Source: Nostoc sp.
GTDB taxonomy: Bacteria; Cyanobacteriota; Cyanobacteriia; Cyanobacteriales; Nostocaceae
Length of the DNA: 64,000 nt
Assembly: GCF_036916855.1 (NCBI RefSeq)
Contig: NZ_JBALFE010000029.1
Reading direction: 5' to 3' (one strand)
Position 1 is the first letter of the stretch; the number at the start of each line of letters is the position of its first letter. Below, in pieces: positions 1 to 64,000 of the stretch. The notes under the pieces were generated by a model. The model was not told the DNA's origin. It saw only the letters and a program-made list of their open reading frames with translations, and made no database searches. A program made the position numbers and the translations under genes.

Positions 1-638
1 ATCGTTTCCAAATCGCGCATTTCCCCCACCAGAATAATATCTGGGTCTTCCCGCAAAGCTGCTTTCAAGGCATTAGCAAAGCTCTTGGTATCTTCACCTA
101 GTTGCCGTTGGTGAACCAAGCTTTTAATTGGTTCGTAGACAAATTCAATTGGGTCTTCCACCGTTAAAATATGCTCTGCCTTGGTGCGGTTAATCAAGTC
201 AATCATTGCCGCTAGGGTAGTTGTCTTCCCGGAACCTGTAGGGCCTGTTACTAGAATCAATCCCCTGGGCTTATCGCACATTTCCCGCACTATATCTGGC
301 AGACCTAATTTTTCAAAGTTAGGAATTTTAGAACTTAATGCCCGTAAGCAAGCAGCATAAGCACCACGTTCTTTATAGACATTGACCCGGAAGCGAGCCA
401 AACCTTTAACACCATAAGAACAATCCAACTCCCAGGTTTGCTCTAAAGTTTTACGCTGGGTGTTGTTGAGCATACTAAAAATGAGCCTTTGACATTCATC
501 GGCTGTCAATACATGCTCACCTATGGGGGTGAGTTTGCCACTGATGCGGAAGTAGGGAGGCAAACCTGCGGATAAATGCAAATCCGAGCCACCCATTTCA
601 ATCAACTGCTCCATCAAGTCTTCAATCATCATTTCCAT
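1..638 (-). CDS. pilT: Type IV pilus retraction ATPase PilT, N-terminal ~212 codons; the gene runs off the left edge
   Basis: I translated the reverse strand by eye from the ATG at 638: MEMMIEDLMEQLIEMGGSDLHLSAGLPPYFRISGKL...LILVTGPTGSGKTTTLAAMIDL (Walker A). This is a typical PilT N-terminus. It lies directly downstream of pilB on the same strand. Confidence 0.9.
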   Translation of the reverse strand, partial: MEMMIEDLMEQLIEMGGSDLHLSAGLPPYFRISGKLTPIGEHVLTADECQRLIFSMLNNTQRKTLEQTWELDCSYGVKGLARFRVNVYKERGAYAACLRALSSKIPNFEKLGLPDIVREMCDKPRGLILVTGPTGSGKTTTLAAMIDLINRTKAEHILTVEDPIEFVYEPIKSLVHQRQLGEDTKSFANALKAALREDPDIILVGEMRDLET

Positions 639-654
639 AGTTCTGCTTCCTTTT

Positions 655-731
655 AATGTTTGTTATTTGTCCTTTGTCAGTTGTCATTTGTTTAAAGTTA
701 CTAACCATTGACAATGACCAATGACTAATGC
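655..731. repeat. Degenerate heptamer (STRR-like) repeat tract in the pilB-pilT spacer
   Basis: tttgtcc/tttgtca units are followed by ccattgacaatgaccaatgactaatg. The same TGACCAA/TGACTAA heptamer family recurs at 15.7, 48.2 and 63.2 kb. Confidence 0.7.
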
Positions 732-737
732 CTAGCC

Positions 738-2744
738 TTAAAACCGAGATGTCATACAGTAGGGACAATCCAGCCATTCTTGTTTCAATGTGGCCTCGCA
801 AGTCCGGCAGGTAAGACCAGTCTTGCGTTTGGCTTTTAACTCGGCTTCCAAACCAGTATCAGTAAACGTCACTCGTTCTACTTCTTCTAGGGTGGTGGAA
901 CCTTGGCGCACTAAGTCCAAACTATAAGCCAGCAAGGTTTTCATGCCCTCTTCTATTGCCACTTCCTTGATGCGTTCCGTGGGTGCATCTTCGTTGATGA
1001 GAGTTTGCAGGTTTTCGGTGACTCGCATGACTTCATAAACACCACAACGCCCTTTGTAGCCGACCCCATTACATTTTGAGCAAAGCTGATTTTTGGTTTT
1101 GGCTTCTGCGATCGCATCTAATGTCAAGGTGTTAGCCTTATAGAAAGTAACTCCGACATCTGAGGAAGCTGATAGACCATAACGAGCCAGTTCCTCGGTT
1201 GTGGGAGTGTAAGGAACACGACATTCAGAACATACACGCCGTACCAAACGTTGAGCTAAAACGCCAATTAGGGAACTAGAAACCATGAAAGGCTCAATTC
1301 CCATTTCTCCCAAACGAGCGATCGCACCTGGGGCATCATTGGTATGTAAGGTAGTTAATACCAAGTGACCAGTCAAGGCAGCCTCAATTGCTGTTTTTGC
1401 CGTTTCCTTATCTCGCGTTTCACCCACCAGCAGCACATCTGGATCTTGCCGCAAGAAAGCCCGCAGAGCGGTAGCAAAATCTAACCCTTTTTCCCGAATT
1501 ACCTGTACTTGAGTAATCCCTGGAAGACTGTACTCAATTGGGTCTTCCACAGTACTGATATTAATTCCGGGATCATTCTTTTCTGAGAGTGCAGAATACA
1601 GCGAGGTTGTTTTCCCAGAACCAGTTGGCCCAGTCACCAAAATTAGACCAAAGGGACGGCTAACCATATCCTGGACAATATGTAAAGTCTCTGGATCGGT
1701 AATTAACTTATCTAATCCCAGTTGGGTGGAGGAGTTATCCAAAATCCGCAGCACCACTTTTTCCCCGTAGCGGCTGGGCAAGGTATTCACCCGGAAGTCC
1801 ACCTTACGTCCCTCAAACATCCGCCGGATACGTCCATCTTGGGGTAAACGGCGTTCAGCAATGTCTAGATTGGAGATGATTTTAAATCGGGCTGTCACCG
1901 CCGGGATGATTTTTTTCGGTAGGGGATCGAAAGCTTCACGCAGTACGCCATCCTTCCGAAAGCGAATGCGTAAGTTTTCTTCTTGCGGTTCGATATGAAT
2001 ATCAGACACGCCCTCATGCAAAGCTTTAGCCAGGATTCTGTTAACTAGGTTGATGACTGGGGCATCCTCTGCACCCTTCATCGCTGCCCCTAGATCAGCC
2101 TCCATTTCTTCAGGAGCATCCGAAATATCGAGATTTCCGAGGTTTTCTAAATCCTGATTAATATCTGTAAACTTTTCTTGCTCCAGGTGCTTTTGCTTAA
2201 CAGCCATTTCATCCAGGTATTGGTTGATTAGCTGCTGGTAGTCTTCCTGTGTAATCACCATGCGCTGCAATGCCAAGCCTTGAGGGCGCAAGATGCGATT
2301 CAGGTCATCGGAAGCCTCTAAATTATCTGGAGCAACCATCGCCACTAAAACTGAGGGCGGGGTTTGGTCTTCGTGTTTCGATAGTGGTACTAAACGATGG
2401 CGACGACAGATATCCACTGGGATGAGGGTTTCAATTAGGTTCCCCATCATCGTGCTGCCAAAGGAATTGACTTCCGGATCAAGGAATTCAACACCGTATA
2501 GTATTTTAAGTTCAAATAGCTGTTGTTTTTTGTATTGCCTGAGCAACTCAGGTGATAGTTGTTGCCCAGTGATTGACTCTAGTACTTCCGTTAAGGGTCT
2601 GCCAGATTTACGGCTTTCAATTAGTGCCTGCCTCATCTGTTCGGTATTGACATAGCCAGATTGCACTAGCTTGTTGCCGAAGGGCGAAAACTCTGTTCTG
2701 GTAGTTAGAGCGGTACTGCGCCGTTGTGGTGACGAGTAAGTCAT
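738..2744 (-). CDS. pilB: Type IV pilus assembly ATPase PilB (GspE family)
   Basis: 668 aa. N-terminal GSPII-type region, Walker A VTGPTGSGKTT, Asp/His boxes, and a tetracysteine cluster (CSEC...CSKCNGVGYKGR). There is an extra C-terminal CxxC...CxxC tail (CRTCEATLKQEWLDCPYC). Confidence 0.92.
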   Translation of the reverse strand: MTYSSPQRRSTALTTRTEFSPFGNKLVQSGYVNTEQMRQALIESRKSGRPLTEVLESITGQQLSPELLRQYKKQQLFELKILYGVEFLDPEVNSFGSTMMGNLIETLIPVDICRRHRLVPLSKHEDQTPPSVLVAMVAPDNLEASDDLNRILRPQGLALQRMVITQEDYQQLINQYLDEMAVKQKHLEQEKFTDINQDLENLGNLDISDAPEEMEADLGAAMKGAEDAPVINLVNRILAKALHEGVSDIHIEPQEENLRIRFRKDGVLREAFDPLPKKIIPAVTARFKIISNLDIAERRLPQDGRIRRMFEGRKVDFRVNTLPSRYGEKVVLRILDNSSTQLGLDKLITDPETLHIVQDMVSRPFGLILVTGPTGSGKTTSLYSALSEKNDPGINISTVEDPIEYSLPGITQVQVIREKGLDFATALRAFLRQDPDVLLVGETRDKETAKTAIEAALTGHLVLTTLHTNDAPGAIARLGEMGIEPFMVSSSLIGVLAQRLVRRVCSECRVPYTPTTEELARYGLSASSDVGVTFYKANTLTLDAIAEAKTKNQLCSKCNGVGYKGRCGVYEVMRVTENLQTLINEDAPTERIKEVAIEEGMKTLLAYSLDLVRQGSTTLEEVERVTFTDTGLEAELKAKRKTGLTCRTCEATLKQEWLDCPYCMTSRF

Positions 2745-2878
2745 AAATGAGCAATTGATTTGGGGAAACCTCTGCTTAAAGTATTCCCAGGCTATGAGAC
2801 AGAATTCTCATTTCCCAAAAAAGTCCTAAGTCACTGGACTTCTGAGCAGTAGTTTACGTTGCTTAGAGTTCTTGCTAA

Positions 2879-2999
2879 GGGATTCTAAGAAATAAATTAT
2901 CCATCTGGTGGGGTGGGCATCCTGCCTATGCTGAATATAGGAGGGGTGGGGAAACCCATCCCACAAGAAAATTTGGGATGTTTTTTATTTAGAAGTCTC
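2879..2999. mobile_element. MITE-like element, ~121 bp, with imperfect ~24-bp terminal inverted repeats (copy 1)
   Basis: The left end is gggattctaagaaataaattatcc. The reverse complement of the right end is gagacttctaaataaaaaacatcc. Ends and length match the copy at 41207-41328. The interior is GC-rich and differs between copies. Confidence 0.5.
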
Positions 3000-3454
3000 T
3001 AAGTGCCGAATGAAAAAGAAGTAGTAGTCGAGAAAATAGAAACTCTTGACTGGCTTAATCAACAAACTTCAGTCATAGGGTACAACCCAGACATCAAAAC
3101 ATCTGACTCAGCATTCAATACCTAACACTTCCGAAGGAATAACAATATTTGATAAATGGTTAAATTTTAAGTAGTAATTCATTAAAAAACCGACTCATGA
3201 AGAAGATGAGGGGCGAATCACATTCAGTGCCACTCTTCCAAATTACTTGCTCATAGAGGTACATTATTCATTCGGGTTCCCGCCTTAGTGGCGTCTGGGC
3301 TAACGTGTTCACCATTTGTCACAATAAGAGGACGGTTACATCACTTCCAGGAACTTGTCGGCAATAAAATCAGCCTCAGTTGCAAGTTGTGGATGACGAC
3401 GGTTGCAAGCTGTGGAGATACACTGCCATAAATAGGATCTGGAAAGAGTAGACA

Positions 3455-4204
3455 ATGATCGATGAAAATAAACAGATAAACAACACAAGCCAGCAATTGG
3501 GTGAACCAACAGAGGTAAAGCAAGCAATGAAGAGTGACTCCCCAGCCCAAATTAATTTCAATGAATCTGGTAGCGAGGTTACAGAGCAAGTGGCAGATCA
3601 AACCAATGTATCGGGGGATACGGCTACTCTCAATCCAGAAAACAGCGTCGCTGCAACTGAGAAAACTGAAGTAGAAAGGGCAGCTTTGGCAGAACTGACT
3701 CAACAAATCGAGTCCCTCAAAACGCAACTAGAAGAGCGTAGTACTCAATATATGCGGATTGCCGCTGATTTTGAGAATTACCGGAAACGCACCAGCAAAG
3801 AAAAAGAAGAGCTAGAGACACAAATAAAGCGGAACACCATTCTGGAATTGTTGCCAGTGGTCGATAATTTTGAGCGGGCGCGATCGCACCTCAAACCTCA
3901 ATCTGATGGCGAAATGACCATGCACAAAAGTTACCAAGGCGTTTACAAACAATTAGTAGATAGCCTGAAGCGCTTGGGTGTATCACCAATGCGTCCTGAA
4001 GGTCAAGAATTTGATCCTAACCTGCACGAAGCAGTAATGCGGGAACCTACGGATGAACATCCTGAAGGAACAGTGTTAGAAGAGTTAGTGCGCGGATATT
4101 ACTTGGGCGATCGCGTGCTACGCCATGCAATGGTCAAAGTAGCTGCTCCCAAGGAAGATAGCCCTGCGGCACCAGAAGATCAGTCGAGTTCAGCCAACAG
4201 TTAA
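3455..4204 (+). CDS. grpE: Nucleotide exchange factor GrpE
   Basis: 249 aa. After an acidic N-terminal extension comes the GrpE core: [18 protein letters not shown]...[11 protein letters not shown]...[16 protein letters not shown]. It is immediately upstream of dnaK. Confidence 0.93.
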
Positions 4205-4427
4205 GCTGTAATCGCTCGCCTCACTGACCTAAAGTGCCTGGGTTCTAGCAAGGACGAGCATCGCGTAAAACAAGGACAAGGCTTTGGATAACTCTCTGTG
4301 TTTCAACTTCTGGCGTTGCTACCAGCACACAGGTTCCACAGACGTTATCCGCTAGCCTTGGTTCATAGCAAAAAAGTTATACCGCGATATATTACAGCAG
4401 AAAGAGTCAGTAAAAATACTGGTAAGT

Positions 4428-6386
4428 ATGGGAAAAGTTATTGGGATCGACTTAGGCACTACTAACAGTTGCGTCGCAGTTTTGGAGGGCGGTCAACCAC
4501 TGGTGATCTCCAATTCTGAAGGTGGACGAACTACTCCAAGTATTGTGGGATTTGGGAAGAGTGGCGATCGCTTGGTTGGTCAATTGGCAAAGCGCCAAGC
4601 CGTAACCAATGCCGAAAACACAATTTACAGTATTAAACGATTCATCGGGCGGCGTTGGGAAGACACCGACATAGAACGCGATCGCGTCCCCTACAACTGT
4701 GTCAAAGGTCGAGACGATACTGTTGATGTTCAAATTCGCTCAAAAAACTACACACCACAAGAACTATCGGCTATGATCCTGCAAAAGCTCAAGCAGGATG
4801 CGGAAAACTTCTTGGGTGAGGAAGTCACTCAGGCAGTGATCACTGTACCAGCATATTTTACAGATGCTCAAAGGCAGGCAACTAAAGATGCTGGCACAAT
4901 TGCTGGACTAGAAGTCCTGCGAATCATTAATGAACCAACAGCTGCGGCTTTAGCTTTCGGATTGGAAAAGCAAGACCAAGAGCAGCTAATTTTAGTATTC
5001 GACTTAGGAGGCGGTACCTTCGACGTATCGATCCTGCAACTTGGGGATGGCGTTTTTGAAGTTAAAGCGACTTGTGGTAACAACCACTTGGGTGGAGACG
5101 ACTTTGATAATGCGATCGTGCTTTGGATGATGGAACGCTTCCGGCAACAAGAGAAAATCGACCTTTCCCAAGATAAGATGGCACTGCAACGCCTGCGGGA
5201 AGCAGCAGAAAAGGCAAAAATTGAACTCTCCAGCATGGTGAATACCTCCATCAACTTGCCGTTTATCACGGCTGATGAAACCGGGCCAAAGCATCTGGAG
5301 ATGGAACTCAGCCGCTCTAAATTTGAAGAACTCGCAGGGAAATTAATTGAAGCGACCATCGAACCAATGATCCAAGCGCTCAAAGATGCGGATCTCAAAC
5401 CACAAGCCATAGATCGGATTATTTTGGTAGGTGGTTCTACTCGTATCCCCGCAGTCCAAAACGCGCTGATTAAGTTTTTCAACGGCAAAGCTCCCGATCG
5501 CTCTATCAACCCTGACGAAGCCGTAGCATTGGGAGCGGCTATCCAAGCAGGTGTGTTGGGTGGCGAAGTCGATAATCTCTTACTATTAGATGTCACCCCT
5601 CTGTCCTTAGGGCTTGAAACCTTGGGTGAAGTGTTTACCAAAATCATTGAACGCAACACCACAATTCCTACTAGTAAGTCACAAATTTTTTCCACGGCAG
5701 TTGATGGGCAAACCTCGGTGGAAATTCACATCCTCCAAGGTGAACGGGCAATGTCACGAGATAACAAGAGTCTCGGCAAGTTTCTGCTAGCAGGAATTCC
5801 CCCATCTCCTCGTGGTGTGCCTCAAATTGAAGTATCCTTTGAAATCGATGTCAACGGCATCCTGAAGGTTTCTGCCCAAGACAAAGGTACAGGTAGAGAA
5901 CAGAGTATTCGGATTACCAATACAGGTGGCTTGAGTACTAACGAAGTCGAACGGATGCGCCAAGAAGCCGAACTGTTTTCCGAAGAAGATAGAAGACGTA
6001 AAGAACTGGTTGAACTCAAAAACCAAGCAGAGAATCTGTTGTTCAGTTACGAATCCACCATCAAGGATAATAGCAACTTTATCGGCGACCAGATGAAAAC
6101 CTTGGCCAGTGAAAAAGTTTCACAACTCCAAGCTGCAATGATTGACTCCAGCATCTCCACTGTGGAATTTAAGCAGCGCTTAGACGACTTCCAACAAACC
6201 CTGTTTGCAATTGGTGCCGATGTCTATAATCGAGCTAACAGCCAAAGTGATGAGATTGAAGAGGCTTCAGCTAGTCTTTTTACCCCAGAAGTAGACTCAC
6301 CAATGAATGGCACACTAATACCACAATTCAACTTTGATTTTGACGAAGAAAGTACTGCACAGGCTGATTATGAGGCGATAGATTAG
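4428..6386 (+). CDS. dnaK: Hsp70 chaperone DnaK
   Basis: 652 aa. Hsp70 signatures are present: [40 protein letters not shown]. Confidence 0.97.
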
Positions 6387-7082
6387 GGGTTGGGCATTGG
6401 GAAGAGGCAGAGGGGAAAGAACTAAAGAGGTAATTTTTTATTCTCCCCCTTGCCCCCTCTCCTCCAATCCCCACTCCGTGGGGCCCCGAGTCCCCTTGCT
6501 CCTCTGCTTCTTCCCTGCTCCTCTAAGTTGCAAATTTTTCTTGAGACACTTTAATATATCTAAATATATTGATTATAAATTTAGCGAAGTTTCACAAGAC
6601 CCCAGCGGTTTGCTAGATTGTAGAAGCAAATTACTTTGGTCTAGGCGGTGTGCCAGTTCAGATGCACTTCCATTGCATAAGGGTGGTTTTCCACACCTAA
6701 TGGTGCGGCTAGCCCCTCTGGTTGATGGGCGGGGTTTTCCTCTGCTACGTAGCACAATTGTAAAAGAGACAGCCGACTCGGCAGTGAGAAGTCTGAGCAA
6801 AGGCTTCCCCTGCTCTTAACTTCTATAGCTTTTGTCGTCTCCCACGAGGAAAGCACCTGTTGCTCAAGATTTGTCGGTGATTTTTGTAAATGGTAAAGGG
6901 TAAAATCAGTTATTAACAAAAATTAATTTTATCTTCTGCCTGGACTCCGGCAAGCCGCTCTGTAAACGGATACTGTAGTGCTCTTGCATATCTGTAAGCA
7001 AAACACTTTTCCGTAGGGTAGCAAATGACCGTGATCTTCTACTGCCTTCTGCTTTCTTCCTTCTAACTTTTACCTTTGCTAT

Positions 7083-8210
7083 ATGGCCCGCGACTATTAT
7101 GAAATCCTGGGTGTCTCTCGTGACACCGACAAAGAAGAAATCAAACAAGCCTATCGCCGTTTAGCCCGGAAGTATCACCCAGATGTGAACAAAGAACCGG
7201 GGGCGGAGGATCGCTTTAAAGAAATTAACCGCGCTTATGAAGTACTCTCGGAACCAGAAACCCGCGCTCGTTACGATCGCTTTGGGCCAGAGGGTGTATC
7301 AGGTGCTGGCGCGGGCTTTCAAGATGTCGGCGATATGGGTGGTTTTGCCGATATCTTTGAAAGCATTTTTAGTGGCTTTGCTGGCGGTATGGGTAATCCC
7401 ACGCAACAAAGACGGCGCAGTGGGCCTGCAAGAGGAGATGACCTGCGGCTAGACCTGAAGTTAGACTTTCGGGAAGCGGTATTTGGCGGTGAAAAAGAAA
7501 TTCGCATTTCGCATCTAGAAAATTGCGAAGTCTGTAGTGGTTCTGGTGCTAAACCTGGAACCCGCCCTCGGACTTGTTCGACTTGTAGCGGATCGGGTCA
7601 AGTCCGCCGTGTAACTAGAACACCCTTTGGCAGTTTCACCCAAGTCTCGACTTGTCCCACCTGTAATGGGACAGGGATGGTAATTGAAGATAAGTGTGAT
7701 GCCTGTGATGGTAAGGGCGCAAATCAAGTCACAAAGAAACTCAAAATTACCATTCCAGCTGGGGTGGATAATGGCACACGCTTGCGGATTTCTAGTGAAG
7801 GAGATGCTGGTCAACGTGGTGGACCTCCAGGGGATTTGTACGTTTACCTGTTCGTGAATGAGGACGAGGAATTCCAACGGGATGGCATTAATATTCTCTC
7901 CGAAATCAAAGTTAGCTATCTGCAAGCGATTTTAGGTTGTCGGTTAGAGGTAGATACGGTAGATGGGCCGGTGGAACTGATTCTTCCAGCTGGAACCCAG
8001 CCCAATACAGTGATGAAGTTGGAAAATCGCGGCGTACCCCGCTTGGGTAATCCCGTAAGTCGTGGGGATCATATGCTGACAGTATTAATTGATATTCCCA
8101 ATAAAGTAACCCCAGAGGAGAGGGAACTGTTGGAGAAGCTGGCTAAAATTAAGGGAGATCGCACTGGTAAAGGCGGTCTAGAAGGATTCTTGGGAAATTT
8201 ATTTAAGTAA
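7083..8210 (+). CDS. dnaJ: Hsp40 co-chaperone DnaJ (type I)
   Basis: 375 aa. J domain with HPD ([12 protein letters not shown]), a G/F-rich linker, and four CxxCxGxG zinc motifs ([32 protein letters not shown]). Confidence 0.96.
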
Positions 8211-8467
8211 TGAAGCCCTCTTCTGTTTTAACTCCCGATGCTCAACTTGATTTACGCGGCACCCCTTGCCCTATTAATTTCGTGCGGACAAAATTACGTC
8301 TGGAGAAAATGCCATTGGGAGGTTTGCTAGAAGTCTGGCTAGACCCAGGTGAGCCGATTGAGCAGGTTCCTGATAGTCTGACAATGGCAGGTTATCAGGT
8401 AGAACAAATCATAGACTGCACTAGTTATTTTTCTCTGTTAGTGCGCCGTCCACAAGCTGGCCAATGA
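8210..8467 (+). CDS. TusA/SirA-family sulfur-carrier-like protein
   Basis: 85 aa with the family's N-terminal LDLRGTPCPINFV (CP motif) in a two-layer alpha/beta-sized protein. Its ATG overlaps the dnaJ stop codon (TAATG). Confidence 0.8.
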   Translation: MKPSSVLTPDAQLDLRGTPCPINFVRTKLRLEKMPLGGLLEVWLDPGEPIEQVPDSLTMAGYQVEQIIDCTSYFSLLVRRPQAGQ

Positions 8468-9576
8468 CAGGGGAAAATTTTGTCGTAACTGGACAGTTAT
8501 TGGGTACGGTGCTAGCTGTACAGGCTAATTTTTACCGAGTACAGCTGGATCAACAGGATGGGGAGATGAGGGAGATAAGGGAGATGAAGGGGCAAAATCC
8601 TCCTCATCTTCCTTATCCCCCTCTCCTACTTTGTACCCGGAGAACACGTCTGAAAAAAATCGGGCAACAGGTGATGGTAGGCGATCGCGTTGTGGTAGAA
8701 GAGCCAGATTGGGCTGGAGGACGGGGTGCGATCGCTGATGTTTTACCCCGTCAAAGCGAATTAGATCGTCCAGCGATCGCCAATGTCAACCAAATTCTAT
8801 TGGTATTTGCCGTTGCCGATCCACCTTTAGAACCTTACCAACTGAGTCGGTTTCTGATTAAGGCTGAGTCTACTGGCTTGGATGTGCTTTTATGCTTGAA
8901 TAAAAGTGATTTAATTTCACCGCAAGAACAGCAACAAGTTAGCGATCGCCTACTCGGTTGGGGCTATCAGCCGATATTTATCAGCGTCAAAGATGGTATA
9001 AATACTGAACAAGCAGCCAGATATTTGAGTAATAAAATTACCGTAATTGCTGGACCTTCTGGCGTGGGTAAATCCAGCCTGATTAATACGCTAATTGACT
9101 CTCTTCACCTGCGAGTGGGGGAAGTTTCTGGCAAACTGGCTCGTGGTCGTCATACCACTCGCCATATAGAATTATTTGAGTTACCAAGTGGTGGTTTGCT
9201 GGCAGACACTCCGGGCTTTAATCAGCCTGACATGGATTGTAACCCAGAAGAATTAATCCATTATTTCCCAGAAGCAAGAGAGCGGTTAGCAGTTGCTAGC
9301 TGTCGGTTTAGTGATTGTCTGCATCGAGATGAGCCTGAGTGTGCGGTGCGGGGAGATTGGGAACGATATGAACATTATTTAGAATTTTTGTCCGATGCGA
9401 TCGCTCATCAAACTCAGCTGCACCAACAAGCCGATCCTGAATCTACGATGAAGTTAAAAAGCAAAGGCAAAGGGCAGAGCCAATACGAACCCAAGCTAGA
9501 AAGTAAAAAATATCGCCGGATTTCCCGTAAGACTCAGTTACAGGACTTGCAGGAATTATATCGAGATGAAGAATAA
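8464..9576 (+). CDS. rsgA: Ribosome small-subunit-dependent GTPase RsgA (YjeQ)
   Basis: 370 aa. Circularly permuted GTPase order: LNKSDL (G4), then GPSGVGKSSLIN (G1), then DTPGF (G3), then a C-terminal zinc knuckle (CRFSDCLHRDEPECAV). Its ATG overlaps the upstream stop (ATGA). It carries a repeat-derived insertion at 8558-8628. Confidence 0.9.
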   Translation: MTGENFVVTGQLLGTVLAVQANFYRVQLDQQDGEMREIREMKGQNPPHLPYPPLLLCTRRTRLKKIGQQVMVGDRVVVEEPDWAGGRGAIADVLPRQSELDRPAIANVNQILLVFAVADPPLEPYQLSRFLIKAESTGLDVLLCLNKSDLISPQEQQQVSDRLLGWGYQPIFISVKDGINTEQAARYLSNKITVIAGPSGVGKSSLINTLIDSLHLRVGEVSGKLARGRHTTRHIELFELPSGGLLADTPGFNQPDMDCNPEELIHYFPEARERLAVASCRFSDCLHRDEPECAVRGDWERYEHYLEFLSDAIAHQTQLHQQADPESTMKLKSKGKGQSQYEPKLESKKYRRISRKTQLQDLQELYRDEE

Positions 9577-9580
9577 GGAG

Positions 9581-9612
9581 TGCGATGTCTACGACGGGCT
9601 GCGCCTACGCAC
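9581..9612 (+). repeat. Dispersed ~30-nt repeat (tgcgatgtctacgacgggctgcgcctacgc family), copy 1
   Basis: Near-identical copies lie in inverse orientation at 48039-48069 and 59576-59603. A diverged copy is at 33940-33969. Partial copies are near 29045-29064 and 56862-56886. Confidence 0.85.
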
Positions 9613-9841
9613 TTCTATGTAAAGGTTTGTCGTTATAGCATCGATACAAACAGAAAAACTATCTTGTCTGTTTACAAAGAAGGCAAAGGGGTAAAGATGA
9701 AGAGGGATTGCGACTCACCTCAATTAAAGACTACTTTTTAAGTGCTCGCTCTAAACCCGTATAGGGGAATATTAGAAAAAAGTTTTATGCGTATTTTAAA
9801 GCCGCTCCGTCTCTTTCCCCTTTTTTCCTTTCCCCTTCCCA

Positions 9842-9990
9842 GATGGTAAATTACGCTTTTTTAACCCAGAATATTGCCAGAAGAAGCAAAACCACAATTG
9901 CAGCCAGCGAACCAACAACTAGAGCAGGAACGCCAACATGCTAAAAAATTGGCAGAACGCTTACGAGCCACAGGAATTGAACCTGAGTAA
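9842..9990 (+). pseudogene. C-terminal relic of an Uma2-family (DUF820) gene, frameshifted and lacking an N-terminus
   Basis: One frame reads DGKLRFFNP. After a 1-nt shift it reads ILPEEAKPQLQPANQQLEQERQHAKKLAERLRATGIEPE*. This parallels the tail of the intact copy at 12332-13018 (GKLRFYNPATGQ...AAEEKAQRLAAKLRELNIDPDSL). Confidence 0.4.
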
Positions 9991-10216
9991 ATATTTTAAG
10001 TACAGCATCATACAATAAACAAATAGACAGGTTTTACAGAGATTCAAAACTAGTTAACAACAAGATGCGGTGGGGGCACAACAATGTTGTCCCCTACAAA
10101 CACTGTATTTAACTCAATTGAAAACTATTCTTACGATCCCCATAAAGTCTTAAAATATTGTTAATTTCAGCCAAACCTCTCGACCTTCAACTTACAAGTA
10201 TCACCCCAAAATCACT

Positions 10217-11806
10217 ATGGCTATCGGCTACGTCGCGCTTGTACTCCACGCACATCTACCCTTCGTTCGTCACCCGGAAAGTGACTACGTGCTGGAGGAA
10301 GAATGGCTCTATGAAGCCATCACAGAAACCTACATCCCCTTATTGAAAGTATTTGAAGGCTTAAAGCGAGACGGTATCGACTTTAAAATCACGATGAGTA
10401 TGACACCACCTCTAGTGTCGATGCTTCGCGATCCTCTGCTTCAAGAACGCTATGACGCACACTTAACCCAACTAGAAGAACTTATACAACTAGAAGCAGA
10501 ACATAATGTCAATAATGGGCATCTTCGTTATTTAGCCGAACATTACGCTACTGAGTTTAGCGAAGCGCGTCAGCTGTGGGAACGCTACAACGGTGACTTG
10601 GTGACAGCTTTTAAGCAGTTCCAAGACAGTAACAACCTGGAAATCATCACTTGCGGCGCTACTCACGGCTATTTGCCGTTGATGAAAATGTATCCAGAAG
10701 CAGTATGGGCGCAAATTCAGGTAGCTTGCGAACATTACGAGCAAACCTTTGGAAAAGCACCTAGAGGCATTTGGTTGCCGGAATGCGCCTACTATGAAGG
10801 TTTAGATCGGATGCTAGCCGATGCTGGGCTACGCTACTTTCTCACTGATGGGCATGGCATTCTTTACGCCCGTCCGCGTCCGCGCTTTGGCACTTATGCC
10901 CCAATTTATACAGAAACTGGTGTTGCTGTCTTTGGTCGAGATCATGAATCTTCCCAACAGGTATGGTCTTCTGAGGTGGGCTATCCTGGGGCGGCGGAAT
11001 ATCGAGAATTTTACAAAGATTTGGGCTGGGAAGCAGAATATGAGTATATTAAACCCTACATAATGCCCAATGGTCAAAGGAAAAATACTGGTATTAAGTA
11101 TCACAAAATTACTGGACGTGGCTTAGGACTATCAGATAAGGCACTCTACGATCCTTATTGGGCTAAGGAAAAGGCAGCAGAACACGCTGCTAACTTTATG
11201 TATAACCGAGAGCAGCAATCTGAGCATCTCTATGGTATAATGCAGCGTCCACCAATTATCGTTTCGCCTTATGACGCAGAGTTATTTGGACATTGGTGGT
11301 ATGAAGGGCCCTGGTTCATCGATTACCTATTCCGCAAGTCATGGTATGACCAAAAAACATATCAAATGACCCATTTAGCAGACTATTTGCGGGATCAACC
11401 AACTCAGCAAGTCTGTCGTCCTTCGCAGTCGAGTTGGGGTTTCAAGGGTTTTCATGAGTATTGGTTAAATGAAACAAATGCGTGGATTTATCCGCATTTG
11501 CACAAAGCTGCTGAACGGATGATTGAAATCTCGCACCTAGAACCAGAGGATGAGTTGGGGTGGAAAGCGCTTAACCAAGCGGCGCGGGAACTGCTATTAG
11601 CACAATCTTCTGACTGGGCATTTATTATGCGGACGGGAACAATGGTACCCTATGCAGTTAGACGGACGCGATCGCACCTGATGCGTTTCAATAAGCTCTA
11701 CGAAGACGTTAAAATCGGCAAAGTTGACAGTGGTTGGTTGGAAAAAGTCGAGTTAATGGATAATATCTTCCCCGAAATCAACTATCGCGTCTATCGCCCG
11801 CTATAG
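10217..11806 (+). CDS. Glycoside hydrolase family 57 protein (alpha-glucan branching/amylase-like, with DUF1957-type C-terminus)
   Basis: 529 aa. The N-terminus GYVALVLHAHLPFVRHPE, plus WLPECAY and SPYDAELFGHWWYEGP, is the pattern I associate with GH57 enzymes. Confidence 0.85.
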   Translation: MAIGYVALVLHAHLPFVRHPESDYVLEEEWLYEAITETYIPLLKVFEGLKRDGIDFKITMSMTPPLVSMLRDPLLQERYDAHLTQLEELIQLEAEHNVNNGHLRYLAEHYATEFSEARQLWERYNGDLVTAFKQFQDSNNLEIITCGATHGYLPLMKMYPEAVWAQIQVACEHYEQTFGKAPRGIWLPECAYYEGLDRMLADAGLRYFLTDGHGILYARPRPRFGTYAPIYTETGVAVFGRDHESSQQVWSSEVGYPGAAEYREFYKDLGWEAEYEYIKPYIMPNGQRKNTGIKYHKITGRGLGLSDKALYDPYWAKEKAAEHAANFMYNREQQSEHLYGIMQRPPIIVSPYDAELFGHWWYEGPWFIDYLFRKSWYDQKTYQMTHLADYLRDQPTQQVCRPSQSSWGFKGFHEYWLNETNAWIYPHLHKAAERMIEISHLEPEDELGWKALNQAARELLLAQSSDWAFIMRTGTMVPYAVRRTRSHLMRFNKLYEDVKIGKVDSGWLEKVELMDNIFPEINYRVYRPL

Positions 11807-11831
11807 TCTCACAAAAAATAATCAACAGCAG

Positions 11832-11854
11832 TAGGGTGAGCATTGCTCACCCTA
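11832..11854 (+). terminator. Stem-loop downstream of the GH57 gene
   Basis: tagggtgagc-att-gctcacccta forms a 10-bp perfect stem 26 nt after the stop codon. The U-tract is weak (tatatt). Confidence 0.45.
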
Positions 11855-12050
11855 TATTAGTAGTGAGGAGCGTTTATTTTACCAACAACAGAGCAAGCCT
11901 TAGCCTGTGTAAGGGTTTGTCAAATGCTGTCAAATCTTTACAAAGACATCCGTTTATTTCGCTTTGACGACAAAATCGGATAAATTTACATTTTATCTGC
12001 GGATGAACTGCAAATTATTATTTATCGCAATGGCGAATGGGAGTTTGTCA

Positions 12051-12248
12051 ATGAACCCGAATTATGAGCAGATGAGTTTTACAGAGTTGAGAGCTTATGT
12101 TGTAGAAAACCATGAAGATATTGAAGCTCTACGTTTTTTAATGAGCAAACGCGATCCTAATTCTCCAAAGTATCCCATGCCTGTGACAGAAGCTGATATG
12201 CAAGCCCAGATGGAAATCATCAGGCGCAAGATTAATGGAGAACTTTGA
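12051..12248 (+). CDS. Small conserved-looking hypothetical protein (65 aa)
   Basis: I chose the start at MNPNYEQMSFTELRAYVVENHEDIEALRFLMSKRDPNSPKYP. The longer track ORF (from 11964) has an implausible leader. The family assignment comes from memory only. Confidence 0.5.
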   Translation: MNPNYEQMSFTELRAYVVENHEDIEALRFLMSKRDPNSPKYPMPVTEADMQAQMEIIRRKINGEL

Positions 12249-12331
12249 GATTATTGTCTAGCTTCAGTAAGCATAATTAAGGTGGGTAAATCATACTTAC
12301 CCTATTATTTTATTAACACTGCCGGATTTAA

Positions 12332-13018
12332 CTAAAGGCTATCTGGATCAATATTTAATTCTCGGAGTTTAGCAGCTAATCTTTGCGCTTTCTCTTCTGC
12401 GGCTTGTCGTGCAGCTGCTTCCTCTTCATGAGTTAACAGTATTTGACCTGTAGCTGGATTGTAAAAACGTAGTTTTCCTGCTTCCAGGCGTAACTCTAGC
12501 CCCAAAACTTCACTGGGTATAGATACTGTACCATCTGGCAGGGTATTGGCTGCCACTGGGAAATAATTCCCATCGACCAAGTGTAAACCCTGGAGTTGGG
12601 GATTGAGATAATCGCCTGTAGGATCGTATTGGAAATATTCACGCACTCCCAGAAAGGCGTAAATTCCTTTCTTTGCACCTTGATCTTTGCTACGGGTGGT
12701 TTTTGAGGTGATCTCTAGAACAAAATCTGGGGTTTGATTATTTTCTTCCCAGGTTTTGTAAGAGCGTCTGTCACAGTTTTCCACTCCAAACACCACAAAT
12801 ACATCTGGAGCGACAACTGATTCTGGATAACCTTTTTCGTAATAAATAAATAGATTACCAGCGACGTATACATCTGGGTGATTTTGAAAATAAATTTCCA
12901 GCACAGTGCTAGCGTATACGAGACACTTGCGCTGTAAATCACCTTCAGCCATTGGCTTACCATCCTCATCTGGGTACTCAATCGGGGTAATGGGGATATA
13001 CTCTACTGAGGCTGTCAT
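12332..13018 (-). CDS. Uma2-family (DUF820) putative PD-(D/E)xK endonuclease
   Basis: 228 aa. YPDEDGKPMAEG near the N-terminus, then VAPDVFVVFGV...PDFVLEITSKTT...KKGIYAFLGVREYFQYDP, and a charged helical tail. Confidence 0.85.
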   Translation of the reverse strand: MTASVEYIPITPIEYPDEDGKPMAEGDLQRKCLVYASTVLEIYFQNHPDVYVAGNLFIYYEKGYPESVVAPDVFVVFGVENCDRRSYKTWEENNQTPDFVLEITSKTTRSKDQGAKKGIYAFLGVREYFQYDPTGDYLNPQLQGLHLVDGNYFPVAANTLPDGTVSIPSEVLGLELRLEAGKLRFYNPATGQILLTHEEEAAARQAAEEKAQRLAAKLRELNIDPDSL

Positions 13019-13138
13019 GGGTAGTACCTCAACTCAACTAGGGCTAGATTAAATTTAGCATCTGAATTCTTTAGTCAAATAAAAAGTGAACCAGATTTAT
13101 TATGTTGCTCTAAGTTTAGTTCTAGCACTGGAGAAAAA

Positions 13139-13747
13139 ATGCACTTTTCTGCTTTAGTGATAATGCCATTAGATACAGAGAATATCGAAACCAAAGTAAG
13201 AGAAATTTTAAGTTCCTACAACGAAAATATAGAAGTTGAACCTTACAGAGAATACTTGAACTATGAGGAACTAGAAAAGGAGATAAAACGCCTTGAAACT
13301 TTTCCCCTAGACAAGATTGAAAAGATGGCAGCAGACTGGGAAGTTTGTAGTAATGATTTTGAAACTTTAGCCAAAATAGAGTTGGAATGGTTTGAAGATG
13401 AAGTAGATGGCATTGACGAAAAAGGCGAATATAAAATATTAACTTATAATCCTCAAGGGAAGTGGGATTGGTATCATTTTATAGAATTTGAACCTGTAGA
13501 ATCAGGAACACCTATACCCTATCCGTGTCGGGTTGCTGATTTACCTCAAGTAGTACCGTATGCGATTGTAACTCCCAATAGTGAATGGTATGAATTGGGC
13601 GTAGATGCAGGGATAAAAGCCTTTGCAAATACGTTAAAGGGAAATCAGATCGTCAGTGACGAAGAAGCTGAGTGGCAACTTAAAGTTCAGGAAATTCTGG
13701 CGCACTATTCAGATTACCTTTGTGTTGCTTTAATGTGCCACAGATAA
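13139..13747 (+). CDS. Hypothetical protein (202 aa)
   Basis: ATG preceded by ggagaaaaaa. Acidic protein with a YNPQGKWDWYHF motif. I recognise no catalytic motifs. Confidence 0.55.
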   Translation: MHFSALVIMPLDTENIETKVREILSSYNENIEVEPYREYLNYEELEKEIKRLETFPLDKIEKMAADWEVCSNDFETLAKIELEWFEDEVDGIDEKGEYKILTYNPQGKWDWYHFIEFEPVESGTPIPYPCRVADLPQVVPYAIVTPNSEWYELGVDAGIKAFANTLKGNQIVSDEEAEWQLKVQEILAHYSDYLCVALMCHR

Positions 13748-13761
13748 TTTTCTTAGTACAG

Positions 13762-14100
13762 CTAACTAACCAAAACCCGATCGCCATGACTTGGAGGCTG
13801 TGAAATCACCAAAAATTCTAAATCAGAGTCACTTTCATTGAGCATCTGATGAGGAACATTAGGCGGAACTTCTACACCTTCATGTTGAGAAAGCACTTGG
13901 CGAAAACCATCGATTTCTAAGGTTGCCTTTCCAGATAAGATAAAGAAAAACTGGTGCGATTGCTGGTGATAGTGTCTAACTTCTGAGGTTCTTGGTGGCA
14001 TCATTTCTTGAATCACACTTAACTCTGGTTGTTTAACAAGATGCCAACCATGACAGTCATTACCCCATAAATAATGCTCGGCAGTTTCTTTGTTAATCAT
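13762..14100 (-). CDS. Cupin-domain protein
   Basis: 112 aa. The two cupin motifs are spaced as expected: HYHQQSHQFFFILSGKATLEIDG ... VPPNVPHQMLN. Confidence 0.8.
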   Translation of the reverse strand: MINKETAEHYLWGNDCHGWHLVKQPELSVIQEMMPPRTSEVRHYHQQSHQFFFILSGKATLEIDGFRQVLSQHEGVEVPPNVPHQMLNESDSDLEFLVISQPPSHGDRVLVS

Positions 14101-14154
14101 TTGCTGTGAGCTTCAAGTCTTGAGGATAAAAAAATCTGCCATATATTACAAGCT

Positions 14155-14505
14155 TTACAACTTTATTTTCGCTTTGAACTGAGCGTAAAACTCTTTGGGA
14201 GCCTTATCGAAATACTTAAATAGAGCAGGGCAGAGCCATCCTTCTCGAGCTAAATCTGCACTGTAATACCAGTTACCTCCATATTCTTCACGCCGCCAGT
14301 CAAACTTGATCTGATAGCCAGGAAAGGGAGATGCAGAAAATACCAAACTGAACCCTGACTCTGCATCTGGAATCTGTGCCACCATTCTTTCGATAATCTC
14401 GTCTGCCCCTGCCACGAAAGGCTCTCGAACTAGACCTACATTTCCATCGTCAAACACCCACATCTCACCGAACTTATAGGGATGAATAACCATGATTGAG
14501 TTCAT
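14155..14505 (-). CDS. Hypothetical protein (116 aa)
   Basis: Clean ORF with no overlaps and compact globular-looking composition (MVIHPYKFGEMWVFDD...GGNWYYSADL). Function unknown. Confidence 0.6.
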   Translation of the reverse strand: MNSIMVIHPYKFGEMWVFDDGNVGLVREPFVAGADEIIERMVAQIPDAESGFSLVFSASPFPGYQIKFDWRREEYGGNWYYSADLAREGWLCPALFKYFDKAPKEFYAQFKAKIKL

Positions 14506-14617
14506 AAAGTTTACTAGCAGTTAATAGCGTTCCATTTTAATAATGATACAAATACGTTGGTAGGCGTACAGCAATTTGTATAAGTCCCAAATTTCTAAAT
14601 TTAGTGTAACTAACATT

Positions 14618-14642
14618 AAAAAAGACAGGCAAGATGCCTGTC
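14618..14642 (-). terminator. Rho-independent terminator of petCA
   Basis: On the minus strand, gacaggca-tct-tgcctgtc forms an 8-bp stem followed directly by TTTTTT, about 27 nt after the petA stop. Confidence 0.75.
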
Positions 14643-14668
14643 CTACAAGTAATGATTTAGCAAAGAAT

Positions 14669-15670
14669 TTAGAAATTCATCTCAGCAGCTTGAACTTTTT
14701 CAACCTGCTTCTTCTTCAGCACCAGCATAACTTGGGCTAACATTACAAGAGCGATGAACGCAATCATCCATTTGACTCTGGAAGCGTCTTGCAGTACGAT
14801 TTCTCCATCTGCTTGACCGAATCCACCGACATTCGGGTTGCTGGTTAAAGCATCACCAGTCTTAACTGCTTGCCCTTCGGAAACAACCAATTCTGGCCCT
14901 AAAGGAATCGTATCAACAACAACATCACCAGATTCAGGTTGGATGTTGACTAGATATTTAACGTTACCGTCTCCATCTTCCTCTTTGGCAATCTTGGTAA
15001 TTGTGCCAGTAGCGGAAGCATTGTAAACAGTGTTATTGCTCTTTTCGCCTGTGGGATAAACTTGTCCGCGTCCCCGATTACCACCTACGTGAACTGAATA
15101 TTTACCGAAGTGGATGTTTTTGTCGGTTGCGGGGTTGGGAGAAAGAACTGGGAAGACGATTTCCTGATACTGTTCACCGGGTAAAGGGCCGACGATGACG
15201 ACGTTATCTTTGTCTTCGCTGTAGGGTTGGTAGAATGTGTCGCCAACTTCTTCTTTAAGTTCTTCGGAAAGACGGTCTTCAGGAGCAATCTTAAAGCCTT
15301 CGGGTAGCATTAGTACTGCACCGACGTTCAAGCCAACCTTAGAACCATCAGCACCAACTTGCTGGGCACTGAGATCGTAAGGGATTTTCACCACAGCTTT
15401 GAATACAGTGTCAGGTAGCACCGATTGGGGAACTTCCACTTCTGTAACCTTGGCCGCTAGGTGACAGTTGGCACAAACAATTCGCCCTGTTGGTTCGCGG
15501 GGGGTTTCGGGATAGGTTTGCTGTGCCCAAAAGGGATAGGCGGCAGCTGATTGGGGAAGGGCTAGATCGCTGGTGAAGTAAAATGTCACGGTGGCGATCG
15601 CTATGAGCAATGTTTTTACAATCGCTCTAGCACTGCGAGTTAACCTCGCTGTTAGGAAAACATTTCTCAT
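14669..15670 (-). CDS. petA: Cytochrome f (apocytochrome f precursor)
   Basis: The mature N-terminus YPFWAQQ follows a signal peptide. Heme motif CANCH and a C-terminal TM anchor are present. I moved the start to MRNVF (15670) because the upstream 10 codons are STRR repeat. Confidence 0.95.
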
Positions 15671-15692
15671 CTCTATAAGGGCGACAATTGAA

Positions 15693-15769
15693 TTAGTCAT
15701 TAGTCATTGGTCATTAGTCATTAGTCATTAAGCCCTGAACGAAGGACAAATGACTAAGGACTAATGACA
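15693..15769. repeat. STRR-type heptamer tract forming an imperfect inverted repeat in the petC-petA intercistronic spacer
   Basis: (TAGTCAT/TGGTCAT) x5 at 15693-15730 faces acaaatgactaaggactaatgaca at 15744-15769. Confidence 0.8.
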
Positions 15770-15775
15770 AAATTA

Positions 15776-16315
15776 TTAACTCCACCAAGGTGCATCACCG
15801 GTGCGGAAGTCGGTTTCAGTCCAAGGGGTTAAAACGATCTTGTCGTCATTGACGCTGGTATGGGCTAAAGCCAGAGACAGAGGTGCTGGTCCCCGAACAA
15901 CTTTACCAGTTTCGTCATACTGGGAACCATGACAAGGACACTTGAATTTGTTCTCAGCAACGTTCCAGGGGACGACACAACCTAAGTGGGTGCAGATGGC
16001 GTTAATGCCATAATCTTTGATCGCCTCTTTGCTTTCTACCACAATATAGGTAGGATCTCCCTTAAGTCCTTGGACTAGGCTGCGATCGCCTGGATTCCGG
16101 TTTTCTAGAAATTTAGTGACACTAACATCGTTACCTAGCTCGTCTTTTGCCGTTGTACCACCACCAGCACCACCAGCAGCAGGTGGAATAAAGTACTTGA
16201 CAACGGGATACAATGCACCCAGAGCCACTCCAGTGACAGTCCCAAAAGTGAGCAGATTCATGAACTGACGACGACCCATATCGGGCACGTCTGCTGATTC
16301 AGAAAATTGAGCCAT
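15776..16315 (-). CDS. petC: Cytochrome b6f Rieske iron-sulfur subunit
   Basis: 179 aa. N-terminal TM segment ([11 protein letters not shown]) and Rieske boxes CTHLGCVV and CPCHGSQY. It is directly upstream of petA. Confidence 0.95.
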
Positions 16316-16544
16316 AATCTACGCGCTCTTTGTGTATTTTGTTAAGCATTTTGACAAAAGTACTAGTACTTGAGGAACTCTTGTCTAAGTCGAAATGCTA
16401 GCGCTCACAACGATGCCATACTTCTTTGTTCCAAGATATATTTAGCATCTTTTCTGTTAGCATTACATTTCTTTATATCCTTATCATACTGGAGTCACGG
16501 AACTTAACATCATAACTAAATGTAAAATCTGATTGAGAAAAGCT

Positions 16545-16853
16545 ATGACAGGACAGGAATTACGCCAGATGTTGCTTGAGAAGTGGGGATATTCTTACGA
16601 TGTCCAGTTCCGGCGGGCACAGGGAAAGATATTTTTGCAAGTAATGTGGAAATATCTGGAGCAAGCTTCTTTTCCCTTGAGCGAGGCTGAGTACCAAGAG
16701 CATCTTGATAGCATTGCCAATTATCTTCATGCCTTGGGTGGGTCAACACAGGTACAAACTTTTATTGCCCAAACACGCGATCGCCCCCGGCTCGGTAAGG
16801 CTGTTAGCATTCCTCTAGATTTGGGTGAACGCTCTTCAGAATGGATATTATGA
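16545..16853 (+). CDS. Conserved cyanobacterial/plastid-type hypothetical protein (DUF3067-like)
   Basis: Start chosen at MTGQELRQMLLEKWGYSYDVQFRR...IFLQVMWKYLEQASFPL. The DUF assignment is from memory. Confidence 0.7.
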   Translation: MTGQELRQMLLEKWGYSYDVQFRRAQGKIFLQVMWKYLEQASFPLSEAEYQEHLDSIANYLHALGGSTQVQTFIAQTRDRPRLGKAVSIPLDLGERSSEWIL

Positions 16854-16925
16854 CACGCTATTGCATTAACATGAATAAAATTCTGAGTAATTACAGTATT
16901 TTTGATCCAAAAATACCATAACGTG

Positions 16926-17261
16926 CTATAGAATTCTTTTGCCGACTGCTACATCTCTATCTGGCTGAATTAATACAACTTCTCCATCGTCTAGAACTAC
17001 TCCCAAGACTAAAACTTCTGAGATAAAATCGGCAATTTGACGAGGTGGAAAGTTAGTAACAGCTAATATTAATCTGTTGATTAATTCCTCTTGCTCATAA
17101 AGTTTAGTAATTTGGGCACTAGATTTTTTAATGCCCAAACTGCCAAAATTTATCCATAATTTATAAGCTGGTTTTTTAGCTTTAGGAAATTCTTCGACTT
17201 TGATGACTTTGCCAACATGAATCTCAACTTTTTCAAAGTCATCATAACTAACTTGTCTCAT
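16926..17261 (-). CDS. tRNA-binding domain protein (CsaA/EMAP-like)
   Basis: 111 aa. VEIHVGKVIKVEEFPKAKKPAYKLWINFG...SAQIT...GVVL is the OB-fold tRNA-binding domain pattern. Confidence 0.85.
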   Translation of the reverse strand: MRQVSYDDFEKVEIHVGKVIKVEEFPKAKKPAYKLWINFGSLGIKKSSAQITKLYEQEELINRLILAVTNFPPRQIADFISEVLVLGVVLDDGEVVLIQPDRDVAVGKRIL

Positions 17262-17305
17262 TTACTTGGAAGATGAGATTTTTTGTAATTGGAGCAATGC
17301 GACGA

Positions 17306-18121
17306 TCATTTACCTGTGAGTTTCACCAGTCCAACACCACCGAAATAAAGCCCTAAAACTGCTCCTGCTAAAAGACTTTGAGTCAGGGGGTCAGTAGAAG
17401 GTGTAAGAACAGCTCCTAAAACTACTGCTCCCATAATCACGTAACGCCAACCAGAAACCATCCGTTCTGACGAGACAATATTCAAGTTACCAAGCAACAG
17501 TTGGATGATGGGAATTTGAAATGCTAAACCAGTGCTGAATAACAGTAGCAGCACAAATTCAAAATATTTATCAATTGACCAAAGTTGTTCAACTACATCT
17601 GCTCCGTAGCTGATGAAAAATTTCAAAGCTGCGGGGATAAGGAGTAAATAGGCAAATACTAACCCCGCCGCAAATAGCACACTCGAACCCAAAACCACAG
17701 GCCCCAATAAACGGCGTTCGCGGCGAGTTAGTCCTGGAAGCACAAACTGGATAATCTGGTAAAGAATGAAAGGACTAGTAAGTACAAAGCCAGTGTAGGC
17801 TGCCACTTTGAGGGAGACAAAGAAATACTCTCCGGGTGCAAGTTGGAGAAATTTTACTCCTTGTGCTGGAACCTCAAGTAGTTGGACAATTGGCTTAACG
17901 GCAAAGAAACAGCCAATAATACCCACCGCTACGGCAATCAGCGAATAAAAAATTCGCAGCCGCAACTCTTCTAGGTGGTCGAAAAGGGACATTTCGACTT
18001 CACCTGGCAACTCATCAAGAGGATCGGTGTCTGAGTTGCCATATTCTTCTGGGTCGATGTTGGGAACGTTTACAGTATCTACGTCTTGTGAAGGCGTCAC
18101 GTCGCTTCGCTCCGAATTCAA
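17306..18121 (-). CDS. tatC: Twin-arginine translocase subunit TatC
   Basis: 271 aa. [15 protein letters not shown] signature and six TM segments. The acidic N-terminal extension begins at a TTG; a GTG at 18103 is an alternative start. Confidence 0.9.
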
Positions 18122-18793
18122 AATTCAAAATTCAAAATTAACAATCCCATAAATAAATTTAGGGGCTTGTATCATGAGTCTTTGTAGGTCATCGACCATT
18201 TCGGTGACTCAGCACTCTTCATTATTTTATCTGGGGAATGTAGCTACCCAAGATATGTTTTTGGGTGTTATGGGTTTTTGTCCTGTTTTTTGGGATTGCA
18301 TCTGCATAAGTTAGTAGGAAGCCATCTTGTAGGCAATGCCTAACCTAAAAAAGGGTGGAACCGATAATTTAGAAATTACGTCTCTGCGGCTAGTAGCGCT
18401 GAGTAAATTCACACAACATCAAGATATAATACTCAGTTTTGAAAATCCGGTTCATCAAGGTGGCATCTATACATAGCGTAATCGGAAATTTTTAGCTGAG
18501 GTTGGGTATGAACCGGACAATTTGCATTGCCCTGATGGCATTGCCTGTTTATTTATACAATGTTGACTTAGGCAATACTTCTAGTAGTGACGTGCCAATT
18601 GTCAAAAACCAGTTTCCCATAATAGCTACTCTAATTGCTTACAGTACAAATGCTCAGTCACATATCTTGCCGTGGCAAATATCGGCTAGAGATGACCAAA
18701 CCGAAGATTGCCTTCGTGCTGGCATTTGCAAGGATTGATAAGAGGAGGCAGGAGGCAGAAGGCAGAAGGCAGTCCCATCATAAAAGAAAATTA

Positions 18794-19651
18794 ATGGTTG
18801 CAGAAAATCAACGTACAGTAGTGGTTACGGGAGCCTCAACAGGAATTGGTCAGGCGTGTGCTTTGCTTTTAGACCAGTTGGGCTTCTCTGTTTTTGCTGG
18901 CGTGCGTCAAGATATCGATGCTCAAACACTTAAACAGAAAGGTTCACAAAGGCTCATTCCGATTTTTTTAGATGTTACTGATGCTGAGTCGATCGCATCT
19001 GCGGTTGATACGGTAACAAATACAGTCGGTGGTGCGGGGATTTTAGGTTTAGTGAATAATGCCGGAATTGCTGTCCCTGGTCCGTTAGAATTATTAGCGA
19101 TCGCAGAATTTCAACACCAGATGCAGGTTAATGTCACCGGACAATTAGCAGTGACACAAGCATTTCTTGGTCTATTACGCCAGAGTCGGGGTCGAATTGT
19201 CAATATGGGTTCCATTGCTGGTAGAAGTCCAGCGCCGTTTCTAGGAGCTTACAATGTGTCAAAATTTGCGCTGGAAGCACTCACTGATGTGATGCGGATG
19301 GAATTACGACCTTGGGGAATTTCAGTTTCCATTATCGAACCTGGTTCTATTGCTACTCCAATCTGGGAAAAGTCCCTAAGTCAATCGGAAATAGCACAGC
19401 AGGATCTACCACAATCCGCACAAAATCTCTACGGACAAGCGATGAATATTGTCCGTAAGAAAATGCAAATTCTCGCATCTAAGGGAATTTCTGCGGATAT
19501 TGTCGCTCAGGCTGTTGTCCATGCGCTGACTGCAAAGCAGCCAAAGACACGCTATCTGGTGGGACAAGATGCCAAAATTGGAGCTGTGCTGAAGCATATT
19601 TTGCCTGATAAGCTGCATGACCGAATAATTTTATACTCAATGGGTTTATAG
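18794..19651 (+). CDS. Short-chain dehydrogenase/reductase (classical SDR)
   Basis: TGASTGIG cofactor motif, NNAG, and catalytic YNVSK. I moved the start to MVAENQ (18794) because the upstream track codons run through a ggcagaaggcag repeat. Confidence 0.88.
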   Translation: MVAENQRTVVVTGASTGIGQACALLLDQLGFSVFAGVRQDIDAQTLKQKGSQRLIPIFLDVTDAESIASAVDTVTNTVGGAGILGLVNNAGIAVPGPLELLAIAEFQHQMQVNVTGQLAVTQAFLGLLRQSRGRIVNMGSIAGRSPAPFLGAYNVSKFALEALTDVMRMELRPWGISVSIIEPGSIATPIWEKSLSQSEIAQQDLPQSAQNLYGQAMNIVRKKMQILASKGISADIVAQAVVHALTAKQPKTRYLVGQDAKIGAVLKHILPDKLHDRIILYSMGL

Positions 19652-19787
19652 ATTACTTCCCGATCAGATCACCAGTACAGCACGGCGTAAATCCAGCTAC
19701 CATCTCAAAACAAGGGGCTTAAGCCCCCTTGTTAAAGATATAAAAATCGCTGTCACAGAATTTCATAATTCAAGAACACTACAAAAT

Positions 19788-19830
19788 TGTACTTAACAGT
19801 ACCTTTTTTTGCGTTGGATATTTTTAATAT
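19788..19830 (+). promoter_or_regulatory. Candidate NtcA-activated (class II) promoter upstream of the ATPase/giant-STAND operon
   Basis: TGTA-cttaacag-TACc (GTA-N8-TAC at 19789-19802) with a TAN3T box, taatat, at 19825-19830. That is 22 nt downstream, the spacing seen in canonical NtcA promoters. It is the only gene-proximal site of this form that I noticed. Confidence 0.35.
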
Positions 19831-20085
19831 TCATAAGAGTACCTTATTTAATATTAGAGATTTTTGCTATTTGTACTTATAGTAGTATTTCTGCTTACTT
19901 AAAATCAAATATCAGCATTGCTATGTGTTATATCCAACCTAAGATATGAACAATTATCCGGAATGCTGTTAATTTAGTTAGTAGTTTGAGTGATATGTAC
20001 TTAAATTAAGGGGTAAATTCCCTAAAATCAATATATTTATTCAGCAGATTTTGTCATCCCCATTCCTGAGTGAACTTGATTAGTT

Positions 20086-21423
20086 ATGCTCCTAGATTTA
20101 GAAAGATTTTATCAGGCTTGCAATCCGAGCAGACCTCTAATCATAGGAAATGCCAGCGATCGCAGGTACTATATCGATTTTGCTGCGGTGCGGGGTGGTA
20201 AAATCATTGAAGCTTTGCAGCGCACGATCGCTCGAATATCGCCGGATGTACCAACTTGTCAGCTATTTACAGGACATCTCGGCTGTGGGAAATCAACGGA
20301 GTTGTTGCGGCTGAAAGCTGAGTTAGAAGTGCAGCAATTTCATGTAGTTTACTTTGAGTCTACCCATGTCTTAGAAATGGCAGATGTGGATGTGACTGAT
20401 ATTTTGTTGGCGATCGCTGGTCAGGTGAGCGAAAGCCTAGAAGCCATGAGAATCAGGCTCAAACCTGCCTATTTTACTAAGTTGTTTGGTGAACTTGTCG
20501 ATTTCTTGCAGACACCAATTGACCTTGGGGTAGAAGCAGAATTGTCTGTGGGAATTGCCAAAATTACAGCTAAAACTAAAGAGAGTCCCCAATTGCGGCG
20601 GCGGTTAAGAGATTATCTAGAACCGCGAACAGCAAATATTTTACAGTCAATTAATCAAGAATTGCTAGAACGTGCCATCAAGGAACTGAAAACCAGGGGC
20701 AAAAAAGGATTGGTGGTCATTGTTGATAACTTGGATAGAGTGGCAATTCGACCTTTACCATCGGGGCGATCGCTACCAGAATACTTATTTATTCAGCGAG
20801 GTGAACAGTTACGCAAACTGAATTGTCATGTAGTCTACACTATTCCCTTAGCCCTGACCTTCTCCAACGATAGCGCCGAACTTCAGCATCGTTTGGGAGG
20901 AGGAGTCGCCCCGAAAATGTTACCGATGATACCTGTACGTCTGCGCTCTGGGGAGATTTTCCCTCAAGGGCTAGCAATGATGCGGCAAATGGTTCTAGCT
21001 AGAGCTTTTCCAGACATTTTGGCTAGCGATCGGTTAGGCTTAATTACAGAAGTGTTTGATAGTCTGGAAACCTTAGATCGGTTGTGCCTGATTAGTGGTG
21101 GTCATGTGCGCGACTTGCTAGGGTTGCTGTTTGACTGTCTGCGAGAACAAGATCCACCCTTTGAGCGGGATTGTGTCGAATTGGTGATTCTAAGACAGCG
21201 AGATTACCGAGCCAACGCTATCGACCCCCATGAGTGGGAATTAATCTTTCAGGTGGTGCAACAGCAGAGAGTTAGAGGTGATATAGAATACCACACTCTA
21301 TTGCGAAGTTTATTTGTATTTGAATACCGCGATCATCAGGGAGCTTGGTTTGCCGTCAACCCAGTTTTAGCAGAGACGGAAAAATTTAAATCATGGTTGA
21401 ACGACACCCACAAGCAGATATAA
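20086..21423 (+). CDS. P-loop NTPase (AAA/STAND-like ATPase), partner of the downstream giant protein
   Basis: 445 aa. Walker A is FTGHLGCGKSTELL, Walker B is GLVVIVDNLDRV, and a sensor-like ISGGHVRDLL follows. The last 31 nt overlap the next ORF. Confidence 0.8.
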   Translation: MLLDLERFYQACNPSRPLIIGNASDRRYYIDFAAVRGGKIIEALQRTIARISPDVPTCQLFTGHLGCGKSTELLRLKAELEVQQFHVVYFESTHVLEMADVDVTDILLAIAGQVSESLEAMRIRLKPAYFTKLFGELVDFLQTPIDLGVEAELSVGIAKITAKTKESPQLRRRLRDYLEPRTANILQSINQELLERAIKELKTRGKKGLVVIVDNLDRVAIRPLPSGRSLPEYLFIQRGEQLRKLNCHVVYTIPLALTFSNDSAELQHRLGGGVAPKMLPMIPVRLRSGEIFPQGLAMMRQMVLARAFPDILASDRLGLITEVFDSLETLDRLCLISGGHVRDLLGLLFDCLREQDPPFERDCVELVILRQRDYRANAIDPHEWELIFQVVQQQRVRGDIEYHTLLRSLFVFEYRDHQGAWFAVNPVLAETEKFKSWLNDTHKQI

Positions 21424-24400
21424 GAGCAGCCAACGAGCGTGCTTTAAGGAGTTTGGGGAGAGCAATTGCCCTTTCTAGCGGTCAATTCTCCCTGGTTTTG
21501 GTGTGCTGTAATTATCGAATTTTGCAAGAGCAAATGCTGCAACGACTCGAAGAAATTTCTTCAGGAGTACACCAAATTCAAAAGGTAGTTCTGCCGCATA
21601 ATGCTAGAAGCCTTTACACAAGTATCCATTTACAACTGGTAACCGCAGCTAATCCGCCATCGGCGTTGATGATTTTGGGTTTAGAGTCAGTAGATGGACT
21701 CGACGATTTACTGAGGTCTGTCAATCATATTCGGGATGAATTTCGCAAACGCCACCCATTTCCGATGATTTTGTGGGTGAATGAGGAAGTGTTGCAAAAG
21801 GTAGCGCGTTTAGCACCAGATTTTGCTAGTTGGGCGGCTACACCGATTCGGTTTAAAATGACAACTCAATCGCTGCTGCAATTTCTGCAACAGCAAACTG
21901 ACTCTTTGTTTGCCACAGTGTTACCAACCGATGCTGCACAACATCAACCTCCTCAAGTTGCAAAGCATTATTCCACTGTGGAGCAAGTCTGGGAACATAG
22001 CTATGAACTCCACTTTGCCATTAGAGAGTTGCACAATCGTGGTATTACCTTAGAGCCAGAATTACACGCTAGTTTAGAATTTGTTTTTGGTCTAGATAAT
22101 TATATTAGCGATCGCATTAATACAGCTTTAAACCATTTTCAACATAGCTTACAAGTCTGGCAAAAGTTGGAGGAGATAGGGAATGGGGGAGCAGAGGAAG
22201 ATGAGGGAGCAGGGGGGGATGAGGGGATATTTTCTTCCCCTACGCCTCCTAATCGCCCATCTCCACTGCTTCTGCGACAGGGAGTCTTGCTGTTTTATAT
22301 TGGGCTGTGTTATTGCCGTTTTGCAGAGCAAAATCAAACAGAAAACCGCCGCCATTGGTACACCGCTAAATCTTATTTTCAGCAATGCTTGAATATCTTG
22401 CAGGTGGCTGGGCGTTTGGATATAGTTGCTGGATTTATTAATCAACTCGCTGAGGTTTTGCAATATCTGCAAGAGTGGGAAGAATTGCAGACTGTTGCTC
22501 AAAAGGCTTTGGAGTTACATCAAACTTATGGTACTCAAATCCAATTAGCTTGTGACTATGGTTTTCTGGCGCAAGTGGCTGTGCAGCAGTCGCGGTGGGT
22601 ACAGGCGAGTATATTAGCACACGTATCACTGCTAAAATTAGGTGAAGCGCAAAAGCACAACGACCCTCATAACTGCTTATTCCCATTACTGCTGGGGCAA
22701 ATTTACTATTTAGTGTTGGCGAAAGCGCAGCGAAATTTAGGTGAGCAAGAAGTCGCTCGTGAATACCTGGACAAGGCAACAAATGAACTACCAGCAGCCT
22801 TAGAAAGCAGTGCCCATCAATACGATGCCCATCGTTATATTCGCTTATTGCGGACACTGCGATCGCTGTACTTTGAAGAAGGACGCTATTTGGAAGCCTA
22901 TTACATTCGACAGAAACGGCGTTCTGTTGAGCAGCAATATGGTTTTCGGGCTTTTATCGGTGCAGGGCGCTTGCAACCCCAAAGACAGGCGACAAACCCA
23001 GCATTGATGTCACCTTCTGGTAGCAGCAGCGTCGCTTTAGAAATTACGGCTTCTGGTCGGGAGCGTGATATTAATAACTTAATTGGAAGAATTAGCCGCG
23101 CCGATCAAAAGTTGACGGTGATTCACGGTCAATCGGGGGTAGGTAAGAGTTCTACCGTGACGGCGGGTTTAGTTCCAGCATTACAAAATCGAGCCATTGG
23201 TGATCAAATAGCTGTGCCTGTGGTGTTGCAAGTTTATACCGATTGGGCACGGGAATTAGGAAAATCTTTGAGTGAGGCGATATCTAGTGACGCATCCCTT
23301 GCTGTCTACGCTGATATCATGCCAGAAGCAGCCATTGAACCAGAAGCTTTACCCTACTCTGCCACACCGATTACCATCCTCAGAATTTTACGACAACTAA
23401 AAGAAAATGCCGATCGCCATCTGATTACAGTTTTAATTTTTGACCAGTTTGAAGAATTTTTCTTTGGTTATAGCGATCGCAATCAAAAGCAAGAATTTGA
23501 TAAATTTATTAGCGACTGCCTCAAAATACCCTTCGTCAAAGTTATCCTTTCCTTGCGAGAAGATTATTTACATCGGTTATTAGACTTTAAACATCTTTCG
23601 GCGCTAGAAGCCATTAATAATAATATTCTCGACAAGCATATTCGCTATCAGTTAAATAATTTTTCGCCAGAATATGCTAAAGCAATTATCCGAAAATTGA
23701 CCGAGCGATCGCAGTTTAATTTGGAACCTGCTTTAATTGATGCCTTAATCGAAGATTTATCAACAGAATTTGGAGAAGTCCGCCCCATAGAATTACAAGT
23801 TGTGGGAGCGCAAATCCAAGATGAGCGCATTACTACACTAGAAGAATATCAGCCATATAGGCCCAACAAACTTATTGAGCGATATCTTAAGGAACTGATT
23901 AAAGACTGCGGCCCAGAAAACGAACGAGCCGCGTTACTCGTCTTATACTTATTAACAGATGAAAGCAACAACCGACCTTTTAAAACTCGTGCTGAGTTAG
24001 CAGCACAGCTAGCAGAGTTAGAAGATGCTGGCAAATTAGAGTTAGTCTTAGACATTTTAGTGCGCTCTGGGTTAGTGGTACTATTCCCTGATGTACCAGA
24101 ACGCTATCAACTGATTCACGATTATTTAGTAGACTTAATTCGCTACCTGCAACAACAGGAATCTAGCTTACAGGTACAACTAAATCAGTTGCGCTACAAG
24201 GTAGAACAAAGTAAAGCTGAGATTGAGAGACTTAAAAGCGAACTTAGCCAAAATAAGCAGCATTTCAAATTGGTAGATCCTCATCCGCAACAGGGTTTGG
24301 ATTTATTAACAGAATTGCGGGAGTTACACAAACGAGAAGAATTAAGTCAGTTACAAATTGAGCAATTAAGAGCTGAACTAAAGGAAAAAGAGTTAACAGC

Positions 24401-26561
24401 TAAACTTGCAGAAAGCCAAAAGAAACAAAGACTCAGTGAAGCTCAATTAAATCGGTCGTTAAAAATCGCCCTAACTGCTTCCGTTCTCGCCATATTAGGA
24501 TTAAGCGTTTCCATCGTGACAGCAGTAGATAGCGAAATTAAAACCCTCAGTGCATCCAGTGAAGCCCTCTTTGCCTCACAAAAAGGTATTGATGCTCTAA
24601 AAGAAGGTTTAAAGGCGGGAAGAAAATTACAACAAACAATCTGGGTAGATTCTTATACAAAGGAGCAAGTACAGACAGCACTTTATCAAGCAGTTTCCGG
24701 GTTAAGAGAATATAACCGTTTAGAAGGGCATCTATCTGGGGTAAATAGTACTACATTCAGCCGCGGTCGCTCTTTAATTGCCTCAGCCAGTGCGGACACT
24801 ACAATTAAACTTTGGCGTCCTGATGGTAGCTTGTTCAAAACGTTATCGGGGCATGAAGATGTAGTTAATAGCGTCAGTTTCAGCCCAGATGGTCAAATCG
24901 TTGCTTCTGCCAGTCAAGACAAGACGGTAAAACTTTGGAGTCGAGAGGGTCAATTGCTTGCTACTCTATTAGGACATCAAGCTGTGGTAAATAGTGTCAG
25001 TTTCAGCTCTGATGGTCAGATTATTGCCTCGGCGAGTACAGACAAGACGGTAAAACTCTGGAGTCGGGATGGTAAATTACTCAAAACCTTGCAGGGACAT
25101 GATGGTGCAGTCTTAGGCGTGGCTTGGTCGCCTGATGGTCAAACTATTGCTTCGGCGAGTGCTGACAAGACGCTGAAATTGTGGAGTCGTGATGGTAAAT
25201 TACTCAAAACCTTGCAGGGACATGAGGATGCAGTAAAAAGTGTAGCTTGGTCGCCTGATGGGAAAGCGGTAAGCAAAGCCATGCCCAAAGGGCTTATCGC
25301 TTCTGCTAGTTTAGACCAGACAATCAAACTGTGGAATCTGGAGGGTAAGCTAGTGCGAACCTTATCGGGACATAGTGCTGGAGTTACCAGCGTCAGTTTT
25401 AGCCGCGATGGTAACACGATCGCTTCCGCAAGTACCGATGAGACAATCAAACTTTGGAGTTCTGAAGGTGTGTTGCTGGGAACCCTGAAGGGACATAATA
25501 ATTGGGTGAATAGCGTCAGTTTCAGCCCAGATGGTCGCACCCTTGCTTCCGCCAGTCGGGACAAAACTATTAAACTTTGGCATTGGGACGATGTGCTATT
25601 GCGAAAGCCCAAAGCCGATAATGATGACTGGGTAACTAGCATCAGTTTTAGCCCAGACGATCGCACCTTAGCAGCAGCAAGTCGAGACAAAACCGTAAAA
25701 ATTTTCAGTCGTGATGGTAAACTAAACCGTACTTTCACGGGGCATCAGGGTCAAGTTTGGGGAGTTAGTTTTAGCCCTGATGGTCAAGTAATTGCTTCGG
25801 CTAGTAAAGATAAAACAGTGAAGCTTTGGAGTGGTGACGGTAAACTGCTCAACACCTTACAGGGTCATAATGATGCCGTCTTGGGTGTTGCTTGGTCGCC
25901 TGATAGTCAAGTAATTGCCTCGGCTAGTAAAGATAAAACAGTAAAACTTTGGAGCCGCAACGGTAAACTACTCAACACCTTGCAGGATCATCAAGATGCA
26001 GTGAATTGGGTAAGTTTTAGCCCAGATGGTAAATTACTAGCCTCAGCCAGTGATGACAAAACCGTGAAAATCTGGAGTTTAGAGGGTAAATTGCTATACA
26101 CCTTAGCTGGTCATAGCCGCCGGGTAAATGGGGTTGCTTGGTCGCCTGATGGTCAGGCGATCGCTTCAGTTAGTATTGATAGCACGGTCAAACTTTGGAG
26201 CCGGGACGGTCACCTGCTAAGTAATTTTGCCGGAGATGGTGATAGTTTCATTAGTGTCAGTTTTAGCCCCGATGGCAAGACTCTGGCAGCTAGCAGTGAT
26301 GACAAAGTGAGGATTTGGAACCGAGAAGGGACGTTGTTGATTGCTTTGAAAGGTGATAAAGGTGAGTTAACCAGCGTCAGTTTCAGCCATGATGGCAAAA
26401 CTTTGGCTGCGGGTAGTGGCAATGGCACAGTAATTTTCCAAGATTTAGCAGATATCAAGCTCGAAAAATTACTGGCACAGGGTTGCCATTTGCTACATGA
26501 TTATTTGCAGACTAATCAGAAGGTAATGAAAAGCGATCGCGCCTTATGTTCTGGTAGGTGA
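21393..26561 (+). CDS. Giant multidomain STAND NTPase: N-terminal alpha/beta module, TPR-like repeats, P-loop NTPase, coiled coil, one TM helix, 14 WD40 repeats
   Basis: 1,722 aa. Walker A is VIHGQSGVGKSS (~23127-23153) and Walker B is VLIFDQFEEFF. A heptad coiled coil spans ~24150-24460, followed by a hydrophobic helix (LKIALTASVLAILGLSVSIVTAV). There are 14 blades of the form GHxxxVxSVSFSPDGxxIASAS.DKTVKLW (24727-26440). Confidence 0.9.
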   Translation: MVERHPQADIRAANERALRSLGRAIALSSGQFSLVLVCCNYRILQEQMLQRLEEISSGVHQIQKVVLPHNARSLYTSIHLQLVTAANPPSALMILGLESVDGLDDLLRSVNHIRDEFRKRHPFPMILWVNEEVLQKVARLAPDFASWAATPIRFKMTTQSLLQFLQQQTDSLFATVLPTDAAQHQPPQVAKHYSTVEQVWEHSYELHFAIRELHNRGITLEPELHASLEFVFGLDNYISDRINTALNHFQHSLQVWQKLEEIGNGGAEEDEGAGGDEGIFSSPTPPNRPSPLLLRQGVLLFYIGLCYCRFAEQNQTENRRHWYTAKSYFQQCLNILQVAGRLDIVAGFINQLAEVLQYLQEWEELQTVAQKALELHQTYGTQIQLACDYGFLAQVAVQQSRWVQASILAHVSLLKLGEAQKHNDPHNCLFPLLLGQIYYLVLAKAQRNLGEQEVAREYLDKATNELPAALESSAHQYDAHRYIRLLRTLRSLYFEEGRYLEAYYIRQKRRSVEQQYGFRAFIGAGRLQPQRQATNPALMSPSGSSSVALEITASGRERDINNLIGRISRADQKLTVIHGQSGVGKSSTVTAGLVPALQNRAIGDQIAVPVVLQVYTDWARELGKSLSEAISSDASLAVYADIMPEAAIEPEALPYSATPITILRILRQLKENADRHLITVLIFDQFEEFFFGYSDRNQKQEFDKFISDCLKIPFVKVILSLREDYLHRLLDFKHLSALEAINNNILDKHIRYQLNNFSPEYAKAIIRKLTERSQFNLEPALIDALIEDLSTEFGEVRPIELQVVGAQIQDERITTLEEYQPYRPNKLIERYLKELIKDCGPENERAALLVLYLLTDESNNRPFKTRAELAAQLAELEDAGKLELVLDILVRSGLVVLFPDVPERYQLIHDYLVDLIRYLQQQESSLQVQLNQLRYKVEQSKAEIERLKSELSQNKQHFKLVDPHPQQGLDLLTELRELHKREELSQLQIEQLRAELKEKELTAKLAESQKKQRLSEAQLNRSLKIALTASVLAILGLSVSIVTAVDSEIKTLSASSEALFASQKGIDALKEGLKAGRKLQQTIWVDSYTKEQVQTALYQAVSGLREYNRLEGHLSGVNSTTFSRGRSLIASASADTTIKLWRPDGSLFKTLSGHEDVVNSVSFSPDGQIVASASQDKTVKLWSREGQLLATLLGHQAVVNSVSFSSDGQIIASASTDKTVKLWSRDGKLLKTLQGHDGAVLGVAWSPDGQTIASASADKTLKLWSRDGKLLKTLQGHEDAVKSVAWSPDGKAVSKAMPKGLIASASLDQTIKLWNLEGKLVRTLSGHSAGVTSVSFSRDGNTIASASTDETIKLWSSEGVLLGTLKGHNNWVNSVSFSPDGRTLASASRDKTIKLWHWDDVLLRKPKADNDDWVTSISFSPDDRTLAAASRDKTVKIFSRDGKLNRTFTGHQGQVWGVSFSPDGQVIASASKDKTVKLWSGDGKLLNTLQGHNDAVLGVAWSPDSQVIASASKDKTVKLWSRNGKLLNTLQDHQDAVNWVSFSPDGKLLASASDDKTVKIWSLEGKLLYTLAGHSRRVNGVAWSPDGQAIASVSIDSTVKLWSRDGHLLSNFAGDGDSFISVSFSPDGKTLAASSDDKVRIWNREGTLLIALKGDKGELTSVSFSHDGKTLAAGSGNGTVIFQDLADIKLEKLLAQGCHLLHDYLQTNQKVMKSDRALCSGR

Positions 26562-26637
26562 TGGAGATGAATGTTGAAAGACGTTAATTTAGCAGATGAG
26601 GCGATACTCACTAACAAATATCGCTTACTTAAAGCAA

Positions 26638-26973
26638 TTAGCACCCAAATTCTTCTCTAAGCCTGCGCCTTAAATCTCCAGAGATAGGTAGCCAGTTAAT
26701 TTCTTGGCAGATATTGTTACGAGTTTCCCCATTTTGTAAGCGCTGTCTATAGATGGCTATTAACAACGCCTCTAGACCAAACTTAGATAACATATCAGCT
26801 GCCAAGCCTATTATTCCCAGCAGAACTATACCACCTATCATCCCTCCTGGCCCCAACATTGCTAAAGCTGCTGTAATAGCAGCAGCACCAGTAAGACCTG
26901 TAGTAGCCATCGTAATTATAAGTACAATTGCAGGCAAACCTATTCCAGCTGCTTTCCTTACAAATTCATCCAT
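26638..26973 (-). CDS. Small glycine-zipper membrane protein (111 aa from M17 of the track ORF)
   Basis: Two predicted TM helices, including GPGGMIGGIVLLGIIGLAA (GxxxG-type zipper), then a basic amphipathic tail. It is divergent from the hydrolase gene. No homolog recognised. Confidence 0.5.
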   Translation of the reverse strand: MDEFVRKAAGIGLPAIVLIITMATTGLTGAAAITAALAMLGPGGMIGGIVLLGIIGLAADMLSKFGLEALLIAIYRQRLQNGETRNNICQEINWLPISGDLRRRLREEFGC

Positions 26974-27157
26974 ACTATATCCTCTAATAAATACTGATAT
27001 AACAGACTCATTGGGTTTCAAGTTTAGTGTTCCCTGAAATTTTTACGGCTCAACATCAAATAACAATTGTTTTATAGCGCAATGATTTGAGGTTAGTTAT
27101 GGGGAAATATTATAACAGTACAATTTCTAGCAGTTATAACTGTAATTATTCATCAGT

Positions 27158-28090
27158 ATGCTTGTATTCTTTATCCACGGTGTCAACACTCAGAATTCTA
27201 GATATGCTGACGTACTCATAAAAAAAATCCACAAAAAACTAGCAATCCCTGCAAACTTTTACTCAAGTTTTTGGGGGAACTTATTCAACAATAAGAAACA
27301 TCAAACTATTGGATGTATTGAGAAGGATTTTTCTAGATTTTGTGAACATCATAAAGAATATAAAGGTTCGTATGATGATATTTACAGATACAAAAAACGA
27401 AGAAATGAGATAATCAGTAATTTTTTAGGTGATTTTTTAATCTATCAAAATCCCGATCGCGGTAAAGCAATACGTAAAACTATCGTTGAACAACTGAGTC
27501 AGTTCTTAAATGACCACTCAAATCAACAAGAAATTCATTTTATTGCTCATTCTCTAGGTAGTTTAATTCTGTGGGATCTCATTTTTTCAGATACTTTAGA
27601 CAATGATGATCCAGCTTTTATTTTTCGTGAGAAACTAAATCTGTTAAATTTAGCTAGCATTACGACCTTGGGTTCTCCTCTCTTATTCCTTAAACAAATG
27701 CTAGATATTGATTTCTCGGTTATCAATTATTATTTTAAAAGTTCTAGTAAAGAAGAAACTGCTGGATTGCAGAAGTTAAGATGGGTAAATATAATTCATT
27801 CCTCTGACTTAATTGCCTATCCTCTCAAAGCTGCTATAGAAGATGAAATTAGCTCAGATTTATTATTCTGCGATCATTATGTGTGGCAGTATGCAAACAA
27901 GATGGAGAAAACATTAAACAATATGGGTCAATCAGATATGGCAATGGTTGTTGGAGCAGAAGATGCTCATTCTTCGTACTTTTACGATAATCTGGATGGT
28001 GATATTACATCAGGTATTATTGCATATAATTTGTTAGGAAAGACACAAAAACTTTTAGAAAGGTGTGTCCATCCAAGACCTATGGGATGA
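27158..28090 (+). CDS. Alpha/beta-hydrolase-fold serine hydrolase (lipase/esterase-like)
   Basis: 310 aa. It opens with MLVFFIHG (strand plus an oxyanion-type HG). Nucleophile elbow is IAHSLGS (27541-27562). Candidate Asp is in IIHSSDLIAYP and candidate His in GAEDAHSSYF. No signal peptide. The gene is conspicuously AT-rich with no full HIP1 site. Confidence 0.7.
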   Translation: MLVFFIHGVNTQNSRYADVLIKKIHKKLAIPANFYSSFWGNLFNNKKHQTIGCIEKDFSRFCEHHKEYKGSYDDIYRYKKRRNEIISNFLGDFLIYQNPDRGKAIRKTIVEQLSQFLNDHSNQQEIHFIAHSLGSLILWDLIFSDTLDNDDPAFIFREKLNLLNLASITTLGSPLLFLKQMLDIDFSVINYYFKSSSKEETAGLQKLRWVNIIHSSDLIAYPLKAAIEDEISSDLLFCDHYVWQYANKMEKTLNNMGQSDMAMVVGAEDAHSSYFYDNLDGDITSGIIAYNLLGKTQKLLERCVHPRPMG

Positions 28091-28161
28091 TTGAAGCCAT
28101 AGACAAAGCGTACATCTTGGTAGCATTGAGTGAAGTACCCGTCAGCAAGGGAGCAAGGGCG

Positions 28162-28785
28162 ATGTACGCAACCGTCACACAACCACTGACTTTTGAAGAG
28201 TTTCTTTCCTGGGACGATGGTTCAGGCAGAGAGTTTGAGCTATTGGATGGGATTCCCATGCCATTATCAGAACCAAATGCAAATCATGAGGATTTGATCG
28301 AGCGACTGTGTGCCTACCTAGAAAATCACTGCCAAGAAAATGACCTGCCTTACGTGTCGCGCCAGTCCAAGCAGGTTCGGCTCAAAACAGCACCAGGAGA
28401 AAAGGAAAAAAGCCGGAAAGCAGATATTGTCATATTTGCTAGAGAAGAATGGCAGAGGATGAAAACTAGCTCTAGTTCTGCTGCTGCATATATTCCACCA
28501 CCCGGAATCATTGAGGTCGTTAGCAACAACTGGAAGGACGACTATCTGACAAAACTTGCTGAATATGAAGACTTGGGCGTTTTCGAGTACGTCATTGTGG
28601 ACTATGCTGCTTTTGGTGGCATTCGGTTCATTGGCTCTCCCAAGCAGCCAACCATTACAATCTACCAACTTGAAGGTGCAGAGTATTTACCCCCAAAGGT
28701 GTTTCGAGGGCAGGATCGAATTGATTCTAGATTGTTTCCAAACATTCCCTTAACTGCTGAACAGATTTTTGCAATGAGTCGCTGA
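28162..28785 (+). CDS. Uma2-family (DUF820) putative endonuclease
   Basis: Start moved to MYATVTQPLTFEEFLSW. PD-(D/E)xK-like core: KADIVIF...IEVVSNNWKDDYLTKLAEYEDLGVFEYVIVDY. It is a close paralog of the copy at 37635-38255. Confidence 0.85.
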   Translation: MYATVTQPLTFEEFLSWDDGSGREFELLDGIPMPLSEPNANHEDLIERLCAYLENHCQENDLPYVSRQSKQVRLKTAPGEKEKSRKADIVIFAREEWQRMKTSSSSAAAYIPPPGIIEVVSNNWKDDYLTKLAEYEDLGVFEYVIVDYAAFGGIRFIGSPKQPTITIYQLEGAEYLPPKVFRGQDRIDSRLFPNIPLTAEQIFAMSR

Positions 28786-29562
28786 TTAGCAACGAAGAAA
28801 TTTATTCTAGTCGTCTTCTTGCCACAATCGCCCAACGGTAATCAAATGTGGTGTAGCTAGCTACATTATTTACACAGGTTGTAAATTGACGATCGCTTTG
28901 GTGCAGTCTCTAGGCGCGATCGCACCCCAAAAAATTCTTACATAATTTAGTGTGTGTACCAATACGGCACAACAACACGGAAAAGCTGAACGGCTCAAGG
29001 TAACAAAGACACTGTAAGAGCGATCGCTGTACTACAGTTTTTGAGTGCGATGTCTCTCTACGCCTTTCTGGAGTTGAGTGGCGGAATCAATAATAAGATT
29101 AACAAGCATGACACTAGAAGCATATTCTGTGTAAGAAGATACTTATTGTTGAACTTTTGGTATCATTTTTAGAGTACTTCAACTTTGGTTTCATGCCCTG
29201 TATTCAAGTCGATGTTAAAGTTACACCTCATAAAGCTATTCACGCTCCTAAGGCTGAGGCATCTAAATCTGAGGTAATTATGGACGCTCTTAATCATTAC
29301 CCAGAGTGTACTGAGGATATGCCAAATCCTGACTTGAATCCTTCCATCGAACTTATTAAAGGCAGAACCAGCCATCATCTCTGGCATCAAATGAGCCAAA
29401 CTATTTATATTTCTACGCCACAACATTCATCACTTGTTTGATGAGATTTTTCATATCATAACTAATTGCAGTTGTCAATATTTTTTTAGTTTACCTAAAA
29501 ATGTAGGTAAATAAACTAGGCTGTGATTGGTTTATTATTCTCAGCTTAATTTAGTTCTAATC

Positions 29563-30717
29563 ATGATCAAAAACACTACTTTAGATCCTCTAGTAAGCGA
29601 TGTTCGGTGTGAAGAAATTTGTCAGATTTTGGGAGAGACTTACAACCAGGAACGCTGGAACGATTGGCGCTGGCAAATGCGGCATCGGTTAACTAAGCTG
29701 GAACACTTTCAAAAGTTATTAAGGCTTAGTGCTACCGAAGAACAAGGACTTTTAATCGCACCAGAGAAGTTTGCTGTAGCCGTAACCCCATACTTTGCAT
29801 CACTACTCGATCCAGAAGATCCCTTTTGCCCACTACGGTTACAAGTGATACCACGGCAAGAAGAACTAATAGTTAGTCCAGCAGACATGGTAGATCCATG
29901 CGGTGAGGATCACGACACTCCAGTGCCAGGACTTGTACACCGTTACCCCGACCGGGTTTTGCTGCTTGCCCTAGACACTTGTGCTGCTTATTGTCGTTAC
30001 TGCACCCGCTCTCGTTTGGTGAGCCAAGGTGAGATGTACCCAGTAACGCGGCGATTGGATGCGATCGCTGCTTACCTAGAGGAACACACCGAGGTCCGCG
30101 ATGTACTAATTTCCGGTGGCGATCCTCTGTTGATGTCTGATGAACCTTTAGACAATTTGCTTGGGCGGCTGCGTGCTATTAAGCATATTGAATTTATCCG
30201 AATTGGTTCTCGCGTGCCGAGTTTTTTACCGCAGCGAATTACACCGGAACTGGTTGCATTGCTTCGTAAACATCGCGTGTGGCTTTCTTTGCACTTTTGT
30301 CATGTGCGGGAACTTACCCCGGAAGTGGCACAAGCTTGCGATCGCCTAGCTGATGGCGGCATTCCTCTAGGCAGTCAAACCGTGCTGTTAAAAGGTGTGA
30401 ATGATTCTGAAAAAGCCCTGAAGAATCTGCTTCACGGTCTTCTCAAGCTGCGTGTGCGACCTTATTATCTTTACCAATGCGACCCAGTTGTTGGCACAGC
30501 ACATCTGCGAACGAGTGTTCAAACTGGGCTTGATTTAATTTCTAAATTGCGTGGTCATACCACTGGTTACGCTTTACCAACTTATGTAATTGATGCCCCT
30601 GGCGGTGGTGGCAAAGTCCCAATTCAAGCCGAGACTCTACTTGCTTATGAGAAAGGCACAGCTACAGTGCGAAATTGGGCAGGTAAGACATACACCTATG
30701 TAGATCCAGTGCAGTAA
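29563..30717 (+). CDS. kamA: Lysine 2,3-aminomutase family radical-SAM/PLP enzyme (KamA/EpmB-like)
   Basis: CAAYCRYCTRS (CxxxCxxC), SGGDPL, and the PLP-lysine motif DAPGGGGKVPI. ATG at 29563; the track ORF starts at an upstream TTG. Confidence 0.9.
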   Translation: MIKNTTLDPLVSDVRCEEICQILGETYNQERWNDWRWQMRHRLTKLEHFQKLLRLSATEEQGLLIAPEKFAVAVTPYFASLLDPEDPFCPLRLQVIPRQEELIVSPADMVDPCGEDHDTPVPGLVHRYPDRVLLLALDTCAAYCRYCTRSRLVSQGEMYPVTRRLDAIAAYLEEHTEVRDVLISGGDPLLMSDEPLDNLLGRLRAIKHIEFIRIGSRVPSFLPQRITPELVALLRKHRVWLSLHFCHVRELTPEVAQACDRLADGGIPLGSQTVLLKGVNDSEKALKNLLHGLLKLRVRPYYLYQCDPVVGTAHLRTSVQTGLDLISKLRGHTTGYALPTYVIDAPGGGGKVPIQAETLLAYEKGTATVRNWAGKTYTYVDPVQ

Positions 30718-30835
30718 GGCTAACACTATATATTTGTATAGGAGTTGTTCGCCATCATTTAAAAGACCGAGTTGAGATGGTTCTGTTGGATGATGGCGAA
30801 CTAAAAAACTAAGTAATCGTAGGAGATTAGTTGGA

Positions 30836-31237
30836 ATGTTGATTGTTGGTAATACAAACCTAAAAGGTCGAGGTGTCTTTGCACAGAAGCGCTTTTTAAA
30901 AGGAGAGATCGTTGAGAGAGCGCCAGTTGTTGTTATACCCGCACAAGAGGTTGAATTCCTAGATAAAACAATTTTGGGCAACTATTACTATGATTGGGAA
31001 GATAAAGCTGCGGCGATCGCTCTAGGTTTAGCATCACTGTTTAACCATTCTTACGATCCCAATACTTACTATGTGAAAAAATTTGCCGAAGGAGAGGTGG
31101 AATTGATTGCCTACCAAGATATAGAAGTAGGAGAAGAAATTACTGCCAACTATAATGGTTCTCCTGAGGATCAATCTCCTATATGGTTTGATGTAGTTGA
31201 TGAGATATCTTCATTCACTTCATTGAGGATTTCGTAA
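30836..31237 (+). CDS. SET-domain protein (putative lysine methyltransferase)
   Basis: 133 aa. GRGVFA, NHSYDPN (the NHSCxPN-type motif) and EEITANY. An aggag Shine-Dalgarno sequence precedes the ATG. Confidence 0.85.
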   Translation: MLIVGNTNLKGRGVFAQKRFLKGEIVERAPVVVIPAQEVEFLDKTILGNYYYDWEDKAAAIALGLASLFNHSYDPNTYYVKKFAEGEVELIAYQDIEVGEEITANYNGSPEDQSPIWFDVVDEISSFTSLRIS

Positions 31238-31299
31238 ATACACCTGATTTGTATATTAAAGCTAACAGCGAAAGCTTTCTCACCAGGAATTATAGGGCT

Positions 31300-32289
31300 A
31301 TGGGGTTATTAATTGGTCTGTGTTATGACCTGAAGACAGACTACCTTAAGGCTGGTTTCAGTGCCTCTGAAGTTATGGAGTTTGACGATGAAGAAACTAT
31401 CATCGGGCTGGAAACTGCACTATTTCAGTTAGGTCATCAGGTTGAACGTGTTGGTAATGGTAGAGAACTTGCTGGGCGCTTGGCAAAAGGCGATCGCTGG
31501 GATTTAATTTTCAATATTGCTGAGGGTTTGCAGGGTCGCTCTCGCGAAGCTCAAGTTCCAGCAGTCTGCGAATTATTCGCTCAACCTTACACCTTTTCCG
31601 ATCCGCTCACCTGCGCCTTAACACTAGACAAGGCGCTTGCTAAAAGAGTCGTACGCGATCTCGGTTTGCCGACAGCTCCCTTTGAAGTGGTAAGTAATAC
31701 CACAGAAGCCGCAGCTGTGTCACTGCCAATGCCACTTTTTCTCAAGCCTGTGGCGGAAGGCAGTTCTAAAGGGGTAACTGGACGTTCTCTTGTCAAAGAA
31801 CGCGAGGAGTTAGTAAATACTTATCAATTGTTACGCGAACTTTTTCAGCAACCAGTACTCGTGGAAACCTTTCTTCCTGGTAGAGAAGTAACAGTGGGCA
31901 TTGTTGGCAACGGTAGCAACTCACGGGTAGTAGGTGTGATGGAAGTAATTTTTACAGGACAAGCTGAAGCTTTTGCTTACACTACCCTCAACAAGGATGA
32001 GTATCTGGAACAGGTATCTTATCGTTTGCTCATAGATCCCGAACCACTGGCAGCACAGGCAAGGCAACTGGCGCTGAATGCTTACCATACTCTTGGTTGC
32101 CGTGACGCTGCCCGCGTGGATCTGCGCTGCGATGCTAGCGGGGTGTTGCAGTTTATGGAGCTTAACCCATTGCCAGGGCTACATCACATCCGCTCAGACT
32201 TACCAATTATGGGACGTTTGGGTGGTGTGACATACACAGAAATCATTGCTGAAATAGTCGAGTCTGCATGGCAAAGGTACAAATCTTGA
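31300..32289 (+). CDS. ATP-grasp ligase of the D-Ala-D-Ala-ligase-like family
   Basis: 329 aa from the ATG at 31300. The Ddl-like layout is visible: GRSREAQVPAVCELFAQPYTFSD, KALAKRVVRDLGLPTAPF, LFLKPVAEGSSKGV, and ARVDLRCD...FMELNPLPGL. Confidence 0.8.
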   Translation: MGLLIGLCYDLKTDYLKAGFSASEVMEFDDEETIIGLETALFQLGHQVERVGNGRELAGRLAKGDRWDLIFNIAEGLQGRSREAQVPAVCELFAQPYTFSDPLTCALTLDKALAKRVVRDLGLPTAPFEVVSNTTEAAAVSLPMPLFLKPVAEGSSKGVTGRSLVKEREELVNTYQLLRELFQQPVLVETFLPGREVTVGIVGNGSNSRVVGVMEVIFTGQAEAFAYTTLNKDEYLEQVSYRLLIDPEPLAAQARQLALNAYHTLGCRDAARVDLRCDASGVLQFMELNPLPGLHHIRSDLPIMGRLGGVTYTEIIAEIVESAWQRYKS

Positions 32290-32439
32290 AGCTAGTTTCG
32301 AATAAATTCGTGAATGACAAAGGTACAAATGTTGAGGCGTAAGGGAGTGGCGATCGCCACTCGTGAAACTAGGAGACTCCCTAATCATTTTCAGATTTTT
32401 TAGTTTTTCTAACTTAAAATTTATTTTAGCAGGACTTAT

Positions 32440-33816
32440 TCAAGCAGACTCAATCTCAGTAGTCAAAAGATAAAAACGCCCAGTTAAAAGCACTGCACCC
32501 ATGAGTAGCCCTAGTACTAAACCCAACCATAAACCTATAGCACCCCAGCCAAAAGTGAATGCCATCAGATAGCCCCCACCTAGACCTACTCCCCAGTAAG
32601 CGAACATAGTAATTAACACTGGCACTTTGGTGTCCTTCAACCCGATTAAAGCACCAGCAGCAATAGTCTGAATAGAATAAAATATCTGGACTATTGCCCC
32701 CACAGCTAGAAAAGAAATTGCTGTTTTAACTATCTCGATATTATCCAAATTACTGGTGTCCAAATACATTGCCACAATATAGTTGGGAAATAGCCAAAAA
32801 ATTAGTGCGACAATACTCACAATTGGAGTAATAAGCCCAATGCAGACAAATCCGGCTATGCTTGCACCCTTGAGATCATTTTGTCCCCTCAACTGCCCTA
32901 CTCTCATCGTGACGGCATAGGAAATACCTATAGACACTGTTTCAACAAAACTTTCTGTCTCAACGGTAATTTCATGGGCTGCTAATGTCTCTGTCCCAAA
33001 CCACCCCATCAGTAAAGCAGTGGCTGTGAATACTCCAATTTCTGCTCCATACTGCAACCCCAAGAACCATCCAGTTTGGAAGATATCTATAAACATATCT
33101 TTATCGAACTGATGCAGAGCGCAATCAAGCTGGTAGTCTTTAAAGTATTCGTCGAAGCAAATCCAACTAGCAGCGGCGATAAAATTCAGCCAAAAAATGA
33201 GTGTGCTTCCCCAACCGATACCGGCTAAACCAAGGGCTGGTAAACCAAATTTACCAAACATTAACACGTAATTAGCAACCGCATTTAATAATAGTCCAGC
33301 TACCGTAATTACTGTTAGGAATTGGGGACGATTGAGGGCAGAGCTAACTTCTTTTAAAATACAGAAACCGAGTGCAGCAGGAAAACCCCAAACAATAGAC
33401 CGCAAATATGTTTGAGCCAATAACACATTACTTTCTTCTTGGCCAGTCAGCAGTAGGATATAGTCAAAGTGCCAAATGATAAACATCACAGGTAAGCACA
33501 TCGTCACAGCTAACCAAATTCCTTGACCGGTAGCACGGCTAACTTGGTCTATTTTTCCTGCACCAAAAGCATTTGCGACACTCACACCGGCGGCTGAAAG
33601 AATAGAACGACAAACGGAAGCTAGAGTAGAAAAGGTAACAGCGCCTAAAGCACCCGCAGCTAAAGCTTGGCTGTTAAGTAAGCCCATCATCACCCCATCC
33701 AATAAAGGAATGCCCGCTTCTAATATTTGAGTAATTACCAGAGGAACTGCCAATTGCAGGCAGGCTTGGACTTCTAATATCAGTTCTGACTTAAATTCTT
33801 TTGAAGTTAACTCCAT
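32440..33816 (-). CDS. MATE-family efflux transporter
   Basis: 459 aa from MELTSKEF. About 12 TM helices with an internally duplicated 6+6 pattern, and a MATE-like N-terminus (LAVPLVITQILEAGIPLLDGVMMGLL). Confidence 0.88.
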   Translation of the reverse strand: MELTSKEFKSELILEVQACLQLAVPLVITQILEAGIPLLDGVMMGLLNSQALAAGALGAVTFSTLASVCRSILSAAGVSVANAFGAGKIDQVSRATGQGIWLAVTMCLPVMFIIWHFDYILLLTGQEESNVLLAQTYLRSIVWGFPAALGFCILKEVSSALNRPQFLTVITVAGLLLNAVANYVLMFGKFGLPALGLAGIGWGSTLIFWLNFIAAASWICFDEYFKDYQLDCALHQFDKDMFIDIFQTGWFLGLQYGAEIGVFTATALLMGWFGTETLAAHEITVETESFVETVSIGISYAVTMRVGQLRGQNDLKGASIAGFVCIGLITPIVSIVALIFWLFPNYIVAMYLDTSNLDNIEIVKTAISFLAVGAIVQIFYSIQTIAAGALIGLKDTKVPVLITMFAYWGVGLGGGYLMAFTFGWGAIGLWLGLVLGLLMGAVLLTGRFYLLTTEIESA

Positions 33817-33939
33817 TGGGCACAAAAATTAAGGAGGGTGCTAAAAAAGTAACGCTTAATGTATTAAGATATGTTACCACTTACAGATGCGCTTAACTCA
33901 AGCTATTAGCGATCGCCTGATCCTCTCAACAGAAAAACA

Positions 33940-33969
33940 GCGTAGGCGCAGCCCGCTATAGGCATCGCC
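33940..33969 (-). repeat. Diverged copy of the dispersed ~30-nt repeat
   Basis: cgtaggcgcagcccgctataggcatcgcc, compared with cgtaggcgtagcccgtcgtagacatcgc at 59576. Confidence 0.6.
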
Positions 33970-34071
33970 CCACCTTGATTATGTATAAAACTTTGCCTTG
34001 GAGCCGGAGATTGGGAAAAGTAAAATTATATATAGCAATCGGATTTGATTTATGAAAAAATATAACTATGT

Positions 34072-34147
34072 GTAGGGTGTGTTACGGTTTCCGCAACGCA
34101 CCATCCGAAGGTTTTGGTGCGTTAGCCTACGGCATAACACACCCTAC
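34072..34147. repeat. ~76-nt imperfect palindromic element (REP/MITE-like hairpin)
   Basis: gtagggtgtgttacg...aacgcacc // ggtgcgtt...cataacacaccctac. The outer arms match at 13 of 14 positions and the inner arms share aacgcacc/ggtgcgtt. Confidence 0.65.
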
Positions 34148-34587
34148 GTGTATTTCAGAAATCAAATACTAGTCCTATATGTGCTTCCCTACTCCACATT
34201 TTTACCGTGATAAAATCTTTCCAAACTTTTAAAGTTATGCGGTTACGAACTTCAGCTTAATTGATTAAAGTAACTAGCGGGGCACTCCAGCAACAGCCTA
34301 TGCAGCCCACTAAAGGCGGTAACTAAGTAACTGATTATTCTTTTAATAGATAAAAAAATGATTTTTTCTAATTAATAACATCTGCCTCAAGAGATATTTT
34401 AAAATTATCTTCAAGCAAATATGCTGCTAATAAGAATTTATAGACTTAATTTTCCTTGAAATCTCTGTAAGTCTTAGCTTAGTAGGCTAACTAATTGACG
34501 GTAAATTAAACAGATATGACTATGAGTTGTGAACTTGAATTAAAAAATTGTTTTAACTCAACACTCACAACTCATAACTTTTTAACA

Positions 34588-36783
34588 TTATTGCGTTGGT
34601 ATTTGTGGGTGTTGAGCAGAATATTTTGTGACGATACCAGAAATCTCAGGGTTGTAAAGTCTCAAATAATTCCAGTAGTTGCCAAATACTTGACGCACAT
34701 AATTTTTGGTTTCATCAAAGGGAATTTCTTCAACAAACTCGTCTGGGTCTTGTGTAGTTAGAGTTTGCAGCCATTTGGAGACATTACCGGGGCCAGCATT
34801 GTAACTGGCGATCGCCAGCAAGGAGTTATTGTTATATTGATCGTGGGTATGACCCAAATACCATGTACCCAGCATAATGTTATCGTTGGGATTTTCTAGA
34901 TTTATTGTTTTGAAATCCAACTTGATTTGTGGGGCAATCCATTTAGCTGTACTCGGCAACACCTGCATTAAGCCAGTAGCATCAGCGACGGATTTGATTT
35001 TTGGTTCAAATCGTGACTCTTGACGCATCAGAGCAGTCACTAGCAGAGGATTGAGTTTACGCTCAATAGACCACTTTTCAATCTCCCGGAGATAGGGAAA
35101 TGGATAACGGGCTTGCCAGTAGATGATTTGTTTGCTCAGAGTCTGATATTGGGCAAGTTCTGCTGGTATTTCCCGGTCTTCCAATTTAGAAATTTTGTCG
35201 ATTCCGATGAGATTTTCTCCCTTAGCCTGCCGCATCAACCCTTCAGTAAATTGCTCTGCTACCGTTGGCTGAATTTTGTTCTGAAATTCCGTTTGCCATT
35301 GTAACCAGGCATCGCGGTCTTGACCTAGCAAATACAATTCTTGGAAAGTTTCAGAACCAGCAGGAGGTAGTGGACGCTGGGGCGCGATTACTTCTGGGTT
35401 CATGACGCGCACATTGTCAAAGTTGCCGACATTTAGCCCTAACATTGTCGCGGCTCGCCATGCATAGTAAGAGTAGGGAAACTGGCTAATCACATACTCA
35501 TAAGCAGTTTTAGACTCCTGCTGTTTGCCTAGTGAAGCTGCCCATTTGCCTACCCAAAAGCCTGCTCTCGGAGCCAAAATACTATTGGGGTTATTGGTGA
35601 CAATTGGTTCTGCCCATTGCCAAGCACCGACGTAATCTTTGGCATTGGCTTTATCTTGGGCGATTTTCCAGCGATACTCTGCCGCTTCATCAGAATTACC
35701 GTATTTGGCTATGAGTAATTGCCATGCGGCGCTAGCTGACTTTTGATCCTTGAGAGTTTGGAGAGTTTTGGCTTTTTGTATCAGGGCAGTACCAGCTTGT
35801 TTCGGAAATTTACTAATTACTTGATCGAGATAGGGTAAGGCCTCTTTACCTGTTTTTGTGGTTTCTGCTAACCGCAGTAAGGCAGTCCCACTTTCCTCAG
35901 TATTGGGAAATTGCTGTACTAGTTGTTTATAGGTAGCGATCGCTTTTTCTTTATCTTTGCCTCCCACCTGTAAACCCCGTGCATTCCGGTAGAGGTTGCG
36001 CGATGTTTTGGGTGCTTTGGCGTAAGCATTCGCCGCTTTCAGAAATTGATTATTTTCCCAATAGCTTGTACCAATGAGTTCCCAGTCTTCGGGTTTGAGG
36101 GTGGGCTGTTTGACTAGCTGATCCAAAACGCCCACTATGCCTGGTTGATCGTAGGCATATTTAGCCAAAATCAATTGTAATTGTGGCTGATTGGGATTTT
36201 CTTGCAACCGTTTGCGGATAATTTCCCAAGTCAAAGGATTGGAAGGAAATTGAGCGATCGCAGTTTCTTGTTGCTTCGGTTGGGCAATCAGATATAACGC
36301 TTTCACTGTGGCCGCTTCTTTGGGATACAGTTTCAGCACTCTTTGTCTGAGATCCGAGGCTTTGCCGTCCTCGCCTAGCATATCCTCTGCCTGGGCTTGT
36401 TTCAGCAAAATGTAAGGCGCGAGGATGGCATAGTCTTTCTCTAGTCCTTGGAGTAAAACCAGAGCTTTTTGCGCTTGGGTTCTTTCAATATAATCACTCG
36501 CCAAAAGATAACGAGCGCGATTTCGGTCTGGCGATCGCGATTCTTGGGCGATCGCTGCTAGTTTTGCTGCTCGTTCTGGCAGAGATTGCGATATCAGTGG
36601 AAAGACCGCTGATTGGGCAATGCTACCCTCTGATGTTGACTCTAGTTGATTATTACCCAGTTTGAGCCATTTTCCTAGAGATTTACCAATCTCAGGTGCT
36701 GATACCATTGCCCCAGCTAAAAAGGCAAACAGTGCTGCACCCGCAATTATCGAAATTTGCTTTTTCTGTAGTTTCTTCAGCAT
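34588..36783 (-). CDS. Soluble lytic murein transglycosylase (Slt70-like)
   Basis: 731 aa. Signal/anchor segment, a long TPR-like superhelical region, and a C-terminal SLT domain with the catalytic MRQESRFEP, GLMQV and AYNAGPGNV. Confidence 0.88.
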   Translation of the reverse strand: MLKKLQKKQISIIAGAALFAFLAGAMVSAPEIGKSLGKWLKLGNNQLESTSEGSIAQSAVFPLISQSLPERAAKLAAIAQESRSPDRNRARYLLASDYIERTQAQKALVLLQGLEKDYAILAPYILLKQAQAEDMLGEDGKASDLRQRVLKLYPKEAATVKALYLIAQPKQQETAIAQFPSNPLTWEIIRKRLQENPNQPQLQLILAKYAYDQPGIVGVLDQLVKQPTLKPEDWELIGTSYWENNQFLKAANAYAKAPKTSRNLYRNARGLQVGGKDKEKAIATYKQLVQQFPNTEESGTALLRLAETTKTGKEALPYLDQVISKFPKQAGTALIQKAKTLQTLKDQKSASAAWQLLIAKYGNSDEAAEYRWKIAQDKANAKDYVGAWQWAEPIVTNNPNSILAPRAGFWVGKWAASLGKQQESKTAYEYVISQFPYSYYAWRAATMLGLNVGNFDNVRVMNPEVIAPQRPLPPAGSETFQELYLLGQDRDAWLQWQTEFQNKIQPTVAEQFTEGLMRQAKGENLIGIDKISKLEDREIPAELAQYQTLSKQIIYWQARYPFPYLREIEKWSIERKLNPLLVTALMRQESRFEPKIKSVADATGLMQVLPSTAKWIAPQIKLDFKTINLENPNDNIMLGTWYLGHTHDQYNNNSLLAIASYNAGPGNVSKWLQTLTTQDPDEFVEEIPFDETKNYVRQVFGNYWNYLRLYNPEISGIVTKYSAQHPQIPTQ

Positions 36784-37634
36784 GAATACCCGCTGAAAAG
36801 TTCCGGTGAATTTCTTGAAACTCTAGCACTCCTACCCATCAGTGTGTCCAATTTTTAATTTTAGATTTTTAATTTTATGTAGAAAAATACTAATTTTCAA
36901 TCTTTTAGGTTGCCTGTAATGAGTGAATAGCACATATTAAAGTCTATTACATCTATCTTGGGTATATCATAAATGGAATTGGTCGCTATCACTTGTGCGC
37001 TTTTTCCAGGTCATTAGCTGCTGTGCTTTCGCCTGAGATTTAGGTAATTATCGTGGTTTAGAACAATGGCAAGTATCCATAATTGACCAGATTCGAGGGA
37101 AAACTAGTATAGGTAGATGTAGCATCGTAATGAATAAAGTGCATTTAGGTGCAATGATTTTTTGCAATTAGCTTGATCTTTAGCGATCGCATTTTCTGGA
37201 TCAAACTTGAGTGATTATTGCCAAGATACGCCTTGTAATGCCCATAATTTCCCAGCCAAAGCATGGAAGTCTGCATTGCTGGAATACAAAGCAATAGCTC
37301 TATTGTTGCCTGCTACTGCTTCAGAATAACTATTTTGTGTGAATAAATACAGCGCTTGTCTGTGATACCAGATGGCTTGGTTGTGTAGATGGAGAATATC
37401 AGATAAGTCCACCTTGTACTGCAAGTTGGGGAGTGGGAGAAGATGAGGGAGATATGATAGTAGTTTATTATGTATAATCATTATTTCTCTTCTCCCCTTT
37501 ACCAGATGGTAACTTCTGATCTTCTGAGACGAGAAACGCCCAGTTAAAACCAGTATCTTGAACGTGGTGAAACATCTGTCCGCATTCCCTGAGATTAGAG
37601 ATAATATTTCTATCATCAGTAATTCTGAAAAGCC

Positions 37635-38255
37635 ATGACTCAAGCCATACCCAAGCTAGTAACCTTTGAGGAATTTGTCGATTGGCTACCTGAAAATTCA
37701 GGGATACGCTACGAACTGCATAATGGAAACATTATTGAGATGGCACAACCAGTAGGGGAACATGAGGAAGTTAAAGGATTTTTAGGTATCGAAATTCCTG
37801 TTGAAATCAAACGTCTAGGATTGCCCTACTTCATGCCCAACCAAGTTATAGTTAGACCTCCTGAAAAAGATTCTGGTTACATCCCAGATGTGTTGGTGCT
37901 AAATCGGGCAAATCTTGCAAACGAAAAATTATGGAAAAAAGAATCTACTGTTAGTTTGGGTGCATCGATCCCTTTGGCAATTGAGGTTGTATCAACCAAC
38001 TGGCGGGACGATTACTACTTGAAGTATGCTGAATATGAAGAGATGGGTATCCCGGAATACTGGATTGTCGATTATGCTGCCTTGGGTGGACGTAATTTTA
38101 TCGGTAATCCCAAACAACCGACAATCTCTGTCTGTAACTTAGTTGATGGAGAATATCAGATAAGTAAGTTTCGAGATAGCGATCGCATTATTTCCCAAAC
38201 TTTTCCCCAATTGAATCTTACCCCAAACCAGATTTTTCAAGCTGGTGTGATATAG
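37635..38255 (+). CDS. Uma2-family (DUF820) putative endonuclease
   Basis: 206 aa. TFEEFVDWLPE..., PDVLVL..., IEVVSTNWRDDYYLKYAEYEEMGIPEYWIVDYAALGGRNFIGNPKQPTISV. Confidence 0.85.
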   Translation: MTQAIPKLVTFEEFVDWLPENSGIRYELHNGNIIEMAQPVGEHEEVKGFLGIEIPVEIKRLGLPYFMPNQVIVRPPEKDSGYIPDVLVLNRANLANEKLWKKESTVSLGASIPLAIEVVSTNWRDDYYLKYAEYEEMGIPEYWIVDYAALGGRNFIGNPKQPTISVCNLVDGEYQISKFRDSDRIISQTFPQLNLTPNQIFQAGVI

Positions 38256-38491
38256 CGTTTAGATTCGTAATTTCTAAGTGTTCCGTTGACACAAATTACA
38301 CGACTGTCACAGTGTTTGCACTAGCTTTACAGATGGCTGGAGAGAGAAGAAAGCTAGCAAATGAAGCGATCGCAAGTGAGAAAATTAAATAAGTTTATAC
38401 CAGCAAAGCAAATAATAAAAAAACTTTCCCTAATGCTAACCCATCTCTACTTAATTCCCCCCATTTCTGGGGGGAATATTTTGTAATCAAA

Positions 38492-39058
38492 CTAACTAGA
38501 TACTGAATTAGCAGCTTCCGAAGTTTTCGTGGCTGGTGGAAAGCCACCCATGCGAATCTCAGAAGTGAAGGAAGTGATACTAAATCCACCAAAACTCTTG
38601 AGGACATTTACCCGCATTCGCAAATTGGGGCTAGCAAACCACAGGCGTTCTTCTGAAGACATGGTTTCATCCTCTGTAGTTAGGATTAAAGCACCATCAC
38701 TGTCAATTTTATAGCGTCCGGCAACTGGAGTTTTATTGGCATCAACTATTTCTCGCAGTAACTTGCCTTGGGCCGGATTATCGGCATCAGGTACTGAAAC
38801 TAAGACAGTTGAACCACTATGTTTTGCTTGATCCTTGTCCATTGTGCCGTTCCAGGTAATTTTGGTAGCACAGGAAGCAGAACTAGGATTAATTTTGTAA
38901 TTTTGACAGAGTTTGATCGCTTCTGGATGATCTACTGCCAGCGTCTCAATGATGATGTCTGACTTGCTATGTTCGGATTGGTTAAAAGCCAAATGTTGAC
39001 TAGTACGATGAGAAAACCATTTACCAGCACTTAACTGAAAAAACTCTTCAATATTCAT
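38492..39058 (-). CDS. Phycobiliprotein bilin lyase, CpcS/CpeS family
   Basis: 188 aa. The N-terminus [29 protein letters not shown] is the hallmark start of S-type lyases. The size fits a lipocalin-like fold. Confidence 0.85.
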
Positions 39059-39133
39059 GAATGAAATTACCCTGCATCAAAATGCTAAAATTCCCACTTA
39101 ATTATTATTAAAAGGTAGCAGGAGGCTTTAATA

Positions 39134-39814
39134 TTAAGCTTGATTGCCTATTTCCTCAAGCTTCTTGAGACCAATTCTGGCTGCCTCAGCAACGTTGAAA
39201 TGATTGTCTTTTTCTAAGTATTTCAAAGCTGAGACACTCTTGGTAGTGGGAAGATTTCCCAAGGCTTCTGCCAGACGCTGCCTTACTAACCAATCATCTG
39301 ATTGGGCAAAGCGCAGGATTTTATCAACAGACTCAATGTCTTGAATTTCTCCCAGTGCAGAGATTGCAGCTTGTTGCAACACTACTTCTTTACTATCCAA
39401 TGCCTGAAGAAGAATTTGACGGGCACGGGGGTCTTTAATATTACCTAGAGAAACAGCTGCACTAAAGCGCACTAGCCAATCAGTATCTTCATAAAATGCC
39501 CGTGAAAGTACCTCAAAGGCTCTGGCATCACCCAAATATCCTAAGGCACCGGCGGCATCAGCGCGTATACCATAATCTGGGTCATTTTCGAGAATTCTGA
39601 CCAAAATGGCATAACATTCTGGCGTCGGCTTGATTCCGAGAGCAAATATTGCCATCGATCGCAGTTGCAAAGATTCGTCGTCTAGTACCTTTTTAATCAA
39701 AGGGACTGCATCCTCAGGGGAAACATGACGCAGATTAGCAAGGGCTACCATGCGATCGCGTAAATTCGGACTTTCTAACTGAGTAGAAATTTCTTGTAAG
39801 CTTAGAGCTGCCAT
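39134..39814 (-). CDS. HEAT-repeat (PBS-lyase HEAT-like) protein, NblB/CpcE-related
   Basis: 226 aa of repeated ...R..A..ALG.. units (RSMAIFALG, RADAAGALG, RFSAAVSLG, QQAAISALG, RQRLAEALG). Confidence 0.8.
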   Translation of the reverse strand: MAALSLQEISTQLESPNLRDRMVALANLRHVSPEDAVPLIKKVLDDESLQLRSMAIFALGIKPTPECYAILVRILENDPDYGIRADAAGALGYLGDARAFEVLSRAFYEDTDWLVRFSAAVSLGNIKDPRARQILLQALDSKEVVLQQAAISALGEIQDIESVDKILRFAQSDDWLVRQRLAEALGNLPTTKSVSALKYLEKDNHFNVAEAARIGLKKLEEIGNQA

Positions 39815-39977
39815 TTAGTTCAAAGCGTTTTCTTTACTTATCTTAATTTACCTGATCCGTTCCTCAGGCTGTCGCCATAGTGAAGTAGGAGTTTGGCGAC
39901 TTTACAAAATGGCTCGATTATGAGTGAAAAATAAACAAATGTTACTTACTGCTTGATTGGGGATTGGGGAAGAAGCA

Positions 39978-40026
39978 AGGGAGCAGGGAGCAGGGAGCAG
40001 GGAGCAGGGAGCAGGGAGCAGGGGGG
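39978..40026. repeat. (GGGAGCA)n heptamer tandem repeat
   Basis: Six consecutive gggagca units. The same motif or its complement recurs at 41262-41295, 49508-49596, 53225-53260 and 55343-55450. Confidence 0.9.
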
Positions 40027-40183
40027 AAAATCCTTCTCCTATACCCCCCGCCCCCTGGTCACTGAGCGCAGCCGAAGTGTGCCCCTCTGCCTCTTGTGCC
40101 CAGTCCCCAACATGTCATCTGAATGCAAGTACATCTCGTAGAGAAGTTGGGAAATCCTGAGCGCGACCAGTTGAATTTAGCAG

Positions 40184-40369
40184 TCAGAAGTAACACTTAG
40201 CTGTCTCTAAGGTATGAAGAATTTCAACTTGACAGATTTCACCTAATCCAAAGATTGGGCGATCGCACATGGCAAAATTGCACCGTGCCAATGTTAGCTT
40301 AAACTGCCCCACAGAGGACTCAATCTCCCAAGCCAATTGTTGCTGCGATTGGGATAAAGTATTGCTAAA
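40184..40369 (-). pseudogene. Relic of an N-terminal 'CNY' alpha/beta module like that of the 1,722-aa protein (no start codon, stops after ~60 codons)
   Basis: The minus frame reads ...SQSQQQLAWEIESSVGQFKLTLARCNFAMCDRPIFGLGEICQVEILHTLETAKCYF*. Compare RAIALSSGQFSLVLVCCNYRILQEQMLQRLEEI at 21.45 kb. Confidence 0.35.
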
Positions 40370-40604
40370 TAATTGTAATAATATTTAATATGAGTCTAGG
40401 TTGTGTAATTTAGATTAACTATTGCAGAGAAATTCTCTCAGAGTGAGTAGAATGACAAATACTAGCGACGCAACTATTTTATGGATTAGTTACCCTAGAA
40501 CTGTAGACGATGTTTCCAGTCTTGAGTTACTTCAGTATTTTGCCTCTGAGGCATACCAATCTAGACCACACCAAATCATTTATTAAGAGCTCCCACAAAT
40601 CATA

Positions 40605-41138
40605 ATGCCTGTGATTGAGAAGAAAAGAACTCGCGATCTGCCCCAAATTAACGAACGAATTCGCTTCCCTAAAATTCGGGTCATTGACACTGACGGTGCC
40701 CAACTGGGAATTATGCCCCCACAGGAAGCACTACAACTAGCAGAAGAAAAAGAGCTAGATTTGGTGCTACTCAGTGACAAAGCTGACCCGCCAGTTTGTC
40801 GGATTATGGACTACGGGAAATACAAGTTTGAGCAGGAAAAAAAGGCGCGGGAAGCCCGGAAAAAGCAGCACACAGCTGATGTCAAAGAAGTTAAGATGCG
40901 CTACAAAATAGAAGAACACGACTACAACGTGCGTGTTAAGCAAGCAGAGCGCTTTTTGAAAGATGGCGATAAAGTCAAAGCTACTGTGATGTTCCGGGGT
41001 CGAGAAATTCAACACAGCGACCTAGCAGAAGATTTGCTCAAGCGAATGGCAACGGATTTGGAGCCATTTGGTGAGGTTCAACAAGCGCCTAAAAAAGAAG
41101 GGCGAAACATGATGATGCTCATCTCGCCTAAAAAATAA
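40605..41138 (+). CDS. infC: Translation initiation factor IF-3
   Basis: 177 aa. [23 protein letters not shown]...[20 protein letters not shown]...[15 protein letters not shown]... Confidence 0.95.
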
Positions 41139-41168
41139 TCTTCTAACTGTATTAATAGACCAAGTTTG

Positions 41169-41202
41169 AAAATCCCCTAGCTATAAGTCAGGGGATTTTT
41201 CG
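41169..41202 (+). terminator. Rho-independent terminator of infC
   Basis: aaaatcccct-(11 nt)-aggggatttt followed by tcgttt, about 30 nt after the stop. Confidence 0.7.
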
Positions 41203-41206
41203 TTTA

Positions 41207-41328
41207 GGGACTTCCAGAAAATAAATTATCCAAATTTACTTAGATAAGATTTTTCTTTCTCCCCCTGCTCCCTGCTCCCTGCCCCCCTGCCTTCACAGCG
41301 ATAGGATATTTTTTTAGTTGGAAGTCCC
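41207..41328. mobile_element. MITE-like element, ~122 bp, with ~25-bp terminal inverted repeats (copy 2)
   Basis: The left end is gggacttccagaaaataaattatcc. The reverse complement of the right end is gggacttccaactaaaaaaatatcc. The interior contains the ccctgct heptamers. Confidence 0.55.
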
Positions 41329-41652
41329 TTAGATGCAAGATGTGCACCCAAAGCTCTAAGGTCATTTAAATTTATCTAAAATCGATAGTCCTGAAGGCTG
41401 AGTGGGAAACATAATACTCAGTTGCTCAGGACTTTTGCTATTTCCAGGAGATGAGGGAGAAATCAATTCAAAATTCAAAATTAAAGAACTTCTGCTTTCT
41501 GCCTCCTGACTTGAAAGAGCAGGGGGAGCTGGGGAGGCTGGGGAAGCTGGGGGAGAAAAACACTTTCATGCTTGGCTGTGAAATTTTTTCATCGGGACTG
41601 CCTTCTGCCTTTTGCCTCCTAAAACGGTGATACTACCAGAAAATAAAACTGC

Positions 41653-44600
41653 ATGGAACTGAAAAATCACTGGTTGGCTGCAAATAAAGGTGCTCTAACA
41701 CGACTACTACAGTGGGTGAATCTCCGACCAGAGGAGAGCGAACGAACTCAGATGATGTTTATTTTTTACACCACTGTATCTGTAGGATTGCGATGGGCAG
41801 AGGATAGTACGGTGGCGCTGTTTCTAGATGAATATGGAACTCACCTACTGCCGTGGATGTATATTGCCAGTGCGGCAATGAGTGTAGGACTGGTTTTTTT
41901 ATACTCTTGGCTGCAAAAGATTTTTCCCTTACGCCGGGTGATTGTGGCGATCGCACCTTGCATGTTGATGCCATTAGTTTTATTAGTTGTATTACGTTGG
42001 GGAGCGCAGTTTTCCTACCTGGCACTGATTTCGGTATTTCTGCTGCGGCTGTGGGTAGATGCACTTTATGTGGTCAACGATCTCAACATTTCCATCGTCG
42101 CTAACCAACTATTTAACATTCGGGAGATTAAGCGCACTTACCCACTGGTGAGTAGTGGGCTTTTGGTAGCAGATGTAATCAGTGGCTTTAGTTTGCCTTG
42201 GCTAGTGCAATACGCCACGCTGAACAAGATCATCCTCATCGCCTGTGTAGTGATTTTATTCGGATCGGGGATTCTATTCTATTTAACTCATCACTATCGA
42301 GCAGCTTTTCCTGAAACCCCACAAAGACTAATTCCTGAAGAACAAGCTTCACGACAGCGTTTTCTCAAAAGTCCGCTGAAACGCTATGTCTGGCAGTTGT
42401 TTGCTTTTGTGGGTCTGTTGCAAGTCATTGGGTTGTTAATAGATTTTCAGTATCTGCGCGAACTCAAATCCAATTTGAGCGACCGAGAACTCGCCAGCTT
42501 TTTGGGTCTTTTTGGTGGAATGTTGGGACTGTGTGAGTTGTTGTTGCAGTGGTTTATTTCCAGCCGACTTATCGAAAGAATGGGGGTATTTTTCACTGCT
42601 ACGCTTTTACCAATCACCGTCGGCTTTTCACTCCCAGGTGTGCTGGTATTGCTGCATTTATTTCCAGCCATCCAATCGCAAAGCTTTTTCTGGGGTCTGA
42701 TAATTGTCAAATTCTGCGATGAACTTCTGCGCTACACCTTTGTGATGAGTAGCGGCCCCATCCTGTACCAACCGATTCCAGAAGGAATTCGCAGCCGGAT
42801 GCAGACTTTATCTGGCGGAACCGCCGAAGCGATCGCTACAGGTTTGACAGGAGCGGTAATTTTTGTAACTCTATTGTTTTGTGGGCGGTTTGTACCCGTA
42901 CCACTGCAAAAGTGGGTGTTGGTAGCAGAAACAATGCTGATAGCTGGCACCTGTTTAACAGTAGTTTGGGAATTGCGATCGCGCTATGTTGAACTGTTAG
43001 TCTTGAGTGTGGCACGGGGTCACTTGAGTGCAACCAATGTGGGTCTGCGATTCTTTAAGCAGGGAGTAGTTAAAGCTTTAGCAGAAAAAGGCAGCGAGGC
43101 TGATAAACGCTCTTGCATTGAACTTTTAGCTCAAATGGATTCCCTTGGAGCTGCGGAAGTTTTAGCACCTCTACTAATCAAGTTAACCCCAGATTTGCAG
43201 CGCCAAAGTTTGGAAGTGATGCTAATGGGAGGTGCAAATCCTGCTTATCTACCCGCCATCCGTCCTTTGTTAGAACAATCTCGAGAAACTAACCCCGAAG
43301 TTTTTGCCTTAGCGCTGCGCTACGTTTGGTTGGCTGAACCAAATCCCAATTTAAGCCTCCTAGAAGGATACTTGAACCCCCGACAAAACTCACTCATCCG
43401 CGCTACCGCCGCCGCTTTAGTCTTACGCCAGGGAACGCCCATGCAAAAGGTAGCTGCTACCAAAACCATGCGCCGGATGTTGACTCATAAGCAAGAACGG
43501 GAACGGGTAAATGGAGTCAGAGCGCTCAGAGAAGCAGTCTATTTGCAGGCGTTGCGGATTCACATCCCGAACTTATTACAAGATGAGTCGCTACGAGTGC
43601 GCTGTGCCGTATTGGAAATGATTGCAGCAACCCATTTAGAAGAGTACTATTCGGCACTGATTGCAGCACTTTATTACAAATCAACCCGCAGTACAGCAAT
43701 GTCAGCCCTCATGCGACTAGAAAATGAAGCTCTAGAAATGCTGTTACGGTTGGCTACCAATATTTACAAACCGGAAGTAGTGCGGATGTACGCTTGGCGC
43801 ACCATTGCTCAAGTCGGCACCCAGGAAGCATTGGAGACTTTATGGGAAAACTTGGAAACATCTTGGGGTACTACCAGAGATCATATTCTTCGCAGCTTAC
43901 TAAAAATACACAAACAACCAGGAATTACAGGTTTAGTGGATCGGTTTTATGAAAGTCGGGTAGAAAATTTAATCAAACAGGAATTAAAGTTTTTAGGTGA
44001 GATTTACGCCGCATACATAGACTTTCAAACATTAGACGAAAAAGAAAATCATCAATCCAGTGAGAGGGTTGTGATTGTCTCTGAGTTACTGCAACGCGCC
44101 CTTTTAGAATTGGAATTGGATGTCAAAGAGCGACTGCTACTGCTACTGAGACTGCTTTACTCGCCAGAAAAGATGCAGGCAGCAGCATTTAATCTGCGAT
44201 CGCTCTCAGTGGTAAACTTGGCGCGGGGGTTAGAGATATTAGAGCATACCGTAACTTTGTCTTCAAAGTCTTTATTGCTGAATATTTTAGATAACCGACC
44301 GCAGTCAGAAAAGTTACAATATCTTATAGAAGCCAAGATTGGAGAATATGAAAATATGGTGGTTAGCGATCGCCTCCACAGATTGCTGATGTTGGGTAAT
44401 TTTCTTTCTGACTGGTGCTTGGCTTGCTGTTTCCATTTTGCTCAAGTGACTCGCATTCGACTGACCAGTTCTGAGATTTTAGTGAGTTTGCGTCATCCAA
44501 CTGGCTTTGTTAGGGAAGCTGCGATCGCATACTTGAATATGGTTTCACATCGCGTTCTCCTGCAAATTCTACCGCAGTTACAAAAAGATCCGCATCCTTT

Positions 44601-44658
44601 GGTGGCTGCTCAAGTTAAAGAGTTGCTCGAAAAATACCAGTTTAATAATTACAATTGA
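41653..44658 (+). CDS. Polytopic membrane (MFS / ATP:ADP-translocase-like) domain fused to a long HEAT/ARM-repeat domain
   Basis: 1,001 aa. The first ~430 aa contain about 11-12 hydrophobic helices. The rest is helical-repeat sequence (e.g. VRCAVLEMIAA, VREAAIAYLN). The family call is from pattern memory only. Confidence 0.6.
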   Translation: MELKNHWLAANKGALTRLLQWVNLRPEESERTQMMFIFYTTVSVGLRWAEDSTVALFLDEYGTHLLPWMYIASAAMSVGLVFLYSWLQKIFPLRRVIVAIAPCMLMPLVLLVVLRWGAQFSYLALISVFLLRLWVDALYVVNDLNISIVANQLFNIREIKRTYPLVSSGLLVADVISGFSLPWLVQYATLNKIILIACVVILFGSGILFYLTHHYRAAFPETPQRLIPEEQASRQRFLKSPLKRYVWQLFAFVGLLQVIGLLIDFQYLRELKSNLSDRELASFLGLFGGMLGLCELLLQWFISSRLIERMGVFFTATLLPITVGFSLPGVLVLLHLFPAIQSQSFFWGLIIVKFCDELLRYTFVMSSGPILYQPIPEGIRSRMQTLSGGTAEAIATGLTGAVIFVTLLFCGRFVPVPLQKWVLVAETMLIAGTCLTVVWELRSRYVELLVLSVARGHLSATNVGLRFFKQGVVKALAEKGSEADKRSCIELLAQMDSLGAAEVLAPLLIKLTPDLQRQSLEVMLMGGANPAYLPAIRPLLEQSRETNPEVFALALRYVWLAEPNPNLSLLEGYLNPRQNSLIRATAAALVLRQGTPMQKVAATKTMRRMLTHKQERERVNGVRALREAVYLQALRIHIPNLLQDESLRVRCAVLEMIAATHLEEYYSALIAALYYKSTRSTAMSALMRLENEALEMLLRLATNIYKPEVVRMYAWRTIAQVGTQEALETLWENLETSWGTTRDHILRSLLKIHKQPGITGLVDRFYESRVENLIKQELKFLGEIYAAYIDFQTLDEKENHQSSERVVIVSELLQRALLELELDVKERLLLLLRLLYSPEKMQAAAFNLRSLSVVNLARGLEILEHTVTLSSKSLLLNILDNRPQSEKLQYLIEAKIGEYENMVVSDRLHRLLMLGNFLSDWCLACCFHFAQVTRIRLTSSEILVSLRHPTGFVREAAIAYLNMVSHRVLLQILPQLQKDPHPLVAAQVKELLEKYQFNNYN

Positions 44659-44949
44659 AAATACCTTTGCTGGAATAATTCTGTTATTCCTATTGTTGCT
44701 AATATCGCTTATTTGGTAAGTGTTCAGAGGGTAGCAAGCATACTTTGTTGATGTGAAAAAAATTAGATTTTGCAAGTTATTTACTATTTGTGTACACACA
44801 TTACAACAAAATACAACTACCCCTAAGGGTGAAATTACAATATAGAATTTCATCCCAAATTAAGTTTAAAAAAAAGTATATGAGCGATAATTCGCAGGCT
44901 TGAAAGTGTTTTAATAAAATTATTACCAAAACTTTAGAGAAGGTAAAAC

Positions 44950-45345
44950 ATGAAAGGTTTCAGGAAGTTATCCTCAGTAGCGCTATTGCTATGTGCCTTT
45001 GTGTCTCCGCCCTCATTAGCTGAAGCGAAAGATATTTCTTTAAGTAATTCTCTGAATGAACAGAGCGTTGCGCCAGATGCCAACCTCGGTGGAAATAAAA
45101 CCGGAGAGCTTTTGATTGCTCAACGGCGGTCAGGACGATACCAAATTATTCGACGACGGCAGATCATCCGACGCCGGCAGCCCTTTGGACAATACCAAAA
45201 TATCCGACGACGGCAGATCATCCGACGCCGGCAGCCCTTTGGACAATACCAAAATATCCGACGACGGCAGCAGTTCAAACAACGGCAGATTATCCAACAA
45301 GGGCAGCCTTACGGACGATATCAGATTATCCACCGTCGGTATTGA
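44950..45345 (+). CDS. Secreted Arg/Gln-rich tandem-repeat protein
   Basis: 131 aa. Signal peptide MKGFRKLSSVALLLCAFVSPPSLAEA, then QIIRRRQ / PFGQYQN repeats. A gagaagg Shine-Dalgarno sequence precedes the ATG. Confidence 0.6.
   Translation: MKGFRKLSSVALLLCAFVSPPSLAEAKDISLSNSLNEQSVAPDANLGGNKTGELLIAQRRSGRYQIIRRRQIIRRRQPFGQYQNIRRRQIIRRRQPFGQYQNIRRRQQFKQRQIIQQGQPYGRYQIIHRRY
45148..45255 (+). repeat. 54-bp (18-codon) direct tandem duplication inside the Arg-rich ORF
   Basis: at(t/c)cgacgacggcagatcatccgacgccggcagccctttggacaataccaaaat occurs twice, with one mismatch. A partial third copy follows. Confidence 0.9.
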
Positions 45346-45371
45346 TGACGGCTGATGCAACTAACTAATGG

Positions 45372-45396
45372 TTAGTGGTTGAACCACAACCACTAA
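45372..45396. terminator. Bidirectional stem-loop between convergent genes (Arg-rich ORF / tal)
   Basis: ttagtggttg-aacca-caaccactaa forms a 10-bp perfect stem. Confidence 0.55.
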
Positions 45397-45409
45397 CTAT
45401 CGTTACCTT

Positions 45410-46414
45410 CTAATGACTTGCTACTACCTCTCCTTCAAGGCGAACTAGTCGGTCTGCCAAAAGTTTCTCAAGGTCTTCTAGTGCCTTGGTGAAACCTTTA
45501 ATGCCTTCGTCTAATTTGTCGGTTGCCATGCGATCGGCAGCGTGCATTTTGTCATAGCTAGCTTTGTCAATGGATATCTTTTCGATTGACAAACTTGCTG
45601 CCTTGGCGGGGTCAAGTTTACGTGGCAGTTCTGCAACAGTTGACTGCAATTCAGCCAAAAGTGATGGAGAAATGGTCAGCAAATCACTACCTGCAAGTTC
45701 AGTAATTTCACCAAGGTTACGGAAGCTAGCTCCCATAACTTCGGTTTTATAGCCGAATTTCTTGTAGTAGTTGTAGATTTTGGTGACGGACAAAACTCCT
45801 GGATCTTCGGTTGCTGGGTAGCTATCGCGTCCGGTATCTTTTTTGTACCAGTCGAGAATCCGACCGACGAAGGGAGAAATTAGGGTAATGCCGGCTTCTG
45901 CACAGGCGATCGCTTGGTGAAGACCAAACAACAAGGTAAGGTTACAGTGAATACCTTCTTTCTCTAGGATTTCCGCAGCGCGAATGCCTTCCCAAGTGCT
46001 GGCGATTTTAATCAAAACGCGATCGGGGCCAATTCCGGCGGCTTTATACTGGGCAATTAAGTCCCGTGCCTTAGTAAGGGTAGCTTCGGTATCGTAGGAC
46101 AAGCGAGCATCCACTTCCGTAGACACGCGACCGGGAATGATTTGTAAAATCTTTAATCCAAAAGCAACTGCCAAACGGTCAAAAGCTAGAGAAACTATCT
46201 GTGCTTGGGTGGCTCCGGCTCCAGCATCTTTCTTTGCCTGAAGTAAAGTTTGATCGACAATTCCCTGATATTCTGGCATTTGCGCCGCAGCAGTAATCAG
46301 AGAAGGATTGGTGGTGGCATCTTGGGGTTTAAATTTTTCAATTGCCTGGATATCCCCTGTATCGGCGACTACAACAGTCACTTCTCGCAATTGTTCCAGT
46401 AAATTCTTAGACAT
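45410..46414 (-). CDS. tal: Transaldolase
   Basis: 334 aa. [26 protein letters not shown] and the Schiff-base region [12 protein letters not shown], plus a C-terminal helical extension. Confidence 0.93.
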
Positions 46415-46562
46415 AAAAGACTCCGTGATGTTTGTTTAGGATTTACTTATTCCCCAGTTCTTTACACTCTCTACTGTTCCTTCTATTCTGATTCTGGCAA
46501 CTTTTCTTAATCATTGCCCAATTTTGCTTACTATCTTGAGCCACAGCCCTATTCTAAGTGCC

Positions 46563-47993
46563 TTATGCCGAAATTGGCTGTCCAATGGAATGCACTTTGA
46601 TTAAACTAGTTGTGCCCGATTTACCAATTGGAACACCAGAGGTAATCACTACTTTATCGCCCTTATTGGCTAGACCCATATCTACAACTGTGTTCACCAC
46701 ATTGGTAAACATCTCTTCAGCATGGTGGACTGGTGGGATTAGCAAAGCTTCCACACCCCAAGAAAGCGCTAGTTGGCGATAAGCGGTGATGTCGGAGGTG
46801 AGGGCAATAATGGGAGAAGTCGGCCGATATTTAGACACCATTCTCGCTGTATTCCCTGATGAAGTGTTACAGAGAATTGCCCGTGAGCCTGTTTCATAAG
46901 CGATGCGACACACGGATTCTGCTACAGATTCGGTAACGCTGAGACTCCCCGCTTCATGACACCAGGCGTGTTTGCTACCTTCGTCTAGAGCCTGTTCTGT
47001 CCGCACGGCGATGTTGTGCATCATCTGGACGGCGGCGATGGGATATTGGCCGACAGCTGTTTCACCAGAAAGCATTACCGCATCCGTACCATCCAAGATG
47101 GAGTTGGCAACATCCGTTGCTTCGGCGCGGGTGGGGTCAGGGGCGCTAATCATCGACTCTAGCATTTGGGTGGCTGTAATCACCGGTTTGCCAGCACGGT
47201 TGCAACGGCGAATAATATCTTTTTGAATGAGGGGTACTTCGTGAATTGGCACTTCCACCCCTAAATCGCCACGGGCAATCATAATCGCGTCGGCAACCTT
47301 CAGAATGGAGTCAAAGTTTTCTATTGCCTCTGCTCGTTCGATTTTGGCAATTAAGCGGATGGAAGCACCAGCTGCTTCAATCATGCGCTTGGCGGGTTCT
47401 AAGTCTTGTGGCGATTGCACGAAGGACACCGCTACCCAATCTACACCCAACTGAATCCCAAAGCGCAGATCCAGTAAGTCTTTTTCGGTGATGGAATTAA
47501 CAGGTAAAGGAGTTTGTGGCAGGTTTACTCCTTTGTGCGTGGAAATTAACCCGCCAGTTTTCACTTGGGCGCGAATGCGATCGGCATCGCGATCGGTAAC
47601 AATCAATTTGACGCGACCATCATTAATCAGAATCGGTTCGCCTGGTCGCACCATTGCAAACAAAGTCGGTAATGGTAGGGGTAGTTCATCGATACTGTCA
47701 CCTTTTTCTTGCAAAACAAAGGTAACTTCAGTACCAGCTTCCAGATTTAACCCTTCTGGTGGTAAAGTTCCCAAACGAATTTTGGGGCCACACAGGTCTT
47801 GCATAATTGCGATCGGCTTTTGCTGCTCAGTACTAATTTGCCTGAGATACTGAGCCGTTTGAGCGTGGAATTCATAAGCCCCGTGGGAAAAATTCAGCCG
47901 CGCCACATTCATTCCAGCTTCTACTAAGGCTTGCAGCTTTTCAGGTGCAGATGTAGCAGGCCCAACAGTACAAATGATTTTGGTTCGACGCAT
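46563..47993 (-). CDS. pyk: Pyruvate kinase
   Basis: 477 aa from MRRTKIICTVGPAT. Includes NFSHG, MIARGDLGVE and MLSGETA. The 31 upstream track codons are translated dispersed repeat (CDVYDGLRLR). Confidence 0.93.
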   Translation of the reverse strand: MRRTKIICTVGPATSAPEKLQALVEAGMNVARLNFSHGAYEFHAQTAQYLRQISTEQQKPIAIMQDLCGPKIRLGTLPPEGLNLEAGTEVTFVLQEKGDSIDELPLPLPTLFAMVRPGEPILINDGRVKLIVTDRDADRIRAQVKTGGLISTHKGVNLPQTPLPVNSITEKDLLDLRFGIQLGVDWVAVSFVQSPQDLEPAKRMIEAAGASIRLIAKIERAEAIENFDSILKVADAIMIARGDLGVEVPIHEVPLIQKDIIRRCNRAGKPVITATQMLESMISAPDPTRAEATDVANSILDGTDAVMLSGETAVGQYPIAAVQMMHNIAVRTEQALDEGSKHAWCHEAGSLSVTESVAESVCRIAYETGSRAILCNTSSGNTARMVSKYRPTSPIIALTSDITAYRQLALSWGVEALLIPPVHHAEEMFTNVVNTVVDMGLANKGDKVVITSGVPIGKSGTTSLIKVHSIGQPISA

Positions 47994-48038
47994 AGGGATT
48001 GGGGGTTGAGGAATAACCTGCAAATTTGGAAACTTTGA

Positions 48039-48069
48039 GCGTAGGCGTAGCCCGTCGTAGACATCGCAT
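48039..48069 (-). repeat. Dispersed ~30-nt repeat, copy 2 (inverse orientation)
   Basis: gcgtaggcgtagcccgtcgtagacatcgca, immediately upstream of the pyk start. Confidence 0.85.
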
Positions 48070-48165
48070 AAAGCTTCCAAATTCACACGTGCTTCATATC
48101 ACTGGTTTTGTAATTAAAGATACTAAATTACGTTTTATTTCCGGGGTATTTACCATTTGACCCAA

Positions 48166-48242
48166 ATCCCAAAAGCCAAAGGTCAAAAGTCAAGGGTCAA
48201 AAGTTAATGACCAATGACCAATGACTAATGACTAATGACCAA

Positions 48243-48243
<1 letters not shown>
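48166..48243. repeat. STRR-type heptamer tract in the gap1-pyk spacer
   Basis: aaaggtcaaaagtcaagggtcaaaag followed by (ATGACCA/ATGACTA) x5. Confidence 0.85.
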
Positions 48244-49334
<1,091 letters not shown>

Positions 49335-49507
49335 TCAAAATAGATTGCCTTTTACTCTTTACTTTATGATCCTGACAGTCTCAGTCGGCTAAGGCATATT
49401 TACTTGGCATCTTTTAAGGATTGGGCATTGGGCATTGGGCACTTGTACTGAGCGGAGCCGTTGGCGCAGCCTCTCGTAGAGAAGCATTGGGCATTGGTTA
49501 TTAATTC

Positions 49508-49596
49508 TTCTCCTCCTCCGCTTCCCCTGCTCCCCCTGTCTCCCCTGACCCCTGCCCTCTGCCCCCTGCTCCCTGCCCCCCTGCTTCTTCCCCAAT
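49508..49596. repeat. Pyrimidine-rich heptamer-derived tract (complement of the GGGAGCA family)
   Basis: ctcctcctccgcttcccctgctccccctgtctcccctgacccctgccctctgccccctgctccctgcccccctgc. Confidence 0.8.
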
Positions 49597-49609
49597 CCTC
49601 AGTCTCTAA

Positions 49610-51457
49610 TCAATTGGTAGTAGTGGGTTGCACAAATCGCTTAATTTCACCACAGGCAATATAAGACTTGCCATCAGGTGCGGTTTTGACTTCATCAACG
49701 ACGTAAAGCATTCCTTCCTCGCGCACCGATCGCGGAAAACGCATGTTCCAATCTGGTTCATATCCGTCGGAAACTACTCTAGCACGCAGCTTGCTGCCAT
49801 CTTTGACACACTGAACTAAAATGCTGTCTCCTACACTGTCAGTTGTGGGAAGATCGGCAGCACTGGCAGGGCCTTTGGAAGCTTTGCCTGTGTTAGTTAC
49901 ATACGATTGTCTAGGGGCAACAAAGATATCTGCTTCACCGGGTTGAGCAAAACGGGTGATATTACCACGTACACGGTAGAAAGTGGCATCGCTTGAGAGT
50001 TCCAGCCCTTCAACAACATAGCGTGCTCCCTCGGCACGAATGGCGCGGGGAAACTGGACATTCTTAGCTGAATCGTAGCCTTCAGACATGACTTTGACCC
50101 GCAGTTTACCCCCTTCACGAACGCAGGACAATTCAATACCTGAACCGACTTCATTGACAATCGGCATCGCGTACACTTCATCGCCAGTAGTGACACCGCG
50201 ACCCACCAGATCGCTGCGATTGCGCGTCATTGTCTGGTAAGTCTGATCCCGCATTTCTTTACGTCCGGCATTGCCTAGAGCTTTTTGAGCAATCCGACCT
50301 GCAAAATACTCAAGCTGATCGATCTCTTCAGCAATTTCAAAATTCTCATTCAACCCTCTATCCCGCAAATCTTTCACAAGCGCACGGAGGATTTCTTCAG
50401 CTTCTTGATGCCTGCCATGTTCAGCTAGATCGAGAGCAGTCTCTTTGGCCTTAGCGATGGTGAGGCGGCTCAGTTCAAGAATGATATGACTCGTAGAGGC
50501 AAAAGCTGCTTCTTCAACAGTGCCAACTTTGGCGACGACATCTACTGTGCCTGACACGCTTTGAATCAGGTCATCTTGCACAACATCGGCGCTGTAATGC
50601 AGTTTCATCACAGGTAAATTACCAACTTGAGCGCTTGATATCACCAAACTCAAGCCGAGAAGTTTGTCTTCGCCCTCGTAAAGCTCTCCCAAGGTGAGGA
50701 CAGCTTTACCAGCGTCATTCTGGCTAACTTTAGCAAGACTTAAGGTATCAACAAGGCTGACACCATCAGCCAATTCCAGTGTCACCTTGAGGTTCTGTCC
50801 CACTACTGCTCTGAGACTATCTAGCTCAATATTAAACACTTCAGTTGCTTCATCGATGCTCTGAATAAAGTAGAAGTTGCCTGTGGCCGCTCTTGCCATA
50901 CCAATCAGCAGGTCTTCATTGAAACCCTGAGCAAAACCTAACGTAGTTGTGGTAATGCCTTCCTCAGCTTTTTGCCCCGATGTCGCCGTGAGTACCTTGG
51001 GGTCTTGAATGCCCATATTGGCGTGACCATCGGTAAGCAGAAGAACACGGTTGATTTTTTGCGGATCAAGTCGCGTCTTCACATGTTCACAGCCTTTGAG
51101 CCATCCCCCCGATAAGTTGGTAATACCACCTGCTCTAACCTTGCGGATAGAATTTTTCAGTGCAGGCTTGTTAGTCACAGCTTGGGGTGGCACAACGCTG
51201 TCCACTTCATCGTCGTAAACAACTACTGAGAGAATGTCATCTGGCTCAAGTTGATCCACTACCGACTCAGCGGCTTTGAGTGCATGATGCAAGGGAGCGC
51301 CTGCCATAGAGCCTGAACGGTCAATTACAAGAGAAAGGTTAAGGTTACGTCGAGGAGATTCAGCTATGTCAGCACGAAAACGTAGCAGAATATTAGTCTT
51401 TAATGAAGATCCTGCGGGAAGGATAGACTGGTCAAATTCGTAACTTGTCTTAATCAT
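49610..51457 (-). CDS. Cytoplasmic von Willebrand factor A (vWA) domain protein with a duplicated C-terminal domain
   Basis: 615 aa with no signal peptide. MIDAS motif DRSGSM...T...LLTDGHAN. A beta-rich middle and a helical segment follow. Two ~65-aa C-terminal repeats are present (ELSCVREGGKLRVKVMSEGYD..NVQFPRAIRAEGARYVV and LVQCVKDGSKLRARVVSDGYE..NMRFPRSVREEGMLYVV). Confidence 0.85.
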   Translation of the reverse strand: MIKTSYEFDQSILPAGSSLKTNILLRFRADIAESPRRNLNLSLVIDRSGSMAGAPLHHALKAAESVVDQLEPDDILSVVVYDDEVDSVVPPQAVTNKPALKNSIRKVRAGGITNLSGGWLKGCEHVKTRLDPQKINRVLLLTDGHANMGIQDPKVLTATSGQKAEEGITTTTLGFAQGFNEDLLIGMARAATGNFYFIQSIDEATEVFNIELDSLRAVVGQNLKVTLELADGVSLVDTLSLAKVSQNDAGKAVLTLGELYEGEDKLLGLSLVISSAQVGNLPVMKLHYSADVVQDDLIQSVSGTVDVVAKVGTVEEAAFASTSHIILELSRLTIAKAKETALDLAEHGRHQEAEEILRALVKDLRDRGLNENFEIAEEIDQLEYFAGRIAQKALGNAGRKEMRDQTYQTMTRNRSDLVGRGVTTGDEVYAMPIVNEVGSGIELSCVREGGKLRVKVMSEGYDSAKNVQFPRAIRAEGARYVVEGLELSSDATFYRVRGNITRFAQPGEADIFVAPRQSYVTNTGKASKGPASAADLPTTDSVGDSILVQCVKDGSKLRARVVSDGYEPDWNMRFPRSVREEGMLYVVDEVKTAPDGKSYIACGEIKRFVQPTTTN

Positions 51458-51858
51458 TTTTTGTATCCCTTAAAATTGTCTGTTATAAGCTACAAGCCCT
51501 ACGATGTCAGGATAGGAAGTGCTCTCTTTAGTTTACCCAAAAATCATTTTATTCAGTGTCAAGCTGCAAGTTAATGTAATATTTGTAGCTATTAGTTCTC
51601 CCCAGCGTAGGCATAGCCTGCACTTCTCTACGAGACGCTACGCGTAGCTTGCTTCCACGTTCGCATAGCGTGCCGTAGGCAAGTGGTACGGCATCTTTGC
51701 TCACCAGCCGCTCAGTGAGCATCGTAGATATCGCTCTTTCGGGAAAAGTTTCCGATCTAATGACTTTATCCTTCTCCACTCTCCCAGTACTGAAAGGCGA
51801 TCGCAATGGTCACAATTGCGGGAAACTGAAAGCAGATTAATTAGGAGAGGAGAACCTA

Positions 51859-52218
51859 ATGAGCTGGACTAAAGTTCTTGCAGTCGAAGCACTTTCCCCA
51901 GGTACGCGACAAGTGGTAAAAGTTGGTAACCGGAAAATTCTGGTTTTGAATCACGAAAATCAGCTTTATGCTGTAGATAACACCTGTCCTCACTTAAAAT
52001 TACCGCTGAAAAGTGGGAAAATCACTGAAAGTGGGGCAATAGTTTGTACCTTCCATCGCAGTGCTTTTGACCTGCGGACTGGTGAGGTAAAAGACTGGTG
52101 TTCTTGGCCACCTGGTGTAGGTAAAGTACTCTCGTTGGTTTCACAACAAAAAGCATTGCCAGTGTTTCCGATTCGTGTGGAAGAAGGCAGTATCTGGGTT
52201 GATGTGCAAGAGGAATAG
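51859..52218 (+). CDS. Rieske [2Fe-2S] domain ferredoxin-like protein
   Basis: 119 aa. CPHLKLPL and CTFHRSAF boxes. A strong aggagaggag Shine-Dalgarno sequence is present. Confidence 0.85.
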   Translation: MSWTKVLAVEALSPGTRQVVKVGNRKILVLNHENQLYAVDNTCPHLKLPLKSGKITESGAIVCTFHRSAFDLRTGEVKDWCSWPPGVGKVLSLVSQQKALPVFPIRVEEGSIWVDVQEE

Positions 52219-52265
52219 TACCCTCTCCCTGAATTTACCGAAACGGTGCTGAGTAAAAAACAATA

Positions 52266-52300
52266 AAAACCCCAGCCGATGAGTTTAGCTGGGGTTTCTA
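52266..52300. terminator. Bidirectional terminator between the Rieske gene and hsp20
   Basis: aaaaccccagc-(11 nt)-gctggggtttc, flanked by an A-run on one side and a T-run on the other. Confidence 0.65.
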
Positions 52301-52358
52301 TCACAATTTATCTCTTTCAGAGATTAGGAACTATACATTGAGAGAATAAAACATTTTC

Positions 52359-52901
52359 TCAACCAGTTTGAACGCTTTGTTGTGATGTAATGTTGGGTTG
52401 GGTGTTACCATTGCCAGCTTCTATAGAAGCTGTAGCACTTTCAGATTGACCTAAATTAACTTTGAATACCTTGTTTTGCTCTTGCTCCAGTTTGGGTAAA
52501 GTCAAAATTAAAATCCCATCTTTTAGGTCTGCCTTAACTTGTTGATTCTGAACTTTGCTTGGCAGAGGAACTACTCTAGCGAAGCTGCCATACCGGAATT
52601 CAGAATGAACTTTAGCATTAGATTGGGAATGTTTTTCGTAACGATGCTCACCAGTAATCGAAACGGCATCTTGAGTGACTTGAACATCCAAGTCTTTAGC
52701 TTCCACGCCTGGAATCTCAACTCTTAATAGCAACTCTGAACCATTGTCATGTAATTCAACCGCAGGAACCCACGTTGTTCTCGGTGATGCAGATATCTCA
52801 GAGTTACCGCGCTCGGCTGCTGTAAGCTCAGAGAAAAGTTGATCCATTTGACGACGCAGAATTTCCATTTCACGGAATGGTTCCCAACGAATGAGTGCCA
52901 T
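52359..52901 (-). CDS. Small heat-shock protein (Hsp20/alpha-crystallin family)
   Basis: 180 aa. WEPFREM N-terminus, alpha-crystallin core (PAVELHDNGSELLLRVEIPG...DGILILTLPK), and a Q/S/T-rich tail. Confidence 0.9.
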   Translation of the reverse strand: MALIRWEPFREMEILRRQMDQLFSELTAAERGNSEISASPRTTWVPAVELHDNGSELLLRVEIPGVEAKDLDVQVTQDAVSITGEHRYEKHSQSNAKVHSEFRYGSFARVVPLPSKVQNQQVKADLKDGILILTLPKLEQEQNKVFKVNLGQSESATASIEAGNGNTQPNITSQQSVQTG

Positions 52902-53520
52902 ATCTCAATCTCTCCTTAACTTTCTAATTCACGTTTGGGTAATCAAACAAAGTTTTAGAGGTATTTAGAGGTTTCAGATATTAAAGCAATTATCGAACCT
53001 CTAGCTTTTTAGAGAGAAAGTTTATTTGCTTTCTTTATTTGCTTTGTTTCTTCTCTCTAATAAGTAATTTAATAAAATAAAAATCTAAAAACAGTTGGGT
53101 AAACCGTACAGACAGAAGTTGCATTTACCGTATAAAAATGTAGGGAATAGCGTCGGAGCTTGTCCAGAGTTGTTAGAGGAATTCTATAAAAAACGGTGTT
53201 GCAGAATAGTGGGATGAATTAGAGCAAGCAGGGGAGGCAGAGGGGCAGGGGGATTTTCAGAAGGGGGATTGAACCCCACCTGAATATTGCTACTGAAGAA
53301 TTCAGTGGGGGACTGTGACCCCTGCTCCACTTCGTTCCGCTGCAAGGGAAGTAGGAGACAGTTTTCTCTTGCCCCTGCCTCTTTTTGGAGCGATCGCATC
53401 TATTCATGTTTTCAAAAAGCGTAGACGCTTCCTCGACTTATTGCAGATATGGTCCCCTTGCTCATCCCAAGCAGCATCAGAAGTGCCAAAAGTCATTCAG
53501 TATGCCAAAAAATTCCCCTC

Positions 53521-53781
53521 TTAACCTTGGGGGCGATCGCAATGATAAGGATAAAGCCACTCACACTTGAAAAGTCCGTGGGTATGTTTTTCAAAAAAGG
53601 TTCCAGCATGACGTCCAGGTGATATGTCGATCCCAGCCTTGGTTTTAATTTCGTACAGCCAAGGAAAGGTTACTACTAAAACAGTAATGACACCGAAGAT
53701 GGAGAAAATCGTGGTTCTAATTTTGGGCAATCTTCGGGAATTGCTGTTGTGGTTCTGAGGCATACGTAGTACAGGTGACAA
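53521..53781 (-). CDS. Possible small single-pass membrane protein
   Basis: 86 aa with one TM helix (IFSIFGVITVLVVTFPWLY). There is no overlap with better ORFs, but I have no supporting homology. Confidence 0.35.
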   Translation of the reverse strand: MSPVLRMPQNHNSNSRRLPKIRTTIFSIFGVITVLVVTFPWLYEIKTKAGIDISPGRHAGTFFEKHTHGLFKCEWLYPYHCDRPQG

Positions 53782-54021
53782 ACTAAGAATCTATCTTAGC
53801 CTAAAGCTAAAAATGTCGTCCGAGGCGGGGATCAATATTGTCTGTTTTCTGATAAAATCTTCACCCAGATATAGGAGAAGCTTGTTTTGGTTTTAGCTAA
53901 AGATGGGGAATCGTGGGGGTGAACAGTTAAAATACGGTAAGCCTTCCAAATAACCGTTGATTAATCCAACACAACGCAGAAATAGTATATTACTTGCTTA
54001 TATAATTGGAAACTCGAATAA

Positions 54022-55332
<1,311 letters not shown>

Positions 55333-55342
55333 TTCTTGAAAA

Positions 55343-55450
55343 GAGGCAGAGGGGCAGGGAGCAGGGGGCAGAGGGGAAAACTCTTCTCCCTTGCTCCCTG
55401 CTCCCTGCTCCCCTGCTTTTTCCCCACTCCCACTCCCACTCCCACTCCCA
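55343..55450. repeat. Purine-arm / pyrimidine-arm heptamer palindrome plus (CCCACT)n
   Basis: gaggcagaggggcagggagcagggggcagaggggaaaa faces ttctcccttgctccctgctccctgctcccctgc, followed by cccactcccactcccactcccactccc. Confidence 0.85.
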
Positions 55451-55453
55451 AAT

Positions 55454-56533
55454 ATGATCTACTCAGACTTCATCTCACCGCAAACCCAGTTTTACCAGCT
55501 TACAGTGCCATTTAAACTTGAAGGGGGCGAAACATTAACTGGGGTTCAGGTTGCTTATCGCACCTGGGGACAGTTAAATGCTCAAGGCGATAATGTTGTA
55601 CTAATTTGTCATGCCTTAACTGGTTCGGCTGACGCTGATGATTGGTGGGAGCCTTTGTTTGGTTCAGGAAAAGCCTTCAACCCAGAAGGCGATTTTATTG
55701 TGTGCAGCAACATCTTGGGAAGTTGTTACGGTACAACCGGGCCAACTAGTATCAATCCCATAACGGGAAAGCCTTATGGTGTATCCTTCCCTGAGATTAC
55801 AATCCGAGATATGGTTCGCCTGCAAGCTGCACTACTAAAATATTTGGGTGTTCAATCTCTGCGTTTAGTAATTGGTGGCTCACTCGGTGGGATGCAAGCA
55901 ATTGAGTGGGCATTATTATATCCAGAAAAGGCGAAAGCGATCGCACCCATTGCTGTTTCTGGTAGACATTCAGCATGGTGTATTGGATTAAGTGAAGCCC
56001 AAAGACAGGCAATTTACGCCGATTTAAACTGGGAAGGAGGGAACTATACCCTGGATGCGCCCCCAAATCAAGGACTAGCAGTGGCACGGATGATGGCGAT
56101 GTCTACTTACCGTTCTTGGGATAGTTTTACAATCCGCTTTGGGCGGGAGTATGATGCATCTGAGCAGTTTGCTATAGCGAGTTACTTACAGCATCAGGGT
56201 CAAAAGCTAACAGAACGATTTGATGCCAACACTTACATTACCCTCACCCATGTAATGGATCGCCACGATATTGCACGCGATCGCACAGTCCCTAATTTAT
56301 CAGATTATGAATCTGTTCTGCGAAGCATCCAGCAACCGACTTTAGTTGTCGCAATTGATTCTGATATCCTCTATCCTCCAGTAGAACAACAAGAATTAGC
56401 AAATTTAATCCCTAATGCTCAACTGGCGTGGCTGAAGTCAACCCACGGACATGATGCATTTTTAATTGACATGGATGCATTGAATGAAATACTAATCTCT
56501 TTTCAGCAAAGTTTAGATTTATCAGCCTCTTAA
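55454..56533 (+). CDS. metX: Homoserine O-acetyltransferase
   Basis: 359 aa from MIYSDFISPQTQFY. Nucleophile elbow is GGSLGGMQA. The 21 upstream track codons are repeat-encoded (PLPLPLPLP). Confidence 0.92.
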   Translation: MIYSDFISPQTQFYQLTVPFKLEGGETLTGVQVAYRTWGQLNAQGDNVVLICHALTGSADADDWWEPLFGSGKAFNPEGDFIVCSNILGSCYGTTGPTSINPITGKPYGVSFPEITIRDMVRLQAALLKYLGVQSLRLVIGGSLGGMQAIEWALLYPEKAKAIAPIAVSGRHSAWCIGLSEAQRQAIYADLNWEGGNYTLDAPPNQGLAVARMMAMSTYRSWDSFTIRFGREYDASEQFAIASYLQHQGQKLTERFDANTYITLTHVMDRHDIARDRTVPNLSDYESVLRSIQQPTLVVAIDSDILYPPVEQQELANLIPNAQLAWLKSTHGHDAFLIDMDALNEILISFQQSLDLSAS

Positions 56534-56784
56534 CTCGGTGGATTGAGATAAAAGCTTGGTGTTTCGAGTTCTGAGCACGAAGTTCCGAGATAAAAGCTCG
56601 GCCTTCCGAGTTCTGAGCACGAAGTTCCGAGATAAAAGCTCGGCCTTCCGAGTTCTGAGCATGAACTTCCGAGATAAAAGCTCGGCCTTCCGAGTTCTGA
56701 GCACGAAGTTCCGAGATAAAAGCTCGGACTTCGAGTTCTGAGCATGAACTTCCGAGATAAAAGCTCGGCCTTTCGAGTTCTGAG
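56534..56784. repeat. 42-bp tandem array, five full copies plus two partial copies
   Basis: The unit is ccgagttctgagcacgaagttccgagataaaagctcggcctt. Copies start at 56564, 56606, 56648, 56690 and 56731. Each unit holds a ccgag-ataaaag-ctcgg hairpin. The array begins at the metX stop codon. Confidence 0.92.
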
Positions 56785-56967
56785 GTGGAATGATGAAGTT
56801 GAAAAGGCGATGTCTGACGATAACCAGCCCCGCGTCTACGTTTTTGGGGTGAGTGGTGCATAGCTTGCCGCCGTAGGCATCGCTCCTAAAAAAGCCCGTT
56901 AAGTATACACCCTTGACCAGCACCGTAGATTATACTTAAGTAATTCAACTTGTATCTCAGCCTCTAA

Positions 56968-59496
56968 ATGAACAGAGAACAACAGCGTCGATTAGAGGAA
57001 AAACGAGACCAACTTCAACAAGAGTGGGATCTCCAGCATGAGAAAGTGAACCTGATACGGCATGACTTAAGTATTGAGACTGATACGGCGGTAAAGTTTA
57101 AATTAAAACATCAGCTTCCAAAAGAAGAGGCTAAACTGGCGCGTCTTGGTAATGAACTCGATAAAATTGAAGCTGAAGTGCGATCGCCTCTACAGACAAA
57201 AACAACAACTGAAAAACGGTTGGTGGGAAATCAAGCAATCCCAGAAGTACCTGTGTGGCAAGGGCGAGATGAACTCCTTGAAGAGTTGCAAACCAAATTA
57301 CTGCAACCAGAAAATCCGCTTAAGGTATTGGCACTCATTGGACAAGGGGGTATTGGCAAAACCAGTTTAGCCGTAAAACTTTTAGAAGCACTGGGCGTTA
57401 ATTGTGGAAGATCCGCCCTAACTCCTGTTGAAAAAGGGGCGAATGTAGAAGAGTGTCCTTATGAGTGCGTAATGTATTTCAAAGCGCAGGAGGGGACAAG
57501 TTTTGATGATGTGGCAAAATTTTTATTAATTAATGGTTTGGGTATTCAAACAGCAGACACGTTGAAAACTGCTGATGACAAGATAGCCCAAATTATTGAA
57601 GGGTTGGCGCAAACACGCACTCTTGTAGTGCTGGATAACCTAGAAAGTATTTTACAGCCTGCCAACCATCCGCAAGCAGGACGGGCAATTTCAGAGGATT
57701 GGGGTAAACTGTTAAATGCTTTAGTTTATCACCAGCATCAATCTCAAACTCTATTAACCAGTCGGGAAGTGCCAGCAGATTTAGCTGATATTCGCTATGA
57801 AGGTGCGGAACCAGATTCAGAATTGGTGTCTATCGAGAGAATTTTTGGAGTGGCGACAGTCGCGGGAGTTGAGATTTTGCGACAGCGCCAACTGAAAGAT
57901 AGTGTACCAGATTTGCGGTGGGTATCTGAGCGTGTTGAGGGACACGTTTTTTTGTTAACCCAACTGGCGGCTATTGGTAAGGGTAAGCCTGGGTATCTGC
58001 GAAAGCATCAAGAATTGGTGACGAAAAAGGCTGAACCCATTCTCAGAGAACAACTGGCAAGGCAAAGTGAAGCAGCACGAGATTTACTCAGCCGGATGTG
58101 TGTGTTGCGGGTGGGGATAGATATCCGAGGTTTAACTTTCTTGCGGTTATATACAGATGATTGGGATATATATTTTTCACCTTTAATAGCAACAGATTTA
58201 CCAGACCCTGCTGAGTTAACAGATACTAAAATTATTAGTAAAACTAAAGAAATTGTAGAGTATTTAGTTAATAGCAGTTTAGTGCAAGAGCGTTATGATG
58301 AAAAAAAGTGTGAAATATTTTATGACTTGCATCTGGTGATTGTGGAGTTTCTCAAAGCAGAATTTAAAGATGAACTGCCCAATCTATTCAAAATTGTTTA
58401 TAAGTTCTATTATTCTGGCAAGGATATTGAAAATCCTAAAATTTTAGAAGACCTGCATCCAGCACTGGAAGCTCAATATTTTGCTTTTCAGTTAAGTAGA
58501 TATGATGAATCATTAGAATTGATAATCGATCCATTGAGTAAATACCTCAGACGGTGGGGATACTGGTCTTTAATAATAAAGCTATATGAGGAAATATTAC
58601 CGTATAGCAATGATTTTCATAAGTCTTTGATTTGTTTAGAGATTGGATATGCATATTTTAAATATGGTAATTTAAAAATTGCAGAAAGATATTTTAAAGA
58701 AGTTTTATGTATTGAATCAAATCGAGGAAATAATGAATATACAGCTAATTGTTTCTATTTAATAGGCAATATTAAATTTCATATAGGTAGTTATGATGAA
58801 GCATATGATATGTATCAAAAAAGTTTACAACTATGGGAAGAATTAGATTCTAAACTTAACAAAACAATTATTTGGAGTTCGCTAGGACATATTGAGAATA
58901 ATCGAGGTAATGTGGATGAAGCCGAAATATTATATAAGAAAGCCTTGCAGCTAAGACAATATCTGAAAAGTGATGAGGGCATAGCAATTTCTCTGACTTC
59001 CTTAGGAGATATTGAATTGAATAGAGGACATTTAAAGGAAGCTAAAAATTTTTATCAACAAGCTTTAGAAATTCATATACAATTAAGCTCACGTCCTCGT
59101 ATAGCACATTTATATTGTTCATTAGGATACATTGAACGCAAACATAGTAAATGGAATGAAGCTAAAAGTTTCTATCGGCAATCTTTGAAATTGTGGAGAG
59201 AACTAGGCGATAATTCGGGTATAGCGATATCAATTGGTTGTCTAGGAACAAATGAACTCGGAAGAGGCAATTTAAAGGCAGCAGAAAAGCTTTTAAAATA
59301 TGCTTTAGTAAAGATGCACGAATTAGGAATTACTGGACATATTGCCAAAACTAATTACTCTCTAGCACACCTTGAGCGTAAGCGCAGCAATACAGAACTT
59401 TCCCAACAGCATTACAACACAGCACATCAAATATTTCAGCAATTGGGTGCGGCGAAGGATTTGGAAAGAATCGAGCGCGAGTGGGAGCTAGATTAA
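56968..59496 (+). CDS. STAND NTPase with coiled-coil N-terminus, NB-ARC-like P-loop domain and C-terminal TPR repeats
   Basis: 842 aa. The N-terminal ~75 aa are charged heptads. Walker A is LIGQGGIGKTSLA (57340-57366), Walker B is LVVLDNLESIL, then LLTSRE. From about aa 500 there are roughly 8-9 TPR units (Y..LG.I....G....A...Y..AL). Confidence 0.88.
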   Translation: MNREQQRRLEEKRDQLQQEWDLQHEKVNLIRHDLSIETDTAVKFKLKHQLPKEEAKLARLGNELDKIEAEVRSPLQTKTTTEKRLVGNQAIPEVPVWQGRDELLEELQTKLLQPENPLKVLALIGQGGIGKTSLAVKLLEALGVNCGRSALTPVEKGANVEECPYECVMYFKAQEGTSFDDVAKFLLINGLGIQTADTLKTADDKIAQIIEGLAQTRTLVVLDNLESILQPANHPQAGRAISEDWGKLLNALVYHQHQSQTLLTSREVPADLADIRYEGAEPDSELVSIERIFGVATVAGVEILRQRQLKDSVPDLRWVSERVEGHVFLLTQLAAIGKGKPGYLRKHQELVTKKAEPILREQLARQSEAARDLLSRMCVLRVGIDIRGLTFLRLYTDDWDIYFSPLIATDLPDPAELTDTKIISKTKEIVEYLVNSSLVQERYDEKKCEIFYDLHLVIVEFLKAEFKDELPNLFKIVYKFYYSGKDIENPKILEDLHPALEAQYFAFQLSRYDESLELIIDPLSKYLRRWGYWSLIIKLYEEILPYSNDFHKSLICLEIGYAYFKYGNLKIAERYFKEVLCIESNRGNNEYTANCFYLIGNIKFHIGSYDEAYDMYQKSLQLWEELDSKLNKTIIWSSLGHIENNRGNVDEAEILYKKALQLRQYLKSDEGIAISLTSLGDIELNRGHLKEAKNFYQQALEIHIQLSSRPRIAHLYCSLGYIERKHSKWNEAKSFYRQSLKLWRELGDNSGIAISIGCLGTNELGRGNLKAAEKLLKYALVKMHELGITGHIAKTNYSLAHLERKRSNTELSQQHYNTAHQIFQQLGAAKDLERIEREWELD

Positions 59497-59575
59497 TCCT
59501 AATGATGAGCGAAAACAGATTAATTTCCATACTTGCCAATAATCCCAAAAGTGAATATTTGCAATTTTAGGAATA

Positions 59576-59603
59576 CGTAGGCGTAGCCCGTCGTAGACAT
59601 CGC
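59576..59603 (-). repeat. Dispersed ~30-nt repeat, copy 3
   Basis: cgtaggcgtagcccgtcgtagacatcgc, 80 nt after the STAND gene stop and abutting the 21-bp array. Confidence 0.85.
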
Positions 59604-59607
59604 TACA

Positions 59608-59838
59608 GGCTTGTGTTTTGAACGAATGGGCTTGTGTTCTGAACGAACAGCCTTGTTTTCTGAACGAATGGGCTTGTGTTCTGAACGAACGGCCTTGTGT
59701 TCTGAATGAACGGCCTTGTTTTCTGAACGAATGAGCTTGTGTTCTGAACGAACGGCCTTGTTTTCTGAACGAACGGCCTTGTGTTCTGAACGAATGGGCT
59801 TGTGTTCTGAACGAATGGGCTTGTGTTCTGAACCAATC
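59608..59838. repeat. 21-bp tandem array, 11 copies
   Basis: The unit is ggcttgtgttctgaacgaatg. Two variants are interspersed (aatgggcttgtgtt and aacggccttgt[gt]tt). The array is open in all frames, which explains the overlapping track ORFs. Confidence 0.93.
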
Positions 59839-60202
59839 GTTATGCACATAATAGCCAATTTGGGCAGTGCGTAAGTTCTATGTAAATATTTTTGTCCGAC
59901 TACTTACAATACGGTTCGGTTAAGGTTATTTGATCAAAATAATAGATTCCAAACACTCAATAAATCCCCGTCAAGACGAAGGACTGATCATTGTAGAGAC
60001 GGCGATTTATCGCGTCTCTTGCCTTAACCAAACAGTTTTGCGACTACTTAAAAGCCCAACATTCCAAGTTTTGAAGCTCAAGTGATGAGGTTCAGAGGTA
60101 CAACTATAAAGATACATATACTGCTACAAAAACAAATGTATAGCAGTGATTTATGATTCCCAAGATGTGTAACGCCAAGTACATTAGCACATCTGTGCCA
60201 AC

Positions 60203-61723
60203 CTACGAACTGTGAACAAGCGACTGATAATTAGATATGCGATGTTTGACAACAAGCCGCTCTGTATCTACGCATCCTTTAGAAATATACTTTTTCAGCA
60301 ACTTACCCACAATCGAAATACCTTGCTCAATCTCCTCTGGCGGCATACAGAAAGTTAGACGCATCGCTGGATAACCCTGCTTATCGGGGAAAAATGCCGA
60401 ACCGCACGCCAGGTAGACATTTTGTGCAAAGGCTTCCTTACGAATTGTGCCAATCGGAAAATCATCTGGTAACTGTACCCAGAGAAATAATCCACCCGTG
60501 GGAACTGTCCACCGGACTTCTTCAGGAAAATAACGCTCCAAAGCTTGCAACATAGTATTACGACTTTGCAGATTATCTGTACGAAGTCGGCTGAGGTGAC
60601 GGCGATAATGTCCTGAAGCGAGATATTCGCTAACTATTGTTTGCGAAATACTGGATGTGTGCAAGTCATGGAGCAACTTACGCTCAATAATTGCTTGATA
60701 ATGCTTACCTGTAACTACCATATAGCCCACTCGTAAACCCGGCATTAAAGTTTTAGAAAAGGTACTTAAATAAGTCACCAAATTATTTTTATCTAAAGCT
60801 TTAATTGGCGCTGGCACAGCATCAAAATTTATTCCTTCATAAGCATTATCTTCTAAAATAGGGCACTCATATTTTTCGGCTAATGCTAATAATTCTTGAC
60901 GATGAGCTTGTGTTGTCGTCAATCCAGTTGGATTGTGAAAGGTACTAATCGTATAAATTAATTTCGGGCGGTGGCTGTGGAGATATTGCTCTAATAAATC
61001 TAAATTCATTCCCTCCGCAGTCATGGGAATGCCAATAATTTTAGCTCCTAAATTTTCTAAAATAGAAATTGCACCATAATAGGTGGGAGCTTCGACAATC
61101 ACCCAATCACCAGGTTGTACATAATAATTCATAGCTAATGACAACCCTTGCTGAGAGCCATTAGTAATAATTAAATCCTCTGGAAAAACTTCTAATCCTT
61201 GATGTACTAGCATCTGGGCAATTTGTCTGCACAGAGTTAGTTGCCCTTGAGGCATCTCGTGGGGAAAGAAAATATCAGCATCATCTTGTCTTAATGCTCG
61301 TCTAGCAATCAGGTTAATATCTTTTGGAGGACGAGGATAACCGTAGCCAAAATTAATCATTTCTGGCTGCGTTTGTGCTTGCACCAGTGGAGTATACATC
61401 TCATAAAAAGAACACTTTCCTGGTTTTGTAATTATGACATTTTGGGCTGGAGCAAATTTAGATTCTAGGTTGGCACTTTTAAGAGAAACGCTGCTGACAA
61501 AGTATCCTGAACCCTGACGGGCAGAAACAATCCCATCTGCTTCTAAAACGTTATAGGCTTCAATAATCGTGAGTTTGTTAACTTGTAAACTTTCTGCCAG
61601 AGAGCGGATAGAAGGGAGGCGATCGCCACTTTTGAGTGCGCCAGATTTAATGAGACGACTGATGCGATCGCGAATCTGTAAATAAATGGGTTTGTGTGAC
61701 TGCCGTTCTAACAAAATTTTCAT
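60203..61723 (-). CDS. MocR/PdxR-type regulator: GntR winged-helix domain fused to a class-I aminotransferase-like domain
   Basis: 507 aa from MKILLERQSHKPIYLQIRDRISRLIKSGALKSGDRLPSIRSLAESLQVNKLT. The C-terminal domain has the PLP lysine in YLSTFSKTLMPGLRVGY. Confidence 0.88.
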   Translation of the reverse strand: MKILLERQSHKPIYLQIRDRISRLIKSGALKSGDRLPSIRSLAESLQVNKLTIIEAYNVLEADGIVSARQGSGYFVSSVSLKSANLESKFAPAQNVIITKPGKCSFYEMYTPLVQAQTQPEMINFGYGYPRPPKDINLIARRALRQDDADIFFPHEMPQGQLTLCRQIAQMLVHQGLEVFPEDLIITNGSQQGLSLAMNYYVQPGDWVIVEAPTYYGAISILENLGAKIIGIPMTAEGMNLDLLEQYLHSHRPKLIYTISTFHNPTGLTTTQAHRQELLALAEKYECPILEDNAYEGINFDAVPAPIKALDKNNLVTYLSTFSKTLMPGLRVGYMVVTGKHYQAIIERKLLHDLHTSSISQTIVSEYLASGHYRRHLSRLRTDNLQSRNTMLQALERYFPEEVRWTVPTGGLFLWVQLPDDFPIGTIRKEAFAQNVYLACGSAFFPDKQGYPAMRLTFCMPPEEIEQGISIVGKLLKKYISKGCVDTERLVVKHRISNYQSLVHSS

Positions 61724-61939
61724 TTTGGCGCACTCGTCAATGACTAAATAATCATCAATACTGGCAATATAAGCTATTTTTATCAACTTTACCTAGTACA
61801 GTTAGGAGTTTTTTTACTATACCAGTTGAGATGCTTCTTAACTGTACTAGATCAAATACGCCAAAACTGTACCTTCTCAGTTAAAAATTCTTACGTAAAA
61901 CTAAAAGTAATGGTTCACTATTTATCAGGTGCTTTCACT

Positions 61940-62155
61940 ATGAATAAATTTAATTTTTTGTTAAATTTACAAAAATATTGGCAACATTTTGTCATCTGGA
62001 TGAGTAGCGGTTCTGACCTCCAAGTTTGGCACGAATCAGACCGGCGTGGTCACACTTCTTGTTGGCACGCCTACGATCCGATCACAGGACGCTCTGCCTG
62101 TTTTGGTTCTGAAGAAGAAATGCGAATTTGGATTGATAAATGTTACTACAGATAG
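61940..62155 (+). CDS. Small hypothetical protein (71 aa)
   Basis: MNKFNFLL...QVWHESDRRGHTSCWHAYDPITGRSACFGSEEEMRIWIDKCYY. It is divergent from the MocR gene. It looks like a small family I recall from Nostocales, but this is unverified. Confidence 0.5.
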   Translation: MNKFNFLLNLQKYWQHFVIWMSSGSDLQVWHESDRRGHTSCWHAYDPITGRSACFGSEEEMRIWIDKCYYR

Positions 62156-62530
62156 CATTTATAGCGTTTTTCGTTTATATGCAATACACCCTGACCTCAC
62201 TTCTATTCCTCTCTCCTTTTAGGAATAGGAGAGAGGCTTTGATTCTTACTCGCCAACACTCGTAGAGGAGCCAATGCGTTGCATATTTCTCCCGTTGTAG
62301 CAACTGATATAAGGGATTGTTCTTCTTAGGTATGTATTGGAATCAATTGAGAAGCGTTAGCGAGTCTCCGTACCCCTACTCTTAAAGCTTGCTAGTAAGA
62401 GCGTCTCGTAAAGAGCTTCATTACAAATTAGGAATTTCGCGCAGCGGTACTAGTATGTCAAAATAAAAATACCCGATACCTCAAGGTGAGCGATCGCTCC
62501 AAAAGCTAGATTAAAGGATTGACCTGAGCA

Positions 62531-63211
62531 ATGGCAGACCCAACCAATCACAATCAAGCGGGAGAAGTAGCTCCCAGCACTGTTGACAAGCAAGCTCCCA
62601 GTGTGGCGGAAGAACACGCTCCTAGTACAGACTCACCCGAAGCCACAGACATTCCTACTGCTAACGCGCCAGATCCGAAAGCCGCAAACCCCGAAGATAA
62701 CCCCAATGCTGCTAAACCGGCTGCTGCATCACCCAAGCGAGAAAAACCCGCAGGCGCAGTAGGCGAAAAACCCGCCGCCGCAACAGGAGAAAAACCAGCC
62801 GCCGCAGCTAAAGCCGCCAAAAAGGAAAAAGCCCCATCTGTTGAAGATAAGCCATTTGTAGAGTTCATCGAGCAAGACTACTTGCCAGCTTTACAAAAAG
62901 CGATCGCTCAACAAGGTGTGCAAGATTTACAGGTGTCTTTTGCCAAACAGAAGGTTCCAATCACTGGCTTTGAATCCGCCGAAGAATGCTGGCAAATTAT
63001 CGGCTGCTGGTCGGAAATCGGTCGGCGTCAGTTTAACCTGTATTTCCCCGAAGAAGATATTCAAGGGAAAAAGGGATTTTCCTGCAATGAAGGCAAAAAA
63101 CCCAGCACTCTTGAGTCATTCTTAATCGATGAGCGCAAAACTACCCTCGATTTGTTGGTATTTGGCTTAGTTCAGCGCTTGGAAGGTCAAAAGTGGTTAG
63201 GTATAAATTAG
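62531..63211 (+). CDS. Hypothetical protein with a Pro/Ala/Lys-rich disordered N-half and a conserved C-terminal domain (DUF2996-like)
   Basis: 226 aa. The N-half is low-complexity (AAKPAAASPKREKPAGAVGEKPAAA). The C-half is FVEFIEQDYLPALQKAIAQQG...CWQIIGCWS...RQFNLYFPEEDI. Confidence 0.7.
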   Translation: MADPTNHNQAGEVAPSTVDKQAPSVAEEHAPSTDSPEATDIPTANAPDPKAANPEDNPNAAKPAAASPKREKPAGAVGEKPAAATGEKPAAAAKAAKKEKAPSVEDKPFVEFIEQDYLPALQKAIAQQGVQDLQVSFAKQKVPITGFESAEECWQIIGCWSEIGRRQFNLYFPEEDIQGKKGFSCNEGKKPSTLESFLIDERKTTLDLLVFGLVQRLEGQKWLGIN

Positions 63212-63302
63212 TCATTGGTCATTGGTCATTGGTCATTGGTCATTAGTTTTTAACAAAGGACAAAGGACAAAGGACAAATGACAAAGGACAAATGACTAAT
63301 AA
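63211..63302. repeat. STRR-type heptamer tracts
   Basis: (GTCATTG) x5, then tttttaac, then (AAAGGAC/AAATGAC) x6. They lie between convergent genes. Confidence 0.9.
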
Positions 63303-63305
63303 CAA

Positions 63306-63800
63306 TTAAAGTTCGTGGAAATGGTAGGTAACGGCTCCAGTATTGGGGTCGTTATCTATTTTCACATAACCTGATTTGTACATCTCCTTAAGAGTAGCTT
63401 CCACTTCAGCAAAGCTAGCTCCGGTAAACTTCACCCCTTGAGTCACAGTTAAAATACCACCCTTGCTTTCCGCCGCTTCGATCAGCTTCATCATAAGTTG
63501 GCTACCAGTTGGGCGGTGGACTTGAGAGGCAACAACTGCTTGATTCAACGGCACACCCAAGGGAGATACACCCGCTTTTAATCTCAGGTTACGTTCGTAT
63601 TCGTCAACCATGCCGGGGATAAACAACAAATCCACAACCTGCCCTATACCAAATACACCACCAGTCAACAGCCACAACAAACCAGTCCCGATCTTGCCAT
63701 TGTAGAAACGGTGCAATCCTCCCACCCCGATAAATCCGACTGCACACAAGATGTAAGAGACAAGAAGTCGGTCTTTCTGCTGATTGTTTTCAAGATTCAT
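63306..63800 (-). CDS. TM2-domain membrane protein with a soluble C-terminal domain
   Basis: 164 aa. TM2 signature [37 protein letters not shown]. Confidence 0.8.
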
Positions 63801-64000
63801 CTTGTTTTCAACCCTTTGGATTTGCTCTTGTTATCTAAAATGGTTGATCCATACTGTTTTTTATACTAAGCATGGATAGCTAGACTTAAATCTTGCACCA
63901 GTTGCTTTATGGCAATTTTTGTAAGTAGTTACTGCTGTTAGCTCCAACTCTGATTTGACGTTGTGGGCAGTATCCAATCTACAGTTGTTGATAATAGTGC

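Follow-up and report, generated by a model that had tools for sequence, protein, structure and literature searches.

The nSTAND1 systems of multicellular bacteria (Kaur, Iyer, Burroughs, Aravind, eLife 2021; PF20703) are the closest described counterparts of a pair of overlapping genes that we analysed in Nostoc sp. Like them, the larger of the two gene products, hereafter the giant, has a central NTPase that is a clear PF20703 member, a C-terminal WD40/TPR repeat 'sensor' and an N-terminal adaptor-type module, and its family is expanded in filamentous cyanobacteria. However, the N-terminal module of the giant is predicted to be a degenerate AAA+ core rather than an EAD/Death-like adaptor, most members have as obligatory partner a KAP-like ATPase that is encoded separately and inherited with them, and a transmembrane (TM) helix divides the STAND module from the sensor. 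Also unlike those systems, the member in the window (the whole 64,000-nt stretch of DNA that was analysed) is core, syntenic and slowly evolving. We found no description of the pairing of this ATPase with a giant bearing the N-module in Kaur et al. 2020 or 2021, and no functional study of the pair in the literature. The initial annotation of this DNA had credited these domain types to the 2020 eLife paper; the name nSTAND1 comes from Kaur et al. eLife 2021 (PMC8195603).

Two further groups of STAND proteins are informative. Active/inactive STAND pairs are predicted to form hetero-multimers (Kaur et al. 2021, PMC8195603), and in the gene pairs with GT4 or HEPN effectors and the iSTAND/iSTAND2 modules (Kaur et al. 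2020, 2021) the eroded NTPase is predicted to hetero-oligomerise via a retained arginine finger. Our locus likewise combines an eroded NTPase module with an active partner, but there the GT4/HEPN effector is on the inactive partner, whereas here the effector, a TIR domain in rare variants, is on the active ATPase, and the protein that bears the inactive module contains an active STAND domain as well. The Avs and bNACHT antiviral STANDs, whose N-terminal effectors are TIR or other domains, share the STAND oligomerisation logic and the use of a TIR effector, found here in variants at two related loci (L095 and L175). Those, however, are single polypeptides, cytosolic, patchy and horizontally mobile, whereas the effector arm here would be a separate ATPase and the window copy is effector-free.

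Architecture of the locus

Both genes lie on the + strand. The first ORF (20086..21423) encodes a soluble 445-aa P-loop ATPase (the 'A' component), KAP-like or ORC-Cdc6-like by Pfam, and the second (21393..26561) encodes the 1,722-aa giant, comprising a pseudo-AAA+ N-module, TPR, nSTAND1, coiled coil, TM helix and 14 WD40 repeats. The ORFs overlap out of frame by 31 nt (21393..21423, + strand), with the giant ATG at 21393 and the ATPase TAA at 21421-21423. These coordinates and the overlap exactly reproduce those of the initial annotation, and its proposed domain order for the giant matches the Pfam, hydrophobicity and heptad results. By tblastn coordinates, the matches to the ATPase and to the N-module overlap at 80/80 orthologous loci, and 4-nt overlaps between the ATPase gene and its partner were seen in paralogs. 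As had also been claimed, no enzymatic effector domain was detected in either window protein by Pfam, NCBIfam and PADLOC-type profile searches; profile and homology searches matched neither protein to a well-characterised housekeeping family. There are 60 copies of HIP1 (GCGATCGC) in the window, where ~0.5 would be expected, and 9 of them lie inside the locus, in keeping with the earlier remark that these sites occur throughout.

The Walker A (GHLGCGKST, aa 63-71; 20272..20298, + strand) and Walker B (VVIVDNLDR, aa 210-218; 20713..20739, + strand) motifs previously noted in the ATPase were located in its translation. Residues G63, G66, C67, G68, K69, S70 and T71 of Walker A and DNLDR of Walker B are invariant among the ATPase paralogs compared. 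The protein scores over the Pfam cut-off for the KAP family (KAP_NTPase, PF07693; PifA, Kidins220), with 26.8 bits (cut-off 20), and we take the D-N-L-D-R Walker B context to resemble the motif of this family. Unlike KAP proteins, it has no TM helices inserted in the NTPase domain (no hydrophobic segment; maximum Kyte-Doolittle (KD) score 1.19), and the match covers only the N-terminal 164/293 model positions, the C-terminal half being family-specific. Matches to ATPase_2, AAA_22 and AAA_16 fell under cut-off, the first two narrowly. The predicted ATPase structure has a pLDDT of 53, its C-terminal half poorly modelled; together with Pfam, this model hints weakly at an ORC/Cdc6/ATPase_2 type.

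The N-module (aa 1-~175; 21393..21917, + strand) has no match in Pfam or NCBIfam. Its AF2 model (pLDDT 80.5) gave best Foldseek matches to ORC1/ORC2/Cdc6, clamp-loader proteins (including RFC/Elg1 and a delta-prime-like protein), ClpC, RuvB and IstB, with E values of 2e-4 to 5e-3, probability ~1 and TM scores of 0.4-0.5. The model thus shows an AAA+-like (ORC/Cdc6-like) alpha/beta core that has lost Walker A, in agreement with the original guess of a P-loop-like module with no Walker A, and none of 150 representatives has a G-x4-GK[ST] motif within it. Because hhalign detected no homology at the sequence level when the N-module was compared with each of the two NTPases, the AAA+ assignment rests on one AF2 model, whose TM scores of 0.4-0.5 are modest. 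Residues N111, R114, A141, P142 and D143 are invariant and E98, N130 and R139 near-invariant; placed by the secondary structure of the model, the conserved N130 and R139 would occupy sensor-1 and box-VII-like positions. The resemblance to ORC/Cdc6 and clamp loaders, in which active and inactive AAA+ subunits are mixed, thus comprises these structural matches, a lost P-loop with sensor-1 and Arg-finger-like residues apparently retained, and a window ATPase that weakly matches the same class. No sequence homology is detectable, however, and in our case it is a STAND receptor that contains the inactive subunit as one of its domains. The N-module is found in about 1,000 protein clusters, with the same architecture in nearly all.

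A helical/TPR region follows (aa 176-545; 21918..23027, + strand), in which TPR_12 matches aa 350-406 (E 3e-8; other TPR models were under cut-off) and conservation dips to 0.55 in a Gly/Glu/Pro-rich linker at aa ~251-300. The nSTAND1 module (23028..24197, + strand) matches PF20703 at aa ~555-928 with E 4.8e-31 (109 bits; cut-off 27.1), spanning model positions 18-360 of 379. It contains Walker A GQSGVGKSS (aa 579-587, nt 23127-23153) and Walker B LIFDQFEEFF (aa 681-690, nt 23433-23462). Two coiled-coil-like segments (aa ~910-962 and ~969-1020; 24120..24452, + strand) are heptad-like and free of Pro and Gly by a crude home-made periodicity test, and this region weakly matches Tropomyosin and LmuB.

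A single TM helix, IALTASVLAILGLSVSIVTAV (aa 1025-1045; 24465..24527, + strand), is predicted from a Kyte-Doolittle score of 2.24. Of 77 diverse relatives, 62 likewise have a TM segment between STAND and WD40, and only one of the 62 has a second hydrophobic segment; K+R in these 62 is 4.1 N-terminal and 2.1 C-terminal to the TM segment (p = 3e-10). This recurrence and positive-inside bias predict that the 14 WD40 repeats (PF00400, 14 stretches; 24693..26492, + strand), which would form two propellers, are extracytoplasmic. The topology is probably N-in/C-out, with the propellers in the periplasm or thylakoid lumen. In one relative (P0251) the C-terminal slot of the WD40 repeats is occupied by CHASE2, an extracellular sensor domain. 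In favour of an extracytoplasmic placement, the Synechocystis protein Slr1410 appears as a 'periplasmic WD-repeat protein' (PMC3479031). Against it, WD40 propellers of the canonical kind are mostly found in the cytosol. The TM segment is absent from the other 15/77 relatives, so the propellers can work in the cytoplasm too. Some of the WD40 repeats are 76-87% identical in DNA, with a period of 123 nt.

Conserved pairing of the ATPase and the N-module

The gene pair is conserved across cyanobacteria. The ATPase gene immediately precedes the N-module in 80/80 Nostocales orthologs, in each of the seven paralog pairs, chromosomal or metagenomic, that were examined one by one (L084, L085 (two), L088, L089 and L090 (two)) and in four of four plasmid loci (L171, L172, L174, L175). 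Among 80 metagenome loci collected with the ATPase alone as query, 57 show the same arrangement. The families are therefore systematically adjacent and often overlapping, as the check proposed in the initial annotation had asked. About 17-20 of the 80 ATPase loci have no adjacent N-module, at least 10 of them forming a clade beside aroE, and free-standing N-modules with no ATPase nearby were found at L001, L003 and L086.

Three loci indicate that the ATPase is coupled to the N-module specifically. At L090 a free-standing 165-aa N-module gene overlaps an ATPase, and L095 and L175 each contain two ATPases followed by a giant bearing two N-modules. In both of the latter the second ATPase is fused to TIR_2 (E 1e-31 and 1.5e-33). 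Such fusions are rare: they were seen at these two loci only, and the 159 ATPase copies from chromosomal and metagenome loci include just one. Conserved pairing and matched copy numbers support a functional link between the ATPase and the N-module.

Genomic setting and alternative explanations

The window pair behaves like a core gene. It is syntenic with petC-petA-tatC, a synteny that extends to Scytonema, Tolypothrix and Anabaena, and the giant is intact, at 1,691-1,761 aa, in 69/69 orthologous loci (counting only loci with the complete gene). ATPase identity between Nostocales genera is 82-98%, a conservation equal to that of PetC. The pair is under purifying selection, with dN/dS of 0.04-0.24 over all domains (ATPase 0.04-0.08, nSTAND1 0.06-0.11, WD40 0.09-0.13), and the WD40 region does not vary in length between orthologs. 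The density of HIP1 sites in the locus also fits core-gene behaviour.

These observations bear on a dedicated anti-phage or abortive-infection role resembling that of NLRs, in which an invader detected by the WD40 or TPR repeats would lead to STAND oligomerisation and then to killing or arrest of the cell by the KAP-like ATPase (compare PifA) or the membrane helix. We consider this a serious but unlikely alternative. nSTAND1 and KAP NTPases both occur in predicted conflict systems, and KAP NTPases have been associated with phage exclusion (Kaur et al. 2021, PMC8195603). Relatives fit such a role in several respects: the family is expanded, one Nostoc strain having five plasmid-borne copies and at least one chromosomal copy (P0402), L085 and L090 are tandem arrays with frameshifts and transposases, an Acaryochloris plasmid copy has HicAB, RelE/ParE, integrase and NACHT genes around it, the C-terminal slot varies (WD40, TPR, NACHT, CHASE2), and L095 and L175 have the TIR fusions. 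However, the neighbourhood of the window pair itself is conserved and of housekeeping type (petCA, tatC), with a fixed gene length and strong purifying selection on every domain of the pair including the presumed sensor; the pair gave no significant PADLOC match and lacks an effector domain, and no relatives were found in the viral contigs searched. Extracytoplasmic propellers, if correctly predicted, would miss cytoplasmic phage proteins, and only 198/589 STAND clades were scored as defence-associated (PMC13581612). As to the conflict half of the original label, features of that type do occur in relatives (TIR fusion, plasmid, toxin-antitoxin and integrase settings, and tandem arrays), but the window pair is core-like.

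Less probable still is a reading in which the ATPase is not itself an output but serves only the giant, as a chaperone or assembly factor that helps it to fold, insert into the membrane or turn over its oligomers by MoxR-vWA or clamp-loader logic, with the giant as a structural envelope or septal scaffold. Translational coupling suggests fixed stoichiometry, the extreme ATPase conservation fits a many-contact machine, and the giant combines scaffold-type repeats and a coiled coil with no enzymatic domain. However, the TIR fusions at two loci put an effector on the ATPase arm instead of a chaperone function, unpaired ATPase clades occur, and a passive scaffold would not need the intact, highly conserved nSTAND1 switch. 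That the genes are merely neighbours, or are co-transcribed with no common function, is very improbable despite the orphan ATPases and free-standing N-modules, since the synteny results already contradict it and the pairing, with matching copy numbers in multi-copy loci, outlasts divergence to 50-60% ATPase and ~40% N-module identity, duplication, plasmid transfer and altered flanking genes.

Proposed mechanism

We propose, with a probability of roughly 50%, that the locus is a two-protein signalling machine with three NTPase folds, resident and vertically inherited on the Nostoc chromosome, in which an NTP-gated transmembrane STAND receptor uses its pseudo-AAA+ domain to dock a dedicated ATPase as output arm. 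The giant would be a single-pass membrane protein with cytoplasmic N-module, TPR, nSTAND1 switch and coiled coil. The propellers would sense a cue that reaches the nSTAND1 module through the membrane helix and then the coiled coil; this module would exchange nucleotide and oligomerise like other STAND proteins. The N-module, an AAA+ core whose P-loop has been lost but whose sensor-1-like and arginine-finger-like residues are kept, would dock the separate ATPase 1:1, as in the active/inactive subunit pairing of ORC and clamp loaders. Both this physical docking and the direction of signalling, from propellers to ATPase, are what we infer. If the N-module docks the ATPase, the ATPase would be the output arm, and it carries a TIR domain in rare relatives. 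As the window ATPase has no appended effector, its output may be its own ATPase activity or assembly on a target.

The arrangement resembles the Apaf-1 apoptosome in having a STAND switch followed by two WD40 propellers, in being encoded by a single conserved locus that is kept under purifying selection, as suits the sensing of a constant (endogenous) cue, and, as proposed here, in an N-terminal adaptor that recruits a partner for output. Unlike Apaf-1, the giant has nSTAND1 rather than NB-ARC, has no CARD and spans the membrane, and the recruited partner would be an ATPase and not a caspase. The role may be in immunity, cell death or envelope signalling. By this comparison it would be most like that of Apaf-1, namely a conserved switch for stress, danger, cell death or envelope state, rather than a fast-evolving pathogen receptor.

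Composition of the gene pair

Both open reading frames lie on the + strand exactly where the initial annotation had placed them, at 20086-21423 (the 445-aa ATPase) and 21393-26561 (the 1,722-aa giant), and they overlap by the 31 nt it described, in different frames. The feature itself is confirmed, and the reading initially given to the pair as a whole stands. The ATPase carries a Walker A motif (GHLGCGKST, aa 63-71) and a Walker B motif (VVIVDNLDR, aa 210-218). The N-terminal ~175 aa of the giant, the N-module, match no Pfam or NCBIfam family and are separated by a low-complexity linker rich in Gly, Glu, Asp and Pro (aa ~251-300, window 22143-22292) from a helical region with a single significant TPR_12 match. 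There follow an nSTAND1 module (PF20703) with Walker A GQSGVGKSS at aa 579-587 and Walker B LIFDQFEEFF at aa 681-690, two heptad-like segments free of Pro and Gly (~910-1020), one strongly hydrophobic helix (1025-1045) and 14 WD40 repeats, some of which (window 24848-26077) are 76-87% identical to one another in DNA with a 123-nt period.

The assignment of the giant to nSTAND1 is based on a match of 109.2 bits (gathering score 27.1, E 4.8e-31) that spans most of the model (positions 18-360 of 379), together with an intact Walker A and an acidic Walker B. The ATPase scored 26.8 bits against KAP_NTPase (PF07693; gathering score 20), covering only model positions 3-164 of 293, and fell just below the Pfam cut-offs for ATPase_2, AAA_22 and AAA_16. 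Aravind and colleagues are said to have described, in 2004, KAP proteins as having transmembrane helices inserted within the NTPase domain. The ATPase has no such inserted helices (top 19-residue hydropathy 1.19), and its insert (aa ~95-205) is a charged, helical stretch. Too shallow an alignment left its structure model poor (pLDDT 53), and at that confidence the Foldseek matches to ORC, TnsC, RdrA and BrxC are hints only. Searches of PDB sequences with the ATPase, the N-module and the TPR-STAND region returned nothing useful. The window's proteins matched no Pfam adaptor or effector, with the proviso that EAD profiles are possibly not all in Pfam. Against PADLOC-DB 2.0 the ATPase had no significant match (PDC-S20 at E 1e-5, 23 bits; mad8 at E 2e-3), and the giant matched through its WD40 repeats only (HEAT-ARM_XIII model).

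The surroundings are those of a resident locus, as had been argued from HIP1 sites, which number 60 in the window and 9 in the locus where ~0.5 is expected. The best matches are from Nostoc species, and the flanks were classed as housekeeping: upstream are an SDR gene and the petA, petC (Rieske) and tatC cluster (14669-18121, - strand, just upstream of the pair), and downstream a DUF676-like gene and a Uma2 gene. Two genes of the Uma2 family (putative restriction endonuclease-like) flank the wider region, at 12332-13018 (-) and 28063-28785 (+), the second overlapping the end of the DUF676 esterase-like ORF (27158-28090). This esterase-like gene was considered as a missing effector and rejected, as only 2 of the 80 orthologous loci have it. 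Promoter and terminator scans gave no signal above that of shuffled sequence.

Coupling of the ATPase to the N-module

We asked whether the pairing seen in the window is systematic, a check that the initial annotation had proposed. In a genome scan with the N-module, the ATPase gene lay directly upstream of, and overlapped, the start of the N-module in 80 of 80 Nostocales loci. Reciprocally, a metagenome scan with the ATPase only recovered ATPase, N-module and STAND on one strand in 57 of 80 loci. Divergent loci, with 54-66% identity in the ATPase and 40-52% in the N-module, were still paired; these were L084, L085 (two tandem pairs), L088 (a second Nostoc paralog), L089 from Crinalium (4-nt overlap) and L090 from Lyngbya (an array). 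Plasmid copies in Acaryochloris and Nostoc are likewise paired. The ATPase is thus coupled to the giant in several independent samples. The coupling is to the N-module in particular, because in L090 an ATPase gene is overlapped by a free-standing N-module gene, and because in L095 and the Calothrix plasmid locus L175 two ATPase genes precede a giant with two N-modules. P0165 is another double-N-module protein. The exceptions were about 17-20 ATPases with no adjacent N-module, at least 10 of which form a clade followed by aroE (L098, L101, L102, L104, L106, L107, L116, L118, L119 and L120); these are ~450-aa paralogs, ~56% identical to the window's ATPase, that have no adjacent N-module or STAND gene and precede shikimate dehydrogenase. 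These ATPases may work with N-module proteins whose genes lie elsewhere.

An exhaustive HMMER search with the N-module identified 1,015 clusters (50% identity) at E <= 1e-3 and 711 at E <= 1e-10; a word-indexed search had returned short proteins only, the giants coming up in the exhaustive one. Among the best 150, nearly all full-length members consist of N-module, TPR, nSTAND1, often a coiled coil, and then WD40. In a minority the C-terminal slot is filled differently, by TPR arrays (P0216, P0235), a second NACHT (P0173, P0211) or CHASE2 (P0251). P0222 is fused to PEP carboxylase, probably through an error of gene calling or assembly, and P0246, a candidate ATPase/N-module fusion, was set aside as a degenerate fragment. 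Free-standing N-module genes of ~160-167 aa also exist; those in L001 (8001-8480, Calothrix sp. 336/3), L003 (8001-8504, Laspinema) and L086/L087 (8001-8495) have no ATPase or STAND gene nearby and keep the invariant residues of the domain. A scan of viral contigs found no relatives. Outside the cyanobacteria, plasmid pACPOL1 of Acidisarcina polymorpha encodes a distant relative of the ATPase (L173, 8992-10263; 29% identity, HMM E 2e-29) adjoining CHAT-domain, TPR and LRR proteins, with no N-module detected at that locus.

The N-module had been described as P-loop-like without a Walker A, and both halves of this description were borne out. An AlphaFold2 model was confident (pLDDT 80.5) and showed a beta-alpha-beta pattern, and Foldseek against the PDB retrieved exclusively AAA+ cores with probability ~1 and E 2e-4 to 5e-3, at modest TM scores of 0.4-0.5. 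These included archaeal ORC1/ORC2/Cdc6, human and fly ORC subunits, RFC/Elg1, a delta-prime-like protein, ClpC, RuvB, IstB, TnsC and MuB. No G-x4-GK[ST] motif occurs inside the N-module of any of 150 representatives, and the expected P-loop site after strand 1 reads CCNY. Because the Walker A is missing, the N-module is a pseudo-ATPase domain and not an active AAA+ member. In an alignment of 28 diverse relatives, E98 at the end of strand 3 is near-invariant, N130 is kept at the end of strand 4 (the sensor-1 position), and N111, R114, A141, P142 and D143 are invariant. R139, nine residues after N130, is near-invariant at a site that matches the ORC/DnaA-type arginine finger; from this conservation, R139 and R114 are candidate arginine fingers toward a neighbouring subunit. 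Comparison by hhalign found no sequence homology of the N-module to the ATPase or to nSTAND1, and the idea that it is a recent inactive copy of either was dropped. Given this absence of profile-profile homology, it would be an old, degenerate AAA+-like module, assigned as such on its modelled fold alone.

Predicted topology and evolution of the window's pair

A hydrophobic segment (KD >= 1.6) lies between STAND and WD40 in 62 of 77 diverse relatives; its presence and position are conserved and its sequence is not. A second such segment was found in only one of the 62. The N-side flank has 4.1 K+R on average and the C-side flank 2.1 (net charge +2.6 versus +0.4), and the N side is the higher in 52 of the 62 members (Wilcoxon p = 3e-10). 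The NTPase domains depend on nucleotide from the cytoplasm, and the simplest reading is thus a predicted N-in/C-out topology that puts the propellers in the periplasm or the thylakoid lumen. CHASE2 is an extracellular sensor domain, and its presence in the same C-terminal slot in P0251 fits this orientation, as does the listing of Synechocystis Slr1410 as a "periplasmic WD-repeat protein" (PMC3479031). Counting against it, the helix is missing in 15 of the 77 relatives, and the coiled-coil regions are rich in Lys and Arg regardless.

The giant is intact, at 1,691-1,761 aa, in all 69 orthologous loci where it is complete, and neither the number of WD40 repeats nor the length of the gene varies among these 69 species, despite the DNA-level similarity of some repeats. 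Its identity to the window's copy is even along its length (83-90%), with a single dip in conservation at the linker (aa 251-300, mean identity 0.55). Pairwise dN/dS against seven genera was 0.04-0.08 for the ATPase, 0.06-0.11 for nSTAND1, 0.09-0.13 for WD40 and 0.14-0.24 for the N-module. The petC-petA-tatC cluster stays next to the pair out to Scytonema, Tolypothrix, Cylindrospermum and Anabaena, in which the ATPase (87-90% identity) equals PetC in conservation and exceeds PetA and TatC. ATPase paralogs across cyanobacterial orders retain 56-66% identity and long invariant motifs. The window's pair therefore has the profile of a core gene and not of an arms-race receptor.

The family overall looks different, with multiple paralogs per genome, tandem arrays containing frameshifts and transposases, one plasmid copy in a toxin-antitoxin context and TIR variants. 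The Lyngbya aestuarii array (L090, 1-13303) holds three ATPases and three N-modules, with one giant broken near transposase genes, and the first of the tandem pairs in L085 (6695-16999) is split by frameshifts, through decay or assembly error. Five copies lie on plasmids of Nostoc sp. UHCC 0302, which has at least one more on its chromosome (P0402), L172 and L174 are paralogous pairs on Nostoc plasmids, and the pair on Acaryochloris marina pREB2 (L171, 9001-15800) sits among HicAB, RelE/ParE, integrases and a NACHT protein. As Acaryochloris is unicellular, the family would extend beyond filamentous forms. L095 (3358-10658) and plasmid4 of Calothrix sp. NIES-4101 (L175, 12001-19508) share a variant layout of ATPase, ATPase-TIR (~697 aa) and a giant in which a tandem pair of N-modules is combined with nSTAND1. 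TIR_2 matches the C-terminal end of the second ATPase at E 1.2e-31 (L095) and 1.5e-33 (L175). Such fusions are rare; of the 159 ATPase copies of near-full length from chromosomal and metagenome loci only that in L095 is extended, and the Calothrix plasmid supplies the second example. Since an immune-type effector is fused to the second ATPase in both two-ATPase loci, TIR on this arm points to the ATPase as the machine's output side.

A proposed receptor and its alternatives

The model with the most support is that of an NTP-gated STAND receptor that spans the membrane and whose pseudo-AAA+ N-module would dock a dedicated ORC/KAP-like ATPase one-to-one, the docked ATPase acting as the output arm. 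Its chief rival is a genuine role in anti-phage defence or abortive infection, for which the family-level features speak (paralogs, arrays, the toxin-antitoxin plasmid setting and TIR), as does what the literature says of nSTAND1 and KAP NTPases (PMC8195603); such a role fits poorly with the evolutionary pattern of the window's own pair. It is less likely that the ATPase is a pure chaperone, a role with which the TIR fusions it carries in relatives are at odds. Adjacency of the ATPase and the giant by chance is excluded.

The proposed receptor was compared with the systems closest to it. In nSTAND1 conflict systems an N-terminal EAD/Death-like adaptor is found fused also to nearby effectors (Kaur et al. 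2021); free-standing N-module genes recur, and the N-module was never seen fused to an effector. Apaf-1-like apoptosome proteins share the double WD40 propeller only; NB-ARC and CARD gave no match in the window's pair, whose NTPase is nSTAND1. The TIR effector of TIR-bearing STAND immune systems is absent from the window's pair and present on the second ATPase in the relatives L095 and L175. According to the passages searched, nSTAND1 was named in Kaur et al. 2021 and also occurs in some EACC1 systems of the 2020 paper (PMC8195603), and the nearest concept there is a hetero-multimer of active and inactive STANDs, as predicted by Kaur et al. 2021 (PMC8195603). The ATPase/N-module pairing was not found in the searched passages of Kaur et al. 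2020 or 2021, and our literature search found no experimental or functional study of the ATPase, the giant or the pair. Being conserved, single-locus and effector-less, the window's copy resembles, by analogy, Apaf-1, a switch reading a constant cue, and is far less like fast-evolving pathogen sensors.

Tentatively, with a probability of perhaps three in ten, this may be the first "outside-in" NLR-like family, in which a STAND protein would read an extracytoplasmic cue through periplasmic WD40 propellers (CHASE2 in one relative) and signal by its pseudo-AAA+ domain capturing a cognate ORC-like ATPase one-to-one, which would be a new principle for an adaptor, with effectors such as TIR possible on the ATPase. 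In filamentous cyanobacteria, the window's version would then be a core, Apaf-1-like switch that acts on cell fate or on the state of the envelope.

STAND/NLR proteins hold a central place in the immunity and cell death of animals, plants, fungi and bacteria, and the pair belongs with these STAND/NLR-like machines. To our knowledge, those known are cytosolic, single-chain sensors. Three traits make the pair unusual: a membrane-spanning layout with a sensor predicted to be extracytoplasmic; an obligatory second ATPase, engaged through a dead AAA+ domain, which would be a new form of sensor-output coupling if the proposed docking holds; and a core, slow-evolving Nostocales member existing beside mobile, TIR-armed relatives. 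As the pair occurs in Nostoc and Anabaena relatives that are genetically tractable, knock-outs, topology reporters and interaction assays are feasible. The core and TIR-armed members together form a natural series on the interconversion of immune-type and housekeeping signalling machines.
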